In this document: in pieces, positions 1 to 64,000 of the stretch
Layout of the letters: each line of letters begins with the position of its first letter
Position numbering within the stretch: position 1 is the first letter of the stretch
Assembly (NCBI GenBank): GCA_048013815.1
Contig: CM106585.1
Coordinates: forward strand, 18,538,001 to 18,602,000
From: Setoptus koraiensis
Taxonomy: Eukaryota; Animalia; Arthropoda
Direction of reading: 5' to 3'
DNA length: 64,000 nt
The notes under the pieces: generated by a model
The model's database searches: none
Seen by the model: only the letters and a program-made list of their open reading frames with translations
What the model was told of the DNA's origin: nothing
Program-made: the position numbers and the translations under genes

Positions 1-167
1 GATTAATCTAATGATTAATCTATGATTCTACTAACATGAACCACTTTCCGTTCAATCAACCTTGATGTTGAAACTGTGACATGATACTATTAATGAATTG
101 ATGTGTCTCGGATAAAGCATAGACTAATGTCACAAAATATATTCAATACGCATCTTGAGGTTGCTTA

Positions 168-2445
168 TCATTGTGTGCTTATTATTGTATATTGTACTGG
201 ATTACGGCCCAGTTTTGTCACTTGAGAGAATACATTCCAAAGACCTCTTGACACGTGATTTTGTATTTGGGATGGGCAGATTAGACGGTATCCAGCATAT
301 GCGACGGCACCCAATAATGTATATTTTAATCCCATTCTTATCAGTACACTCGCGCGACTTTTTTCTGGTACAGTCTCCAAGGACTGTATTTCCGTTTCTG
401 TAGTTTTTCCCCAGTTACTCACTATACCTTGCAAGTGACCTATTCCAACAACAGCAACTATAGAAACGAAAAGATATGAATAGTTTGAGTAAGTATTGAG
501 GATCTTGATAATATTCATAGATCAGATGTATTCATAGATCAGATGAAGACTTACCTGTTGCTTTGTTTAAACTCTGTGCGCTTGCTGCAGAATATATGTT
601 ATGGGCCAAGTAGGCATTCCTTTCATCCAAAAGCACTCTTTTAAATGCAGGAAAATCGGCCGCTAGCTCTTTCAGCAATTCTTCCAGAACGTCTTTGTCT
701 TTGAAATTTTCTAACTCATCTTGTGACATATTAGACATGTCAGCTGTTATAGCAATGTAGACAAATTTGATTTTTTGCCAAAATGATAAGGAATTGACCA
801 CTCTAGAGATGGTAACTTTGAGAGATCTGTCACCAAAGTATAAGCGACAACCGGGTATCTCGCTAGCTTGTCGAACCGCCGCTCGAAACTCTCCGCCTGG
901 GGCCATGCCTAACTTCTTTGTTAGCATAGCAGAGAGTCTCAGAAACAATAAAAATATAGTGCCTTGTACAGCACCAGCTCTTTTGCTTGCAGTTCTAAAA
1001 TTAACAAGGCTGAACTCTTGACCACATTCAGAAAGTAATTGCTCTTCATCTAATCGCAGCATCATTTCCCTTTCACGGCAAAGCTCCAAAACAACCGCTG
1101 CGGGTCTTATCATTTGCATCACACTGACAACATCTTGGATGGATTTTTTGCTAAAATGAGAAGTGCCTATCAGGTAAACAGGGGACCCTTCTCTTGTCTG
1201 CAGCTTAACCACTGTCTTGGGAAGATCTAGCTGTTCGGCAGCCAACTCGGGTAGGACTTCTTCCGGGGGCCGACTATCAACAACAATAGCGTCGGATTCT
1301 TCTGAAACGGGGGCTGTGGCATCGGAGGATGTTTCTCTCGTCTCATTACCATCTTTCAAACTGACATGCGTTTCGTCTTCCTTGTAATCCTTGAGTAGTT
1401 CTGCAGATTCTTTAGAATCATTAGTCGATTCAGGTTGCGTATGAGCGCCTATATTGGCAGTTAGCCAATCTTTATCGATTAAAGTTGGCTCTGGCGTGGT
1501 GGAGCTGTTCGTTCTTTCTTTTGTGATTCGAGATTTTCCTAAATCTGGAACTGGTGCATTGAAAGCATCAGTAGATTTTTCTCTAGTCTCATTGTCTAAA
1601 GCTCCCAACATGATGTTTGTTGTGGTATCCGGTGACTGGACATCCCTGTTACAATCTATCAAGTCATGATCAGTCTCTTGGGATTGCTCACAATCTCTAG
1701 TTGGTTTGGACACATTTTCTAGTTCGTGATCAAGTACTTGAATTAGAGCTTTGAATGTTTCTCGCTGTCGTTGAAGTAGTGAATTATCATGCAGTTTGTT
1801 TGGATCATTCTTTGTTAAACTATCATCGTGCTGATGTGAGGATTCTTTGTTATCATCATCTTTGTTAGCTGTTGCGCCAAACGATATTAGTGGTTTATTA
1901 TTCTGTAACATTTCATCAATGGAAAATTGATCTGAGTTGGATGCGACGGATTCGAGGAGATGATTAAATACGAAACTTGCATCTTTCTGGTCCCTTGTCG
2001 CTGAACTATCTAGGCGACCCTGATTGAGGTCGTTCCGTGGGCTATTATTGGTGGACAATGGTGGTGCTTTAATAATATTTGATGCCTGCATATCTTTAGC
2101 ACTAGATTTAGAGAAGAGATCCGATGATGGTTGATAATTGTGATTATGCTGCTGCTGCTGTTTTTGTTCTTCATCTAAATATTTTTCATCGATGCCGCTC
2201 TGTTGCTGCTGCTGCCTGTGATTTGTGACGGGAGGGCTCAATCTAGCCGACTTGTGCTGATTAGTGCCTCTAGAATTGTTATTTTTTCTCTTCCTAGTTC
2301 TCTTGTTGGTCTTATTGCCATGCGTATTCTTTTGATTATTATCCGCGGTATTAAGGGTGCCAGATGTTGTAGTATTGGCGGCGACTGTTGCATGCTGAAC
2401 TGACTTGACAGCATAATCACTTTTGTCTACACTGGAATGGTGCAT
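168..2445 (-). CDS. TRABD: TraB domain-containing protein (TRABD-like), join(complement 555..2445, 168..457), ~726 aa; long disordered N-terminus and C-terminal hydrophobic segment
   Basis: The ORF 532..2445 contains TraB motifs (VYLIGTSHFS, AVVLELC, GGEFRAA, GDRSL..T, LLDERN.YLA). The separate ORF 168..518 contains the C-terminal TraB motif VAVVGIGHL.GI..NW and a TM-like segment (YTLLGAVAYAGYRLI). A phase-1 intron at 458..554 (donor GTAAGT, acceptor TTTCTATAG) joins them in frame. Confidence 0.87.
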
Positions 2446-3390
2446 CTTCTCTCTAGCTAATGTATATGCTCTTTTTTCTCACTATGTAGATGGATAAAGG
2501 AAAAAAATTATCTAACAAGCGTGACGTCAGATATCTCTCTCTCTCTCTCTCTCCCCGTCTCTGTGTATGCCGCTTTCTAAATATAAATTCAATTGAGAAG
2601 ATTGAGAAGATGAAAAGATAGATATGGTATATATATATATATATTTGTATCGAGCATACGGTGAGAGGTAACGTCTATCAGAAATGAATGAACCACAAGC
2701 ATGGATCATAAAATGGCACGGTACCACTTGTGCGGATCAGTTAGTTTACCCGCCAGGGTACTGTGACGGTACATACTGTGAATACAATGGATAACTTTTG
2801 GAACGCGCAGTAGCTTTTTGCTAGTGCAGAATAGGTAAATGTTGTGCCTATTGGAGGCCCTTGTGTGTGTGAGCGACTCGCACAGACCTTCAGGGCATCG
2901 TAGAATATCCTTGAGTTTGCACCGTGTGTTAGTGACTCGGACAACAGTCGTAAGGTGGCGTTTCTATTTCAATTTGAGCCCCGATCGCGCCACTCACACA
3001 GGCTTATTTGCCACGCTGCACACTCGTCATGCTGATGTTAGCTCACATATGACTCAACAATGGGCTTTGTAGTGCGTCGCAGCGCCACAAGCTGACAAAA
3101 CTGGCGCAAATTTCTCCAAATGAAATTTCACTTTCACACGTACTTGGTAAAGCACAATCTGTGCTTCACTTTTGCACACACACACACACTGTTCACCCGT
3201 TATCCCTTGCTCTCTATCCTTGAAAAATCATGTCAGTTTTGTCGAAACAGCCAAGCTTCATTCAGCTTCACAATCTACTTATGTAAGCTGTTACTCTTAT
3301 CAATTTAAAATCATTATTATCATCGCCACAATTGTCATTATTGACCCCATCATAGCCATTGTTATTATTGTAAATATTATTTAATTAATC
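2446..3390. promoter_or_regulatory. Divergent (bidirectional) promoter region between TRABD and VPS13D-like
   Basis: Head-to-head start codons (2445 minus, 3391 plus) lie ~950 bp apart, with no credible ORF between; the interval contains (CT)n, (AT)n and (CA)n tracts. No TSS mapped. Confidence 0.45.
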
Positions 3391-6300
3391 ATGGTTTTGG
3401 AGACATTCGTTGCTTACGCTTTCAACTCATATATAGCAGACTATTTTGATAATATCAATGTTGATCAACTTAAGATTGCCTTTGAAAAGGGCGAAGTGGA
3501 ACTGGAGAGGCTTCCTCTTAAGAAGGATGCCCTCAAACAATTCAATTTGCCAGTGGACGTTCTAGAGGGCATCGTTGGCAAAATAAGCATCAAAATACCG
3601 ATATTGGCTTTGCTAACTGAGCCATGGATAGTTAAAATCAAAGATCTGACACTCACTGTGGCGCCAGTCATAAACGATGCTGACGAGACCATGCAATCTG
3701 AGCAAGGTTCATTAGATTCCATAGAATGGACTACACCTGAATGGAGAACCTACTATGACGCGAGGTACGACAAATCATATTATGCTTCTTCCTATACTTC
3801 CTGGTTGTCTAGCGTTAAATCAGTTGTTTGTGATATCTATAAGAACATTCAATTGGAGGTCGAAACACTCAACATTCATTATGAGGATATAAACTCAGGT
3901 GGATTCAAGTTGGATATAGGAAGGTTGTGCTTCCAACAACCAGATGAATTATCGAAATTGGTTTTAAATGATGTATCCATAATATTTGTTAATAATTGTT
4001 TAGAGGATTTAGCACTCGTTGAAATGGATCATCTAACTTTAGAATTCTCAACAGATGAAGAAACTCATGACACTCAAGTGAAAGGTACAATTAGCTGCTT
4101 AAATATTACCGATCTGAATATTGACGGGAAGACATCAACAAACACATCTAGAAATTTGGAGAGTGAGATTATAAACTTTACGTTCACCAAGTACAAGCGT
4201 CTGATAAAAGATAACAACAACTCAGTAGAAAAAGATCTAGTCCTAGAAGCTTATGTATCATCAATGCAATACATCCACTCAAGTCAATTTTGTAGGGAAA
4301 CCATCAACTATATCAAAAGCATCGTCAAGTCACTACTAAACAGCAATGATGAGTTCGAAAGGCACTCTAAAGGTCAGCATACAACGTGGTGCCAAGAATT
4401 CAATAAATTGATCGACATTAATATAGAGAATGGCACTATCTACGTGATCGACGACGACAAAGAAAACTACTTACCTATGTTGCAGATACCAATACAAGAC
4501 TTCAACATTTGGCAATGCTTCAACAACGATCAACGGAATGGGCAACTGTTTTCAACAGTCAGCTGTAACTATTACAATAGGGAACTCTCTGACTGGCAGT
4601 CATTCCTTGAGCCATGGAAATTTCATCTGACTTGGGACCTCAATTCAGGGTCTATGAGAGAGAAAAAATGTGACCGAAAACTCGGACTTAACTTGAAGTC
4701 TAATGAATCAATCAAGATGAATCTGACGAGTTCGTTTTTAGATCTATACGATATAGCATTGAGGGAAAAGATTGTCGAGTTAAAATCCACTTTTTTTGGA
4801 CCTAAAGTGTGGAACTTGAAATCCCTGACTCTACCAAACTTCAATCGAAGAGTGAATGGATACGAAAATTTAAGACCAAAAACAAACCAATCTATGTTTC
4901 TTCTGAAAAATGAAACAGGCTGCCGTTTGCATTTCCGTCTTGGAACCGTGGACCAAGAAGAAACGGCAATTCAAAGAAGTCATTCTCACCGTATTGCATC
5001 TAACGATAATACGACAAGTAGCCGAACTAGTTTGTCTGGGTCCGAATCCAACGAAGAATCGTCAACATCTCTTGCTCAATCATCTGCATCTCTATTGGCT
5101 GATATAATTTCTAAGTCTAATCCCCCTTCAAAACCAAAATGGATCTCAGTAGAAGTTGATCAAAGTGTGCCCTTTGATTTTGACGAAAGCCCCATAGCTC
5201 GACTGAAAAGAGTTAGATCAAATCAAGACAAACGTCATGTTCTTACGATTCGTATCGAAGGATGGAAAAGTATGTCTCCTATATCCTTGGATACAGTCGG
5301 AGTTTTCTTTCAGGAAGCAAGCTCAGATCAGATAACAAAAGAGGATACTATAATTTCAATATCGATTGTTTTGGACGGTAATAGTGCACGTAAGATTATA
5401 TCAATCAGATCTGGTTTGCAACTACTTAACAAGCTGGATACAAATATGGAAGTTCACTTTGTTGAATCCGATCAAACGCTCTACATTATGCCAGAATTTC
5501 GTATAGCTGTTCCGATGAATTATCTATACGACACTATGTACATACGTCCCTGCAGTGTTGGAGTTACTAGTAGTGAGAAACCCTTAGATTGGGAGCAACT
5601 TCGTACTAGAAACGAGGCGCAATGTGAAATGCACATTTGTCACCCTATCACGGTGACGACTTTCAAACAATCATCATATTGTACTTCGTTGCCGTACCGA
5701 GTTGCAGTGCTTATTCAAAGAGAAGATTTGGAGGATGAAACTCTTGATTGGATGAGATCATCTAGAACGAAACCTGCTCATTGCATCACTTTTCAGCCAC
5801 CACTGACCATAGTAAATTTGCTTCCGTACAAGATGCAGTACTTTATTGACCCAACAAACTGTAACGACAATTTGGAACCAGGGAAAGAAGTAAAAATCCA
5901 TAACGTGGACACCTCACAAATATTCAACATATATTTCGTAATGGAAAACTTCCCTAAGTCCAAGCCCATGAGCTTTAGTCCTGGGGCTACACGCGACTTC
6001 ACACACATCTTGGAGATGGTTGATGAAAGGAATCGAAGTCTATTTTTGCAAGCCAAAGTAGTCTTATCTCCAGGTGAATCACCGTCAATGCAAGTTCTGA
6101 TATCTGCACCTTATTGGTTTGTCAACAAAACTGACTTGCCCATAATCTTCAAACAAGAGGGAGGGGTTTTAGAAGCAGCTGGCCAATTCAACGAGCATGA
6201 AGAAACCAAAATTAAAACACCACTTTTATTCTCATTCTATGACTCGGACTGTCCTATGATGTGCAGTATGCGTCTCGGTAAATCACAAGGACAATCTAGA

Positions 6301-7380
6301 TGGTGCAGAAGTTTCTACATTGAGAGTGGTAATGGTGTTAGAAGACTCCGTACGATAGATGATGATTGTGAGACTGGTCCCTGCGTTTATGAGATTGCCA
6401 TCGAGATTCGAAAAGGAACCGGCATGTATCAAGATACCCAGATAGTAACATTCAGCTCGAGGCACGGTTTTGACTCTGTTGCTCGGACCCCGATATCGAT
6501 AAGGCCGTCACCCCAGCAACGTCAACTAATTTCATACAACCCGAACGCGAGTTTGGCGGAACGAATTGCCAACCACGCTATGAATATGTTTTCATGTAAG
6601 CAACACTATCAAACAGGCCTCTCCTTTGTTGTTCCAGGTCTTACAGTTACGGTAGTAGATAAATCTAACGACGAACTGATTCTAGCATCTTTTGAAGATG
6701 TAGCAATAGATTACAGTTCAAATATCAAGGAACACTTGTTGAACTGTTCGATTCAAAACGTAAACATCTACAACCAGCTGGAGGACGCTGAGAAAGGTCT
6801 TGCTCTATCTTTCAACAATGTTGTTCCAGAAGGAGATAATGAAATTAAGAAACCAGCTGTTCGTGTACTTGTAGATCGATTGGTATCACACAGTTTCTCC
6901 GCAAATGTATTTAAGCAAGTGCAACTTTCTTTGGGAAATCTGGTACTCAATATCGAGGAAAAACTTATACTTAAACTAATCAACTTTATTGGTTACAAGG
7001 ACCCCGCTAATGAATTGCGTCTCCTTAAGGACCAAGAGGGTCATAAAGAGATTGTAAGGAAGAAGCCCGCTAATTATTACCTTGGTCTGTTACGAATTGA
7101 TCTTTCGCAGCTATGTTTGAGTGTTATGACTGCTAGCTCGCTTCCACCCGATTTGGAACGTATTAAAGAGTACCTTGGTTTCAAGCTCATTCAGTTTGAG
7201 GGTGCCCATGTTGAATTTTCTCCCTACATGAAAGTGAATGTGTTTGAGACTTTACATACCGCTCTCGAATCTATTGGACGTTACTACAAGGCAGAACTCA
7301 AGCGACAAGCAGCTAGGATTTTAGGAGCCGTGTTGGGCCGTTTATTGAACATTCGAGCGAATTGGATTGGACGACGATAA
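3391..7380 (+). CDS. VPS13D: VPS13 family bridge-like lipid transfer protein, VPS13D-like, internally and C-terminally shortened (1329 aa, single exon)
   Basis: N-terminal Chorein_N domain (MVLETFVAYAFNSYIADYFDNINVDQLKI...GEVELERLPLKKDAL). VPS13D-like blocks: CNYYNRELSDWQSFLEPW, IRIEGWKSMSPISLDTVG, ISAPYWFVNKTDLP, YEIAIEIRKGTGMYQDT, LPPDLERIKEYLGFKLIQFE, ELKRQAARILG. Confidence 0.85.
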   Translation: MVLETFVAYAFNSYIADYFDNINVDQLKIAFEKGEVELERLPLKKDALKQFNLPVDVLEGIVGKISIKIPILALLTEPWIVKIKDLTLTVAPVINDADETMQSEQGSLDSIEWTTPEWRTYYDARYDKSYYASSYTSWLSSVKSVVCDIYKNIQLEVETLNIHYEDINSGGFKLDIGRLCFQQPDELSKLVLNDVSIIFVNNCLEDLALVEMDHLTLEFSTDEETHDTQVKGTISCLNITDLNIDGKTSTNTSRNLESEIINFTFTKYKRLIKDNNNSVEKDLVLEAYVSSMQYIHSSQFCRETINYIKSIVKSLLNSNDEFERHSKGQHTTWCQEFNKLIDINIENGTIYVIDDDKENYLPMLQIPIQDFNIWQCFNNDQRNGQLFSTVSCNYYNRELSDWQSFLEPWKFHLTWDLNSGSMREKKCDRKLGLNLKSNESIKMNLTSSFLDLYDIALREKIVELKSTFFGPKVWNLKSLTLPNFNRRVNGYENLRPKTNQSMFLLKNETGCRLHFRLGTVDQEETAIQRSHSHRIASNDNTTSSRTSLSGSESNEESSTSLAQSSASLLADIISKSNPPSKPKWISVEVDQSVPFDFDESPIARLKRVRSNQDKRHVLTIRIEGWKSMSPISLDTVGVFFQEASSDQITKEDTIISISIVLDGNSARKIISIRSGLQLLNKLDTNMEVHFVESDQTLYIMPEFRIAVPMNYLYDTMYIRPCSVGVTSSEKPLDWEQLRTRNEAQCEMHICHPITVTTFKQSSYCTSLPYRVAVLIQREDLEDETLDWMRSSRTKPAHCITFQPPLTIVNLLPYKMQYFIDPTNCNDNLEPGKEVKIHNVDTSQIFNIYFVMENFPKSKPMSFSPGATRDFTHILEMVDERNRSLFLQAKVVLSPGESPSMQVLISAPYWFVNKTDLPIIFKQEGGVLEAAGQFNEHEETKIKTPLLFSFYDSDCPMMCSMRLGKSQGQSRWCRSFYIESGNGVRRLRTIDDDCETGPCVYEIAIEIRKGTGMYQDTQIVTFSSRHGFDSVARTPISIRPSPQQRQLISYNPNASLAERIANHAMNMFSCKQHYQTGLSFVVPGLTVTVVDKSNDELILASFEDVAIDYSSNIKEHLLNCSIQNVNIYNQLEDAEKGLALSFNNVVPEGDNEIKKPAVRVLVDRLVSHSFSANVFKQVQLSLGNLVLNIEEKLILKLINFIGYKDPANELRLLKDQEGHKEIVRKKPANYYLGLLRIDLSQLCLSVMTASSLPPDLERIKEYLGFKLIQFEGAHVEFSPYMKVNVFETLHTALESIGRYYKAELKRQAARILGAVLGRLLNIRANWIGRR

Positions 7381-7479
7381 CATAATTCAAATGATCCTTT
7401 AACATGTATAATACTTAATTTATAAGATAAAGACATGTTGACATACTCCCATTAAGTTGAGTGATCGCTCTATTAAACA

Positions 7480-10400
7480 TCAATCTTGCATTTCTTCTGG
7501 TATATCATGAGGGTTTATAATTCCTGGTACCATCATTTGCCTACTCCTTTTCTCCGCTTCGTGTTGTTGAAGGGCGGCCTCTCTCTCCGCTAGAAATAGA
7601 TCACTATCATCAGCTCCAGAGTACTCCTAAAGATTAGAATAGTAGAATAGAAAAGTTAGTTCAGATCCATTTTATAACTATGTAGCGATGTTTTTTACGA
7701 TACTAAAAATATACTTACTCTTATTTGAACAAGAAAATCTCTGAGATGGTTTTTGAAGGCCGCTATATCCTGATCAAGATCGAAGAATCCTTTGACTGTT
7801 ATATCGATTTGGGCATCTGTCAGGTGTGGGTAAACAGATTTTAGGAGGTCTGTAACGTATTTGTGAACATATTGTACATTTGTCATACCGTCTAGAGTTT
7901 GCTTTGATGGATTAAGATAGACTTTTATCTTGTTAGTTTCAATCAAAGAAAATATTTGCGCTAACACTGTCGTCTGTTGCACCAAACCAGCAGTTAGAGA
8001 GGGATCAGTGATAACACTAAATAAATGTTGTAATATGTCTAGACAGTAGTTCTGATAAAACTTTTGCATTGCATCTTCATCTTGGGCGATATTCTCCAGC
8101 AAGGCCTCTAAAGACTGATGGCCTATGTCTGCAACGTTACGCATGGTGTGCTTTATGGCCCAGATTATAGAATCCAATACCAATTTGAACTGTTCCGGTG
8201 GTAATGCTAGCACGGCAGGGAAACAATGTTTGATTACTTGATGAAGCATAGTGAAAAAGTGGATCCTATGCTCTGGATGATCCTCGAAATTTTCGCTAAT
8301 CATTTCTAAAGTACATTGGAATACTGCATCAAAGATCCCAGGTATGAGTTGGATACATGATTGCTGCAAAAAGGTATGAATAATAAAAAGATTAACTTGA
8401 GTTAAAAGCTAGAAAAAAAGTTGAGCGAAAAATTAGTAAACTGGACAGCTAGGTACTTACGTTTAGCGCTTCGACGATGGTAGCCATGAGAGCTAAAACC
8501 TCTGGCTCTCTTGCTGCGGGCACGGCGCATTGTTTATAATCTAGAAGTACTGCTTCAAGTAAAGGTGGAATGAAGCTGGTCAGTACCAACGATGGAGTGT
8601 TACACTGGCTCACCCAACTTGATATCAATTTGAGTACTTCTTTTTTGACAGTTCTCATATGCCTTATAACAGGTTGTTTGGTGACTGCTTCACCGTTCGA
8701 GGAGATGGCAGCTGTTATATTCAAACTCATAACACGGTATAAATTGAGCATGTCCAAGTATATAGCTCTGAGTTGCACAACAAATGCGTGTCCGAGAGAC
8801 TTACAAGCTCTAGAGTTTAATTTGAGAATATTTGCAAGTTGTTTCACAGCTTCTTGATCCTTGAGCACTTCTACGTTCTTTTGTGCCTGAGATATTATAT
8901 CTTTCCAAACATGGTTGGGCAAGCTCATGTATCTCTTTATCAGTTGTTCCTGTATTGGCGGATCTACTTGGGCAGCGATCATACAACCAACTGCCTCATA
9001 GAAGGTGTGGACTTGTTGAGGCTGAAGATCACAGATTATAGAGCTAAGATTGTTCAAAATCTCATCAATAAATGGTGTTACCTCAGATGGTTGTAGTAGA
9101 ACAAAGTGACGACGGCATTTTTGTGCGATTTTTATGAATGTATCACACGCCATATCTTGGACACCATCGTGGGTTTCATGCATAAATTCGAAGAGCTTAT
9201 TAACCACTGTCTTCAAGAATTTCCAATGTGCACGAAGGAATCTTGGGTATTGTCCGACAACATACATAATATTTGCAGCTATTATAGCTTTGTTGTCTTT
9301 GCCACGTTTTTGCTCGCATAGGCCTAGTAAGTCCTTGATCACAGTGACTAGAAAGCGCCTCTCGTCTTCTTCGATCATTGCTCCACTTATAGAACCTATC
9401 GCCCAGCAAAGAGTATTCAAATTACGCCATGACCATTCGCGACCATTGACTTGATTTGTAAGCCTTGCTGTCATGATTCGCTCCGTATCAATGCAATCTA
9501 AATGCGTAAGATATACTAGAGTCTCTCTCATATTTTTGTACAATGTTATAGAATCAGTGTCTTTCATGAATTCCCTAACCACTTCACCTTGATCGTTCTC
9601 GACAACTAAAACCTCTTCAGGTTTGGCCATCCTTCCAATTATTATATATCTCAATCTTGATAAGTGTGAACTATAAATATGAGCCTCGTTAGATGAGAAA
9701 TCGGATGTTAGATTATTTTTGTTTTCGTATAATGTGTGAGTCAGACTGTTCCAGTACTCGAGACAAATCTTAAAAATTTCGACCTCTTCAACATCTGATA
9801 TTAATAATAGGTAGTGAAGAGCAGTAGTTAATGTCTGGTGGTGTTCGGCATTTTGTTCGAGTAAATGACAATGCTCTTTGAGGAAGGTACACAAGAATAA
9901 GCTGAGATTTTGAATAAATTTTTGTTCTTCATCTTGACCGTTTGCGTAAGCCTCTTTGATGTAGGTGGTGGATGGTAGCATTTGTTCTAATTCGCGCATA
10001 GTAGTGGTGAAAAGCAAAATGAAGACAGGATCGTGACGAGCATCTTTGATACCAGCTATCTCTGTCAAACATTTGAGTGAAACATTCCTGAAAATGGGCA
10101 CAGGTAAAAATTTTGAGACGAGCAAATTGATTAAGTTGGTTTCAAATATATAACCAACTGGAATCCAATTCAGGAAAGGTAATAGTGTTTCTAATGTGGA
10201 TGATACAAGCGAGATATTTGTTGAAGTATCCATGACAAAAGAACATAATTGGAATATCTGTGAAAATTCCTGGCACATTGTATCTTTCAAGTATTTTGCT
10301 TTGGCTTGAGTCAATTGGCCGCTGGAGAAATCAAATACTTCTTCACTAAGTAATTTTAATATAGTCATATTGTTTTGACAAAGGCTCTCGTTTGTTTTGC

Positions 10401-10893
10401 TTGCTCCAACTATGTCACCTATGAACGTTGGCCACCTTTTTGGCCATTCCCGTTTTAGGATCTGAACTAACACCATATTTAGCTTGGTGAGATAGACTTT
10501 TTCACGTTCCATAGAAGCGGAATCTGATGAGGTTTTTATAATGAGATCTACTATGAAGCTCTTAATTCCTGCAGTTTGATTGGATGGTAGAGCATTCCAG
10601 CGAGTTTTAATAAGATTCTCTAAAATTTGTAGAGCAAAATATTTTGTTTCTTGATTCCTCGAATATTGAAGTATGGCATCGACACGTGTCCATGCCTCTG
10701 GATCTTCTTTAAGACGGGTCAATAGTGTTTGGGCCACTTTCTGTTGTGTCGAATCACCAGCATACATGGCATTAACAACACTATCTAGAAGATTGATATC
10801 CAATCGTTGATTTAGATCTAGTAATCGTTCACCCTCCTTTTCAAGAGTGGATGCACTATTATTATTGCCGTTGATTATACCAGGTGAAGACAT
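7480..10893 (-). CDS. XPO1: Exportin-1 (CRM1/embargoed), join(complement 8461..10893, 7719..8363, 7480..7626), 1074 aa
   Basis: Hallmark CRM1 sequence (LLDLNQRLDINLLDSVV, KFLKTVVNKLFEFMHETHDGVQDMACDTFIKIA, DLCEQKRGKDNKAIIA). GT-AG introns at 8364..8460 and 7627..7718 keep the frame. The third exon (not in the ORF track) reads EYSGADDSDLFLAEREAALQQHEAEKRSRQMMVPGIINPHDIPEEMQD*, the conserved CRM1 C-terminus. Confidence 0.97.
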
Positions 10894-11665
10894 TGTGATG
10901 TTGTTGAAGACAATTCTAAGAAAATGATAAATTTTGTTGTTGATTTGGAAAATAATGATAATAGAGGTAGTACCAGTAGTATTTATAGCTATATTATTGT
11001 CTTATCGACTTAATATGTTGTGTATATGTGAGCGCCTTGATGCATCCAACAGCGTTGATTGATGGACGTATGAAATACACTCGTTTTATTGGAAATTTAT
11101 GTAGGGGACGACATTCGGTGCTAACCCTAAATGAAAGCTGCGCGCCAAGTTTAAACAAAAAAAAAACACACAGGCAATCGGGGGAAAAAACTGCTCCCCC
11201 CTCAGTTTTCATTTTGGGAACGGGGAACTCCGCCTCCCCACTTCAAGATGCGACCTCCCGGGGAGATGTTTTACATATGCGAGAAAAGGGCGCAATGACA
11301 CAGGTACAGTCCATAAAGGGAGGTGGTAGCTCCCAGCAGAGAGGACAGCAACCTCCCTCCCCCAGTTACCAAAGCACAAGCGTTGGAATGCGCCAGTGCG
11401 TCTGGACGTCGTATGTTCAAAGTCTTGGAAAGTTTCGTGCAGCAAGGACAGTGTTCGCCGAGCACGAGCATACAGTATGAAAGGTGTTATTCAGTGACGA
11501 ACAATGACTAGTTGAGTGAAAAAAAATTAGTCACACAGGATACCGGAAAGGAAAAAGCTCGGAAACATATCGGTTAGTCGTACTCTTAAACATTTTGTTT
11601 AAATACCAGAGAAAATGAGTTTATTCACAATGAGTAGAATGATAAAATTGGTTCATGTGGGATGT

Positions 11666-12680
11666 TTAGTCGTCGTCTTCATCATCGTCCTCCTCTTCTT
11701 CCTCTTCGGATTCTTCTTCGGACTCTTCTTCAGATTCTTCTACTTGTTTCTTGCTCTTAGCAGTTTTCTTTCCGCCGCTGCCGCCACCACCTCCGCCTTT
11801 GGCTTTGTAGCTGGCGATTTCTTTGGCATAACGTGCCTTATCTTTGGCTGCTAAACCCTCATATTTCGCTTTTAGAGTAGAATTGAGACTGTTCCACTTT
11901 TTACCAAGTTCCTTGGCTACGTCACCGACGCTTGAATCAGCTCCTAGGGATGCTTTCACTTTGCTTCTTTCATCACTACAGAACCAGAAAAAGGCCGAAA
12001 GAGCTCGTTTGGGGGCATTGGGATCCTTCTTGTTCTTTTTGCCTTTCTTTTCTTCTTTTGAGGGCACATAGGAGGTCATTTCATTGTCGTACCGTTGCTT
12101 GTCCTTTTCGGCCATCGACAGGTATTTGGCCTTTTCTTTTTCGCCCATTTTCTGCACGTTCGAACAAGACAAACAAGAGACATGATTAGTATTATTGGTA
12201 TTATTGGTATCAGTAGAAATTCGTTAGATCAAGTGCGAGACGAGAAAAAAATCACTTCAAAAAAATATCATTCGGGCACCACAAGTTGCGGCACCCACAG
12301 AATTGGCGCCAACACCTGTCTGGCAATGAGTGGTGGTGCCTCCCTATCACAGGGCATACACAACACAGAAACCTAGGCCAACTTGTGCTTGCAGCAGCAC
12401 AACAAAGTTGGTTCATGTTGTGTGAATGTGTGTGCAGCTAGCGAATTTTTGTGTCAATCGTCGGAGTAAGTTTATAGGAATAAAAAAAAGAATTTCAAGA
12501 TGACATGAGACGTAATTAATTGAAACCTACCTTCCATCTGTCGGCGCATTGTTTTGAGAACTCGGCGAACACAACATTCTGGTTGGGGTGCTTCTTTTTG
12601 TGTTCCTCGCGAGCTGTCTGTACAAAGTATGCGTACGAAGACATACGTCCCCTCGGTTTAGTGTCTCCCTTCTTGGCCAT
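11666..12680 (-). CDS. HMGB: HMGB/DSP1-type two-HMG-box protein with acidic tail, copy A; join(complement 12531..12680, 11666..12151)
   Basis: Exon 1 = 150 nt, [50 protein letters not shown], then a GTAGGT donor. Exon 2 follows a GCAG acceptor and encodes the end of box A, box B ([24 protein letters not shown]...KELGKKW) and a D/E tail. AATAAA lies downstream. Confidence 0.93.
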
Positions 12681-14871
12681 GGTGTTCGGTTTTGGGTGAT
12701 GTATCGCGTTAGTTAGTTAGTTAATAGTTGTTAATGAATATATATCTATATGTTACACAACAATAGGTATGCAGTTGTCTTGTTGTTCATCTGTTGTTTG
12801 AGTGATACAATTCAGTGTTAATGGCGATAGATATACACAGGGATTTATATATATCTATGTATGCGATGTGTGCTGCTGCTGCTGCCGCTGTGCGTTGCCT
12901 GTCTATACGAATGTACGTTGCTTGGACTCTGTTTGTGTTTGTGTATTTGTGTCTATCAGCCTGAATGTGTGAGTGTGTCTGTGTGTGAGTGTATGTGCGT
13001 TTGCCTGCCGTATACGAGTGCTTTGCTTATGGCCGCCGCCGCCGCTGCTGCTGTCGTTGACTATAGTCTCTATCGGCAGCATTCACACCGAGCAGCAGCA
13101 GCCAGGCAAGCAAGCGGCAGGCAGGCAGGCAGGCGGACAAGCAAGCAAGTGGAGTGAGTGAGCGTATAGTGAGCGTATAGTGAGGATGCCTGTTCGTTGA
13201 CTGCCGGGCCTGCTTGCTGGCTGGCTATTCCCCATTGCCTATTGCTGCTATTGCCTATAGCAGCAATAGGACGGCATACAAACACACGGCCGAAATACAT
13301 TCGACGACGACGACGACTACGAACACAATTTCGTACATTGGAAAATCCTATTCAACTTGCCCATAGCCGTTGCTGTTGAACTTTTCGTTCGTTCGTTCGT
13401 TCGCTCGCTCGTTCGCTCGCCCGTCGTTGGTCGTCGCTCATTCCATTCGATTGCTCAGTGTGTGTCTCTCTTTTGCTTTCAATAGCCGTCTATGAGTCTC
13501 ACATACACTCGCACACGCATACGTTTCTGTACGGCAGCGCCGGCAGACGCAGCTACATTAACAAGTACGGCAAAAGCAATAGAAATTCCTATAACTGCCT
13601 GAGTGCCAGCAAAATTCAACGCCTTTTCTCCAGCAGAATCTCCATTGCTCTTGCTCGGGCCATCCACTCACGCTCGGCACACTGGCGCACAACAACACAA
13701 AGTGGATGATCCACTCTGTGTGTAGTAGTTGACTTTCTCATATTCTTCATGTAGCGCATTCGTGTTGCCTGCCAGCCATGGCACGGCTACATGGTGCCAT
13801 TGGAACAAACAGCGACACACCGAGAGATTCTGCTGCAGAAAAGGCGTTTAATTTCCATGGCAGGCAGGCAGGCAGGCAAGCAAGCAGACAAGCAGGCAGT
13901 TAGGCAGAATCGCTATTGCTGTTGGTGTGCTGTTGTCGCTCAGGATGATGTCGCTGCTGGCGCTGCCGCACTCATCCAATGTGCTGATGCGTCTGCCGGC
14001 GCTGCCGTACAGAAACGTATGCGTGTGCGAGTGTATGTGAGACTCATAGACGGCTATTGAAAGCAAAAGAGAGACACACACTGAGCAATCGAATGGAATG
14101 AGCGACGACCAACGACGGGCGAGCGAACGAGCGAGCGAACGAACGAACGAACGAACGAAAAGTTCAACAGCAACGGCTATGGGCAAGTTGAATAGGATTT
14201 TCCAATGTACGAAATTGTGTTCGTCGTCGTCGTCGTAGTCGTCGAATGTATTTCGGCCGTGTGTTTGTATGCCGTCCCATTGCTGCTATAGGCAATAGCA
14301 GCAATAGGCAATGGGGAATAGCCAGCCAGCCAGCAAGCAGGCCCGGCAGGCAACGAACAGGCATCCTCACTATACGCTCACTATACGCTCACTCACTCCA
14401 CTTGCTTGCTTGTCCGCCTGCCTGCCTGCCGCTTGCTTGCCTGGCTGCTGCTGCTGCTGCTCGGTGTGAATGCTGCCGATAGAGACTATAGTCAACGACA
14501 GCAGCAGCAGCGGCGGCGGCCATAAGCAAAGCACTCGTATACGGCAGGCAAACGCACATACACTCACACACAGACACACTCACACATTCAGGCTGATAGA
14601 CACAAATACACAAACACAAACAGAGTCCAAGCAACGTACATTCGTATAGACAGGCAACGCACAGCGGCAGCAGCAGCAGCACACATCGCATACATAGATA
14701 TATATAAATCCCTGTGTATATCTATCGCCATTAACACTGAATTGTATCACTCAAACAACAGATGAACAACAAGACAACTGCATACCTATTGTTGTGTAAC
14801 ATATAGATATATATTCATTAACAACTATTAACTAACTAACTAACGCGATACATCACCCAAAACCGAACACC

Positions 14872-15882
14872 ATGGCCAAGAAGGGAGACACTAAACCGAG
14901 GGGACGTATGTCTTCGTACGCATACTTTGTACAGACAGCTCGCGAGGAACACAAAAAGAAGCACCCCAACCAGAATGTTGTGTTCGCCGAGTTCTCAAAA
15001 CAATGCGCCGACAGATGGAAGGTAGGTTTCAATTAATTATGTCTCATGTCATCTTGAAATTCTTTTTTTTCTTTCTATAAACTTACTCCGACTATTGACA
15101 CAAAAATTCGCTAGCTGCACACACACAACATAAACCAACTTTGTTGTGCTGCTGCAAGCACAAGTTGGCCTAGGTTTCTGTGTTGTGTATGCCCTGTGAT
15201 AGGGAGGCACCACCACTCATCGCCAGACAGGTGTTGGCGCCAATTCTGTGGGTGCCGCTACTTGTGGTGCCCGAATGATATTTTTTTGGAGTGATTTTTT
15301 TCCTTCTCGCACTTGATCTAACGAATTTCTACTGATACCAATAATACTAATCATGTCTCTTGTTTGTCTTGTTTGTCTTGTTCGAACGTGCAGAAAATGG
15401 GCGAAAAAGAAAAGGCCAAATACCAGTCGATGGCCGAGAAGGACAAGCAACGGTACGACAATGAAATGACCTCCTATGTGCCCTCAAAAGAAGAAAAGAA
15501 AGGCAAAAAGAACAAGAAGGATCCCAATGCCCCCAAACGAGCTCTTTCGGCCTTTTTCTGGTTCTGTAGTGATGAAAGAAGCAAAGTGAAAGCATCCCTA
15601 GGAGCTGATTCAAGCGTCGGTGACGTAGCCAAGGAACTTGGTAAAAAGTGGAACAGTCTCAATTCTACTCTAAAAGCGAAATACGAGGGTCTAGCAGCCA
15701 AAGATAAGGCACGTTATGCCAAAGAAATCGCCAGCTACAAAGCCAAAGGCGGAGGTGGTGGCGGCAGCGGCGGAAAGAAAACTGCTAAGAGCAAGAAACA
15801 AGTCGAATCATCCGAAGAGGAATCCGAAGAAGAAGAAGAGGAGGACGACGACGATGATGATGATGATGAAGACGACGACTAA
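14872..15882 (+). CDS. HMGB: HMGB/DSP1-type protein, copy B; join(14872..15021, 15394..15882)
   Basis: Near-identical to copy A (KYQSM vs KYLSM, different tail length); same 150-nt first coding exon and GT-AG intron. Confidence 0.93.
15228..15245 (+). promoter_or_regulatory. Conserved intronic 18-mer CAGGTGTTGGCGCCAATT (E-box + palindromic TTGGCGCCAA) in all five HMGB introns
   Basis: Identical at 12301..12318(-), 15228..15245(+), 16688..16705(+), 18807..18824(+) and 21133..21150(-), while the flanking intron sequence of copies C/D has diverged from A/B/E. Function is inferred. Confidence 0.55.
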
Positions 15883-16344
15883 ACATCCCACATGAACCAA
15901 TTTTATCATTCTACTCATTGTGAATAAACTCATTTTCTCTGGTATTTAAACAAAATGTTTAAGAGTACGACTAACCGATATGTTTCCGAGCTTTCTCCTT
16001 TCTGGTATCTTGTGTTACCAACATTTTTCCATTAAACTCGTCATTGTTCATCAGCAAATATCACCCTCTATCAAGACAGCAACTAGCATATATCTGTTTC
16101 TGCTGATTGCGGTCGATGAAACCGTGTCATGTCTCTTTAACTGTATAGATGGCGTGTCACAAGCTGAGCATGAGGGGGGTCTCGTTGCATATAACTCGAA
16201 AAGATTAAAGCTAGATTGCATCATTCGAACAACATATGAGCGACGAGACGGCTGCATACTTGTTGATTTGTTACCTATAAATGGTTCTAAATAAATATTC
16301 ATCCACAACTATTAGCCAACCAACTAAATATCCCCTTGAACACG

Positions 16345-17205
16345 ATGGCCAATGAGGGAAACACCCAACCAAAGGGACGTGTGTCTTCGTACGCTTACTT
16401 TATACGACAATCTCACGAGGAACACAAAAAGAATCACCCCAACCAGGATATATTGTTCGCCGAGTTCTCAAAACAATGCGCCGACAGATGGAAGGTAGGT
16501 TCTAATCGATTATAGCTCATGTCATTTTCAAATTCCAATAAATTATTCATTTTTGACAAGTTATTCTCTAGCTGCAAACACAGCGACACAACAACAACAA
16601 CACGAATCAACTTTGTGCATGCACAAGTTCGGCTAGATTGCGTTGTCCATGCCTTGTAAGATGGAGGCACCATCACTCATTCTGAGGCAGGTGTTGGCGC
16701 CAATTCTCTGGCTGACGCAACTTGTGATGCCCAAATGAAACAAATGATAATTTTTTTTTCCTCAAACACTTGTTCCTACAATATTATTAATACTGTGGCT
16801 TCTTTGTTTGCATTGAACCCGTAGGAAATGAGCGAAGAAGAAAAGGCCAAGTACCAGACCATGGCCGAGGAGGACCAACAACGGTTCGACAGCGCGAGGT
16901 CAAATGATGGGATCGTGAGAGAAGAAAAGAAGAGCATAAGGATTGGGATGGATCCTAACGCCCCCATAGGACCTCGTCAGCCTTTTTTCTTTTTCTGCAA
17001 TGATGAACGAAGCAAAGTGAATGAAGCGCTAGGAGCTGATTCCAGCATTCACGACGTCGCCAAAGAACTTGGTAAAAGGTGGAATAGTCTTGATTCTACT
17101 CGAAAAGCGACTTATGATGATCTAGCAGCAAAAGATAAGGTACGCTATGCCGAAGAGATTGCCAGCTATAAAGCCAAGAGTGGAAGCAGTGCGGCTAGCG
17201 GTTGA
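16345..17205 (+). CDS. Divergent HMGB paralog, copy C, tail-less; join(16345..16494, 16825..17205)
   Basis: Exon 1 [54 protein letters not shown] intron, then box B variant (DPNAPIGPRQPFFFFCNDER). TGA at 17203 falls where A/B have GGA, upstream of a still-recognisable acidic tail. May be a young pseudogene. Confidence 0.75.
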
Positions 17206-17911
17206 AAGAAGACCGCTATGAAACAAGTTGAGTCATTGGAAGAGGAATCCAGTGAGGAAGGACCCAAAGAGAAGGACAACAAAGATGATAATGAAGACGA
17301 CAACCAAACATCCCGCATAAACCAATTCTATCATTCTATTCATAGTGAATAATTTTGCTTGTCTAATATTCAGACAAAATGTTTGAGAGTACGACTACCC
17401 GATATGTCGCACCTTCTGGTATCTTGTGTAGCTAATATTTTCCCATTAAACTCGTCATTGTTCATCAGCAAATATGACCGTCCATCCAGACACAGGTGCA
17501 TTTTAGCGAATATCCGTTTTCGATTGGTTGCAGTGATTCAAACCGTGTTATGTCACTTGGGTTGGATAGATGGCGTGTCGCAAGCATAGCTATGAGGACG
17601 CGGTGCGTGATGTGTTAGATGCAATCATCGAATGTGTTTATTGAAAGAGAGTAACATGTTTATATGGCACAGAATGAGTGCTCTGTGCATGAACAGAAAG
17701 GCGGCAGGTCCTCTCATAGCATGGGGTATCTCGTTGCATAAAACTCGGAAAGATTAGAACTAGATTGCATCATTCGAACAACAGATGAGCATCGAGCCAA
17801 TTGCATTGTTGTGATAAAAATTGAAAGATTTGAATAAATATCCATTGTTCATTAATGAATTTATTAGCATTCATTCTATTGGCCTATCAACTAAACATCA
17901 CGGTGAACATG

Positions 17912-19369
17912 ATGGCCAATCAGGGAGTCGCCAAGGCAAGCACGTGTATGTCTACGTTCGCATTCTTTGTGCAAGAAGCTCACAAGGAATGGAAAAAGGA
18001 GCACCCCAACCAGACAGTAACGTTCGTTGAGTTCTCAAAACAATGCGCCGACAGATGGAAGGTAGGTTTCAATCAATTACATCCTATGTCATCTTCAAAT
18101 ACAATCGACTATTCAGTTGTGAATTCTTGCGGACTGACAAATAACTTGCCAGCTGCACACAAGACAAGCATGTGAACCATGTGGTTGTTACGTTTCGGGA
18201 TGTTTCTACTTTGGGTCTACGAATTCTGAAGACAGGGAGTAGTTTGGAGGGACACCTTCTCTGGAAAACTATAGAATGAGGCAAAAAAAGTAAGAAAAAT
18301 CGCGCAGTCTTGGTGAAAATCACGAAAAACCTCAGGTGCTAGGAGCGGATTTTTTTGTATGTGCGCCCTTTATTATGAAAATGATCTATTGTTTTATGAG
18401 ACTTTTCACAAACTCGTGCGCTTGCGCGCCTCCGCAAAAAAGTGCGACTGATTGTCGATCATCTCGTTAGACGCACAAAAACAAACGACTTATCATCTAA
18501 AACAATAGACGATCACCTCGTAACCAATGCCTGGTCAACATGCAATTAAGAGAAATGACATTTTCACATCAAAATGGGGACTAAAAATACCAATTCTGCT
18601 AAAAATGACGAGCCGGAGACCAGAATAAACTCGATTTCTGGGTTCATCCAAGAGAGACCTTCCAAACCATACCCTATCCTTGAAATTGAAGACCCAAAAT
18701 AGAAACACCCCGAAATGGGGCGACCCCTTTGTTGTGCTTGCACAAGTTCGGCTAGGTTGCGTTGTCCATGCCTTGTGAGGGGGAAGCAACACCCCTCATT
18801 CCGAGACAGGTGTTGGCGCCAATTATCTAAGTGACGCAACTTGTGGTAATGAGACAAATGATAATTTTTTTTCCTCACACACTTGTTCCTACAATATTAT
18901 TAATACTATGGCTTCTTTGTTTGCATTGAACCCGCAGGAAATGAGCGAAGAAGAAAAGGCCAAGTACCAGACCATGGCTGAGGAGGACAAACAACGGTTC
19001 GATAACGAGAGGTCAAATTACGAGATCCCGAAAGAAGAAAAGAAGAGCATAAGGATTGAGAGGGATCCTAACGCCCCCATAGGACCTCGTCAGCCTTTTT
19101 TCTTTTTTTGTAATGATGAACGAAGCAAAGTGAGGGAAGCGCTAGGAGGCGATGCTAGCCTTAATGATGTAGCCATAGAACTTGGTAAAAGGTGGAATAG
19201 TCTTGATTCTACTCGAAAAGCGACTTATGATGATCTAGCAGCAAAAGATAAGGTACGCTATGCCGAGGAAATTGCCAGCTACAAAGCCAAGAATGGAAGC
19301 AGTGCTACGAAACAAGTTGAGGCATCAGAAGTGAAATCCAAAGACGATGTTGATAAAGACCACGACTAA
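17912..19369 (+). CDS. Divergent HMGB paralog, copy D, short tail; join(17912..18061, 18938..19369) (alternative ATG at 17909)
   Basis: Exon 1 [50 protein letters not shown] with the same donor. Exon 2 is closely related to copy C and ends KQVEASEVKSKDDVDKDHD*. AATAAA is intact downstream. Confidence 0.8.
18181..18727. mobile_element. Non-autonomous DNA transposon (MITE-like, ~550 bp) inserted in the HMGB copy D intron
   Basis: The segment is absent from the paralogous introns at this position. 18192..18226 and 18682..18716 are inverted repeats matching 29/35, with weaker similarity extending inward. No coding capacity; no clear TSD. Confidence 0.7.
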
Positions 19370-19979
19370 AGGTCCCACTAAGACTAGTTTCATCATTCTA
19401 TTCATAGTGAATAAACTCATTCTCTCTAGCATCTAAACAAAATGTTTTTAAGTGCTACTATTCGCCTTGTTCATGTTTTTCTATTCGGTGTATTTTTCAC
19501 TAGCTCCACAAACTGACGCGGCCGACGTTAGGTATATCAAAAATCGCGTTCCAATGAACTCTTTGTATTCAGGGTGTCTGAACTTGAAGAAGGGGTCCTG
19601 GTAAGAGTATACTGGACCAAGCTTAGCCAATCCACGCCATTTGTAATGCTCCGCATATCCTGACTCGTCTATTTTGAGCTCCTGTCTCAATTTCAGTGTC
19701 GCCTCGCTTGGCTCACTGGCATAATAGACCCTGGGTGTTAATTCAAAATTGTAATAGTCACATATCAGAGAAAAGTAGATTGGTTTAATAAGACTCTCAT
19801 TATAAGAGTTGCATGGAATACGGTATACTGATACCCACAGTATATCAGCGGAAAGTGCGTGTCAGACCTTAGACACGCTTGCGAAGCCTTCTAACCCTCT
19901 ACACAATATCTTATAATCCTATATCCTAATGAATACGCCTTTAAGACACCACCAATATCTATCACACACATTACTGCTA

Positions 19980-21813
19980 CGAGCCTACAGTATGAAAGGT
20001 GTTATTCAGTGACGAACAATGACTAGTTGAGCGGAAAAAAATTAGTCACACAGGATACCAGAAAGGAAAAAGCTCGAGAACATATCGGTTGGTCGTACTC
20101 TTAAACATTCTGTTTAAATACTAGAGAAAACGATTTTATTCACAATGAGTAGAATGATAAAATTGGTTCATGTGGGATGTTTAGTCGTCGTCTTCATCAT
20201 CGTCCTCCTCTTCTTCCTCTTCGAATTCTTCTTCGGACTATTCTTCAGATTCTTCTACTTGTTTCTTGCTATTAGCAGTCTTCTTTCCGCCACTACCGCC
20301 ACCACCTCCGCCTTTGGATTTGTAGTTGGCGATTTCTTTGGCATAACGTGCCTTGTCTTTGGCTGCTAGACCCTCATATTTCGCTTTTAGAGTAGAATTG
20401 AGACTGTTCCACTTTTTACCGAGTTCCTTGATTACGTCAATTTCGCTTGAATCAGCTCCTAAGGATGCTTTCACTTTGCCTTTTTCATCACTGCAGAACC
20501 AGAAAAAGGCCGAAAGAGGTCGTTTGGGGATATTGGGATCCTCCTCTTCTTCCTCTTCGGATTCTTCTTCGGGCTCTTCTTCAGATTCTTCTACTTGTTT
20601 CTTGCTCTTAGCAGTTTTCTTTCCGCCACTACCGCCACCACCTCCGCCTTTGGCTTTGTAGCTGGCGATTTCTTTGGCAATATCTTTGGCTGCTAAACCC
20701 TCATATTTTGCTTTTAGAGTAGAATTGAGACTGTTCCACTTTTTACCGAGTTCCTGGATTACGTCACCGACGCTTGAATCAGCTCCTAGGAATGATTTCA
20801 CTTTGCTTCTTTCATCAATGCAGAACCACCAAAAGGCCGAAAGAGCACGTTTGGAGGCATTGGGATCCTTCTTGTTCTTTTTGCCTTTCTTTTCTTCTTT
20901 AGAGAGCACATAGGAGATCATTTCATTGTCGTACCGTTGCTTGTCCTTCTCGGCCATCGACTGGTATTTGGCCTTTTCTTTTTCGCCCATTCTCTGCATG
21001 TTCGAACAAGACAAACAAGAGACATGATTAGTATTATTGGTATCATTAGAAATTCGTCAGGTCAAGTGCGAGACGAGAAAAAAATCACTTCAAAAAATAT
21101 CATTCTGGCACCACAAGTTGCGGCACCCACAGAATTGGCGCCAACACCTGTCTGGCGATGAGTGGTGGTGCCTCCCTATCACAGGGCATACACAACACAG
21201 AAACCTAGGCCAACTTGTGCTTGCAGCAGCACAACAAAGTTGGTTCATGTTGTGTGTGTGCAGCTAGCGAATTTTTGTGTCAATCGTCGGAGTAAGTTTA
21301 TAGGAATAAAAAAAAAAGAATTTCAAGATGACAAGAGACGTAATTAATTGAAACCTACCTTCCATCTGTCGAAGCATTGTTTTGAGAACTCGAAGAGCAC
21401 AATTTTCTGGTTGGGGTGCTTCTTTTTCCATTCCTCGTGAGCTTCTCTCACAAAGAATACGTACGAAGACACACGTCCCCTCGGTTTGGTATCTCCCTTC
21501 TTGGCCATGGTGTTCTGTTTTGGGTGATGTATCGCGTTAGTTAGTTAGTTAATAGTTGTTAATGAATATATATCTATATGTTACACAACAATAGGTATGC
21601 AGTTGTCTTGTTGTTCATCTGTTGTTTGAGTGATACAATTCAGTGTTAATGGCGATAGATATACACAGGGATTTATATATATCTATGTATGCGATGTGTG
21701 CTGCTGCTGCTGCCGCTGTGCGTTGCCTGTCTATACGAATGTACGTTGCTTGGACTCTGTTTGTGTTTGTGTATTTGTGTCTATCAGCCTGAATGTGTGA
21801 GTGTGTCTGTGTG
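19980..21813. repeat. Direct-orientation duplicate of ~11465..12985 (copy A locus with flanks); also inverted relative to copy B
   Basis: Shared flank TACAGTATGAAAGGTGTTATTCAGTGACGAACAATGACTAGTTGAG at 11471 and 19986. The upstream region 21509..21813 is essentially identical to 12681..12985 up to the gap. Confidence 0.88.
20238..21508 (-). CDS. HMGB paralog copy E with three HMG boxes (A, B with 4-aa deletion, acidic spacer, B'); join(complement 21359..21508, 20238..20993)
   Basis: Exon 1 [50 protein letters not shown]. Exon 2 has an in-frame internal duplication of box B + linker. TAG at 20238..20240 precedes the residual acidic tail, whose ancestral TAA is at ~20178. Functional status is uncertain. 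Confidence 0.7.
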
Positions 21814-22313
21814 NNNNNNNNNNNNNNNNNNNNNNNNNNNNNNNNNNNNNNNNNNNNNNNNNNNNNNNNNNNNNNNNNNNNNNNNNNNNNNNNNNNNNNN
21901 NNNNNNNNNNNNNNNNNNNNNNNNNNNNNNNNNNNNNNNNNNNNNNNNNNNNNNNNNNNNNNNNNNNNNNNNNNNNNNNNNNNNNNNNNNNNNNNNNNNN
22001 NNNNNNNNNNNNNNNNNNNNNNNNNNNNNNNNNNNNNNNNNNNNNNNNNNNNNNNNNNNNNNNNNNNNNNNNNNNNNNNNNNNNNNNNNNNNNNNNNNNN
22101 NNNNNNNNNNNNNNNNNNNNNNNNNNNNNNNNNNNNNNNNNNNNNNNNNNNNNNNNNNNNNNNNNNNNNNNNNNNNNNNNNNNNNNNNNNNNNNNNNNNN
22201 NNNNNNNNNNNNNNNNNNNNNNNNNNNNNNNNNNNNNNNNNNNNNNNNNNNNNNNNNNNNNNNNNNNNNNNNNNNNNNNNNNNNNNNNNNNNNNNNNNNN
22301 NNNNNNNNNNNNN
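21814..22313. other. Assembly gap (500 N)
   Basis: Run of N; the ORF-track entries spanning it are artefacts. Confidence 1.
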
Positions 22314-22505
22314 GCACTTGTGTTAAAGCCATGTACGATCTAATAGAATATTGTATAGAGGATGATAGTATTATGAGTTCTAAATTCAAATCAAAGTTCT
22401 CGAAGAGTGCCTTGATGGAAAACAGCAACATCTTCATGTTTTATAACTATGTCCAATTATAAGTCTAATAACCAATCTAGTGTCTAACTTTTCTCTATGA
22501 TTTAG

Positions 22506-23384
22506 ATGATCTAGCTTCGTATGATTTCAGCAACAGCCTGCGCACCGTCATATTGGTACCAAGTTATCTTACAGGTGATGAAACTAACTGGGTTGAATCT
22601 ACCAGATTGCATTGGCTTGCAATGGAGGATGTCAACATCATTGATGTGTCGTGGAGCAGTGGAAATCATGGCATTCATTCTAAAGCAGTGGCAGATACAC
22701 CAATAGTTGCGAGACAAATAACCATTCTTTTACATTATCTAGCCCAGTTATATGGACTCAATCTATATATTGAACTCGTTCCAAAAATATATCTCGTAGG
22801 CCACTCTTTGGGTGGTCATATATCTAGTTTCGTCGGTCAAGATTTTCTAGGTCGAATAGGTCGTATAACCGGCTTAAATCCAGCTGGGCCAAGCTTTTGT
22901 TCATAAGATAACAATCAAAGATTGGACCCCAGCGACGCCAAGTATACAGATGTGATTAACACAAACTCTGGCGGCCTAACAACAAGACTCTCATATGGGA
23001 TAACCTGTCCAGTTGGTCACGTGGATTATTATGCGAACGATGGTAGCCGACAACCAGGTAAATTTCCGCTGATATCACACTGCTACTTACTAACTTTGAA
23101 TGTTACTTTGAATAATACACAACCAGTTGCAATTGTTTGTTTTATTTTTTCGATTTAGTTTTTGAATTTCGCCAACAACAGGATGCGAAGTGGTCGTATC
23201 AAATAGTATATGGGCTTGCTCGCACGGCAGATCATTCGAGTTATCTATGAATGTCATCCAAAACACCCTTTACGATATTGAACCCCTGGCGTACTATTGT
23301 GATAGCTATGGTGACTTTTCAAATGGTGTCTACCTGGGCCGAGAGAAATGCCTCAATGACAAGAGAATTTCTCCGCATAGGTGA
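22506..23384 (+). pseudogene. Pancreatic-lipase/phospholipase A1 family pseudogene
   Basis: GHSLG nucleophile elbow (22799..22813), RITGLNPAGP (catalytic Asp position is Asn), in-frame TAA at 22904 plus a frameshift before LDPSDAKYTDVINTN, GHVDYYAN.G..QPG followed by a GT donor, and a later CSHGRS (catalytic His) segment. The sequence ends at the repeat array at 23385. Confidence 0.82.
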
Positions 23385-23450
23385 TCAACCTGTACTGATC
23401 GTCGAATTGTACTGTGCTGATCGTCGAATTGTACTGCGCTGATCGTCGAA
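23385..23450 (+). repeat. Left subterminal array: 3 copies of core (G)CTGATCGTCGAA at 22-bp period
   Basis: Cores at 23395, 23416 and 23438, each spacer containing GTAC. Confidence 0.9.
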
Positions 23451-23619
23451 TTGGCACACGTAACGACATCAAAAACACGTGTGCTATAACACATGTTTGT
23501 TGTAACTTGTGGCGACCCAAGCCGAAAACAACGTCAGTATTATCAATCAGTTCCATATTAATTATTTATTCACACATAAAAACCAAACAGATATCAGTCT
23601 TTAAACGATCAAACAAAAA

Positions 23620-24147
23620 ATGGAGAGCATTTCAATCCCAACTGAGGAATTACCTATTTGTACAATCTGCCAGGAGAAACCTGATCATCCCCACAAGTTA
23701 ACCTGCAGCCACATCTACTGCTATTATTGCATACAGAAACTGGTAAAAGAATCAGTTAACAGTTCAGCCGAATACAATCATCTCAAGCCAAAATGCCCAG
23801 TCTGTCGTAAAATTATCAGTGGATGGAAGCCAATAAACCGTGAGCTCAATACATGGATAGTTGATAAAGTTGTCAGCCATAAAGACCGAGGCAAGGCAAC
23901 AAAATATCTGGTGTCCTGGGCTGTATGTGACCATCCATTTGCACCGAGGAAGAACGTATTAACCTGGGAACCCATGGCCAATCTCAAGGATGTAGGCTCG
24001 ATAGAGGCTATAGAGGATTACCAAGCCAGAAAACATCGCAAAAACCAGGCAAACCATGCACGACGTAAGAAAGGATGTTTAACCGAACCAATTCCAGAAA
24101 CATTGGAGGCCACGGACATTTACGAAAGCTCATCAGAAGACGAATAA
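23620..24147 (+). CDS. RING-HC (C3HC4) finger + chromodomain fusion protein, 175 aa
   Basis: C-x2-C-x11-C-x-H-x2-C-x2-C-x21-C-x2-C RING, then a chromodomain (WIVDKVVSHK...KYLVSW...LTWEPMANL...AIEDY), a basic patch and an acidic end. Strong start context (AAAAATGG), TCAGTC Inr-like motif at 23594, and AATAAA motifs downstream. Confidence 0.82.
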   Translation: MESISIPTEELPICTICQEKPDHPHKLTCSHIYCYYCIQKLVKESVNSSAEYNHLKPKCPVCRKIISGWKPINRELNTWIVDKVVSHKDRGKATKYLVSWAVCDHPFAPRKNVLTWEPMANLKDVGSIEAIEDYQARKHRKNQANHARRKKGCLTEPIPETLEATDIYESSSEDE

Positions 24148-24251
24148 ATATCCTCATCATTATAAAGTAGATTTATAAACTTAAATAAATACTTTTGTGA
24201 AAAAATAAACAAAAAAGGGCCTCACTGTCTTCTCTAATCTCCTCAAGCTCT

Positions 24252-24318
24252 TTCGACGATCAGCAGGTACTTTTTCGACGATCAGCGGGTACTTTTTCCA
24301 CGATCATCAAAGGGTTGA
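24252..24318 (-). repeat. Right subterminal array: 3 inverted copies (TTCGACGATCAGC) at 22-bp period
   Basis: Cores at 24252, 24274 and 24296 (the last with 2 mismatches) are the reverse complement of the left-array core; spacers contain GTAC. Confidence 0.9.
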
Positions 24319-24401
24319 CACGCGTTCGGTCAACAACCTTCATCAATTATCACATAACGTTATTTAATCTAGAATCGCTTTCCATATCGATCTAAACCAC
24401 A

Positions 24402-25311
24402 ATGGCATCTCAAAAGACGAGAGCAAGCCTTCAACGATAATGAAAGGGAGTTGATTAGAGCTCAAGTTAGCTTAGAAAAGCTTAACGTTATCCTCAATTC
24501 GAGCAAGAACGACGTGAAAGCTAGGAATTTGAAAGACAAAGCTTGGAATTTAATTGCATCTAGACTAAACGCAAAAGCTATTGGACCTCCTAGGACGCCA
24601 GATAAGTGTAAAAAATTGTGGGAAAACATCAAGATGTTGGCTAAAAAGAAAGGCGCTGATTATAAAATGCAAGTGAGGAAGACTGGTGGGGGCCCACCAC
24701 CAACTCCACCAACTGATTTCTTATATCAGGTAGCAGCCGAGAATGAGCCTAACTGGGGCGATATTGGATCCAATTTCGATAACGGCGCTGATGTTGACCT
24801 TGGGCCAACATCTAAGCCAGCATCACAGAAGACTGATGGCTTGAATGATGATCAAGAATCAGAATTATTCTCAAAATGGCATGATCTCACGAAAAGAACG
24901 AAAAGAGAGGTTGTAACTGCTGGTTGGATGCGAGATTATCCAGAGTTGGTACAACGAGATCCAAATTATTCGACGATCAGCAGTGGTTCATCTAAAGGAA
25001 CCGAAAAGTCAGATAGCCAGTTTTGGAAAATCAAGCTTGATAATGAGAGGGATCTACATGCTATGCGAACTCGTTCTTTGGCAGTCGAGATTGAAGCTAA
25101 CGAGATGAAAAGGAACTATTATTCGCTCAAGATAAGTCGCCTAGGCAAGCTTGAAGACAAAAGCTCAGCCAGAGATGAGGACGGCGGATCTGTAGGCACT
25201 CTGTCAGAGATTGAGAATATTGAAATGAGCAAATGGGTAACATTTCCACAATCAGCACAAGTCATTTCCACTATCAACTTAGTGCTCACCCTAACCTTAG
25301 TGCGACACTAA
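24402..25311 (+). CDS. Myb/SANT-like (trihelix/MADF-type) DNA-binding protein of PIF/Harbinger type; natural ATG (24402) is out of frame with the main ORF (24451..25311)
   Basis: KDKAWNLIASRLN...RTPDKCKKLWENIKMLAKKK...RKTGGGPP is the typical Harbinger-associated Myb-like signature, followed by a C-terminal coiled-coil-like segment. In-frame KRREQAFNDNERELI precedes the ORF-track start with no in-frame ATG, implying a 5' frameshift. Confidence 0.75.
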
Positions 25312-25325
25312 GCGGCCACTAGCGG

Positions 25326-26450
25326 TCACTTGTAAGTGCGACATGAGAAACTCACCACATGATTGATGAAGGAATTCCTAAGTTGTTTTGCAGCTACAAC
25401 AGAAGGATGAGAATCTATTGAGTTCATTCGACGACTAAAATTTGCTACAACACCTAAATGTTCTCGGCCTTGAATAGAATTAACAACGGTTGAATCTTTG
25501 ATAGTATTCTCAACCATAATACCGAATGTATTGATTGTTTCCTGAAATTTTTGTTCATATTCTAGTATAACTCATTGGAAAAGTGTGGGTGGTATGCTTT
25601 GCCTGCATACTGGGCTTTGACATAGCTACGGAGCCTATTTTGTGTCTTGGATCGCTTCAAGTTTAGAAATTTTTGCAATATACAAGGATTAGAGACGTAG
25701 GAACACTCACTTAGAAAGTGACACCTATCGCCAGTTATTGGATCATTTCTCAACCCTATCATTCAATGTGTCGCACAGGGGGTTCTTGAAATATATGTTT
25801 TGGTTGCACAACTCGACTTGTATGAAACATTGTGAGATGAAATTTGGAATACAATCTCATATCAGCTAGTAAGAAATTCTGTTCAAGTTTGCCAGCGATA
25901 CAGCCAGCACTTTCTGAATTCAACATACCTATCAAATGATCCGTCGCGGGGTGTACCAGCTGGTTTTAATTGATCTGATGAGGTCAAACTGTCTTCTTTG
26001 AAAGATTTGTGGTTCTTGTCTCTCTGAGTGTGTTGATGTTCGGTTACTGATGGCTGATACCGTCGTTCGGCGGCGAAAAAATGTCGAAGCCGTAATGTAA
26101 GATGGTGAATGTATTCGATTCCAACTGGTGAAAAGTTTGATACTAGAGACAATCTATGCGACCCAACAAAAGCCAAGCTGTTTGTGTTAGACCAGATACT
26201 GACAACCCTTCTTTAAGTTACTTGAGATGGTGCGACATTCGCAGGATCGCACACATTTGTTAATTGTTCAAGCTCACAATTACTTGATAATAGGATTTGC
26301 ATTGCATCAATACAATAATTGCTACTGATTTTCATCTCGCGAAACATTGTTTGCAAAATGCTTTTGTCAGATAAAACACTGTGCCGCGGTGCACTAATAA
26401 TTTGTGTGTTTTTTCACAGTAGGAATTGAAAAATGTTGCCAAAGCAAAGA
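25326..26450 (-). pseudogene. Probable heavily decayed Harbinger-type (DDE_Tnp_4/HARBI1-like) transposase, convergent with the Myb-like ORF
   Basis: Fragments in several frames resemble the transposase in the expected order (LSDKSILQTMFREMK; AFVGSHRLS..S..S...IHHLT; ITGDRCHFL..SYVSNP; terminal AAKQLRNSFINHV), with many stops. Similarity was judged by eye only and catalytic residues are not clearly seen. Confidence 0.35.
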
Positions 26451-28854
26451 GGGAGATAATTAGTTTCGTCGATCTATATCATCTGCCTCTACTTTCTGCC
26501 AACAGGTCCAACTCTCTTTGAAGGTTTCCAGGCTTCATTCACCGACACAATCCATTACACAAAGAGTAACAAAGTAATGAGAGTATAGCCAGTAAAGTCA
26601 CTTGCACGTGTGAATAAACATGAAAGACAGCGATATTACCGCAATAGCTGATAAACAGCATCAATTTATTCTTTGATACTTCTTACAAAAATAACCCACA
26701 CTTAAGGTAGCGGAACTCGTAATAACACAACTGACGCACTTGAATGCGGGAATTGTTGCCGCATCGGGCCGATTATCGCCGATTTCGCATTTGCATGTCA
26801 TGCAAATGTGAAATGTGTGAAACAATTTGGCAACATTAGAATTGGCAACACGAGAATTGGCAAGCCGAGCGACTGTGTCGAGGGAGCGCATATCGCACCA
26901 CTAATGGACACACTTGATCATTAGTGGCTAGCTCGGCGCGCTCATCGGCAACGCCGAGTCATTAGCTACTGACAATTGTGAGCGATTGGTGATGTTGGCA
27001 AGCGAACGTTTTGGCGGAGTGTTTTGGCAGAGTGTCTCGGCGCACAGTGATTGTCCCTCGATCAATCTCGGCGCCCGCTTGCCGTGTCACTGGCACACGA
27101 TGCGGCAATTGTTGCAGGGCGATTGTTGTGATTCGCAACTTGTAAGTCACAAGTTGTGAGGCGCAACAACGATTGCGACAACTGTCTGAATTTGTTTGCT
27201 GGCGCGCGACACTTGCCCAAATGTGACAGCGCAACGTCCGTGTGATACGTTACAAATAAATGTATGTCAAATGGGCAACACTTGTATTGCAAGTACAAGT
27301 GTATGTACAAGTATTATGTGCGAGTATTATGTAATAAGCGCGTCACGTGGGCTCCGGCTGCTCCGGTCGAGCGGCCCATGGAGCCTGGTCGGCTGATTGC
27401 GCAACAAATGCAATCAGCCGACCAGCCGCGTAATGCAAATACAAATAGATACTAGCTATACTAGGAGATGGTGTGTTGAGCATGCGACGGGCCGATGCAC
27501 TAATGACTCGTTACTAATAAGTCATTAGTAATGGGACGCGCGAGACCAACAACCTCTCTGTTCAACAGAGTGTGTTGTGCGTCTCGCCTAAACAAACAGC
27601 CGATTGCTATTAACAAATATGCAATTGTGAATGCGATATTACACAAAGATGACACATTATTACAAATCACTGCAAATGCATACTCACAAACTGCAACATT
27701 TGTCAGTACAAATATCATTTGGCAAATTGGACAATCGCGTCTGACAAGCGCGAACCGTCAAGCGACTCGACTCAGATTGTTGCCATTCAGACTGTGCAGA
27801 CTGTATCGGCTGACTGTATCGGCCAACTGGCATCGGCTGACTGGCGAGCGAGCGTTGACCGCGTTCGGTCTGGCAGTTGTTACGGCCGCAGCAGCACACT
27901 GACAGAACGCAACTAGTCACATGACTGGCGCGACACGTTCGAAGGGACAGCTCACTGACAACTCGTGAGTGAGAGTCGACAAGAGTTTGACAACTTTGCA
28001 CTGTGCGCCAAGTTACAAATTACAATTCTCGTCGGATTGCAATTGCAATTTGTATAACTTGTGGGTAATTGTCTCGGCGCGACTGATTGCTCGCTCGTAC
28101 GATCGCTCGCCGACTCAAACCGCCGCTCAGCTACTGTAATACCTAATATCATAGCTAATATAATGGCTAATATAATGGCTAATATAATAGCTGATATAAT
28201 AGCTGATGTAAAGTTTATAGGTGGCAAATCGTTTTTGGCAAGCGAAACGCAATCAAAGTTGGCTGACAGTCGTTATTGATTGACTTTGAGCGAGACGCGA
28301 GCGAGCGAGCGATTTGGCTCGCGAGTCGCTCTGTTTACCCTCTATCTGTATGCCTAGTGTCCGTGTTTGTGCGTCGTGCCTTGCGATTGACACCGATCGC
28401 AAGCCAACAAATATCCGGCTCGCATTTGTGCTGCCTCCGTTTATCCGGCTCTCGCTTGTCGGACTCTCGTTTATCCGGCTCTCGTTTGGGCCGCCGAGGC
28501 TGCCGATTGGCTTGCGACTGGCGGCCAATTGGTTGATAGTCGCAACTCGTTGCCGGCAAGCCAACAACAACAATTACGTCTCGAATTCACCAATTGCCGC
28601 CCGATGCCGCCTGATACGCGCGGCCCGATGCCCATGTCATCAATCATGCGCTGGTTGCGTCGATCGGCAGCGGCCAAACTGTAAACATATTCATGTGTCA
28701 TGTTTGACGGTCGAACGCAAACATGGCAACATTGTCAGCCAATTGAGCCATTCGCATCTCGGGCTATCGATGCGATGGCCGGCGATGGCACCCGAGCGGC
28801 CCAATAATAATAATAATACATGTAATTGTTGTTGTTGCGTCCAATTGTCTCGCC

Positions 28855-28962
28855 AGCGTCCGTCCGAGCGTCCGTCCGAGCGTCTGTCCGAGCGTCCGTC
28901 CGAGCGTCTGTCCGACTGACCGTCTGATTACCCGTCTGATTGCCCGTCTGATTGCCCGTCTG
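28855..28962. repeat. Two adjacent 12-bp tandem arrays (GCGTCCGTCCGA x5; CCGTCTGATTGC x3-4)
   Basis: Directly visible. Confidence 0.9.
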
Positions 28963-31900
28963 GGTGCCTGTGCGTGAGTCCGGCCGCAAATTCGCGTCGC
29001 GTTTGCGCCTCGTCTCGGCCAGCCCGCCACGGAAGGCTCGCCACGGCCATCCAGTCTGATTGATCCAGTATGATTGATCCAGAGCAAAGCGGGCCCAATC
29101 GTGTTGACTGACCCGCTACATTGTAGGACGAATCGGGCGCACTTCGGCGGCCGCCCCAGCGAAACGCCGGCTCCCGTTTGATCGGCGCGCCGGCCGAATC
29201 TACCAAACCCAATTCGAGCCGCCTCATATCTGGACATATAAGCCGACACGGGCCCACAGACGCCGCGACCGGCGTCGTCTCGCATCGCGCCCAAAAGGCG
29301 CCTTGCGAGTCAGTGTGTGTGTGTTGCGTCAGTTGGCTGGCTCAGTTTGCGCTGCCCGAATTTGCGGCGTCGGTTTGCGTTACGTCAGCGTGCTCGGTCA
29401 GTTCGGCCCGGTCGGCCCGGTCGGACCGTCTCGACGCGTCTCGATTTGCTCAATTTATCAGGCGCCGCATCGCTGATTGGCCGCTGACTGGCCTGCGCCG
29501 CCGACTGGCCGCCGCCGCAGCTCCTTGTTGCGCAACGGACAACAAGATTGATCGCATTATTATGCACTTTCGCTTGCTCTCGTTTCGGGCCGCCACTTTG
29601 CGCCGCTCACTAGGCAAGCGACTCTCCTCAACAAGTTGCGGTCTCGCTGGGCCGTGCCTTGGTGCTGATCGGTGCGCGCCAGCAACTTGTTGGTCGCGCG
29701 CTCGCCGGCCATTGGCCAGCGGTCGGTCGCCAGCGGTCAGTGGAAGGCTGGCCGGCGGCAGGTAGAGCCCGGTAGAGTCGGGCAGACGCCGCCCGACGGT
29801 TGGGCGCAAATGGCCACAGTTGGCCGGCCAAACGCTCGCCGGGCCGGCCCACTGTCAGTGGCCAGTGTGACAAGTGTGAGTTGACAAATTGCCGCCAGGC
29901 TATAAATAAACAATAAACGACGAGCTGCTGCGCCGTGCCTGGCCAGCGCTCGCAGCCTCCAGAGCTTATGTAATACTTTTGTAATGTGTGCTTCTGCCAT
30001 CGTCGTCTGGCCAGTCTGGCCAGAGACAAATCGCCGGCTCGACGAGCGAAATCGCTGCTCTGTTAGCTCTGTCCAGCTATCAGCGTCCAGTGACAGAGCT
30101 GACAGGGGCCACAACGGCGACCGTTCGGCGAGCTGGCCAACGCCGCCCGACTGCACACAGGTGAATGGTAGCCAGGCGAAAATGGAGCGAACCGTTTGAC
30201 GGACTCGCACTTGACAGGTCGCCTTGACTCCAGTTGACCGGCCCGACATGCGCCGCGCCGCGCAAACCCGTCACATCGTGTGAGTCACATGCCGCCAATC
30301 CTGCAATATCCGCGCCGTACCCGCAATATGGCGCCACACATGCCATATCGGGCTTTGTATGCTGCGCGGACACTGCATCGCAACAACAAAACAGCACGCG
30401 GGTGGCCGGGTAACGCGGGTAACGCGGATAACAGGTAGCGCGGGCAACAGGTAACAAACATGAGGTAACAAACATGAGGTAACGAACGAGCCGGGCAGGT
30501 GTGAGCCGCGGCCGGCTGGCGGCGACTCATCTGCATATTATATCCAATCATAACGCATGTGATAATCGAGTCGGCCAATTAGCCGGCTCGTCGGAGCTGG
30601 CCGGTGCAATCGCTTCCTTTTGGCCGCCCCGCCGCTCCGAATTCCGACATAATTAATATAGCGGCGGCATTGGCGAGCGCGATGGCGATCAAACAATCTC
30701 GCTCGCTGGCGCCAGTGGTTATATTATTTTATCACTGCGCGCCGTTCGCTGGGTCGCCATTCTCTCCAATTGCGCTCGTTCTCTGCGTCCGCTCTTTCGA
30801 GTTTTCCCGTCCGCTCCATTCCGCCCGCTCTTCTCAACGGCCAGTCGGTCGCTCGGACGCTCGTCGGCCGGCCAGTCGCTCGTTGTGCAGCCGCCAAGCG
30901 GCCGTTATTACTCGCTTATTATGGCGAGCCCGTCAGTCCATTCTCGTTAGTCTATTTGTGCAGCCATCAAGCCTCACGCCTGTCGCTGCTGCCCGTCTTG
31001 CCAAGACTGTCTTGCCGGAGCCGATCGGCTGGCCAACAAGCGATTCTATCGATTGGCCAGTGACTGGTTTGAGCCGCCGTCATCACCATTGGCTCAGCGA
31101 ATGTCCGAACGGCGGATGTTCGGCGCCCGTTTCTCACCTGTGTGTGTGTGCCTACGAGAGTGTAGAAACTACAAGAGTGTGTGTGTTTAATGCTAATTCA
31201 GGCGAACAGCAGCGTCCGTCGGCCATCGCCGACTTATCCGCAGTTTCGCCGGCCCGACAGCCCACTGGCCAATCAGTCAGACGGTTGGTCGGTCGATCAG
31301 TTGATCGACGGCGGCCAACCGACGGGCCGGTGGCGGCAGCGCAAACATGAAGCAAACATGGCGTTTTTGTGCGCCGGCCGCAATACGCAAAAATGCTGCC
31401 GTCCGCTATGGACAAATCGCACACCGCAATCGGCTGACGCTGTTAGTCGCAAGTTGCGACTCGCAACCCAAATTGATTGTTTCGTCGGCAGATTGATTAT
31501 TAATCAATTTTAATTGATTGAGCCGTATCCAGCGCCGTTCGTGCCACTGGCCAGCACAGGTAATTAAGGTGCCACTTAGCTTTGGCCAGCCCTCTGCAGC
31601 TATATAACTTGCCCGGAAAGCCGGCCGATATTCGTAGCTCGCCAAAGAATGCCGGCCGAACTGAGCCGACTGAGCCGAAATCGGCCCGACCGACGGTGAG
31701 CGAGCGGCGGGCCCTCGCAGGGCACGATCGCAATTGGCCAGAATTGGCCACAATCACTATTACAGAATCTGGCCAATCTGGCAAGCGAAACGCACAATGG
31801 CGGCCGGATAACAATGATAACAACGAGCATTAATAATGCAATTTTTTGGCCTGCCAACAATTGGCGAACCGCCGGACAAGATGGCCCAACGGTAGAGAAA

Positions 31901-34900
31901 TTGGCCCGGTCTAGCTCTCTATTTGGCCGGGTCGAGCTCTCTATTTGGCCAGGCGGCTCTCGGTTTGGCCAGGCGGCTCTCGGTGGCGGGCATCGCGAGA
32001 CTGGCCGCTACAGTGTAGCGGCTACACAAGGCAGTGGCCGTTGGCGAGATAACCAGAGCTCGGCGGACACAAACAATAATGCAGTAATAATGCGATAATA
32101 ATGCATGTAATAATAATAATAATGATAATAATAACAGCTAAATTGCTGATCTCAATCACCGATGGCGATCGCCGGCCGACAATGGCAAATCGTTGAGCCA
32201 TCATCGTTAATTAACATGTCTAATGTCATTAATGCTGTTATCTGATACCAGCTGCCATTATGCATTATTTATTATTTATTATGCATGCATGCCACCGGTT
32301 GATTAGCGCACGATGTGGCGCAATGTGTCGTAGGCCTACGCCGCCCGTTATGCAACGTATGTTACGTAATGTGTAGCCAGTTGTGCAACTTGTTATGTAA
32401 TGTGCAGCCAGTTGCGTAATGTGCAGCCAGTCGCCGGGCACAGGCAGTGGCGGCCAAGTGGCGGCGACAACGCCGATCAATTACGTATCGTCACATAATG
32501 CATAATAACTGTTAACTGTTGCCGTCCGACGCAACAGCAACGGCCACAGCATCGGCGAGCTGGCCACTGGCCACTGAACCAACGGACCAACGGACTGGCA
32601 GCGCAAGCGACCAACAGCTGATATCTGGACAGATATCTAAACAGATATTCGGACAGTTATGCAGATGGATATGCAGATATCGAGAAGAGGCGCCCCAAGC
32701 GACAGACGGGCGGGCGCGCTTTTGGCAGGCCGAGCGGCAGGCCAACAACACAACTTCACTGGCAACTTCTGACAATTGCCAGTGTTGCCGGAGATAAGCC
32801 AGATTAATGAGATGTTTATATCGGCGCGCTGATTATTAGTATCATTATTGTAATGTTGTTACATTAATTTGATTGTTGTATTGATACATGTCTACAGACA
32901 TGCCATTATGATGCCATTATGATACCAAGCAACCGCCGGCCCGCTCTAACTCGCCGGCCCGACAGCGCGTTATCTGGCCACACAGCAGCAGGCCCCCGTT
33001 TGCCGTTTGCTGTCAGCCGTTTGCTGTCAGCCGTTGGCCCACATAACGGGCAATGTCAGCTACTACACCAACAGCAAACAGTAAACTGCAGGCAGCAGTA
33101 GCAGCAGTTCAAGTGGTGTCAGCTGACTCAGGTGCGTTTACAAGTTTTACACTACATTACATAATGTGAGTTACATTACATTGGCGATTATTGCATGGCG
33201 TGAGTGAGTGAGCGCGCCACCCACACAATGCACAGTGCAAACAATTATAATGAGAGAGTCACTTGACACCGAAAGTGTGCACTTTAGACTAGAAAAGTTT
33301 ACATTCGGCCATCATTATTATCAGTCCAGCATCCATTAGGCGGGCGAGCGAGCTGGTTGCACTTGTCGAAGATCAGATATTGAGATATCGAGATATTGAA
33401 AGCGACACAGTTGAACTGTCTCAGTTGTTAATATTGATTAATGTTAACTGTTGTTATTTTGGCATGCGCACTCACTGGCCATTGCATGACTGTCGCCGTC
33501 GAGCGAGCCGTCGAGTGACACCCGTTGAAACTTGCTGCCAATGGCCGGCCGTGTCGCAGGCTGCGCTGGCCGAAGCCGACATCTCAACGAGACATCAACT
33601 CTTCCAGTTCTAGTGACCGTTCCAGCGACTACTCTAGCAGAGCAGCATAAAGCAGAGCATAGAGTGTAGCTCAAGTGTAAGTGTAGCAACTGTGGCGAGC
33701 CAAGGTGATTTATGGGTTCGAGCCGCCTGTGCCGTTGGCGCAATCCACTGGACGGAGCGGACAAGTGTGAGCACGGTCACTTCACTTTTGTTGCGACCAC
33801 TTGACCTCCAATCGTTGCGGCACAGTGCAACGTGACTGTGCCGCCGGGTTCATCGGCGCCGCCGCCATTCACGAGTCGTTGACGAGTCGCCGGCGAGTCG
33901 CTAACTGACGCTCGCCAGCGAGACTGACCGGCCGACTGGCCGACAACTGGCCAGCAACGCTCACTAACTCACTAACAAATGTTGTAAATGTGTGCCTAAA
34001 TGTCACCTGGCATCTTTTTATCAATTAACGGTTCACTCGCGAGCGGCGCTTTTACGCTGTACAGCGCGATACGATGATGCATTATGTCAAAGCGCAGTTA
34101 TGTAATGTCACTTGCACACAATCAGTCAGCTGGACAGTTGGCCGTTTCGGCCAGCGGTCGTGCAAGCATGAGCTTGTACAATGTGCACAAGTGCCACTCG
34201 ACTGGAAGGCGCAACATACACCTGTTACGAGGTTATTCAACCGCATGCACGGCCACCGATGCGCCCGATGTCACCTGTATACACCTCTACATACCTGTAA
34301 TACGGCCTGTAATACGGCCTGTGTGATAATACAGGTGATACAGGCTGTGTTGGCTGTGGTTGCGCAATGGCGGCGTGCGCAAGTTGAACGGTTATGTCAA
34401 ACACTTGTTGAGATTCTCAACAGTTGAGAGTCACAACAGAGCCGCTGTGTCATGTGTGTCGTGTCGTTGCCAAGTCGCCCACTTCACCAGGGCACTCGAG
34501 TGACTGCAGCGCCCCTAGCTGGCGTGCGGCTCGCTCGAGTTACTCTCGTCATTATCATCGTGTCAGTGGGGCAAACAGCGAACCGTCGATGGGCCGATTG
34601 GCCGGCGCCGCGCCGGGCACAGCGAGCATCCCCCGGGCTTAAATGGATTAACCGATTATGACGCGAATTGAATTTGCGCTGGCGCTGGCTTGCGACTCGC
34701 AAATTGTGCGCGTCACAATGGGAGCGAGCGGCAAAAGTTGCGTCGGTGAGCCGGGCAACCGCTGGCCAGCGCTCGACAGCTAGCGATTGACAGCGAAGCC
34801 AGCGCTCGACAGTGCTCAACAGCGAAGCCAAAAGTTTCGCCAAAACAAACGAGCGAAAGTGAACAGAAACGGGCCAAAACAGAGAACGGGGATGCGCGAT

Positions 34901-37900
34901 TTTGGCAGCGTCACGCTGAGTGTCAGCGGCCGAGACGGGCCGCTAATCTCAAACATTGTTGGTAGATGTAAAATGTGTGCGATTTATGTTTGCGATAATG
35001 CGCGAATAAACACAGCGCGCCAGCGACAAGAGCACTTTTTAACGCTTTTCAGCTAGTTGTTTGTGCGTTGCGACTCGCACTAAAAGGCACAACCAACTAG
35101 CCAGCAACGGCACACAAAGGCTGCACTGTGCGCGCAACGGGCCACATTATCATCGTCGGGCCTGTCGGTGGTTCAATTCAGCGATATTCAATTACAATTT
35201 GAATATCGCAACTCGAAGGCTGTTGGCTCGCAAGAGCGACAGAACGCACATAAAAGCGAAACTTTCGCAGCGAAAGCTGCGAAATCCAAATTAGCGCCTT
35301 GTCGCGTCGCCGTTTCCTGCGCCCGTCGTCTGCGTGTCCGGTCCGTTTCCGCCCGGCGTCGCGCCTTGACGGCGCTCTGGTCTGGCCGTCGCTGTCGCTG
35401 TTGTTGCCGAGGCGAGCGACGGCGCCGACGAGCGCAACGGCAACAGCAACAACGCAGCGGCAACAACGACAACAACAACGACAACAAAAACGCAACGGCA
35501 ACAACAGCGACGACGACGGGCAAACTCGCCGACTCTCGGCGCAGCAACACTCCGGCGAGAGTCCGACGCGGCTCGAGCATCGGCCGTCTGATCAATTGAG
35601 GCCAGATTGTTAATTAAGTTGCAGTGGCGGGGAATCGCAGACAATGGGCTAAAACGAGCGCCGAACAACAAATTGAAACTGGCTGTTGCAAACCGTTTGC
35701 AGCCGGCAGCAGCAGCCAGTTTCAGGCAGCCAGTTTCAGGCAGCAACGGTTCTCCGACGGCAACAGTTTGCATGCGTGGCGCGGCGTAGCCGCTCGCTTG
35801 TTAGCTAACCCATTGAGCTATTAAAACAATCACTTTATCAAAATAAAGCGACTTATTTGTGATGTGCAGCGTCTAAAACAACGTTGCAAGCCAAACACTC
35901 TGCGATACGCCCAACACTTTGCAACAGTGTGGCTGTGATGCCATTGTTTTGCATTATCAATGCATGCCTGTGCCGGTTGTGCTGTGTGGGACGGCGGCGC
36001 CGTTGCTTGCGGTCACGCATTGATGGGCCACTTGTGTGTGCTGCCGATGCAAACGCACACAAACGCGCATGAGAGGAGTCATTATCGGCGATAACTGCTG
36101 CGTTTGATAAAAATTCGTTCGCAAACGCAGCAGAGTCCCATTATCGGATAAACTCTGTGCGTCTGTGCTTTAAAACAGCGTTTTGCGTCTGCTTGTCGCA
36201 TAACGCTCAAATGTACGGGCTTGTTGGCCCGTACATTTGAGCTTGAACGCGCCGTTGCCGCCGAAACAAACGCCAAACGAGCGATCTGCATACCAATGAG
36301 GCTAAACGGCGCTGCTCATTTAAACGCACAACGCACGCACAATGCCAACGATAAGTGCGCCGCCACGATTCACTAGCAACTGTAATTAACCTGATTGGAG
36401 AGGGCCCTCGCTAGCCGCCTGATGCCTCGTGTGGCTAGGCGAGCATCGTGCCCGCGACGGGCCAACGATTCGTTGCGCCAACTCAACAACGAGCCGACGC
36501 TTGACAGGCCTCGAAGGCTCGCAAGCGGGCGCCGCCAGACCGTCGGGCCTGACGCGCTTCAGCTGACATTTGTGATGATATTTCGAACGGGAATTGCCTC
36601 GATGAAAACTTTGGTGAACATTGTGAATGTTGTACAACATTCGTTGTCATGTTGATACGGCTCGGACGACGAGCGTTATCCGACCGGCGCCTGCGATTGG
36701 GCAATGTCAGCGTAGCCCGGGTTACGCCACGAGCCAATTAGCTGGGCTATAGCGTGGCGTGTGTGTTTGCATTGTTGCCGCTTCACACTTGTTGACTCGC
36801 TCATTGTTAATTGATTGATTTATGCATTTTCGTCTCTAATTGTTTGTATTTCGCGAGCGTGTGTGCGCACAGTGTGTTGGTGCGTTAATTATTATTGATA
36901 TTGACGCAAATCAGGCACATGCGTGCAATTCAATTCGCAGCCAGCAAAAACAAGCATCGCCTGTTGCAACAGCGTTCCCAAACGGCAACACCTAACCTGC
37001 CAAGCCACTCACCTTGGCAAGCTCACATTGTCGGCTGTGCGCGTATGGCGCTAACGTGCGACTCGACGCGCTGTCTTGTGAGTGGATTGTCTGGCGAGCG
37101 GGCTGCAGGATGGCGATGGATACAACGGAGCGACGAGGGCCAAATCAACAATCGCCAGCGCGAGAGAGATCATGCTTTTGAATATTTAAACAATGAGCAG
37201 TGCAAACAAATCGGAATCGAAGAGGCTGCGCACAAGCGCCAGTCGCCAGTCGCTCTGTCGTGCCATGGCCGTGGCCGTCGCCGTGACAACACCACACTAC
37301 AGGTGTCGGTCACCCTCGCTGGCCTCACTGGCAGTGAATCACTGCTGTTGCACACTATTGCTAATGGCAATATTGCATATGTACGCACCACTGGCATGTC
37401 CGACGAGAGAGCGCGCGCGCAACTCACGGCGACTAATTAATTTTCACACACTGACCAAATATCGTCAAATATTGTGTGCGTTCGAGTGGCCGCTGACGAG
37501 ATTGTCATGTTGGCAACTTGTTGCCACAACCAGCGACCAGCCAGTTGACGCCGGCGTGTCAATTGGCGACCACAGCTCGAGCCGTTGGCCGCTCAACGAG
37601 TCGGGGCGCAAGTGACAAGTGGCCGTTTGACGGTCAATCGCGACGTATCGACAGCGGTGACGACATTGTCGATCGAATGTGCTGTCCAGTGACACACGTT
37701 GCTTGTGTCGGAGCGGGCACATGATCGGCTTGGCGATATATTGGCAATATTCACAAGGTGACCTAGGGAGTGTGAACTGTTGAGTGTAACAGCGATACTG
37801 TGTTTGGCGACTGGCGAGTCGAGCAGCCGATTTGAAGCGCTTGTTGTCGGTTCGTTCACACTCACAACTTGTTGTCAGCCGATATCGTGCGCGTCAGCTG

Positions 37901-38160
37901 CGTGTCGAGTCGACCGGCTCAATGGTGGCCGGTGTCAGTTGACCCTGACAGCCGGCCACAATTGGACGCCGCATGGGCACGCAGGACAGGTGAGTGTGAG
38001 TGTGCGATGAATAATATTTAGATATGGTGGCGATATTTGCATATGCGTGTCGCCTCTTTATCGCGCTTGCCATCTCGTCTCGGCTACGGCGATCGCATTG
38101 GCGTGCCGTTGGCCGTCCGTTGATATTGTTGTCGCTGTCGTTGCTGTTGTCGCTGTTGGC

Positions 38161-38331
38161 GGCACAACAACAACATTATCGGCACAACAGCAACAATATC
38201 GGCACAACAACAACAATATCGGCGCAACAACAACAATATCGACGCAACAACAACAATATCGGCACAACAGCAACAATATCGGCGCAACAACAACAATATC
38301 GGCACAACAACAGCAACAATATCGCCACAAC
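38161..38331. repeat. 20-bp minisatellite GGCACAACA(A/G)CAACAATATC, ~8.5 copies
   Basis: Units start at 38161, 38181, 38201, 38221, 38241, 38261, 38281 and 38301. Confidence 0.92.
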
Positions 38332-41300
38332 CAGCGTTGTGTCAGCGCAAAAGCACCTGTTAACTGGCTGTCTGGTGTGACCGGCAACGGGCTCGCAACA
38401 GGTGAATGTAGCACAGTATGGCGTGGCAGTGTGAGCACACAGAGATGGCAGGCCGAGATTGGCGGGGGTTAGTTAGTGACAGTCACTTGACCTGCCATAA
38501 TCAAATGGATCTAATGGAAATTAATAGCCGCCAACGCGATTGTTTCGCGCTGGCACTTGTTGCCGTCTTTGGACGCCAGACGTCACTCTAATTACGTCCG
38601 TCGCGTATGCCCGGCATGCTCTGCTCCCATGGACGTTATCGCGTTGTTCGAGCCAGCCAGCCAGCCAGGCTCATCGTCCACCCATAGCGAGCCGTTCATT
38701 AGTGTTGCCAGTTGCCGCTTTGGCGCTCGCTCGAAATTTGCATTAATCCCACACACACTCACCTGTGTGTTTTGCGCACTCACCTGTGCCACACAGGCCA
38801 GTGTGCAAACACTTTCACTGGCCTGCCAGCGACAACCGGTTTGCTTGGCCGAGGCTAGCCGCCAGCCAGCCGCTCGCTGCTTCAGTTTGGTGTTATTTTG
38901 GTCGGCCGATTGGGCGCACCGAAACGGGATAGCGCCTCGCCGATTGGCCCTCTAGCGGCGGAGCGGCTTTATATAGCGCTTTGCCAGGCACACACACACA
39001 GGCCACTGGCCACTTGGCAAACAATGCGCCAAGACACGACAACATGCTTCCGGTGTGGCTCGCAAGCTCAACAGGCGCAACTCGGCCTGTATCGCATGGC
39101 TGTGTGGCGTAATAGTCACGGGCGCAATGAAATTGGCCAATTGATCTGATTTATGCCGTCGCCGGGCACATCCAGCCGTGATCAGGGCAGGCAAGCGGCC
39201 GGGCACTTCAAGCCGCGATTCGGCCAAGTCGGCGACCTGCCGGCACTGTGCAATCCACTGCGGATGCTCGCCATACTCATAGGCGCCACAGCGGCGCCAA
39301 AGGCCGGCTCGGTGCGCGGCCGGCGCAAGCCCAACCGGAACGAAACCGGAACCGGGCCGACAGGCAGTCGTCGACGGCGCAGCTCGCCCACCACAGGCCG
39401 CCGTTGCACCTATTGAGCGGTCGTGGCGCTGCCGGCCGAGCGAGCGACTGCCCCTCGGGCCACACGGCCGGCCACTTTTGCGGACAAACCGGCCAAGCGG
39501 CGCACTCTTCGCTTCTCGAACGGCCGCAGTGGCCCGACAAGCCCGAGCGGCCAGAGCAAGTGCGCCGGGCTGGCCGGTGATAGTGACGCATATCAGCTGA
39601 GCAGCCAGATCCTGCGGCCAATCAATTTACAAGTTAGTTTAATCGTCGCTAGTGTGTGTGCCATCACGCAATGACTCGCCTATGAATTGGCTGTAGTTTG
39701 TTGTTTTTGATTTTGGCCACTTGGCGTTGGTGCACAGTTTGCAGTTTGGCCAATCGGCTAGCCGGCAGCCCGGACGCGCCGACTGGAATGGCATGCCGAT
39801 ATGGTAAATGGCGCGAAATCGCCCCGGTTTGGGCGACACTGGCCGACAATGCGGCCAGGAGTGTCCCTATTCGACCGAAACCGGAAACACTTTGGCTCGC
39901 TCGCTCGCACGGGGGCGCCTCTTCGCCCCTTCAAGCGCCAGCGACCCTTGTGCCCGTTCGCAGCATTTAAACTTGTCAGTCCCGACACAAAGTCCGAAGC
40001 GCCCTCCTAGCTGAATTTGGCTTTGATCGGCCCTTGCCGCGACCAGAGGCATCTCGACGACGAGTGCCGCTCGTCGGCGCCGACGAGCGGAGCATCTCGC
40101 CCGAGGCGGAGCGCCGACACTGGTCCGGTCCGACCGGACGCTACCGCTCAGGCGATGCCAGCAGCTCGACAAATGCCAGTGCAATTGTTGTTGGCTCGTT
40201 TCTGCGTGCGTCTCACAAACTACAAAAGTAGTCTGAGTGTGCCCAATGATAATAGCGAGCGAAAATAATCAATTTAATTTAAATTAAATGCTGCGAATCA
40301 TTCGCCGGCCCAATTGATGACCAATCCTCGCGCGAGAACTGCGAATTGCGTGTGTGCTAGCGCCGGTAGGCTACCGGCGGTAGCTCAGCGGCGACACTCA
40401 TCATCGGGATGACATCGCTGGGATGACATCGTTGAGATCGCATCATTGGCCAGCGAACCGTTGCGAGGCCAATCGAGAGTCAAGCAGGCTTGATTGCGAA
40501 CCGACTTGATGCAATTAGCGCGTCGGCTAATTGCAAATGTCAATCGTCTCCGTTGTTGGCCAATTGCGTTGGTCCAATTGCGCGTTATTGCCGCCCTGTG
40601 GCCCCGCATGCAGGCGAATCAGGCCGCATCGGTCGAAACGAGAATACAAGTGGTCGAGTATTGGCCAACTTTGCGATAATGGGCCAACTTTGCGAGAACG
40701 CGAGGACAGTGTCAATTGCCAGTGTCAATTATAAATAGATCATTGGCTGGCCATTCGCATCTTGTCCGGCCTGGCGATACGCATAGCTGCGTATGTGCGG
40801 GTATTGTGTCCACATTAATAATATGGATATTGTACGGATAAAACCGTTGCTGGTCTACGAATATCGCCTATCCCCATTGAGTTGGTTGGTTCCAGGCCAC
40901 CTCAATCTGGCCTAAAAACTGCAGCGTCAGTGGACGAATCGCTAATTGCAGTTGTTTGCCGTGCCTTGGTATCTGGTGCTCGTTATCGGACCAACCAAAC
41001 AACTAACATTATCACATTATTACATTATTGCTTTATTTTGCCACATGAGCGGCCGAGCGGGCCAATTAGAGCTGATACATATATACATAATAGGGTCTAA
41101 ATGAGCTTAATTGCTCAATGCAACGAGTGTCGCTGAGCGTTGTGACCCACAACTTATGGGCCATAAGTCATTGGCGAGCTGGCCAACTTGTGCCAAATTG
41201 CTTTAACTGGTCAAGTTTACGCAATATGCGACGGCTTGTTGTCGTGATTGGTCGATGGTCATCTGGCCACGGCATCGCGTGCCGCGCATTTAATCGAGCG

Positions 41301-43381
41301 CGATTCTCGATAGAGCCATAGAGTCTACGGCTCGCAAATGGCCAAGCAAACAATCCTACCATTTGTCCAGACTGCACACCAGCGATCGAAGTGCAGTTTT
41401 GGGCCGGCAACCGACACACAATGTCGCTTCCTGGGCCGCGCACTGGACACGCCGGCCGCGACTGCTCTGGCTCTCACTGGCCAACAACTCGCCCTCGAGA
41501 TCTCACTCTCGAGATCTCGCTCTCGAGATCCAGAGATCGCACTGAACAGCGGTCAGTGTATCAAGCGCAATAATCGTGCCAGTAGCGGGCGAGTCTGTTT
41601 CTGGGCTCACCTGAGCACGAAACAGCCAAAGCCAAAGCGAGCGAATCAACAGGTTGATTAGCATCGGCGTTACATAACGGTAATGAGTATGAGCGACACG
41701 ACAGCGAGACACGCAGAGATAACACACACAGCACAAAATGCAGCTGACACTGGCAGCCTAATAGCAATGGCGTGTGATTTATGGCTCGCTGGATTGGCGG
41801 TTGAACGGGCGCTAATCAACATGACACGAACATGCTCAGGTGATTAGCTAACACCATCGGCTGTGAGCAAGTGAGTAACATTGTAATAACTCGGCAAGTT
41901 GGCATAATTAACGGTACAACAACAACAACAGCAATATTAATATTGTTGTTTAACCCAACGATACTAGGGCCGACGAATATGAATCAATCAGTTGCCAACC
42001 TCGCATTCGGCCAGCACGTGCCTTGGCCGTGAGGGCCGGGCCGGCAGGCCGCTGCAGCCATCGTTCGCTGTCGGCTGTCGATTGTAATCTCTCCCTCTAC
42101 ATACCCCCTCTACAGGCGTAATCCCGCGCGCTCTAATCTGGCCAGATCTAATTTGTGTGTGATCAATTCTCAATTAATTAGCCCGGCCCTGCCAAGTCCG
42201 ACAGGAAGTGGCGCGTCTGGCTCTCGAGAGCGCGCCGATCGGACAATTCATTGAAAAATTCATGTTGTTGTTGTTGTTGTTGTTGTCGTTGTTGCTGGTG
42301 TTGTTGTTGCTGTTGTCGTTGCTGTTGCTTTTGTTGTTGCTGCGGTTGCCGGTGTTGTTGTCGCTCCATCCGCCGACAGCAGCGGCGCTGCGACCGTCTG
42401 ACAAGATCGGGCAGCCGATGGAATCATGAATGAGATTATTTGCACACCTATGCGCGCATGCGTGCATGCGCCACCGACAAGTGTCCGACAGGTTGCTGGC
42501 CAGCGCTTTTGACAACAGGTGCACCTGCTGCTGCCAGTCACCTGTTGCGCATTGGCCATTGTGGCCAACAGCTGACCGAGAATCGCTCAACTGACAGTGC
42601 GCTGACAGATGCAACTGTAGCTGCGGGCGCACACTTTCTCGTCCACTCGTCGCCTGACCATTGGCGGACCGTCGCCTGACCATTGGCGGACCGTCGCTTG
42701 ACCATTCGCAAGGGATGGCAAGTTTGCGCCGGCAGCATTGAGCGCTTGGCGGCCACTTGTGGCCGAAGCTGCCCGCTGGAAACAAATGGAAAACAATGCG
42801 AGCATGCGAGAATTGATTAGACGGCGGGCGAGCCACGATAACGCAGCAATGCGCAGAAAAGTCACGATGTACGCAGAGCGGCAAAGTGGTGCCCCAACAG
42901 GATATTCCCGAATCGCGTGACAATGCGGCAATGTGCGCGGGCGAGCGACGCCAGCAAGAATCGCTTGCGCGCGAGCCTGTTGCTGTGAAACTCACAGCAA
43001 CTCTCCGACGGAACGACATGTTCGTGTAGGCACACACAAAGTTGCCCTACAAAAGAATTCTCAGCAGAGAATTCTCTGCCGCGCACACTCTCAGAAACTG
43101 CAAAGCTCCACATTCCAGCACTAATACCAATATAATAACAACACACAAGCGCACTGTAATTTCGAGAAGCGACCACTGGCCGGCCCGAAACGGCGACAGG
43201 AAACAGCTGAGAGACAATCCTGTTTGAGAGCAGGAAATGGCTGTGCGTAACTTGCGTAATGCGCGCGCTCGAAAGTTTCCATTCACTTTCGAATGCATGT
43301 TACGTGGAGCGAGTTGCGCAATGCCCGGCGATGCGCATTGTCTCCGGGCGAGAATTGTGTTGTGAGCTTTATGGGTGGCCG

Positions 43382-43445
43382 GACAATTGCGACAATTACG
43401 ACAATTGCGACAATTATGACAATTGCGACAATTATGACAATTGCG
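43382..43445. repeat. 9-bp tandem GACAATT(GC/AC/AT) x7 with alternating 18-bp higher-order structure
   Basis: Directly visible. Confidence 0.9.
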
Positions 43446-44378
43446 GGCATCAGTGGCGCATCAGCGGCTCAAAAGTCAGTTCGCGACCACCAAGCGAGTG
43501 GTCATTCTACTCACACGAGCATTTTGGCTCGTGCTCCGCGCTATGCGCAGGTTGCGCACGGGATGGGCGAGCAACATTGGGCGTTCGCTCGGACGCGAAC
43601 ACTCGAACGCGGAATTCGAACGCGGAATTCGAACGCGGAACGCGAATTCGAACGCAAAATGCTAACGCGGAATGCGAACGCGAATTCGAAGCCCGCGAAT
43701 GGTCGCCGCGAGAGAGCCCGGCAGAGCTGCTCTCGGGCTTCGCGTGAGAGCCCGGCAGAGGGCCTGCCGGCCGCGGGCGAGACTCGCGACGGAGATAAGC
43801 GCTCGCTCTGTGGGCTCGCAGGTCGCATTAGACAATGCCCAGGATCGCGGGTCTCGCTGGTGGCGCTGCCGACCAGTGGCCGGCCGAGCACCGATGCAGA
43901 TGCAAACAACAACCAAATTGCACTGCATTCAACTGCCATGTCGCCTGTGTCCTGTGGTGAAATGGAAAGTGCCACTGATAATGAATTGGCGGCCATTGTT
44001 TGGCATTGTGCTTGTTACGCAACTCACTTGTTACGCAACTCACTTGTTGCGTAACAAGCACAGTGAATTGCGGTTGGCTGGCCACTTGCAGACAATGTGC
44101 ATGGCAGCGCAACAACACAAGTGGCCAACAAGTGGCTAACAAGTGGCCAACAAGTGGCTCGCTGTTATTAAGTGATGCCCAGCGATATGCGGTGCCAGAA
44201 AGCGTGTTTGTGCGTTCGCTGGCGAGTGACAGGCCATTATCACTTGTCCTTGAATTGATTTAATAATAGACGCCCGACCACAACGAGCGCCTTGCAACCT
44301 TGTTCACACATGCTCTGTCTGGTTTGTGGGCATTCTAGCCGCCCGCAAGGGCATTTTGGGTCCGTTCGGCCAGCGACA

Positions 44379-44465
44379 GGCGGCCGAATGAGTGGACAGA
44401 GCGTCGGGCGGCCGAATGAATGGACAGAGCGTCGGGCGGCCGAATGAATGGACAGAGCGTCGGGC
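44379..44465. repeat. 28-bp tandem repeat x3 (GGCGGCCGAATGA(G/A)TGGACAGAGCGTCG)
   Basis: Directly visible. Confidence 0.9.
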
Positions 44466-47400
44466 AGACCGTTGCGCAACCAGAGCGACAAGCGCAAGTG
44501 TCGCTCGTTCGCCCGTCGACTCGTTGCGCTGGTTTCGGTCGGGCCCGCCGAGGCCGGCCCCTGTTGCCTGTGGCCAGCTCCTTTGGTGTGTTGGCGCGAA
44601 AACGAAAATGGGAGCTGCCAGTGAGAAGTTGTCAGTGAGAAGTTCTCGGTGAGAAAGGGCCGAGAGCCGCACGAAATGCCGCTGCGGGCCGGTGGCCGGC
44701 GGCGCCCGTTGGCGGGCAGTTGCAACTTGCCCACAACTATGCCCGCTTGTTTGCGAGCGAGCTCCGTGTTGAACAAATGTAATTCGCCGTGTGTTGCAAG
44801 CGGCGCGATCGCGAGCGCCAATTGGCGGCGAAACGCGAAATGGAATTGCGTTCCGAGGCGACTCAGTGGCAGCTCGTTGCCTCCATCATAGCCTGCATAG
44901 GCTATGATGGAGGCTATGCAAATGAGCCGGCGCGCTGGACGCAACAGGTCGCTCTAATTACCGCCGGCAGCCGGCCTAATCGACTGACTCGTTCAATCGG
45001 TCGGGACGAGCGGCTCGGCGTTCAGTTCGGCGGCCAATTGCAGCCCATGTGGCCGGCCCGAGCAGCCGAAAGAGATAAGTGTGCGGCCGTTATGCGGAGC
45101 CAACTGGAGCCAATCGAAGCCATCGGGCCACAGTCAGAGCCACCAGAGCCGAGCGGCTAAAACAACGGACTGCATTGGCAAATTGGCATGAATTGATTTG
45201 TCTATTGGCTAGGCGTGTGTGAGTCGGCGGCCAGTTATTGGCTGCTCCGGCTGCTCATAAATTAACTTGCCTGATCGATTCGCGATGGACAGCTAGCATG
45301 ATGGCCGTTCGAGCATCGAGCTCGGAGCTGCGAGCTGCGAGGATTCGAACGAGCCGCCGCCAATCCCTTCTCGAGTGAGCTTCTTTTTGCCTTTCTTCTC
45401 TGCGAAACAGTCTTGGCTCCGCCGCTCGGAGCCGTCGCCGGCCCGGCTGCGAGCTCCTAATCAAAACCAAACCGGCCACCTGTCTCTCGTTTTGGGTCGC
45501 CCGTTCTCTCATGCGCTGCTCGTTTGCGCTGCCGGCCCGCCGGCCGGCCGGCCGACCAAACGGAACGATGCGAGAGAGGCAACGTGAGCGCAATAACGCA
45601 ACTAGCAAAACGGACCAAATCGAGCCAGAATTTCGCCTGGCATGTCCAGTGGTCACGACCAAACTCACGGCCAGTCTCACGGCAGTGCGCTGCTGTTCTA
45701 AAACTAAACTATGGTCCGATAGGGCCGCAACGAGCGCGGCCGCCCGTCCGGCCAGCTCCGCTTGACCGCCGCTACGCCGTGTGTCGTCTGGCCGCTGGCC
45801 TGTTTGCCCGCTGCCGGCTCGTTTGCTCGGCCGCTCGCTCGTCGGCCGCTCGCCTGTCCAGCCGCTCGCTTGTCGATCGCGGCAATCCTAATTAATCTTA
45901 ATTAATTAGCACACTCGTACGCACGCTTTCCGGCAATCGTGTCAATTGCGGACGAAGCCAGCTCGCCAGTGGCCGGCGACAGCATGCGCTAGGCTCGGCC
46001 GGACAGTATCGCGTCAGCCGGACATTCTCGCGTTGCGGCCCGTCTCGGGCGAGCCGACCAATGCGAACACGCCAAAAGCTCGGCCCTGCAGTGCGCAACT
46101 TGCACAGCCCGGCAACCGAGCGCTCGATTATTGTCAGCGGCGGCTTGACAATAATTAATTGGCACCAATCAATCGTGGCCGGCACACTGGCCACTTGTGG
46201 CCGGCACTGGCAAGCGACTTGCCAGGCCCGTATTCAGTCGCAGCGAGCGCCGCCGTGAATTAGTGGCCGCCATTAGAGGCAGTCATTTAATGCGATTGGT
46301 CTGCTGTTCGAGGGAAAGTATCCGTCCGCGAAAGTGCCTGTGACAGATTTGTCCTTGTGGCGTGACAACTTGCGATGCCACGACGCGAAAAGCAAGTTGC
46401 CACATTGTCGGCCCGACAAACAATCTCGGCGCGTCACACGACAGCTCAATTAATGGCCTACAGCCGACGATCTGGCAGATTCTTGCAGATCATTGCAGAG
46501 CGACGAGGCCGCGACGGCTTCGCTTGCTCCATTTTATCCGGTTGTTTGCGAGCCACCGCGCAGTCCAGAGCCAGCGTGCCGGACAGTGTTTTGCAAATCC
46601 GCTGCAGCGACAAACGCGCGGCCAACGCAAATAATAATGTAGCAATTGGTGCACCTGTTGAACTGTTGTGCGGACCAAACGAGCGTAAATTTATCACGTC
46701 GGGCACAGGACAAGGCGACGCAGGCTAATAAAGGAATGCTAATCAAGATTGATCACCGCGCCGGCCGCACAATTCAATCTCGGCTGAGCCATTCCGACCG
46801 GCTCGCCACCGCTCGAATTGTGTGAATCCGGCCGGACATTGCCGGACATCGGCGGACATTGGCGGATGTTCGAGGATGTTGGCTGATGTTGGCGGATATT
46901 GGAGCCGCGCTGGCCAGCGCAGCCCGGCCCGTCGTCCCGTGCTTGCTCCCAATGTCTGCCAGGCCCAACCCAAGCCGTCTGGCCAAGCCCATGACGGTTG
47001 GCCGGCCAGCGGCTAGCTCCTGTTTGGCAAATGCACGCCAAACGAGGCCCGCGAGTCGGCGAGCGCGCCCTTGTTCGGCCAGTGCCGCTGTCCGTGCTAA
47101 ACAATCAGACGGGAGAAAGTTTGCGACGTGACCGCCTGATATTCATGCCAATATTTACATATCGGCGAGCTCACTTGGCGTCGTCGCTCGTCGCCGCTTT
47201 TCGTCGCCCGTTGTCGCCCGTTGTCGCTGGTTTATCCAGACGCCAACTGCATGAACCAGCGACCAGGACGAAAGGAGGCAGCCTGAGTAGAGGAGCTCGG
47301 CCAACGACCAGCATCGGTGGTGTGACGGCAAATTGTTGGCCATCAGCGAGCCCGAGCACGGACACACATTGACGGCTGGCATTATGCGCCGGCCCGATCG

Positions 47401-48094
47401 TTATTATTGTGCCGCTCGCAATAATAATCGAGTCGGCTCGAATTGTTTGCATCACGCGATAGCCTCGTCATCGATCGGCGAGCCAGCTGGGCAGCCGGCG
47501 CGGTCACTTGTGGCGCAATTTGCATGCCGACATGGCGCAACGAGCCAACGATTCAAAATAAAATGAGTGAGCCTCACATTACCAAGTTGGTAATCCGATC
47601 CAATGGCGCAATGGCGCAATGACGCAATGACGATGGACACGACAGAGACAGCGGCTTCGTGTTCAGCGCCGCCGTGAGCTGTCATTGAGTGAGCTGCCAT
47701 TGAACGAGCCGAGCGATGTGAAAGCGACCGACATGCGAATGAAAAATGTGCCAGAAACATGTGAAAGAAGGGGGGCGACACGCGAGAAAGCAGCTCAAGT
47801 GGCTCCGAGTGGCAAGCCGAGTGCGCCTTCTAGAATCGCTTGTTCGGTCCGAAATCGCTCGTTCGGCCCGAAATCGCTCGTTCGGTCCGAAATCGCTGGG
47901 TCTTGGCCGAAAAGTTCAGCCTTGGAGAGATTCGGCATCAGAGAAATTCTCGGCCGGCGAAACCGCAAGTGACGCGGACAGTTGTGCCATTGTGCGCCAG
48001 AGTGGCGTGCCAGCAATGGAGCCAGCGACAAGTCAGTGGGCACCGCTGATTTCACTGACCGATCGCAGCGCTGATTTAACCGATCGATTTCACT

Positions 48095-48146
48095 GACTGA
48101 TTTCGCCGACTGATTTCGCCGACTGATTTCGCCGACTGATTTCGCC
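48095..48146. repeat. 13-bp tandem GACTGATTTCGCC x4
   Basis: Directly visible. Confidence 0.9.
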
Positions 48147-51100
48147 AACCGATTCAGTGCAGTCGCGGGCCGCCGTCGAACGAAAGAACCCGAGCCGAAA
48201 AGATCGCGCACATCCGACGCGATCGCATTCCGGCCCGGAATTGCAAGTCGAAGCTTGGGCAGTTGCAACTCACAACTTGCGAGCCAGAGGGTCCAACTGT
48301 CCAGAGAGTTTGCACCATCTCAATGGTGCAGATGCGGCATGCGAGGCTCGCAAGCGAGCGGCGGCAGGAATTCCGAGGGCCGCGGGTTGACGCGCAGAGA
48401 TTAGTATCGGCCGGTCAACAGTGGCCGTAATTAATCTTTGCACACCAGCGCACGGGAGATCCCTTTGCACAAGAGCGGCCGACCGATTGGCTGTTGGCGA
48501 TAAAATCGGATTGAAGCGGAGTGCGCATGAGAGATGGTGTGCATGGCGGCGCCATCATTCCATCAACTGCGTCCTGTAGGAATATCTGATGAAGCCGGAA
48601 TTTCCAACGGAGTGCCAATGAAGCCACAATTTCCAACGGAGTGCCGATGAAGCCACAATTTGCGTGCCATGCAGCCAGTATTTGTGCGCAATGAAGCCAG
48701 AATTTGCGCGCAACGAAGCCAGCAGAAATGGGCGTGCGAATGTCGTGGCAGGCAGCCATTAATGGCGGTTGAGGCGCGCTAACGGCAACAGGTCGCTCAT
48801 ACAAGTTTATTATCGGCATTATTATTTGTTGTTGTTATTTGTTGCTGTTATTGGTGGCTGTTATTGGTTGCATTGCCGCGATATTGGCGTCATCGGCGCT
48901 ATTGGCGTCATCGGCGCTAGCTGCGACCGGCCAACGAGACCGCAACCAATCAGGTCGATCAAGGGACGAATAGGAGCGAAATGAGCAATAAATAATGGAC
49001 AATAAACGCGCGCCGAGCGCAGCGCAAGCCTCACGACCGGCCGCTCGCCACTGCCGCATCGGCCGGCTCCTATAACCGGCCGGCCGGCCAGCACTTTGCA
49101 TCGGCTAGCTCGCCGGCCGACGCAAAGTGCAGCGATTGGCCGCATTAATAGAATTGTGTCGAGCGCATTAACGGAATCGATCGGCCGGCTACTGCGACGG
49201 CGCTCTGGCCAGTGGTCAGTTTGCCGCTGTCTGGCGAGTTGTTTGTTTATTATTTGTTTCATGGAAACAAGCGGCGTCGCACGCCGGCCGACACAATGAC
49301 CGGTGACAGCCGATGAGGGGATAATCCGAACAAATGCAAACATTCGCATGTGCCGAGTTGCCGGGCAGCGTCTGCGGCGGCGGCGGCGGACGATCGAACG
49401 GGCACAAGGAGCGACACCAACAAACAGTGGCCGGCGCAACTGCTGGCCATCACATCAATCGAATGGAATCGCCCGAAAAGAATTTCGGCAATTGGCCTGC
49501 GAATCGCAAAACTGGCCAACTCTTGGAGCGGCCAGAGCGACGGGCACAGTTTATGTAGTTGGCCCGCTTTGCTTCGAGTCGCCGAGGGTAATTGTTGAAA
49601 TTGTTGCCACAACAACGTAATCCAGAATAGATTAGATTTGCAGATAGCGCGCCAACAGACAGCGACGCGTCCGACACTTCTCACAACAACAAATCAATGC
49701 GTCAGTCTGGCCGAGCGGCAGCAAGCTAATAATGGTGGCCACAATAGTCTGTTCGCTGTTACCGCCATGCGAACGTCCCGAACAACCCGAATTATCCGAA
49801 CTACCCGAGCGGCCGTCTCGCGAATGTCAGCCAATGCCAACATCAGCCTATGATTCGTCGCTCGTTGGCCAGCCCGGCAGCGGCCGTCGGGCTGGCCAAC
49901 GAGCGGGGGAAACGGTCGGCCCGTGAGACCGGCCGAACGACCGGATAACTGCGAAATGGCAGCTGCAGCAGCCGATACGCATAAGTGTAGTAACTGCGCT
50001 GGCCATTTATTTTATTTATATTTATTTTGCGCCCAATTTACTGCCAATAATAACAATAATAAGACAGTAATAACAACACACTCACCCCTTGCACAGGTAA
50101 CAGGGGCAACGGCATCGGCGGCCGGTCCAGCCACAAAGTCGCCAGCACATCGATGCACAAAATTTGGCCAAAGTCGACGGTCTGATCGCCGGCGTCTGGC
50201 CAAGTCTCGGCCAAATGCCGGCCAAATTGCGAGCCCGATGCAGCTCATTTGAATGAAAATTGGTGCATGCCGAAGGTTAAACGAAGCCGAAGCGCCGTTA
50301 CGTTGAGCTGTGTCGGCACGACCAGACGACCTGACCTGATGTGTGTGTGTGCTATCGGCCGAGATCGGCCATCGGAGTGATTGACATAACATGCCCGCTG
50401 TCGACAATTATTCCTTGTTGCTATTATTGGGACCGGGCCAACTGCGTCGGCTTGCGCCGTCTAGCCAGTTGAGAGTCGACGGTCTCGAGTCGACGGTCGC
50501 GAGTCGACGGTGCTGAAGCGGAAACGGGCCGGCCGTCGTTATCGATCGAGCCGACCGTTGACTCGGCGCGAGACGCGATCTCTGACTGGCCCGCTCCGAC
50601 GAGCTTAAGCAAACTCAGGCCAACTCGAACCAGCGAGCCGGCCCGGCCGGAGACGCAGCGACGACGCTTGACAGCGCCAGTTGACTGGCTGCCAAACAAA
50701 ATAGTCAAAACCATCCCAAAATGCGCAACAGTCTCTGCGAATTGCGCTTGCGTCATGGCGCTCGTTGCCGCTGCCATGAATGCTGTTTTGAATGGTGCCC
50801 CCGACGCCGCTCGCAACGCTGCTCTGGATGCTGCTGTTGGAACCGCTGCAATCCGACGGGCGCCCGTTCGCTCATTGGCCGGGTTTTGGTTTCGATCGGA
50901 GGAGAATTCTCTAGGAATTTTCTATTCGATATCGAAATCGCGATAAAGAATCGCGATGGAGAGTCGCGATAACGAGTCGCGATGGAGAGTCACGATAATG
51001 AGTCGCGGCGACGCGTTCCAGCGCGAATGGTTGCACACTGTGATATCGAGTTTGAGATTGTGGGCATCACAACACGCATTTCGTGTGCGTTATGACGACC

Positions 51101-53288
51101 GACACTCTTCCTGTTGCTCTGGCGGCCCGACGGCAGCAAACTCGCGAATGGCAGCTAAAATTAAAACTTAAAAGCCGGCGAGTTGGCGAATTTGGAAACA
51201 GCGTCTCACCTTTGCGCTGCCATCATTCATCACGATGGCCCGCCGCTGATTGATAATAATGGCCGCTGGAAGTAACGAGTGAAACGACTAAAATTAACTG
51301 TCAGACAACACCCTTGCTGTTGCTTCTGTCAGCGCGTACGGCTTGCCAGCGAACGTGCAAACAAGCGAGCATGAAATGGAATAACGGTAGTGCTGCCTAC
51401 TCATTTCATCAGTCATTTCATTAGTGAGCGCCAGCCAGCGGGCTCTCTAAGCGGGCTCACGGCAGGCGCTGGCACGTTGCCGTTGCCAATGTTGAATAAT
51501 GTTGCGGTTGCTGGCTGCCAGCGCTGGCAACACTGGCAACAAATGTAGCCATCGCGGTTACAGTTGGTTAGCCGGCTGGCTGGCAGTCGCTCGAAAGGCA
51601 TCTCGCCAGCAGCCACTCAATTGTGTTTTAATGTGCCGAGCCAATCTGCATATTATTATTATTTTATTAAATGTGTACAAGTGTGTGTGTGTGCGTTGCA
51701 GCTAGTTAGGTGATAGTCAAATTGGGGGCAGGGGCGGGCTTGCGCGACCTTCAATTTTTCCAACAGAATCGAGCAGCCTATGGCCAGGCGACTTGTCGTG
51801 TGCCAGCCAATTAACCAATAAGGTGAGCAAACAGCCGGCTTTGCCAACTCTGTCTACGGCAATGGCAATAATCATAATTCATCGCCTCGCTTCGTTTCCA
51901 CTCGTTTCTGGCTGGCTGGCTCTCGAGAGGGCCGGCTCTCCGAATGTCTGGCTCGGCTAGCGGCTCCAAACGGCGTGCCAGGCAACGCGCCGTCATCGAG
52001 GGCGCGCGCCGACATTCGAGCGAATGTCATCAACGCGATCGCTGGCCATTGCGAAACATGCGTCACTTTTATTGTTTATCCGCTCGGATCGCGTAACTGT
52101 TAACTGTTTGCAATCGCTAACGCAATTCGGGGTGTTTTCCAGCCGCGTCAAATGAACAAAATTTCCAAGTTGCAAAGTAACACACATGGCATGCAAACTT
52201 GTTGTGAGAGTTATCGCGCAAACCAACGCGCGACTAGCGGATGGTCTGTGGAAATGCGTGGGCGCGCTGCACTGTTTTGCCTGTTTTGCCAATTTCAATG
52301 TCATCGCTCGACGCTAATCTTTCAGACGCTTTCGCTCGGAAGGCACAGCAACACGACAACACACTGTGTTGAACACAATAACGGCGACACGACAAAAACA
52401 AACAAACGCTGCTACTTTCGATCGAGTTCCCATCATTCATAAGTGTCTCACAGAAATGTGCGCCTCTCCAGCAGTCTCTATACTATAGAGTCTATAGATT
52501 CCATAACAGAGACTCTCTACAGTGCATCGAGTAATTAAGATGCCTTGCTTCGCCCGCTCTCCGACGCCAACAGCCTCTTGTCTCGGCCTTGTCGGCTCAC
52601 ATTCGGCACACAGATATTTCCATTTTCAGAAGAGATAATCATCATCATCAGCATGCTGATATTGTGCCGCAACAGCAAAAGATCAATCAATTCTGTTGCT
52701 TTGTTTACATTCGCTAACAAAAGTAAAGTATTTACCAAAGTGTGTGTGTGCCATTTGGTCGCGCTCATTTATATATTTATAATATTTATATGTACTCTCG
52801 GCTCTCCGCTGACTGGCGAAGCCATGCCAACCAGATGGTGATTATTGTTATTACAACAGCTAAATCTGGCTCGCTAAAGTGTCCGAGGCTGCTGCTGCTG
52901 TTGTGTTTGTTTTCTTGTTGTTTTATAATTACAGCACTAAATGCCGTTCAATCGTATTGTTGCCGTTGTTTTATTGATGTCATGTCGTTAGAGAACAACA
53001 CACATACACACACACACTTTCCAGGCAAGAGTAACTCACACTGCTGTCAGTGCGGCAACAATAGCTTGGCTTGCTCATCATCGAGCGATAAAAACGCCAA
53101 CGATTTTATTTTATCTCTGACTCACTTGTGAGGTAGACCCACCATTGACATTGATTTATTCGCCTGTTACGCTTGGCTTGCTCGCTGGCTCGCCAACTCG
53201 ATGCAGCCAGCTATATATGTTTGTGTTCGTGTGACATTTGATAGAGGTGCCTTCTTGTTTTTGCCCCCTCCGACATGCCACTAGCCGA

Positions 53289-53333
53289 TATATACTGTCA
53301 GTCTATATACTGTCAGTCTATATACTGTCAGTA
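53289..53333. repeat. 15-bp tandem TATATACTGTCAGTC x3 with degenerate extensions
   Basis: Directly visible. Confidence 0.85.
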
Positions 53334-55891
53334 TTTACTGTGTCAGTATATCCTCTGTCAGTGTGCATGTGTATTGTCTCGATATCGTGCCGTGTAACAT
53401 GAGATGAGCGACTTCATGAATAATCATCGCACACCAACCGCCAGCTTTATTGACCATTGTTTATAAATAGTCCTGATCGACGCTTCATCAACGGCTCAAC
53501 TGCGATTCGGCGATTCTCATCTGTGCCAATCTCATCATCATTGACCATTCCCTTGACAACAGGTGACTGCTGCTGGCAATGATCGCAATTGGTCGTATGA
53601 TGATATGTATGATGTGCATATGTGATGTGTGAACTAACTGGCCGGTGTGTGTGTGTGTGTGTCTTCCGGTGTGGAACCTCAAGAACTCGAAACTTGAAGT
53701 TTCAAACTCAAAGTTTGAAACTTTTCGAGTTTTGAACTGCGCGCCACGGCGCAAGCGAACATGTTCGTTGGTTGATCTGGGGGCGGCAGGGAGGGGGCGA
53801 GAGGGTCAACCTAACGCGTGCTGAGGCTGAAGCACACAGCAACCAATGCGAGCATTCGACAAAGAGCAACGGGCGTATCATCAGGGCGAACGTTCACACT
53901 GTATTCTCGGCAACACATTCACAGATTCTCTCGACAAAAATTGTTGTTGTCGTTCGGCCGTCTCCTATTTATCCGTATATACATATACATCAGATTATTA
54001 TTATTATTATTATCAAATAAATATTACCTGTTATTTAATCGTCGTTACTATTATTGTGATAACATCACTGTATCGTCACTATATCGTCACTATATCATCC
54101 AGCCAGCGAGGACCGTTGAAAATTGTCAACAGTTGTCTGCGGCAGACTCTCGTTGCAACAAGTTAAGCCGCTTCGGCTTGTGTTTGGTTAATCTTGGACT
54201 CGAGCGTTGCCAGTCGAATATATCAGACACATCGGATACAGAGTGAGAGAGAGATAGACGGATTTATATTTGTTCGTCGTTTTCGTATTTATATTTATTT
54301 ATTATTTGCTCAGAGACTCGCTCACAGCGGAGGCCACAAACCGGCACTCACATGAGCATCAGTTGCTGGTGGCAATATGATCTACGGCTGCAACAGACCA
54401 ACATAATAAATACAATCCAATAAGCAACAAGAACAACAATTATATCCACCGGTCAGACCCACAATTCGCACCACATCAACAGCAATAGTCCACTCAACAA
54501 CAGGCATTTTGGCCGGCAAAAGCAACAGGGCGCGAAATACGGGAGAAAAACTGATCGCTGAATCAATAATAATACTATCGGTGTGTATATTTAAAACCGT
54601 TTGCATTCGTTTGCCCACATTAACAAGTCACAGCCATTTCTAATTTGGCCTTTATGTTAAATTGATGCAAAAACTCCACTAATATTAGATTAGCAATCAG
54701 GCTATCGGCTGACTCGCTAGACCGACACAAGCGCACACACACACACACACATACACAGAGAAATCGAGTTAATCATACTCACATTCACAGTTTGTTTCTG
54801 TCTGTCTTGAGATTTGTATCAGACAGAATCTCTCTCTCCCGTACACACGCAGAACAAGAAATATTATTAGCATCACACAGTCGAAGGGATATAAAATATA
54901 CACACACATAGCCAGAGATAAGAGAATAAGTTTGAGTTAAAGCCGAGAACGAGAGTAGTGGGAGGAGATTCCCCTAACACTAACACTGCTAACCATACTA
55001 CAGCTACTACGAACACCACTACTGCCGCTGCTGCCACCATTGCCAGCTATAACTGCCGTCGCTAGTTGTGCTATTAACATTCATCCTCGACAAGACTGAG
55101 CGAGAAAGAGAGCTAGACTTTACTATCTGACGTTGCACTGCTATCAATTTGTTAGTGGTTGTTTATATTGAAAGAAAGAAAGTCTTATTTCACTGTGTAT
55201 GTTTGTGTAGCCGTGTGAAGCTTCTTCCACAATCTGAAACATCATCATTCTGCATTGGCTTTCAAAGCCATCGGATCAAGAACAAAACATTTGGCAGCAG
55301 CAACAACTATCGAGGCACATCCATAGCAGCGAACACACAAACAACATCCAATACGCCGGAAGGTTATATCTTTTCCATATATTTATCGTAAATATATACA
55401 TTAACACAGTAAATTTATATCTCCAGTATGTGAATCATATACCAGTGAAAATCCATGCGCCGCTTCAGTATTTCAGATAAAGAAAACGAATGTTAAATTA
55501 GTTGTAGTCGCTAATCTTGATCAAGCATCCCTATTCAACAACTTTTATTGCTCTTAATACCACGTTATTATATATCGACACAACACATAGTGCACTCATA
55601 GTATCGTTACCACTAATCTGACCACTCGATCAGCAGATATAATAATACCAACCGTGAATGTTTTAGCTTTTGAGGAGGAAAAAAAACCACGACACACATT
55701 TATAGGTCACAATTCAATAAGTTTGAGTGTTTGTGAAATATCATGAGAAAGTTAACATAATTTGCACAAGTTGTATCATTAAATGCGATCTATATCAATT
55801 ATCAGTTCTTAGAGAATAAAAAAAAATCATCGATATTAGAGTCATTTCATGATCAACGGAGCCGGCCAACTGACAGGCAGTCTTCTCTAGC

Positions 55892-57607
55892 ATGAACAAG
55901 ACTACTTCGAGGAACTTCTCTAATAGGTGGTCCGACCCATACAGCTTATCAAGAGGTCCAACAAATTCCATAGTTTCTACTACTCCAAATGTGAACAACA
56001 TCGGGCAGCAGCTCAGATCTCGAACAAGTCATCAAAATCAATCTGCTGTGCCCATCCTAATGGTGAAGAAACCAGCACCTCACCATCAGCAAGAGATTAT
56101 TGTTTCGTCTTCTCATGCCCCATCGTCATTATCTTCATCAACATCTACCAAGTTGACAACATCAAAAATAAGATCAACAAATACGGTGAACATTACATCA
56201 ACCATCAAGAAGACCAGGTCCACAATAGTCACAACAAAAAAGTCAACAACCAGTATCAACAAGATGACCACTAGCACCGGAGGTAGCTCCACTGTGACCA
56301 CTATTACAACTCATCCAACTCGATTGCCATTGGTGAAATCATTAGTTTTATCGCCGAGCAAGCAATATATGTCATGCAACAACCAGCATCAACAGCAGAA
56401 CCAGCAAGACAGTGCTAGAAGTCACCCAGCACCATGTGAAAATTCACAATCTCACAACGGAATGTGTCAAACAGTTACAGGCACTAACCCACACAGAGAG
56501 CAATGTAATATCGATTACCCTTTGAATAGTATTATTGCGGAAAACGAGACAGCAACTGATGAAAATTCAAACGCACAAATGATTCTTGATGTTTCTCCTA
56601 ACAAGCCTAACCAGCATCTCGATAAAAATGATGAAAAATCGGACAAGGATGAGATTAGAACAACAATTAAGGATAACGATAACACCGATAACGCCATCAT
56701 TGTAGTAGACAATGATATAGAAAAATCATCTGAGCAACAGCTAGTCAGTAGTGAATCGCCAATAGCGATATCAGCCATCAATATAAAACAGGAACCAATT
56801 AGCAGCCATTATGATCTCGACTTACGTCCATTTGCTCGTGGTAAATTCGCCCAAGTGAAACGATGCGTACACAAAGACAGTCAAAAAGAATATGCGGCCA
56901 AATGCATAAAGAAACGAAGGAGACTTGTTGATATTAGACATGAAATAATGCATGAGATTCAAGTGCTAAGCCTGGCCAATGTGACTAACCGTATTGTCAA
57001 ACTTCATGATGTCTACGAAACATCTAATGAGATAATTTTAGTGTTAGAAATGGCCGAAGGTGGCGAGCTACAAAGAGTCCTGGACGATGAAGAGGCCATT
57101 GACGAGGTTCATGTTCAGCGTATGGTCAAACAAATTTTAGAGGGATTATTTTATTTACATAAGCATGACATTGCGCATTTGGATATTAAGCCACAGAATT
57201 TACTATTGACAAAAAAATTTCCTGATGGTGATATAAAACTATGCGACTTTGGCATATCTAGACACATAAAGAAAGGAGCAGAAATACGCGAAATTTGTGG
57301 TACGCCTGATTATGTCGCACCGGAAATACTTCGTTATGACCCTATCAGTTTGGCGACTGATATGTGGAGTTTAGGAGTTTTGACATACGCATTATTATCT
57401 GGTTATTCACCTTTTGGAAATGAGAACAAACAACTCACCTACTGTAATATTACGACAGCCAATCTCGATTTTCCCCACGAGTGCTTTTCTAGCGTTTCCA
57501 GTGATGCTATCGACTTCATACAGAAGCTTGTAATCAGAGAGCCTACGGAGAGATTATCGTGCAGAGAAGCCTTAGAGCATAGGTGGCTTAAATCCGTGCT
57601 CAGCTAA
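55892..57607 (+). CDS. Drak: Death-associated protein kinase-related kinase (DRAK/STK17 family), 571 aa, single exon
   Basis: Complete CAMK-group kinase domain (FARGKFAQVKRC, YAAKCIKKRRR, IMHEIQVL, HLDIKPQNLLL, DIKLCDFGISR, EICGTPDYVAPEIL, SLATDMWSLGV) typical of DRAK, after a ~300-aa S/T/N-rich extension. Confidence 0.92.
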   Translation: MNKTTSRNFSNRWSDPYSLSRGPTNSIVSTTPNVNNIGQQLRSRTSHQNQSAVPILMVKKPAPHHQQEIIVSSSHAPSSLSSSTSTKLTTSKIRSTNTVNITSTIKKTRSTIVTTKKSTTSINKMTTSTGGSSTVTTITTHPTRLPLVKSLVLSPSKQYMSCNNQHQQQNQQDSARSHPAPCENSQSHNGMCQTVTGTNPHREQCNIDYPLNSIIAENETATDENSNAQMILDVSPNKPNQHLDKNDEKSDKDEIRTTIKDNDNTDNAIIVVDNDIEKSSEQQLVSSESPIAISAINIKQEPISSHYDLDLRPFARGKFAQVKRCVHKDSQKEYAAKCIKKRRRLVDIRHEIMHEIQVLSLANVTNRIVKLHDVYETSNEIILVLEMAEGGELQRVLDDEEAIDEVHVQRMVKQILEGLFYLHKHDIAHLDIKPQNLLLTKKFPDGDIKLCDFGISRHIKKGAEIREICGTPDYVAPEILRYDPISLATDMWSLGVLTYALLSGYSPFGNENKQLTYCNITTANLDFPHECFSSVSSDAIDFIQKLVIREPTERLSCREALEHRWLKSVLS

Positions 57608-58922
57608 TATTGTCAATCGATATTATTGAATCGATGCCTTCTAAGTTGAAATTTCTCAGTATCATCAATAATAAATATTTAAACCACATGTGCAAAACAA
57701 GCTTGACTTTTTTGGATTACGCGGTTCTTGTTTCATGAACATGCTCCGTTCGAACGATCGGTGACAACATCACTCGCGTGAATCGTTTGCACCTGGCAAG
57801 CGAAGGGGACTTTGTTTGTCATCTTTACAACAATGCAAGAGTTTGCCGAGAGGCTAATATCAATATAGTACTCACACCAACTGGCTGGTAAATAGTGAGC
57901 CATGAGATGAACGGGCCCACGTCGTCTCTACAGACAGTTGTGGGTGCAAGTTTGTCCCGAGGGCTCCATCTTGTCAGTTGGAATATGAATAATAATATGC
58001 AAGAATTAATGCATAGCATACAGGGTCGGGCAGAAATAAGTGAAATATCATTCTTTCGCGTCTATGGTATCGATCGACACCATAGACCAGTCTGTGAATA
58101 TCATGCAGTTTAGAGTATGCACCAGGTCGGCTGGTTGGTACCAATGCACTAGGCATATTGAAAAAAGTTGTAGCTGTAATTCAGACTCCTCTTTTTGAGG
58201 TCTGTCCGGCCCCCGCATGCATGGTTGGTTAAGAGATTGCGTGAGACAGGCGATCTAGGGTGCACGATTGCACCTGACGTGTACCAGATTGAGTGCCAAC
58301 TGCTGATCAGAAGCAGCTACTCTGTGGTAATGGGCACCAGTGGGACGCTCTCCACACGGGAGGTATTCTCATTTCCGGACTATGAGGTGTGTAATGAGTC
58401 GCTAGATCTGACGAGCAAATAATTTGAATTAGCAGGAATTCGATGAACAGAGCGAACAACAACAAATTGGTTAGGCAAGCAGACAAACATGGACACAGGG
58501 AGGCATTCTTAGAGGACCAAGTTGTTTCTATTAATATATATGTTGACATATATATGTATATATATAAATGTGTATGTGCATGCATTAATATGCATTTATA
58601 TTGAATGTGAAGCGTGAGACAGTAGTGGTGGGCAGAAAAGCGCCGACTGTGCATGAGGCATTGTCTATCGGCCCGGAATGTCATTTCCGGACTGTATGAA
58701 GCTTTACATGCGATGCATGTGAGCTAGTTTGAGGTAGCCATTTTCAAGATTAGGCTTGCACGATAAGCTGGCAGCGAGCAAATAACAAAAGAGAAAGAGA
58801 GAGGCTGTTGTCTTGTTGTCTTTGTAGTAGTAGTTGTTGTTGTTGATGGTGCGGCTGTAAACAAAGCACAGGTACCTAGCGGATCTGCACACATCAAGAA
58901 TGGCGCCCACGGGAATCGGTAG

Positions 58923-58932
58923 CTAAAAATAG
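58923..58932. promoter_or_regulatory. Canonical MEF2 binding site CTAAAAATAG upstream of the HDAC4-like gene
   Basis: Perfect match to YTA(A/T)4TAR within GCTAAAAATAGC, ~2.56 kb upstream of the ATG, next to a (CA)n tract. Function not shown. Confidence 0.45.
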
Positions 58933-58945
58933 CTCACCTTGTAGC

Positions 58946-58946
58946 G

Positions 58947-58977
<31 letters not shown>

Positions 58978-59260
58978 CACCTTTCCAGATGGCCCCCACA
59001 AGGCCGCTACAAGGCAGAGCGAGGGGGCGAGCGATCTTTATTCATGCCTAAGCTTATGCAACAATTCACCGTAAAACGGTTTTACGTTACACCGCTATGT
59101 GCACTAGCGCCGAGTCGCAGTCGCTAGTCGCTTTTGGCTGCCCGAAGTAGCGCACAGCGCAGTTGTGTCCAATGTAGCCGTGCGACGGGCAAGCGAAATC
59201 TGTGTCACACAACTATTATATGATTTGTTAGTGGCTTTATCTGCCTATTTAGTTAGAGTG

Positions 59261-59293
<33 letters not shown>
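58946..59293. repeat. (CA)n microsatellites at ~58946..58974 and ~59263..59293
   Basis: Directly visible. Confidence 0.9.
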
Positions 59294-59295
<2 letters not shown>

Positions 59296-61495
59296 CGACG
59301 ACGAGGCAAATGTAGCGGCGCATAGCACACAGTCATAGCGTATATGTGTCTGTGCAAACATTGAATACATTCAATCATGGCGAATAATCATAATATTATC
59401 ATTATTGCCGACATGGGTTGCATTCGTCGGCAAGCTAGTGGCGCCGAGCGGCGAAATGCTCGAATTAGGGCCAACGGTAGTGTTAATGATGTGTGCAAGC
59501 GGCGCAGCAGCAGCGGCTGTGCCGCCCGTTCGCGGCGCCCCTAGGTGCGCGAGCAGCGACCGTCACTAGTACGGTTTCCTTGGGCGCTCGCTTGGGCTTT
59601 GTTGGGGCGCCTGCATTATCGTTTCTGTGCCAGCGCACAATGGCGGGCAGACCAGGCTGCACCAGACGGCTGGCCTGGATACGTGACGCTCGCAACTGTC
59701 TCGCATTCGTCAGCTGACTGACGTCGGCTGTTGGGTCCGCCAGTGCAGTTGGGGCCCCAGCTGCAGTTGCAGTTGTCGCAGAGCGTGCAACAGAGACGGG
59801 CGCAGTGCAGCAGCGCCAGCTGAACGTGCGCAAGAACTGGCGCAAGAAACGGCACACGAGCGCCCGTTTGTGGCCAAGGTGAAAGGCAGCGAAATGAGAT
59901 ATATCCGTTGATATCAGTTGTGTTGGCGCGCGCCAGGATATTCCTGTTGGAGGCGAGCCGCGACAGCTCGCCACAGCGAGACTGGGGCGCGCGCGTGAGG
60001 CGCAGCGTAATTTTTGTCGCAAGCGCCGCGACTACTGGCGCGACTCGACGAGATCCGCCAGTGACCCGACGCGTCATACATTATACGATATTATAACTGG
60101 GGGGCAGCGTTGATTTGGTTGTCTGGCTGGCTGGCTGACAAGCTTAACATGGCTGCTGGCAGACAACGGGGCCAGCCAGCCAGACAGCCAGCCAGCCAGC
60201 CAGCCAGCCGAGCCCGACGAGCCCGACGAGGGTAGCGCTGCGTAGCGGCGGTACGGCGCAACAACCGCATATATGCGCCATATATGCGCCGCATATATGC
60301 ATGCGAGTATCATGCATAACGGCGGCTGTGCCACGCAGGCCCGCGTACAGCCGTGCCGAGCCCGAGCCCGGGCGCTGTGCGCCCCAGCCAATTGTTTGTT
60401 GACAGTCGACAGCAGCGAGCCTGTCGTCGGCCCGCACACTGGCGCGCCTGCTGGCCCCCAAAGCGGGCCGACCAGAGCCGCACTACGGGCCGACCGGAGC
60501 CACAACACGGGCCGACCCGCGCCGCCGAGGTACTTACTGTGAGCCGGAGCGAATGGATTGCTGGCGGGAATATGCGGATCGGGGCGCACAAGCACACGAA
60601 CACGCACACAAATGTTATTTATACACACACACACACACACTGATGGAACACACACACAGATATACGTACGTTTGTGTGCGTGTGCGTGTGCGCGTATTGG
60701 CATCGAGTGCGGGTCGCGCGACTCGCGAGCGTTCGCTAGGCGACCCCTCCGCGAACGCTCCAATTCTACAGCGATCAGTTACCAATACTAAAAAATTCTA
60801 TCGCCTACAAGCATCTAGAGCGAGCTGCTATCTAGCGAGTGTGGGGCGCACAGTGTGCGAGTGAGTGCGTGTGCGTGTGTCTATTATTATATATTAATGT
60901 TTATGTCTGGTGTGGGAGAGCCGCCAACAGAGCCGCTGATAGATAAATCGACGGTGAAGCAGGCCCAGCCGCCCCCGCCCGCCGCCCGCTTGCCCGCCAG
61001 CCAGCACAGCAGCAGCAGCAGCCGTGAGCATTGATTCAATTGTGCGAGCGCAGTGTGTGTGTGTGTGTGTACAATTGAATTTGATGAATATCCGACCGAA
61101 ATCCGCACCGCAGCCCTCGATTGTCATTTGCATCAGCGTCGTCTTGCCCGAAATCGCCCAGCGATCGGCCAGCGATCGCCGAACAGGACGCAATTGGACA
61201 GCAGCAGCAACAAGGACACACAGCGGCCAGCGGACAGGTTAGCAGCGGACAGCGACAACAGCGAGCATGGAGGCCCGTCGCTCGTAGTGGCCGCTCGGCA
61301 CCATTATCGTCGTATCATTGTCATTGGCCACCACCACTATTGGCACTATTAGCGCCGCCAGAATTATTAATTATTGACTAATTATTGCGCAAACAATTAT
61401 AACGCGCGTTCACTGGGCCCCACAATTACGCAAGCCGCACAATCACACGGGCCCCCCAATCACACGGGCCCCCCAATCACACGAGCCCCCCAATC

Positions 61496-64000
61496 ATGTC
61501 ACACAACACGCTGGCTGGCGCGGCCGGCCCGATGGCCAGCACCTGCACCAGCGGCACCGCCACCAACAACAGCAGCAACAACAGCAGCCACAGTAACACC
61601 AACAACCACAGCAGCAACAGCAATAACAACAACAGCAGCAACAACAGCAACAACAACAACAGCAGCAACAACGGCCAGGCGAACAGCAATATGGACGCGA
61701 AGGAGAACACAGACAGAGCCGCACAGGCCGACGGCCAGACGCAGCCGGACGCGGCCGCCCGCGCCAACTGTCAGCCGGACAAGCTCGTGGAGCATTTCAA
61801 GAGGCGCTTCGAGCGCGAGAAGCGCGAACTCGACCTGCAGCATGTGGCCCAGATGAGGGCGCTCATGAGCTGCCAGCAGCAACTGCAGCCCGCCGGCCAA
61901 AGCGACCCGAGCGCCGCCGACCAGACGGGCCAGCGGCCCGGCCAGCCCGACGCCTCCATACAGCACAACCTGCACCGGCTCAAGCTGCAAGAGGTGCAGC
62001 CCTCTCAGCTGGCCATGCAGCTCCAGCAGCACCAGCAACTGCAACAAATTGCCAACCTGATGACCCAAAACGCGCCCACGCAACAGCAGCAGCAACAGCA
62101 GCAGCAGCAACAGAAGCAACTATTTGCGGACAACCAGAAGCTGGAGCAGCTCAAAAACAAGGAGAAACACGAACAGTCGGCCGTGGCCAGCCAAGAGGTC
62201 AAGGAGCACTTGGCCGGATTCATATTATCCAAGCGGCAGTTGTCACAGCAGCAGCAGCAGCAGCACAGCACCCAATCCGGCGGCCAGCAACAGGAGCCCG
62301 CCACCCAGTATCAGCTGCAGCAGCCGGTTGCGGTGGGCGCCGGTCACCGACAGCAACTGCACAGTTTGAGCCAGGACGGCCAGACGGGCGCCGGGCCGGA
62401 CGCGACGGGCAAGCAGCTGCAGCAGCAAAGTTGCAACAGTGATAACACGGGCACGGGCCACAAGTACACCGTGCCCTCCAGGTACCAGGCCATCAAGAGC
62501 GGCTCCGACGATTATCCGCTCAGGAAGACCGCCTCGGAGCCGTCGCTGCCGCTGAAGGCGCAATCGTCGCTGAAAAAGAAACAAATTGAGCGCAGGAGCA
62601 CGGTGAGTCCGCTGCTCAAGCGAAAAATAGCCGCCGCCGTGGCTAGACGACGCATACAATTGACGCAACAGTCCCAATCGATGGATTACACAACCACCAA
62701 CGCAAGCACGCCGGCGACAGCAACAGCAAACAACAGCAACACGAGCAGCAGCGCCAGCGAACCGCCAACCACATCAACGACAACATCGTCGGCGCCCAGC
62801 ACGTGCCGGCAGCAATCGTACTCGCCGTCGCCCCCACTGAATCACCATCATCAACCGCACCAGCATCAGCATCATCATCATCGGCATCACCAGTACAGAT
62901 CGCACAGTCACCGGGACGTCGAGGTGCCCATGGATTACGACACCCTGAGCAGCAGCCAGAATCCGTATGTCATATGGCAGCGGTGGCAACTGCAACAGCT
63001 CGGCGTCGATATGACAAACAACAGCAACAACAACAACAACAACAACAGCGCAACAAACAAATCGCCGGCGCCCGCGAACAAGGCTCCCCAAGCGAGGCAC
63101 AGGTACAACTCGTTGCACCAAGACTGCACTGTTGACAACAATGTGACAGACAAGACGGAGCTAAGTGGCCACTCAATCAGCGCCAACATGACAGCTAGCC
63201 ATCATATGGCCCCAGCTGCCGGTGGTCAGCTGTCGATGTTGGCGGCCAGTAATCGGCATCACAACTCCATCAGTCAGCCACTGTTGAGCAGGGCCCAGAG
63301 CAATCCGCACCTACAACAGTCGCTGTTATACCAGCAGCACCAACAGCAGCAGCACCACCGGCAACAACAACAGTCACCAAATAGGACAGTGAGCAAATGT
63401 TTCATTCCATCTAGGAACTCATCCACAAACACCGCCAATACCTCAAATCCGAGCAACGCTGGTGCCGTCGACTGTGGGGCCCTGCTGGCGCATTCCGTCA
63501 CCAAAAAACAGTCACCCACAACTTATCCCATATTCGCAGACAGTCCAGACGACGGCATCCAGACCACTGCCAGCGGCAGCAGCAACAACAACAACAACAG
63601 CACCAGCAGTAACAACAGCACCACTGGCAACAGTGGTAGCAACAGATCAATTTTAGCCAGCCAACTGCAGCAGCCAACAACCGGCGACAAAACAATAGCG
63701 GCAGCAGCAACAACAGCGACGTCAAATTTAGACCAACAGCAGCAGGCCATTTTGGCCAAATTGCTCGAGCAGCAACAACAACACCAGCACGTTAAACAGC
63801 AGGTCAGACAGACAGTGTTACAAAGGAGCTCGAGCAAAACAAAAGTATTTCACAACATTGGCGGCGGGGGCAGCCTAGACAGAGAGCTTAAATCAATTGA
63901 ATCCAGACAGTGGTCGCTGGACTCGTCGTCGTGCAAGCCCAGCAGCGGCGGCGGCGGTCTGTATAACCAAAAACTGGTCACCAATTCAATCAAGAATCTG
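61496..64000 (+). CDS. HDAC4: Class IIa histone deacetylase (HDAC4-like), N-terminal regulatory region; open to the window end (partial)
   Basis: Continuous frame from ATG 61496 to 64000 with no stop. It has a Q-rich region, the MEF2-binding motif KLEQLKNKEKHEQSAVASQEVKEHLAGFILSK, the 14-3-3 site DDYPLRKTASEP (62522..62542) followed by NLS-like KKKQIERRSTVSPLLKRK, a second site LSRAQSNP (63290) and KQQVRQTVLQRSSSK. The catalytic domain lies beyond the window. Confidence 0.92.
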   Translation, partial: MSHNTLAGAAGPMASTCTSGTATNNSSNNSSHSNTNNHSSNSNNNNSSNNSNNNNSSNNGQANSNMDAKENTDRAAQADGQTQPDAAARANCQPDKLVEHFKRRFEREKRELDLQHVAQMRALMSCQQQLQPAGQSDPSAADQTGQRPGQPDASIQHNLHRLKLQEVQPSQLAMQLQQHQQLQQIANLMTQNAPTQQQQQQQQQQQKQLFADNQKLEQLKNKEKHEQSAVASQEVKEHLAGFILSKRQLSQQQQQQHSTQSGGQQQEPATQYQLQQPVAVGAGHRQQLHSLSQDGQTGAGPDATGKQLQQQSCNSDNTGTGHKYTVPSRYQAIKSGSDDYPLRKTASEPSLPLKAQSSLKKKQIERRSTVSPLLKRKIAAAVARRRIQLTQQSQSMDYTTTNASTPATATANNSNTSSSASEPPTTSTTTSSAPSTCRQQSYSPSPPLNHHHQPHQHQHHHHRHHQYRSHSHRDVEVPMDYDTLSSSQNPYVIWQRWQLQQLGVDMTNNSNNNNNNNSATNKSPAPANKAPQARHRYNSLHQDCTVDNNVTDKTELSGHSISANMTASHHMAPAAGGQLSMLAASNRHHNSISQPLLSRAQSNPHLQQSLLYQQHQQQQHHRQQQQSPNRTVSKCFIPSRNSSTNTANTSNPSNAGAVDCGALLAHSVTKKQSPTTYPIFADSPDDGIQTTASGSSNNNNNSTSSNNSTTGNSGSNRSILASQLQQPTTGDKTIAAAATTATSNLDQQQQAILAKLLEQQQQHQHVKQQVRQTVLQRSSSKTKVFHNIGGGGSLDRELKSIESRQWSLDSSSCKPSSGGGGLYNQKLVTNSIKNL

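What the first reader, a model, noticed from the sequence alone, without database searches (positions are those of the whole stretch)
23385..24318. Intact RING-finger + chromodomain fusion gene enclosed by inverted transposon-like arrays
Seen: a 175-aa ORF with a complete C3HC4 RING joined directly to a chromodomain and a basic patch, with its own Inr-like and poly(A) motifs. It is bracketed by inverted 3x22-bp arrays (core GCTGATCGTCGAA) ending in short GTG(A)TCAACC-like termini. It is intact while the lipase, the Myb start and the transposase next to it are damaged. Established: RING domains are E3 ubiquitin/SUMO ligases and chromodomains read methyl-lysine; in PRC1 these functions sit on separate subunits (RING1/Sce and Pc/CBX); Harbinger-derived proteins in plants (ALP1/ALP2, HDP1/HDP2) modulate Polycomb and silencing complexes. 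I do not recognise a standard cellular protein with this exact two-domain layout, but could not search. Inference: a transposon-borne one-chain reader-ligase that targets H3K9me/H3K27me chromatin or silencing proteins for ubiquitination (anti-silencing or target-site factor), or a domesticated version. The third aromatic-cage position appears to be Cys (YLVSWAVC), so methyl-lysine binding may be altered.
Basis: partly seen in the sequence, partly recalled or inferred. Interest (0 to 1): 0.85.

Follow-up and report, generated by a model that had tools for sequence, protein, structure and literature searches.

The report
Transposon-linked RING plus chromodomain gene
A small intact gene fusing a ubiquitin-ligase (RING) finger to a chromatin-reading chromodomain is real, belongs to a rare unnamed protein family that turns up inside or beside mobile DNA of three different classes, and may be a chromatin-directed helper protein of transposons, though its function is untested.

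Summary
ORF 23620-24147 encodes 175 aa with a C3HC4 RING and a chromodomain, both above Pfam's curated cut-offs, then a basic patch. A model built on a family alignment shows both folds. The inverted 3x22-bp arrays are real: the core 13-mer occurs 6 times against 0.1 expected.

New here:
- **A family exists.** Exhaustive HMMER over 1.84 billion representatives finds only about 7 clusters with the same RING + chromo + basic-tail layout. All are unnamed singletons from raw-read assemblies. No PDB, AlphaFold DB cluster, ESM Atlas or viral entry matched both domains.
- **Shared neighbourhood.** The closest relative (38-41% identity) is also followed by a Myb_DNA-bind_5 gene. It and a third relative carry arrays of the same core motif, C[CG]AC[GT]ATCA.
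- **Other mobile elements.** One relative lies antisense inside a Ty3/gypsy unit, another just downstream of a copia pol.
- **A second setting.** Public contigs show the gene body (about 23589-24166) in a second context lacking the arrays and the Myb gene.

Not confirmed: the neighbouring "transposase", target-site duplications, transcription and any activity. The third aromatic-cage residue is not conserved.

Verdict: probably a transposon accessory protein of a new kind. The ligase and anti-silencing mechanism is inferred only.

The parts
23380..23455 (-). Left end module: terminus GGTGATCAACC followed by three 22-bp units, each holding the 14-mer TTCGACGATCAG(C/T)(A/G) on the minus strand
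23589..24166 (+). Block (ORF plus about 31 bp upstream and 19 bp downstream) at about twice the depth of its flanks in public contigs. It also occurs in a second context without the arrays or the Myb gene.
   Evidence: X1 contig 23589-24162 at depth 100 against 49-57 for the flanks; joint 24166->26772 in all 4 runs; X4/X5 have depth 0 on the arrays and Myb
23594..23598 (+). Inr-like TCAGT, 22 bp upstream of the ATG (presence only)
23620..24147 (+). 175-aa RING-chromodomain ORF
23659..23805 (+). C3HC4 RING (aa 14-62). It has Ile16 and Pro60, positions I take from memory to be E2 contacts, and Arg63, which is invariant in the family.
23854..24030 (+). Chromodomain (aa 79-137). It has Trp79 and Trp100 cage residues and a 9-aa insert (HPFAPRKNV) shared with P0001.
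24025..24072 (+). Basic patch (aa 136-151) on the long C-terminal helix. Most family members have a basic C-terminal tail here.
24143..24148 (+). AATAAA overlapping the stop codon
24248..24318 (+). Right/internal end module R1: three 22-bp units (14-mer on the plus strand) then GGGTTGACAC. It lies 85-150 bp upstream of the Myb gene.
24402..25311 (+). Myb_DNA-bind_5 (Myb/SANT-like) gene. The ATG at 24402 is one base out of frame with the domain frame (24403-25311). It is 48% identical to the Myb ORF next to the closest RING-chromo relative.
24969..24992 (+). R2: a perfect 14-mer plus GGTTCATC-like tail inside the Myb ORF
25244..25297 (+). R3: two degenerate 22-bp-spaced 14-mers plus ...GTGCTCACC at the end of the Myb ORF. 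It is a candidate right end of a 1.9-kb two-gene element.
25560..26413 (-). There are by-eye resemblances only and no statistical support.
22553..23384 (+). Pancreatic-type lipase pseudogene pieces with an in-frame stop at 22904-22906. It is truncated where the element-side sequence begins (about 23360-23380).

Best explanation
The ORF encodes a genuine small protein: RING-HC finger, chromodomain and basic tail. It belongs to a rare, so far unnamed family of accessory proteins of mobile elements. In this genome, probably an intron-poor eriophyoid mite, it is the first gene of a decaying TIR-type DNA element. That element also carries a Myb/SANT-like gene, which makes it PIF/Harbinger-like, and it abuts a lipase pseudogene. 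The 22-bp arrays are clusters of a conserved motif, TTC[CG]AC[GT]ATCA. This motif accompanies the gene in two other loci from other public sequencing runs of unknown organism. It is most likely the binding site of the element's Myb-like protein, as shown for the zebrafish element Harbinger3_DR. Inferred mechanism: the chromodomain and basic helix dock the protein on nucleosomes. The RING recruits an E2 enzyme to ubiquitinate a nearby chromatin protein. The element would benefit either by steering or tethering integration complexes or by blunting heterochromatic silencing. Shown here: the domains, the folds, the family, the contexts and the motif. Inferred only: ligase activity, the chromatin ligand, and the benefit to the element.
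For: - **Domains and folds.** Both domains pass Pfam's curated cut-offs. The alignment-based AlphaFold model has mean pLDDT 76. Foldseek matches Rhino, HP1 and SUV39H1 chromodomains at TM 0.74-0.82 by target, and RINGs solved in complex with E2 enzymes such as TRIM21, RNF146 and RNF168.
- **Family conservation.** At 24-37% identity the alignment keeps 4 Zn ligands invariant in all 9 rows (the other four are each lost in one or two rows). It also keeps Arg63 after the last Cys and the chromo core G91/Y96/W100/E117.
- **L001.** The relative P0001 is followed 300 bp later by a Myb_DNA-bind_5 ORF on the same strand. That ORF is 48% identical to the window's Myb gene. Five copies of CCACTATCA-type motifs surround it.
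- **L005.** The relative P0003 has five downstream copies at 41-bp spacing (82 bp before the first of these) and one inverted upstream copy.
- **Motif density.** About 5 per kb in these loci against 0.15 per kb in the rest of the window, and zero in L002, L003, L004 and L006.
- **Ty3/gypsy context.** L002 is a circular unitig of 5,696 bp holding gag, pol and the RING-chromo ORF. A contig from another sample spans its junction at 99.8% identity.
- **Copia context.** In L003 the ORF lies 133 bp after a copia RVT_2 pol.
- **Polymorphism.** Contigs of public runs show presence/absence polymorphism of the array + Myb part.
- **Precedent.** PIF elements carry a Myb-like gene whose product binds subterminal motifs (PMC9710019).
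Against: - No transposase could be demonstrated next to the gene.
- No clear 3-bp target-site duplication was found.
- There is no second copy in the window. The Myb-bearing form appears single-copy at about half depth.
- The block shared between the two contexts excludes the arrays.
- The third aromatic-cage residue is missing in most members, so canonical methyl-lysine binding is doubtful.
- Two members have lost Zn ligands.
- All relatives are singletons on short contigs of unknown organisms, so adjacency in L003 could be nesting.
- No RNA evidence was obtained, because the run kinds are unknown.
Confidence: 0.5

Rival explanations
1. It is a domesticated or host-retained gene. A transposon-derived RING-chromodomain protein, originally paired with the Myb-like protein, now serves the host as a chromatin regulator. 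The motif arrays would act as promoter or autoregulatory sites rather than transposon ends.
For: - The gene stays intact while the Myb start, the lipase and the rest decay.
- The gene body persists in a second context, and in runs X4/X5, without the arrays and Myb gene.
- In L001 motif copies sit 8-46 bp upstream of the Myb start codon and 12 bp upstream of the RING-chromo start codon, in direct orientation, like promoter elements.
- Co-domestication of PIF genes is common in arthropods (PMC9710019).
Against: - No homologue exists in any named or annotated proteome among 15 billion proteins.
- Other samples of the same study hold none of its sampled words.
- Relatives sit inside retrotransposons.
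- The structure is polymorphic and has inverted terminal arrays.
Confidence: 0.2
2. It is a non-functional passenger. The RING-chromo ORF would be a captured or shuffled gene piece carried along by mobile elements and intact only because it is young.
For: - A 175-aa ORF can stay open by chance in a young copy.
- The two contexts are 100% identical over 574 bp, so the duplication is recent.
- Two relatives have lost Zn ligands.
- No expression evidence was obtained.
Against: - Both domains, the linker Trp and the basic tail are conserved across members only 24-37% identical.
- These members ride in different element classes. That pattern requires long-term purifying selection on the whole architecture.
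- No cellular parent gene with this layout was found.
Confidence: 0.12
3. It is the first reader's literal model. The 934-bp stretch 23385-24318 would be a self-contained miniature transposon whose inverted arrays are its ends, moved as a unit by a Harbinger transposase supplied in trans.
For: - The arrays are inverted and about 70% alike over 75 bp, with similar terminal decamers.
- L005 also has an inverted upstream copy.
Against: - The duplicated block excludes both arrays.
- Further right-end-like modules lie at 24969 and 25244 beyond the Myb gene, which suggests a larger unit.
- In L001 the upstream copy is direct.
- There is no target-site duplication (flanks TAG or ATA against GCG).
- No other copy of the 934-bp unit was seen.
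Confidence: 0.1

Closest known systems
UHRF1 (one-chain histone-mark reader plus RING E3)
   Same: A single polypeptide combines a Royal-family methyl-lysine-type reader fold with a C3HC4 RING. The logic is to read chromatin and then ubiquitinate nearby. (This comparison is from my own knowledge.)
   Different: UHRF1 reads with a tandem Tudor and PHD and also has UBL and SRA domains. It is about 790 aa and a conserved host gene. This protein is 175 aa, uses a chromodomain with an incomplete cage, and is linked to mobile elements. No sequence relationship was found beyond the generic RING.
PRC1 (RING1/Sce plus Pc/CBX) and CBX4
   Same: A chromodomain reader and a RING ligase act on the same nucleosome. 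Foldseek places the chromodomain near CBX2/4/7 and the RING near the nucleosome ligase RNF168.
   Different: In PRC1 the two functions are on separate subunits. No RAWUL domain or Pc box is present here. CBX4 is a SUMO E3 without a RING.
Chromoviral (Ty3/gypsy) integrase chromodomains
   Same: A chromodomain encoded by a mobile element. Many chromoviral chromodomains also lack cage aromatics (from my own knowledge). Atlas shape hits include Chromo + SH3_Tf2-1 integrase tails.
   Different: Here the chromodomain is not fused to an integrase. It is fused to a RING on a separate small ORF, which is antisense in L002. The L002 pol itself has no Chromo hit.
PIF/Harbinger elements (transposase plus Myb-like protein binding subterminal motifs)
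   Same: A Myb/SANT-like gene lies next to the ORF. Repeated subterminal motifs are in inverted orientation. The Harbinger3_DR Myb-like protein binds a 9-bp subterminal motif (PMC9710019).
   Different: No DDE transposase could be demonstrated and no TWA duplication was found. Canonical PIF elements have two genes, not an extra RING-chromodomain gene.
Viral RING E3s that counter chromatin silencing (herpesvirus ICP0 family)
   Same: A RING E3 encoded by a genetic parasite. ICP0-type RINGs appear among the PDB sequence matches and the viral fold matches. This is a functional analogy only.
   Different: ICP0 has no chromodomain and is much larger. There is no specific sequence relationship.

Membership tests
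RING-HC (C3HC4) E3 ligase | Eight Zn ligands C-x2-C-x(9-39)-C-x(1-3)-H-x(2-3)-C-x2-C-x(4-48)-C-x2-C | tested here: met
   C14, C17, C29, H31, C34, C37, C59 and C62. zf-C3HC4 scores 26.1 bits against a cut-off of 21.
RING-HC (C3HC4) E3 ligase | Cross-brace fold like E2-binding RINGs | tested here: met
   The AF2 model matches TRIM21, RNF146, TRIM2 and RNF168 RINGs at rmsd 1.9-3.8 A over 52-59 residues.
RING-HC (C3HC4) E3 ligase | E2-contact hydrophobic residue after Cys1 and a basic 'linchpin' after the last Cys | tested here: met
   Ile16, Pro60 and Arg63 are present, and R63 is invariant in the 9-sequence alignment. Their role is known from other RINGs and was not assayed.
RING-HC (C3HC4) E3 ligase | E2-dependent ubiquitin transfer | not testable with these tools
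   Needs an in vitro assay.
Chromodomain (PF00385) | Profile match above the curated cut-off | tested here: met
   28.2 bits against 25.1, aa 79-137. Relatives score 21-26 bits.
Chromodomain (PF00385) | Three-stranded sheet packed by a C-terminal helix | tested here: met
   Strands at 81-88, 95-100 and 114-118 and a helix at 125-150. TM by target is 0.74-0.82 to Rhino, HP1, SUV39H1 and Oxpecker.
Chromodomain (PF00385) | Three-residue aromatic cage for methyl-lysine | tested here: inconclusive
   W79 aligns with HP1 Y24 and W100 with W45. The third position aligns to His105, or to Cys103 by counting. It is Gly or Glu in most relatives.
PIF/Harbinger DNA transposon | Myb/SANT-like second gene | tested here: met
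   Myb_DNA-bind_5 at E = 3e-10. A homologous Myb ORF lies next to the relative in L001.
PIF/Harbinger DNA transposon | DDE transposase (DDE_Tnp_4 / Plant_tran) | tested here: not met
   No Pfam hit at E <= 1 for four minus-strand ORFs in 25326-26176. Atlas recognition is low with unrelated hits. Only by-eye resemblances remain.
PIF/Harbinger DNA transposon | Terminal inverted repeats with subterminal binding motifs | tested here: met
   The left end against R1 gives about 75-bp inverted arrays. The 14-mer occurs 8 times, all within 23393-25257.
PIF/Harbinger DNA transposon | 3-bp target-site duplication (TWA) | tested here: inconclusive
   Flanks are ATA or TAG on the left against GCG (R1) or CTA/TTA (R3) on the right. 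No exact duplication is seen (and direct reading).
Chromovirus (Ty3/gypsy with integrase chromodomain) | Chromodomain fused to the integrase C-terminus | tested here: not met
   The L002 pol has RVT_1, RNase H and rve but no Chromo hit. The chromodomain sits on a separate antisense RING ORF.
PRC1 subunits (RING1/PCGF, CBX) | RAWUL domain after the RING, or a Pc box after the chromodomain | tested here: not met
   No such Pfam hits. The protein ends 38 aa after the chromodomain.

The most novel reading that the evidence does not exclude
This would be a previously unrecognised family of transposon-encoded 'reader-ligase' proteins (RING + chromodomain). It would have been exchanged between DNA transposons and both major LTR-retrotransposon superfamilies. 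Its members would act on host chromatin, either ubiquitinating heterochromatin components to escape silencing or marking and tethering preferred integration sites.
Probability: 0.25. Interest if true: 0.85.

Novelty: new variant of a known kind. Interest (0 to 1): 0.62.

Why it matters
Mobile elements are known to borrow chromodomains, as integrase tails do, and to encode DNA-binding helper proteins. An element-borne E3 ligase fused to a chromatin reader has not, to my knowledge or in the literature searched, been described. If active, it would be a compact natural reader-writer. It would also be a new way for transposons to manipulate host chromatin, with relatives in three element classes offering a comparative test. 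It gives a concrete cis motif and a partner Myb protein to test. If it is only a decaying passenger, it is still a clean example of a new domain architecture born in mobile DNA.

Tried and rejected
- **Word-indexed homologue searches.** The protein alone gave nothing, the family profile returned only two known members, and the Myb ORF gave nothing.
- **Exact-product look-up** of the window protein: not on record.
- **The search for related loci.** The 2-sequence alignment against metagenomes gave only RING-only hits.
- **Single-sequence AlphaFold** model was useless at pLDDT 47.
- **Transposase test.** Pfam on four minus-strand ORFs and the Atlas on the 109-aa piece were both negative. I therefore do not file the element as a demonstrated Harbinger.
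- **Lipase C-terminus.** I searched the window for the lipase's missing C-terminus using the loose-end letters and found none. The junction is therefore not a simple insertion.
- **Self-BLAST** of 22400-28300 against the window found no second copy.
- **Source organisms.** Paper searches for run accessions to identify the organisms of the relatives were uninformative.
- **PRC1-like subunit** was considered and rejected because no RAWUL domain or Pc box is present.
- **Retrocopy idea.** I considered that the shared block 23589-24166 is a processed transcript copy, since its ends sit 5 bp before the TCAGT and 18 bp after the AATAAA. The joint shows no poly(A) tract and I could not see the other context's upstream side, so this stays open.

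Full report
**What is there**

The window holds an ATG-to-TAA ORF at 23620-24147 (+) of 175 aa. Pfam finds a C3HC4 RING at 26.1 bits against a curated cut-off of 21 (aa 14-62). It finds a chromodomain at 28.2 bits against 25.1 (aa 79-137). All eight zinc ligands are present with canonical spacing. A basic patch (aa 136-151) and an acidic tail follow.

The ORF is bracketed by inverted arrays of three 22-bp units at 23390-23455 and 24248-24313. The core 13-mer, at up to one mismatch, occurs six times in 64 kb against 0.10 expected. As a 14-mer, TTCSACKATCAKCA, it occurs eight times, all between 23393 and 25257.

Three copies lie on the minus strand at the left. All others are on the plus strand:
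- three in R1 (24252-24309);
- one inside the Myb ORF (24969);
- two degenerate ones at the ORF's end (25244, 25266).

The left end, R1 and R2 are followed by a GGTT(G/C)A-type tail after the last 14-mer; R3 ends instead in GTGCTCACC. TCAGT at 23594 and AATAAA at 24143 are present.

**Neighbours**

Upstream are pieces of a pancreatic-type lipase (PF00151) with an in-frame TAA at 22904-22906. Other copies in public reads carry T at 22905. They continue in frame beyond 23359, where the window copy diverges. A search for that continuation in the window found nothing.

Downstream is a Myb_DNA-bind_5 ORF (E = 3e-10). Its ATG at 24402 is one base out of frame with the domain frame.

The "damaged transposase" could not be confirmed. 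No Pfam hit was found for four minus-strand ORFs within 25326-26176. The protein atlas gave low recognition with unrelated hits. Only by-eye resemblances remain.

A 500-N gap lies at 21814-22313. Earlier notes of this scan and the many long intron-free genes (exportin-1, VPS13-like, kinase) suggest an intron-poor eriophyoid mite. I did not verify the species.

**Is the protein real, and is the layout known?**

Exhaustive HMMER against 1.84 billion representatives gave 52 hits. Seven clusters match across both domains: P0001 (E = 4e-23, 41% identity), P0002, P0003, P0016, P0018, P0032 and P0037 with its cluster-mate P0053. All are unnamed singletons from Logan or ENA assemblies.

The alignment shows a shared plan:
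- a RING;
- a conserved Trp;
- W-x-V-x-x-I...RG(K/R)..Y.V.W...WEP..NL;
- a helix ending in a basic tail.

Invariant positions include C29, H31, C37, C59, R63, G91, Y96, W100 and E117. P0002 and P0018 have lost Zn ligands.

With this alignment AlphaFold gives mean pLDDT 76. Foldseek matches chromodomains (Rhino, HP1, SUV39H1, Oxpecker) at TM 0.74-0.82 by target. It also matches RINGs solved in complex with E2 enzymes (TRIM21, RNF146, RNF168). No entry in PDB, AlphaFold DB clusters, the ESM Atlas or BFVD matched both domains well. Literature searches found no description of such a fusion.

**Aromatic cage**

W79 aligns with HP1 Y24 and W100 with W45. HMMER puts His105 opposite Y48. Most relatives have Gly or Glu there. 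The window protein and P0001 share a 9-aa insert with H-x-F-A-P. Canonical methyl-lysine reading is therefore uncertain.

**Contexts of the relatives**

- **L001 (P0001).** The ORF is followed 300 bp later, on the same strand, by a Myb_DNA-bind_5 ORF (E = 2e-15) that is 48% identical to the window's Myb gene. The 14-mer motif TTC(C/G/T)ACTATCA(G/T)(C/T)A occurs five times around the two genes, all in direct orientation.
- **L005 (P0003).** Five copies of (T/C)CC(A/G)CT(A/G)TCAC lie downstream, four of them at 41-bp spacing. One inverted copy lies just upstream.
- **Motif density.** The core C[CG][AG]C[GT][AG]TCA runs at about 5 per kb in L001 and L005 and 8 in 23380-25300. The rest of the window has 0.15 per kb. 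L002, L003, L004 and L006 have none.
- **L002 (P0037).** The contig starts and ends with the same 30-mer, so it is a circular unitig of 5,696 bp. It holds Ty3/gypsy gag and pol (PR-RT-RH-IN), a 122-aa ORF, and the RING-chromo ORF on the opposite strand. L004, from another sample, spans the junction at 99.8% identity. The gene therefore lies inside the repeating retroelement unit.
- **L003 (P0032).** The ORF lies 133 bp after a copia-type pol (RVT_2, E = 3e-66) on the same strand.

**Population and copy data**

In run X1 the gene body contig (23589-24162, no differences) has depth about 100. The left array contig has depth 49 and the R1-Myb contig (24133-25483) has depth 57.

All four runs contain a joint from 24166 to 26772, skipping 2,605 bp. 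X4 and X5, which look like one data set filed twice, show the gene body with 1 difference in 432 bp and the joint. They have zero depth on the arrays and the Myb gene.

The ORF therefore exists in at least two settings, and the identical block excludes the arrays. Other repeats begin at 25358 and cover 26537-26930. I could not see the second context's upstream side. The kind of the holder runs (RNA or DNA) is unknown, so I make no statement on transcription.

**Reading**

The gene + motif arrays (+ Myb gene) form a module shared by loci from three sequence sources whose proteins are only 28-38% identical in alignment. This is hard to explain by chance or by a recent capture.

PIF/Harbinger elements encode a Myb-like protein that binds subterminal motifs (PMC9710019). 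The arrays are therefore most simply that protein's sites.

Without a transposase or a target-site duplication, I call the element PIF/Harbinger-like, not a demonstrated member. The presence of relatives inside gypsy and next to copia elements points to an accessory protein that serves mobile elements generally.

Its mechanism is inferred from domain knowledge only: chromatin docking through the chromodomain and basic helix, then RING-mediated ubiquitination of a nearby target.

Each is scored in its own section.

Noticed in passing
window 23589-24166 and 26772: Public contigs join 24166 directly to 26772 (2,605 bp skipped, ends GT..CG, one extra A) in all four runs. The shared block starts 5 bp before the TCAGT and ends 18 bp after the AATAAA, so it is roughly transcript-sized. 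Its origin (deletion allele, second locus or cDNA-like copy) is unresolved.
   Followed up: partly
window 24969-24992 and 25244-25297: End-module-like sequences (14-mer plus tail) lie inside the coding frame of the Myb-like ORF. Either the protein's own gene carries its presumed binding sites, or these are nested right ends.
   Followed up: partly
window 25358-25570: A 213-bp stretch matches, at about 95% identity, part of a 7.7-kb high-depth contig in X4/X5 (depth 171 against 5-20 nearby). All runs show the same loose end before 25358, so it is a fragment of an abundant repeat or a highly covered sequence.
   Followed up: no
window 26537-26930: Depth is 2-3 times the single-copy level in X1, with several diverged contigs and loose ends at 26698 and 26803. 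This is an unclassified repeat containing a palindrome, TTTGCATGTCATGCAAA.
   Followed up: no
window 22904-22906: The lipase copy in the window has TAA where other copies in the reads have TTA (Leu). The region 22400-23360 exists as two variants that differ by about 5.6%.
   Followed up: partly
window 21814-22313: A 500-N scaffold gap lies 1.1 kb upstream of the finding, consistent with structural heterogeneity of this region.
   Followed up: no
L002 5551-5664 (= L004 173-286): Three 38-bp tandem units that are themselves palindromic lie in the presumed LTR/leader region of the Ty3/gypsy unit, just upstream of the RING-chromo ORF.
   Followed up: no
L002 684-1052 (-): A 122-aa ORF between pol and the RING-chromo ORF has no Pfam match. 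It is conserved in L004.
   Followed up: no
window 24383-24396: Directly upstream of the Myb ATG lies TTCCATATCGATC. It is a degenerate copy of the motif and contains a DRE-like TATCGAT core. In L001 two motif copies occupy the same position.
   Followed up: no
window 532-2445, 3391-7380, 8449-10893, 55892-57607: Long intron-free ORFs for a TraB/TIKI-like protein, a short VPS13-like protein, exportin-1 (CRM1) and a protein kinase fit an intron-poor genome.
   Followed up: partly
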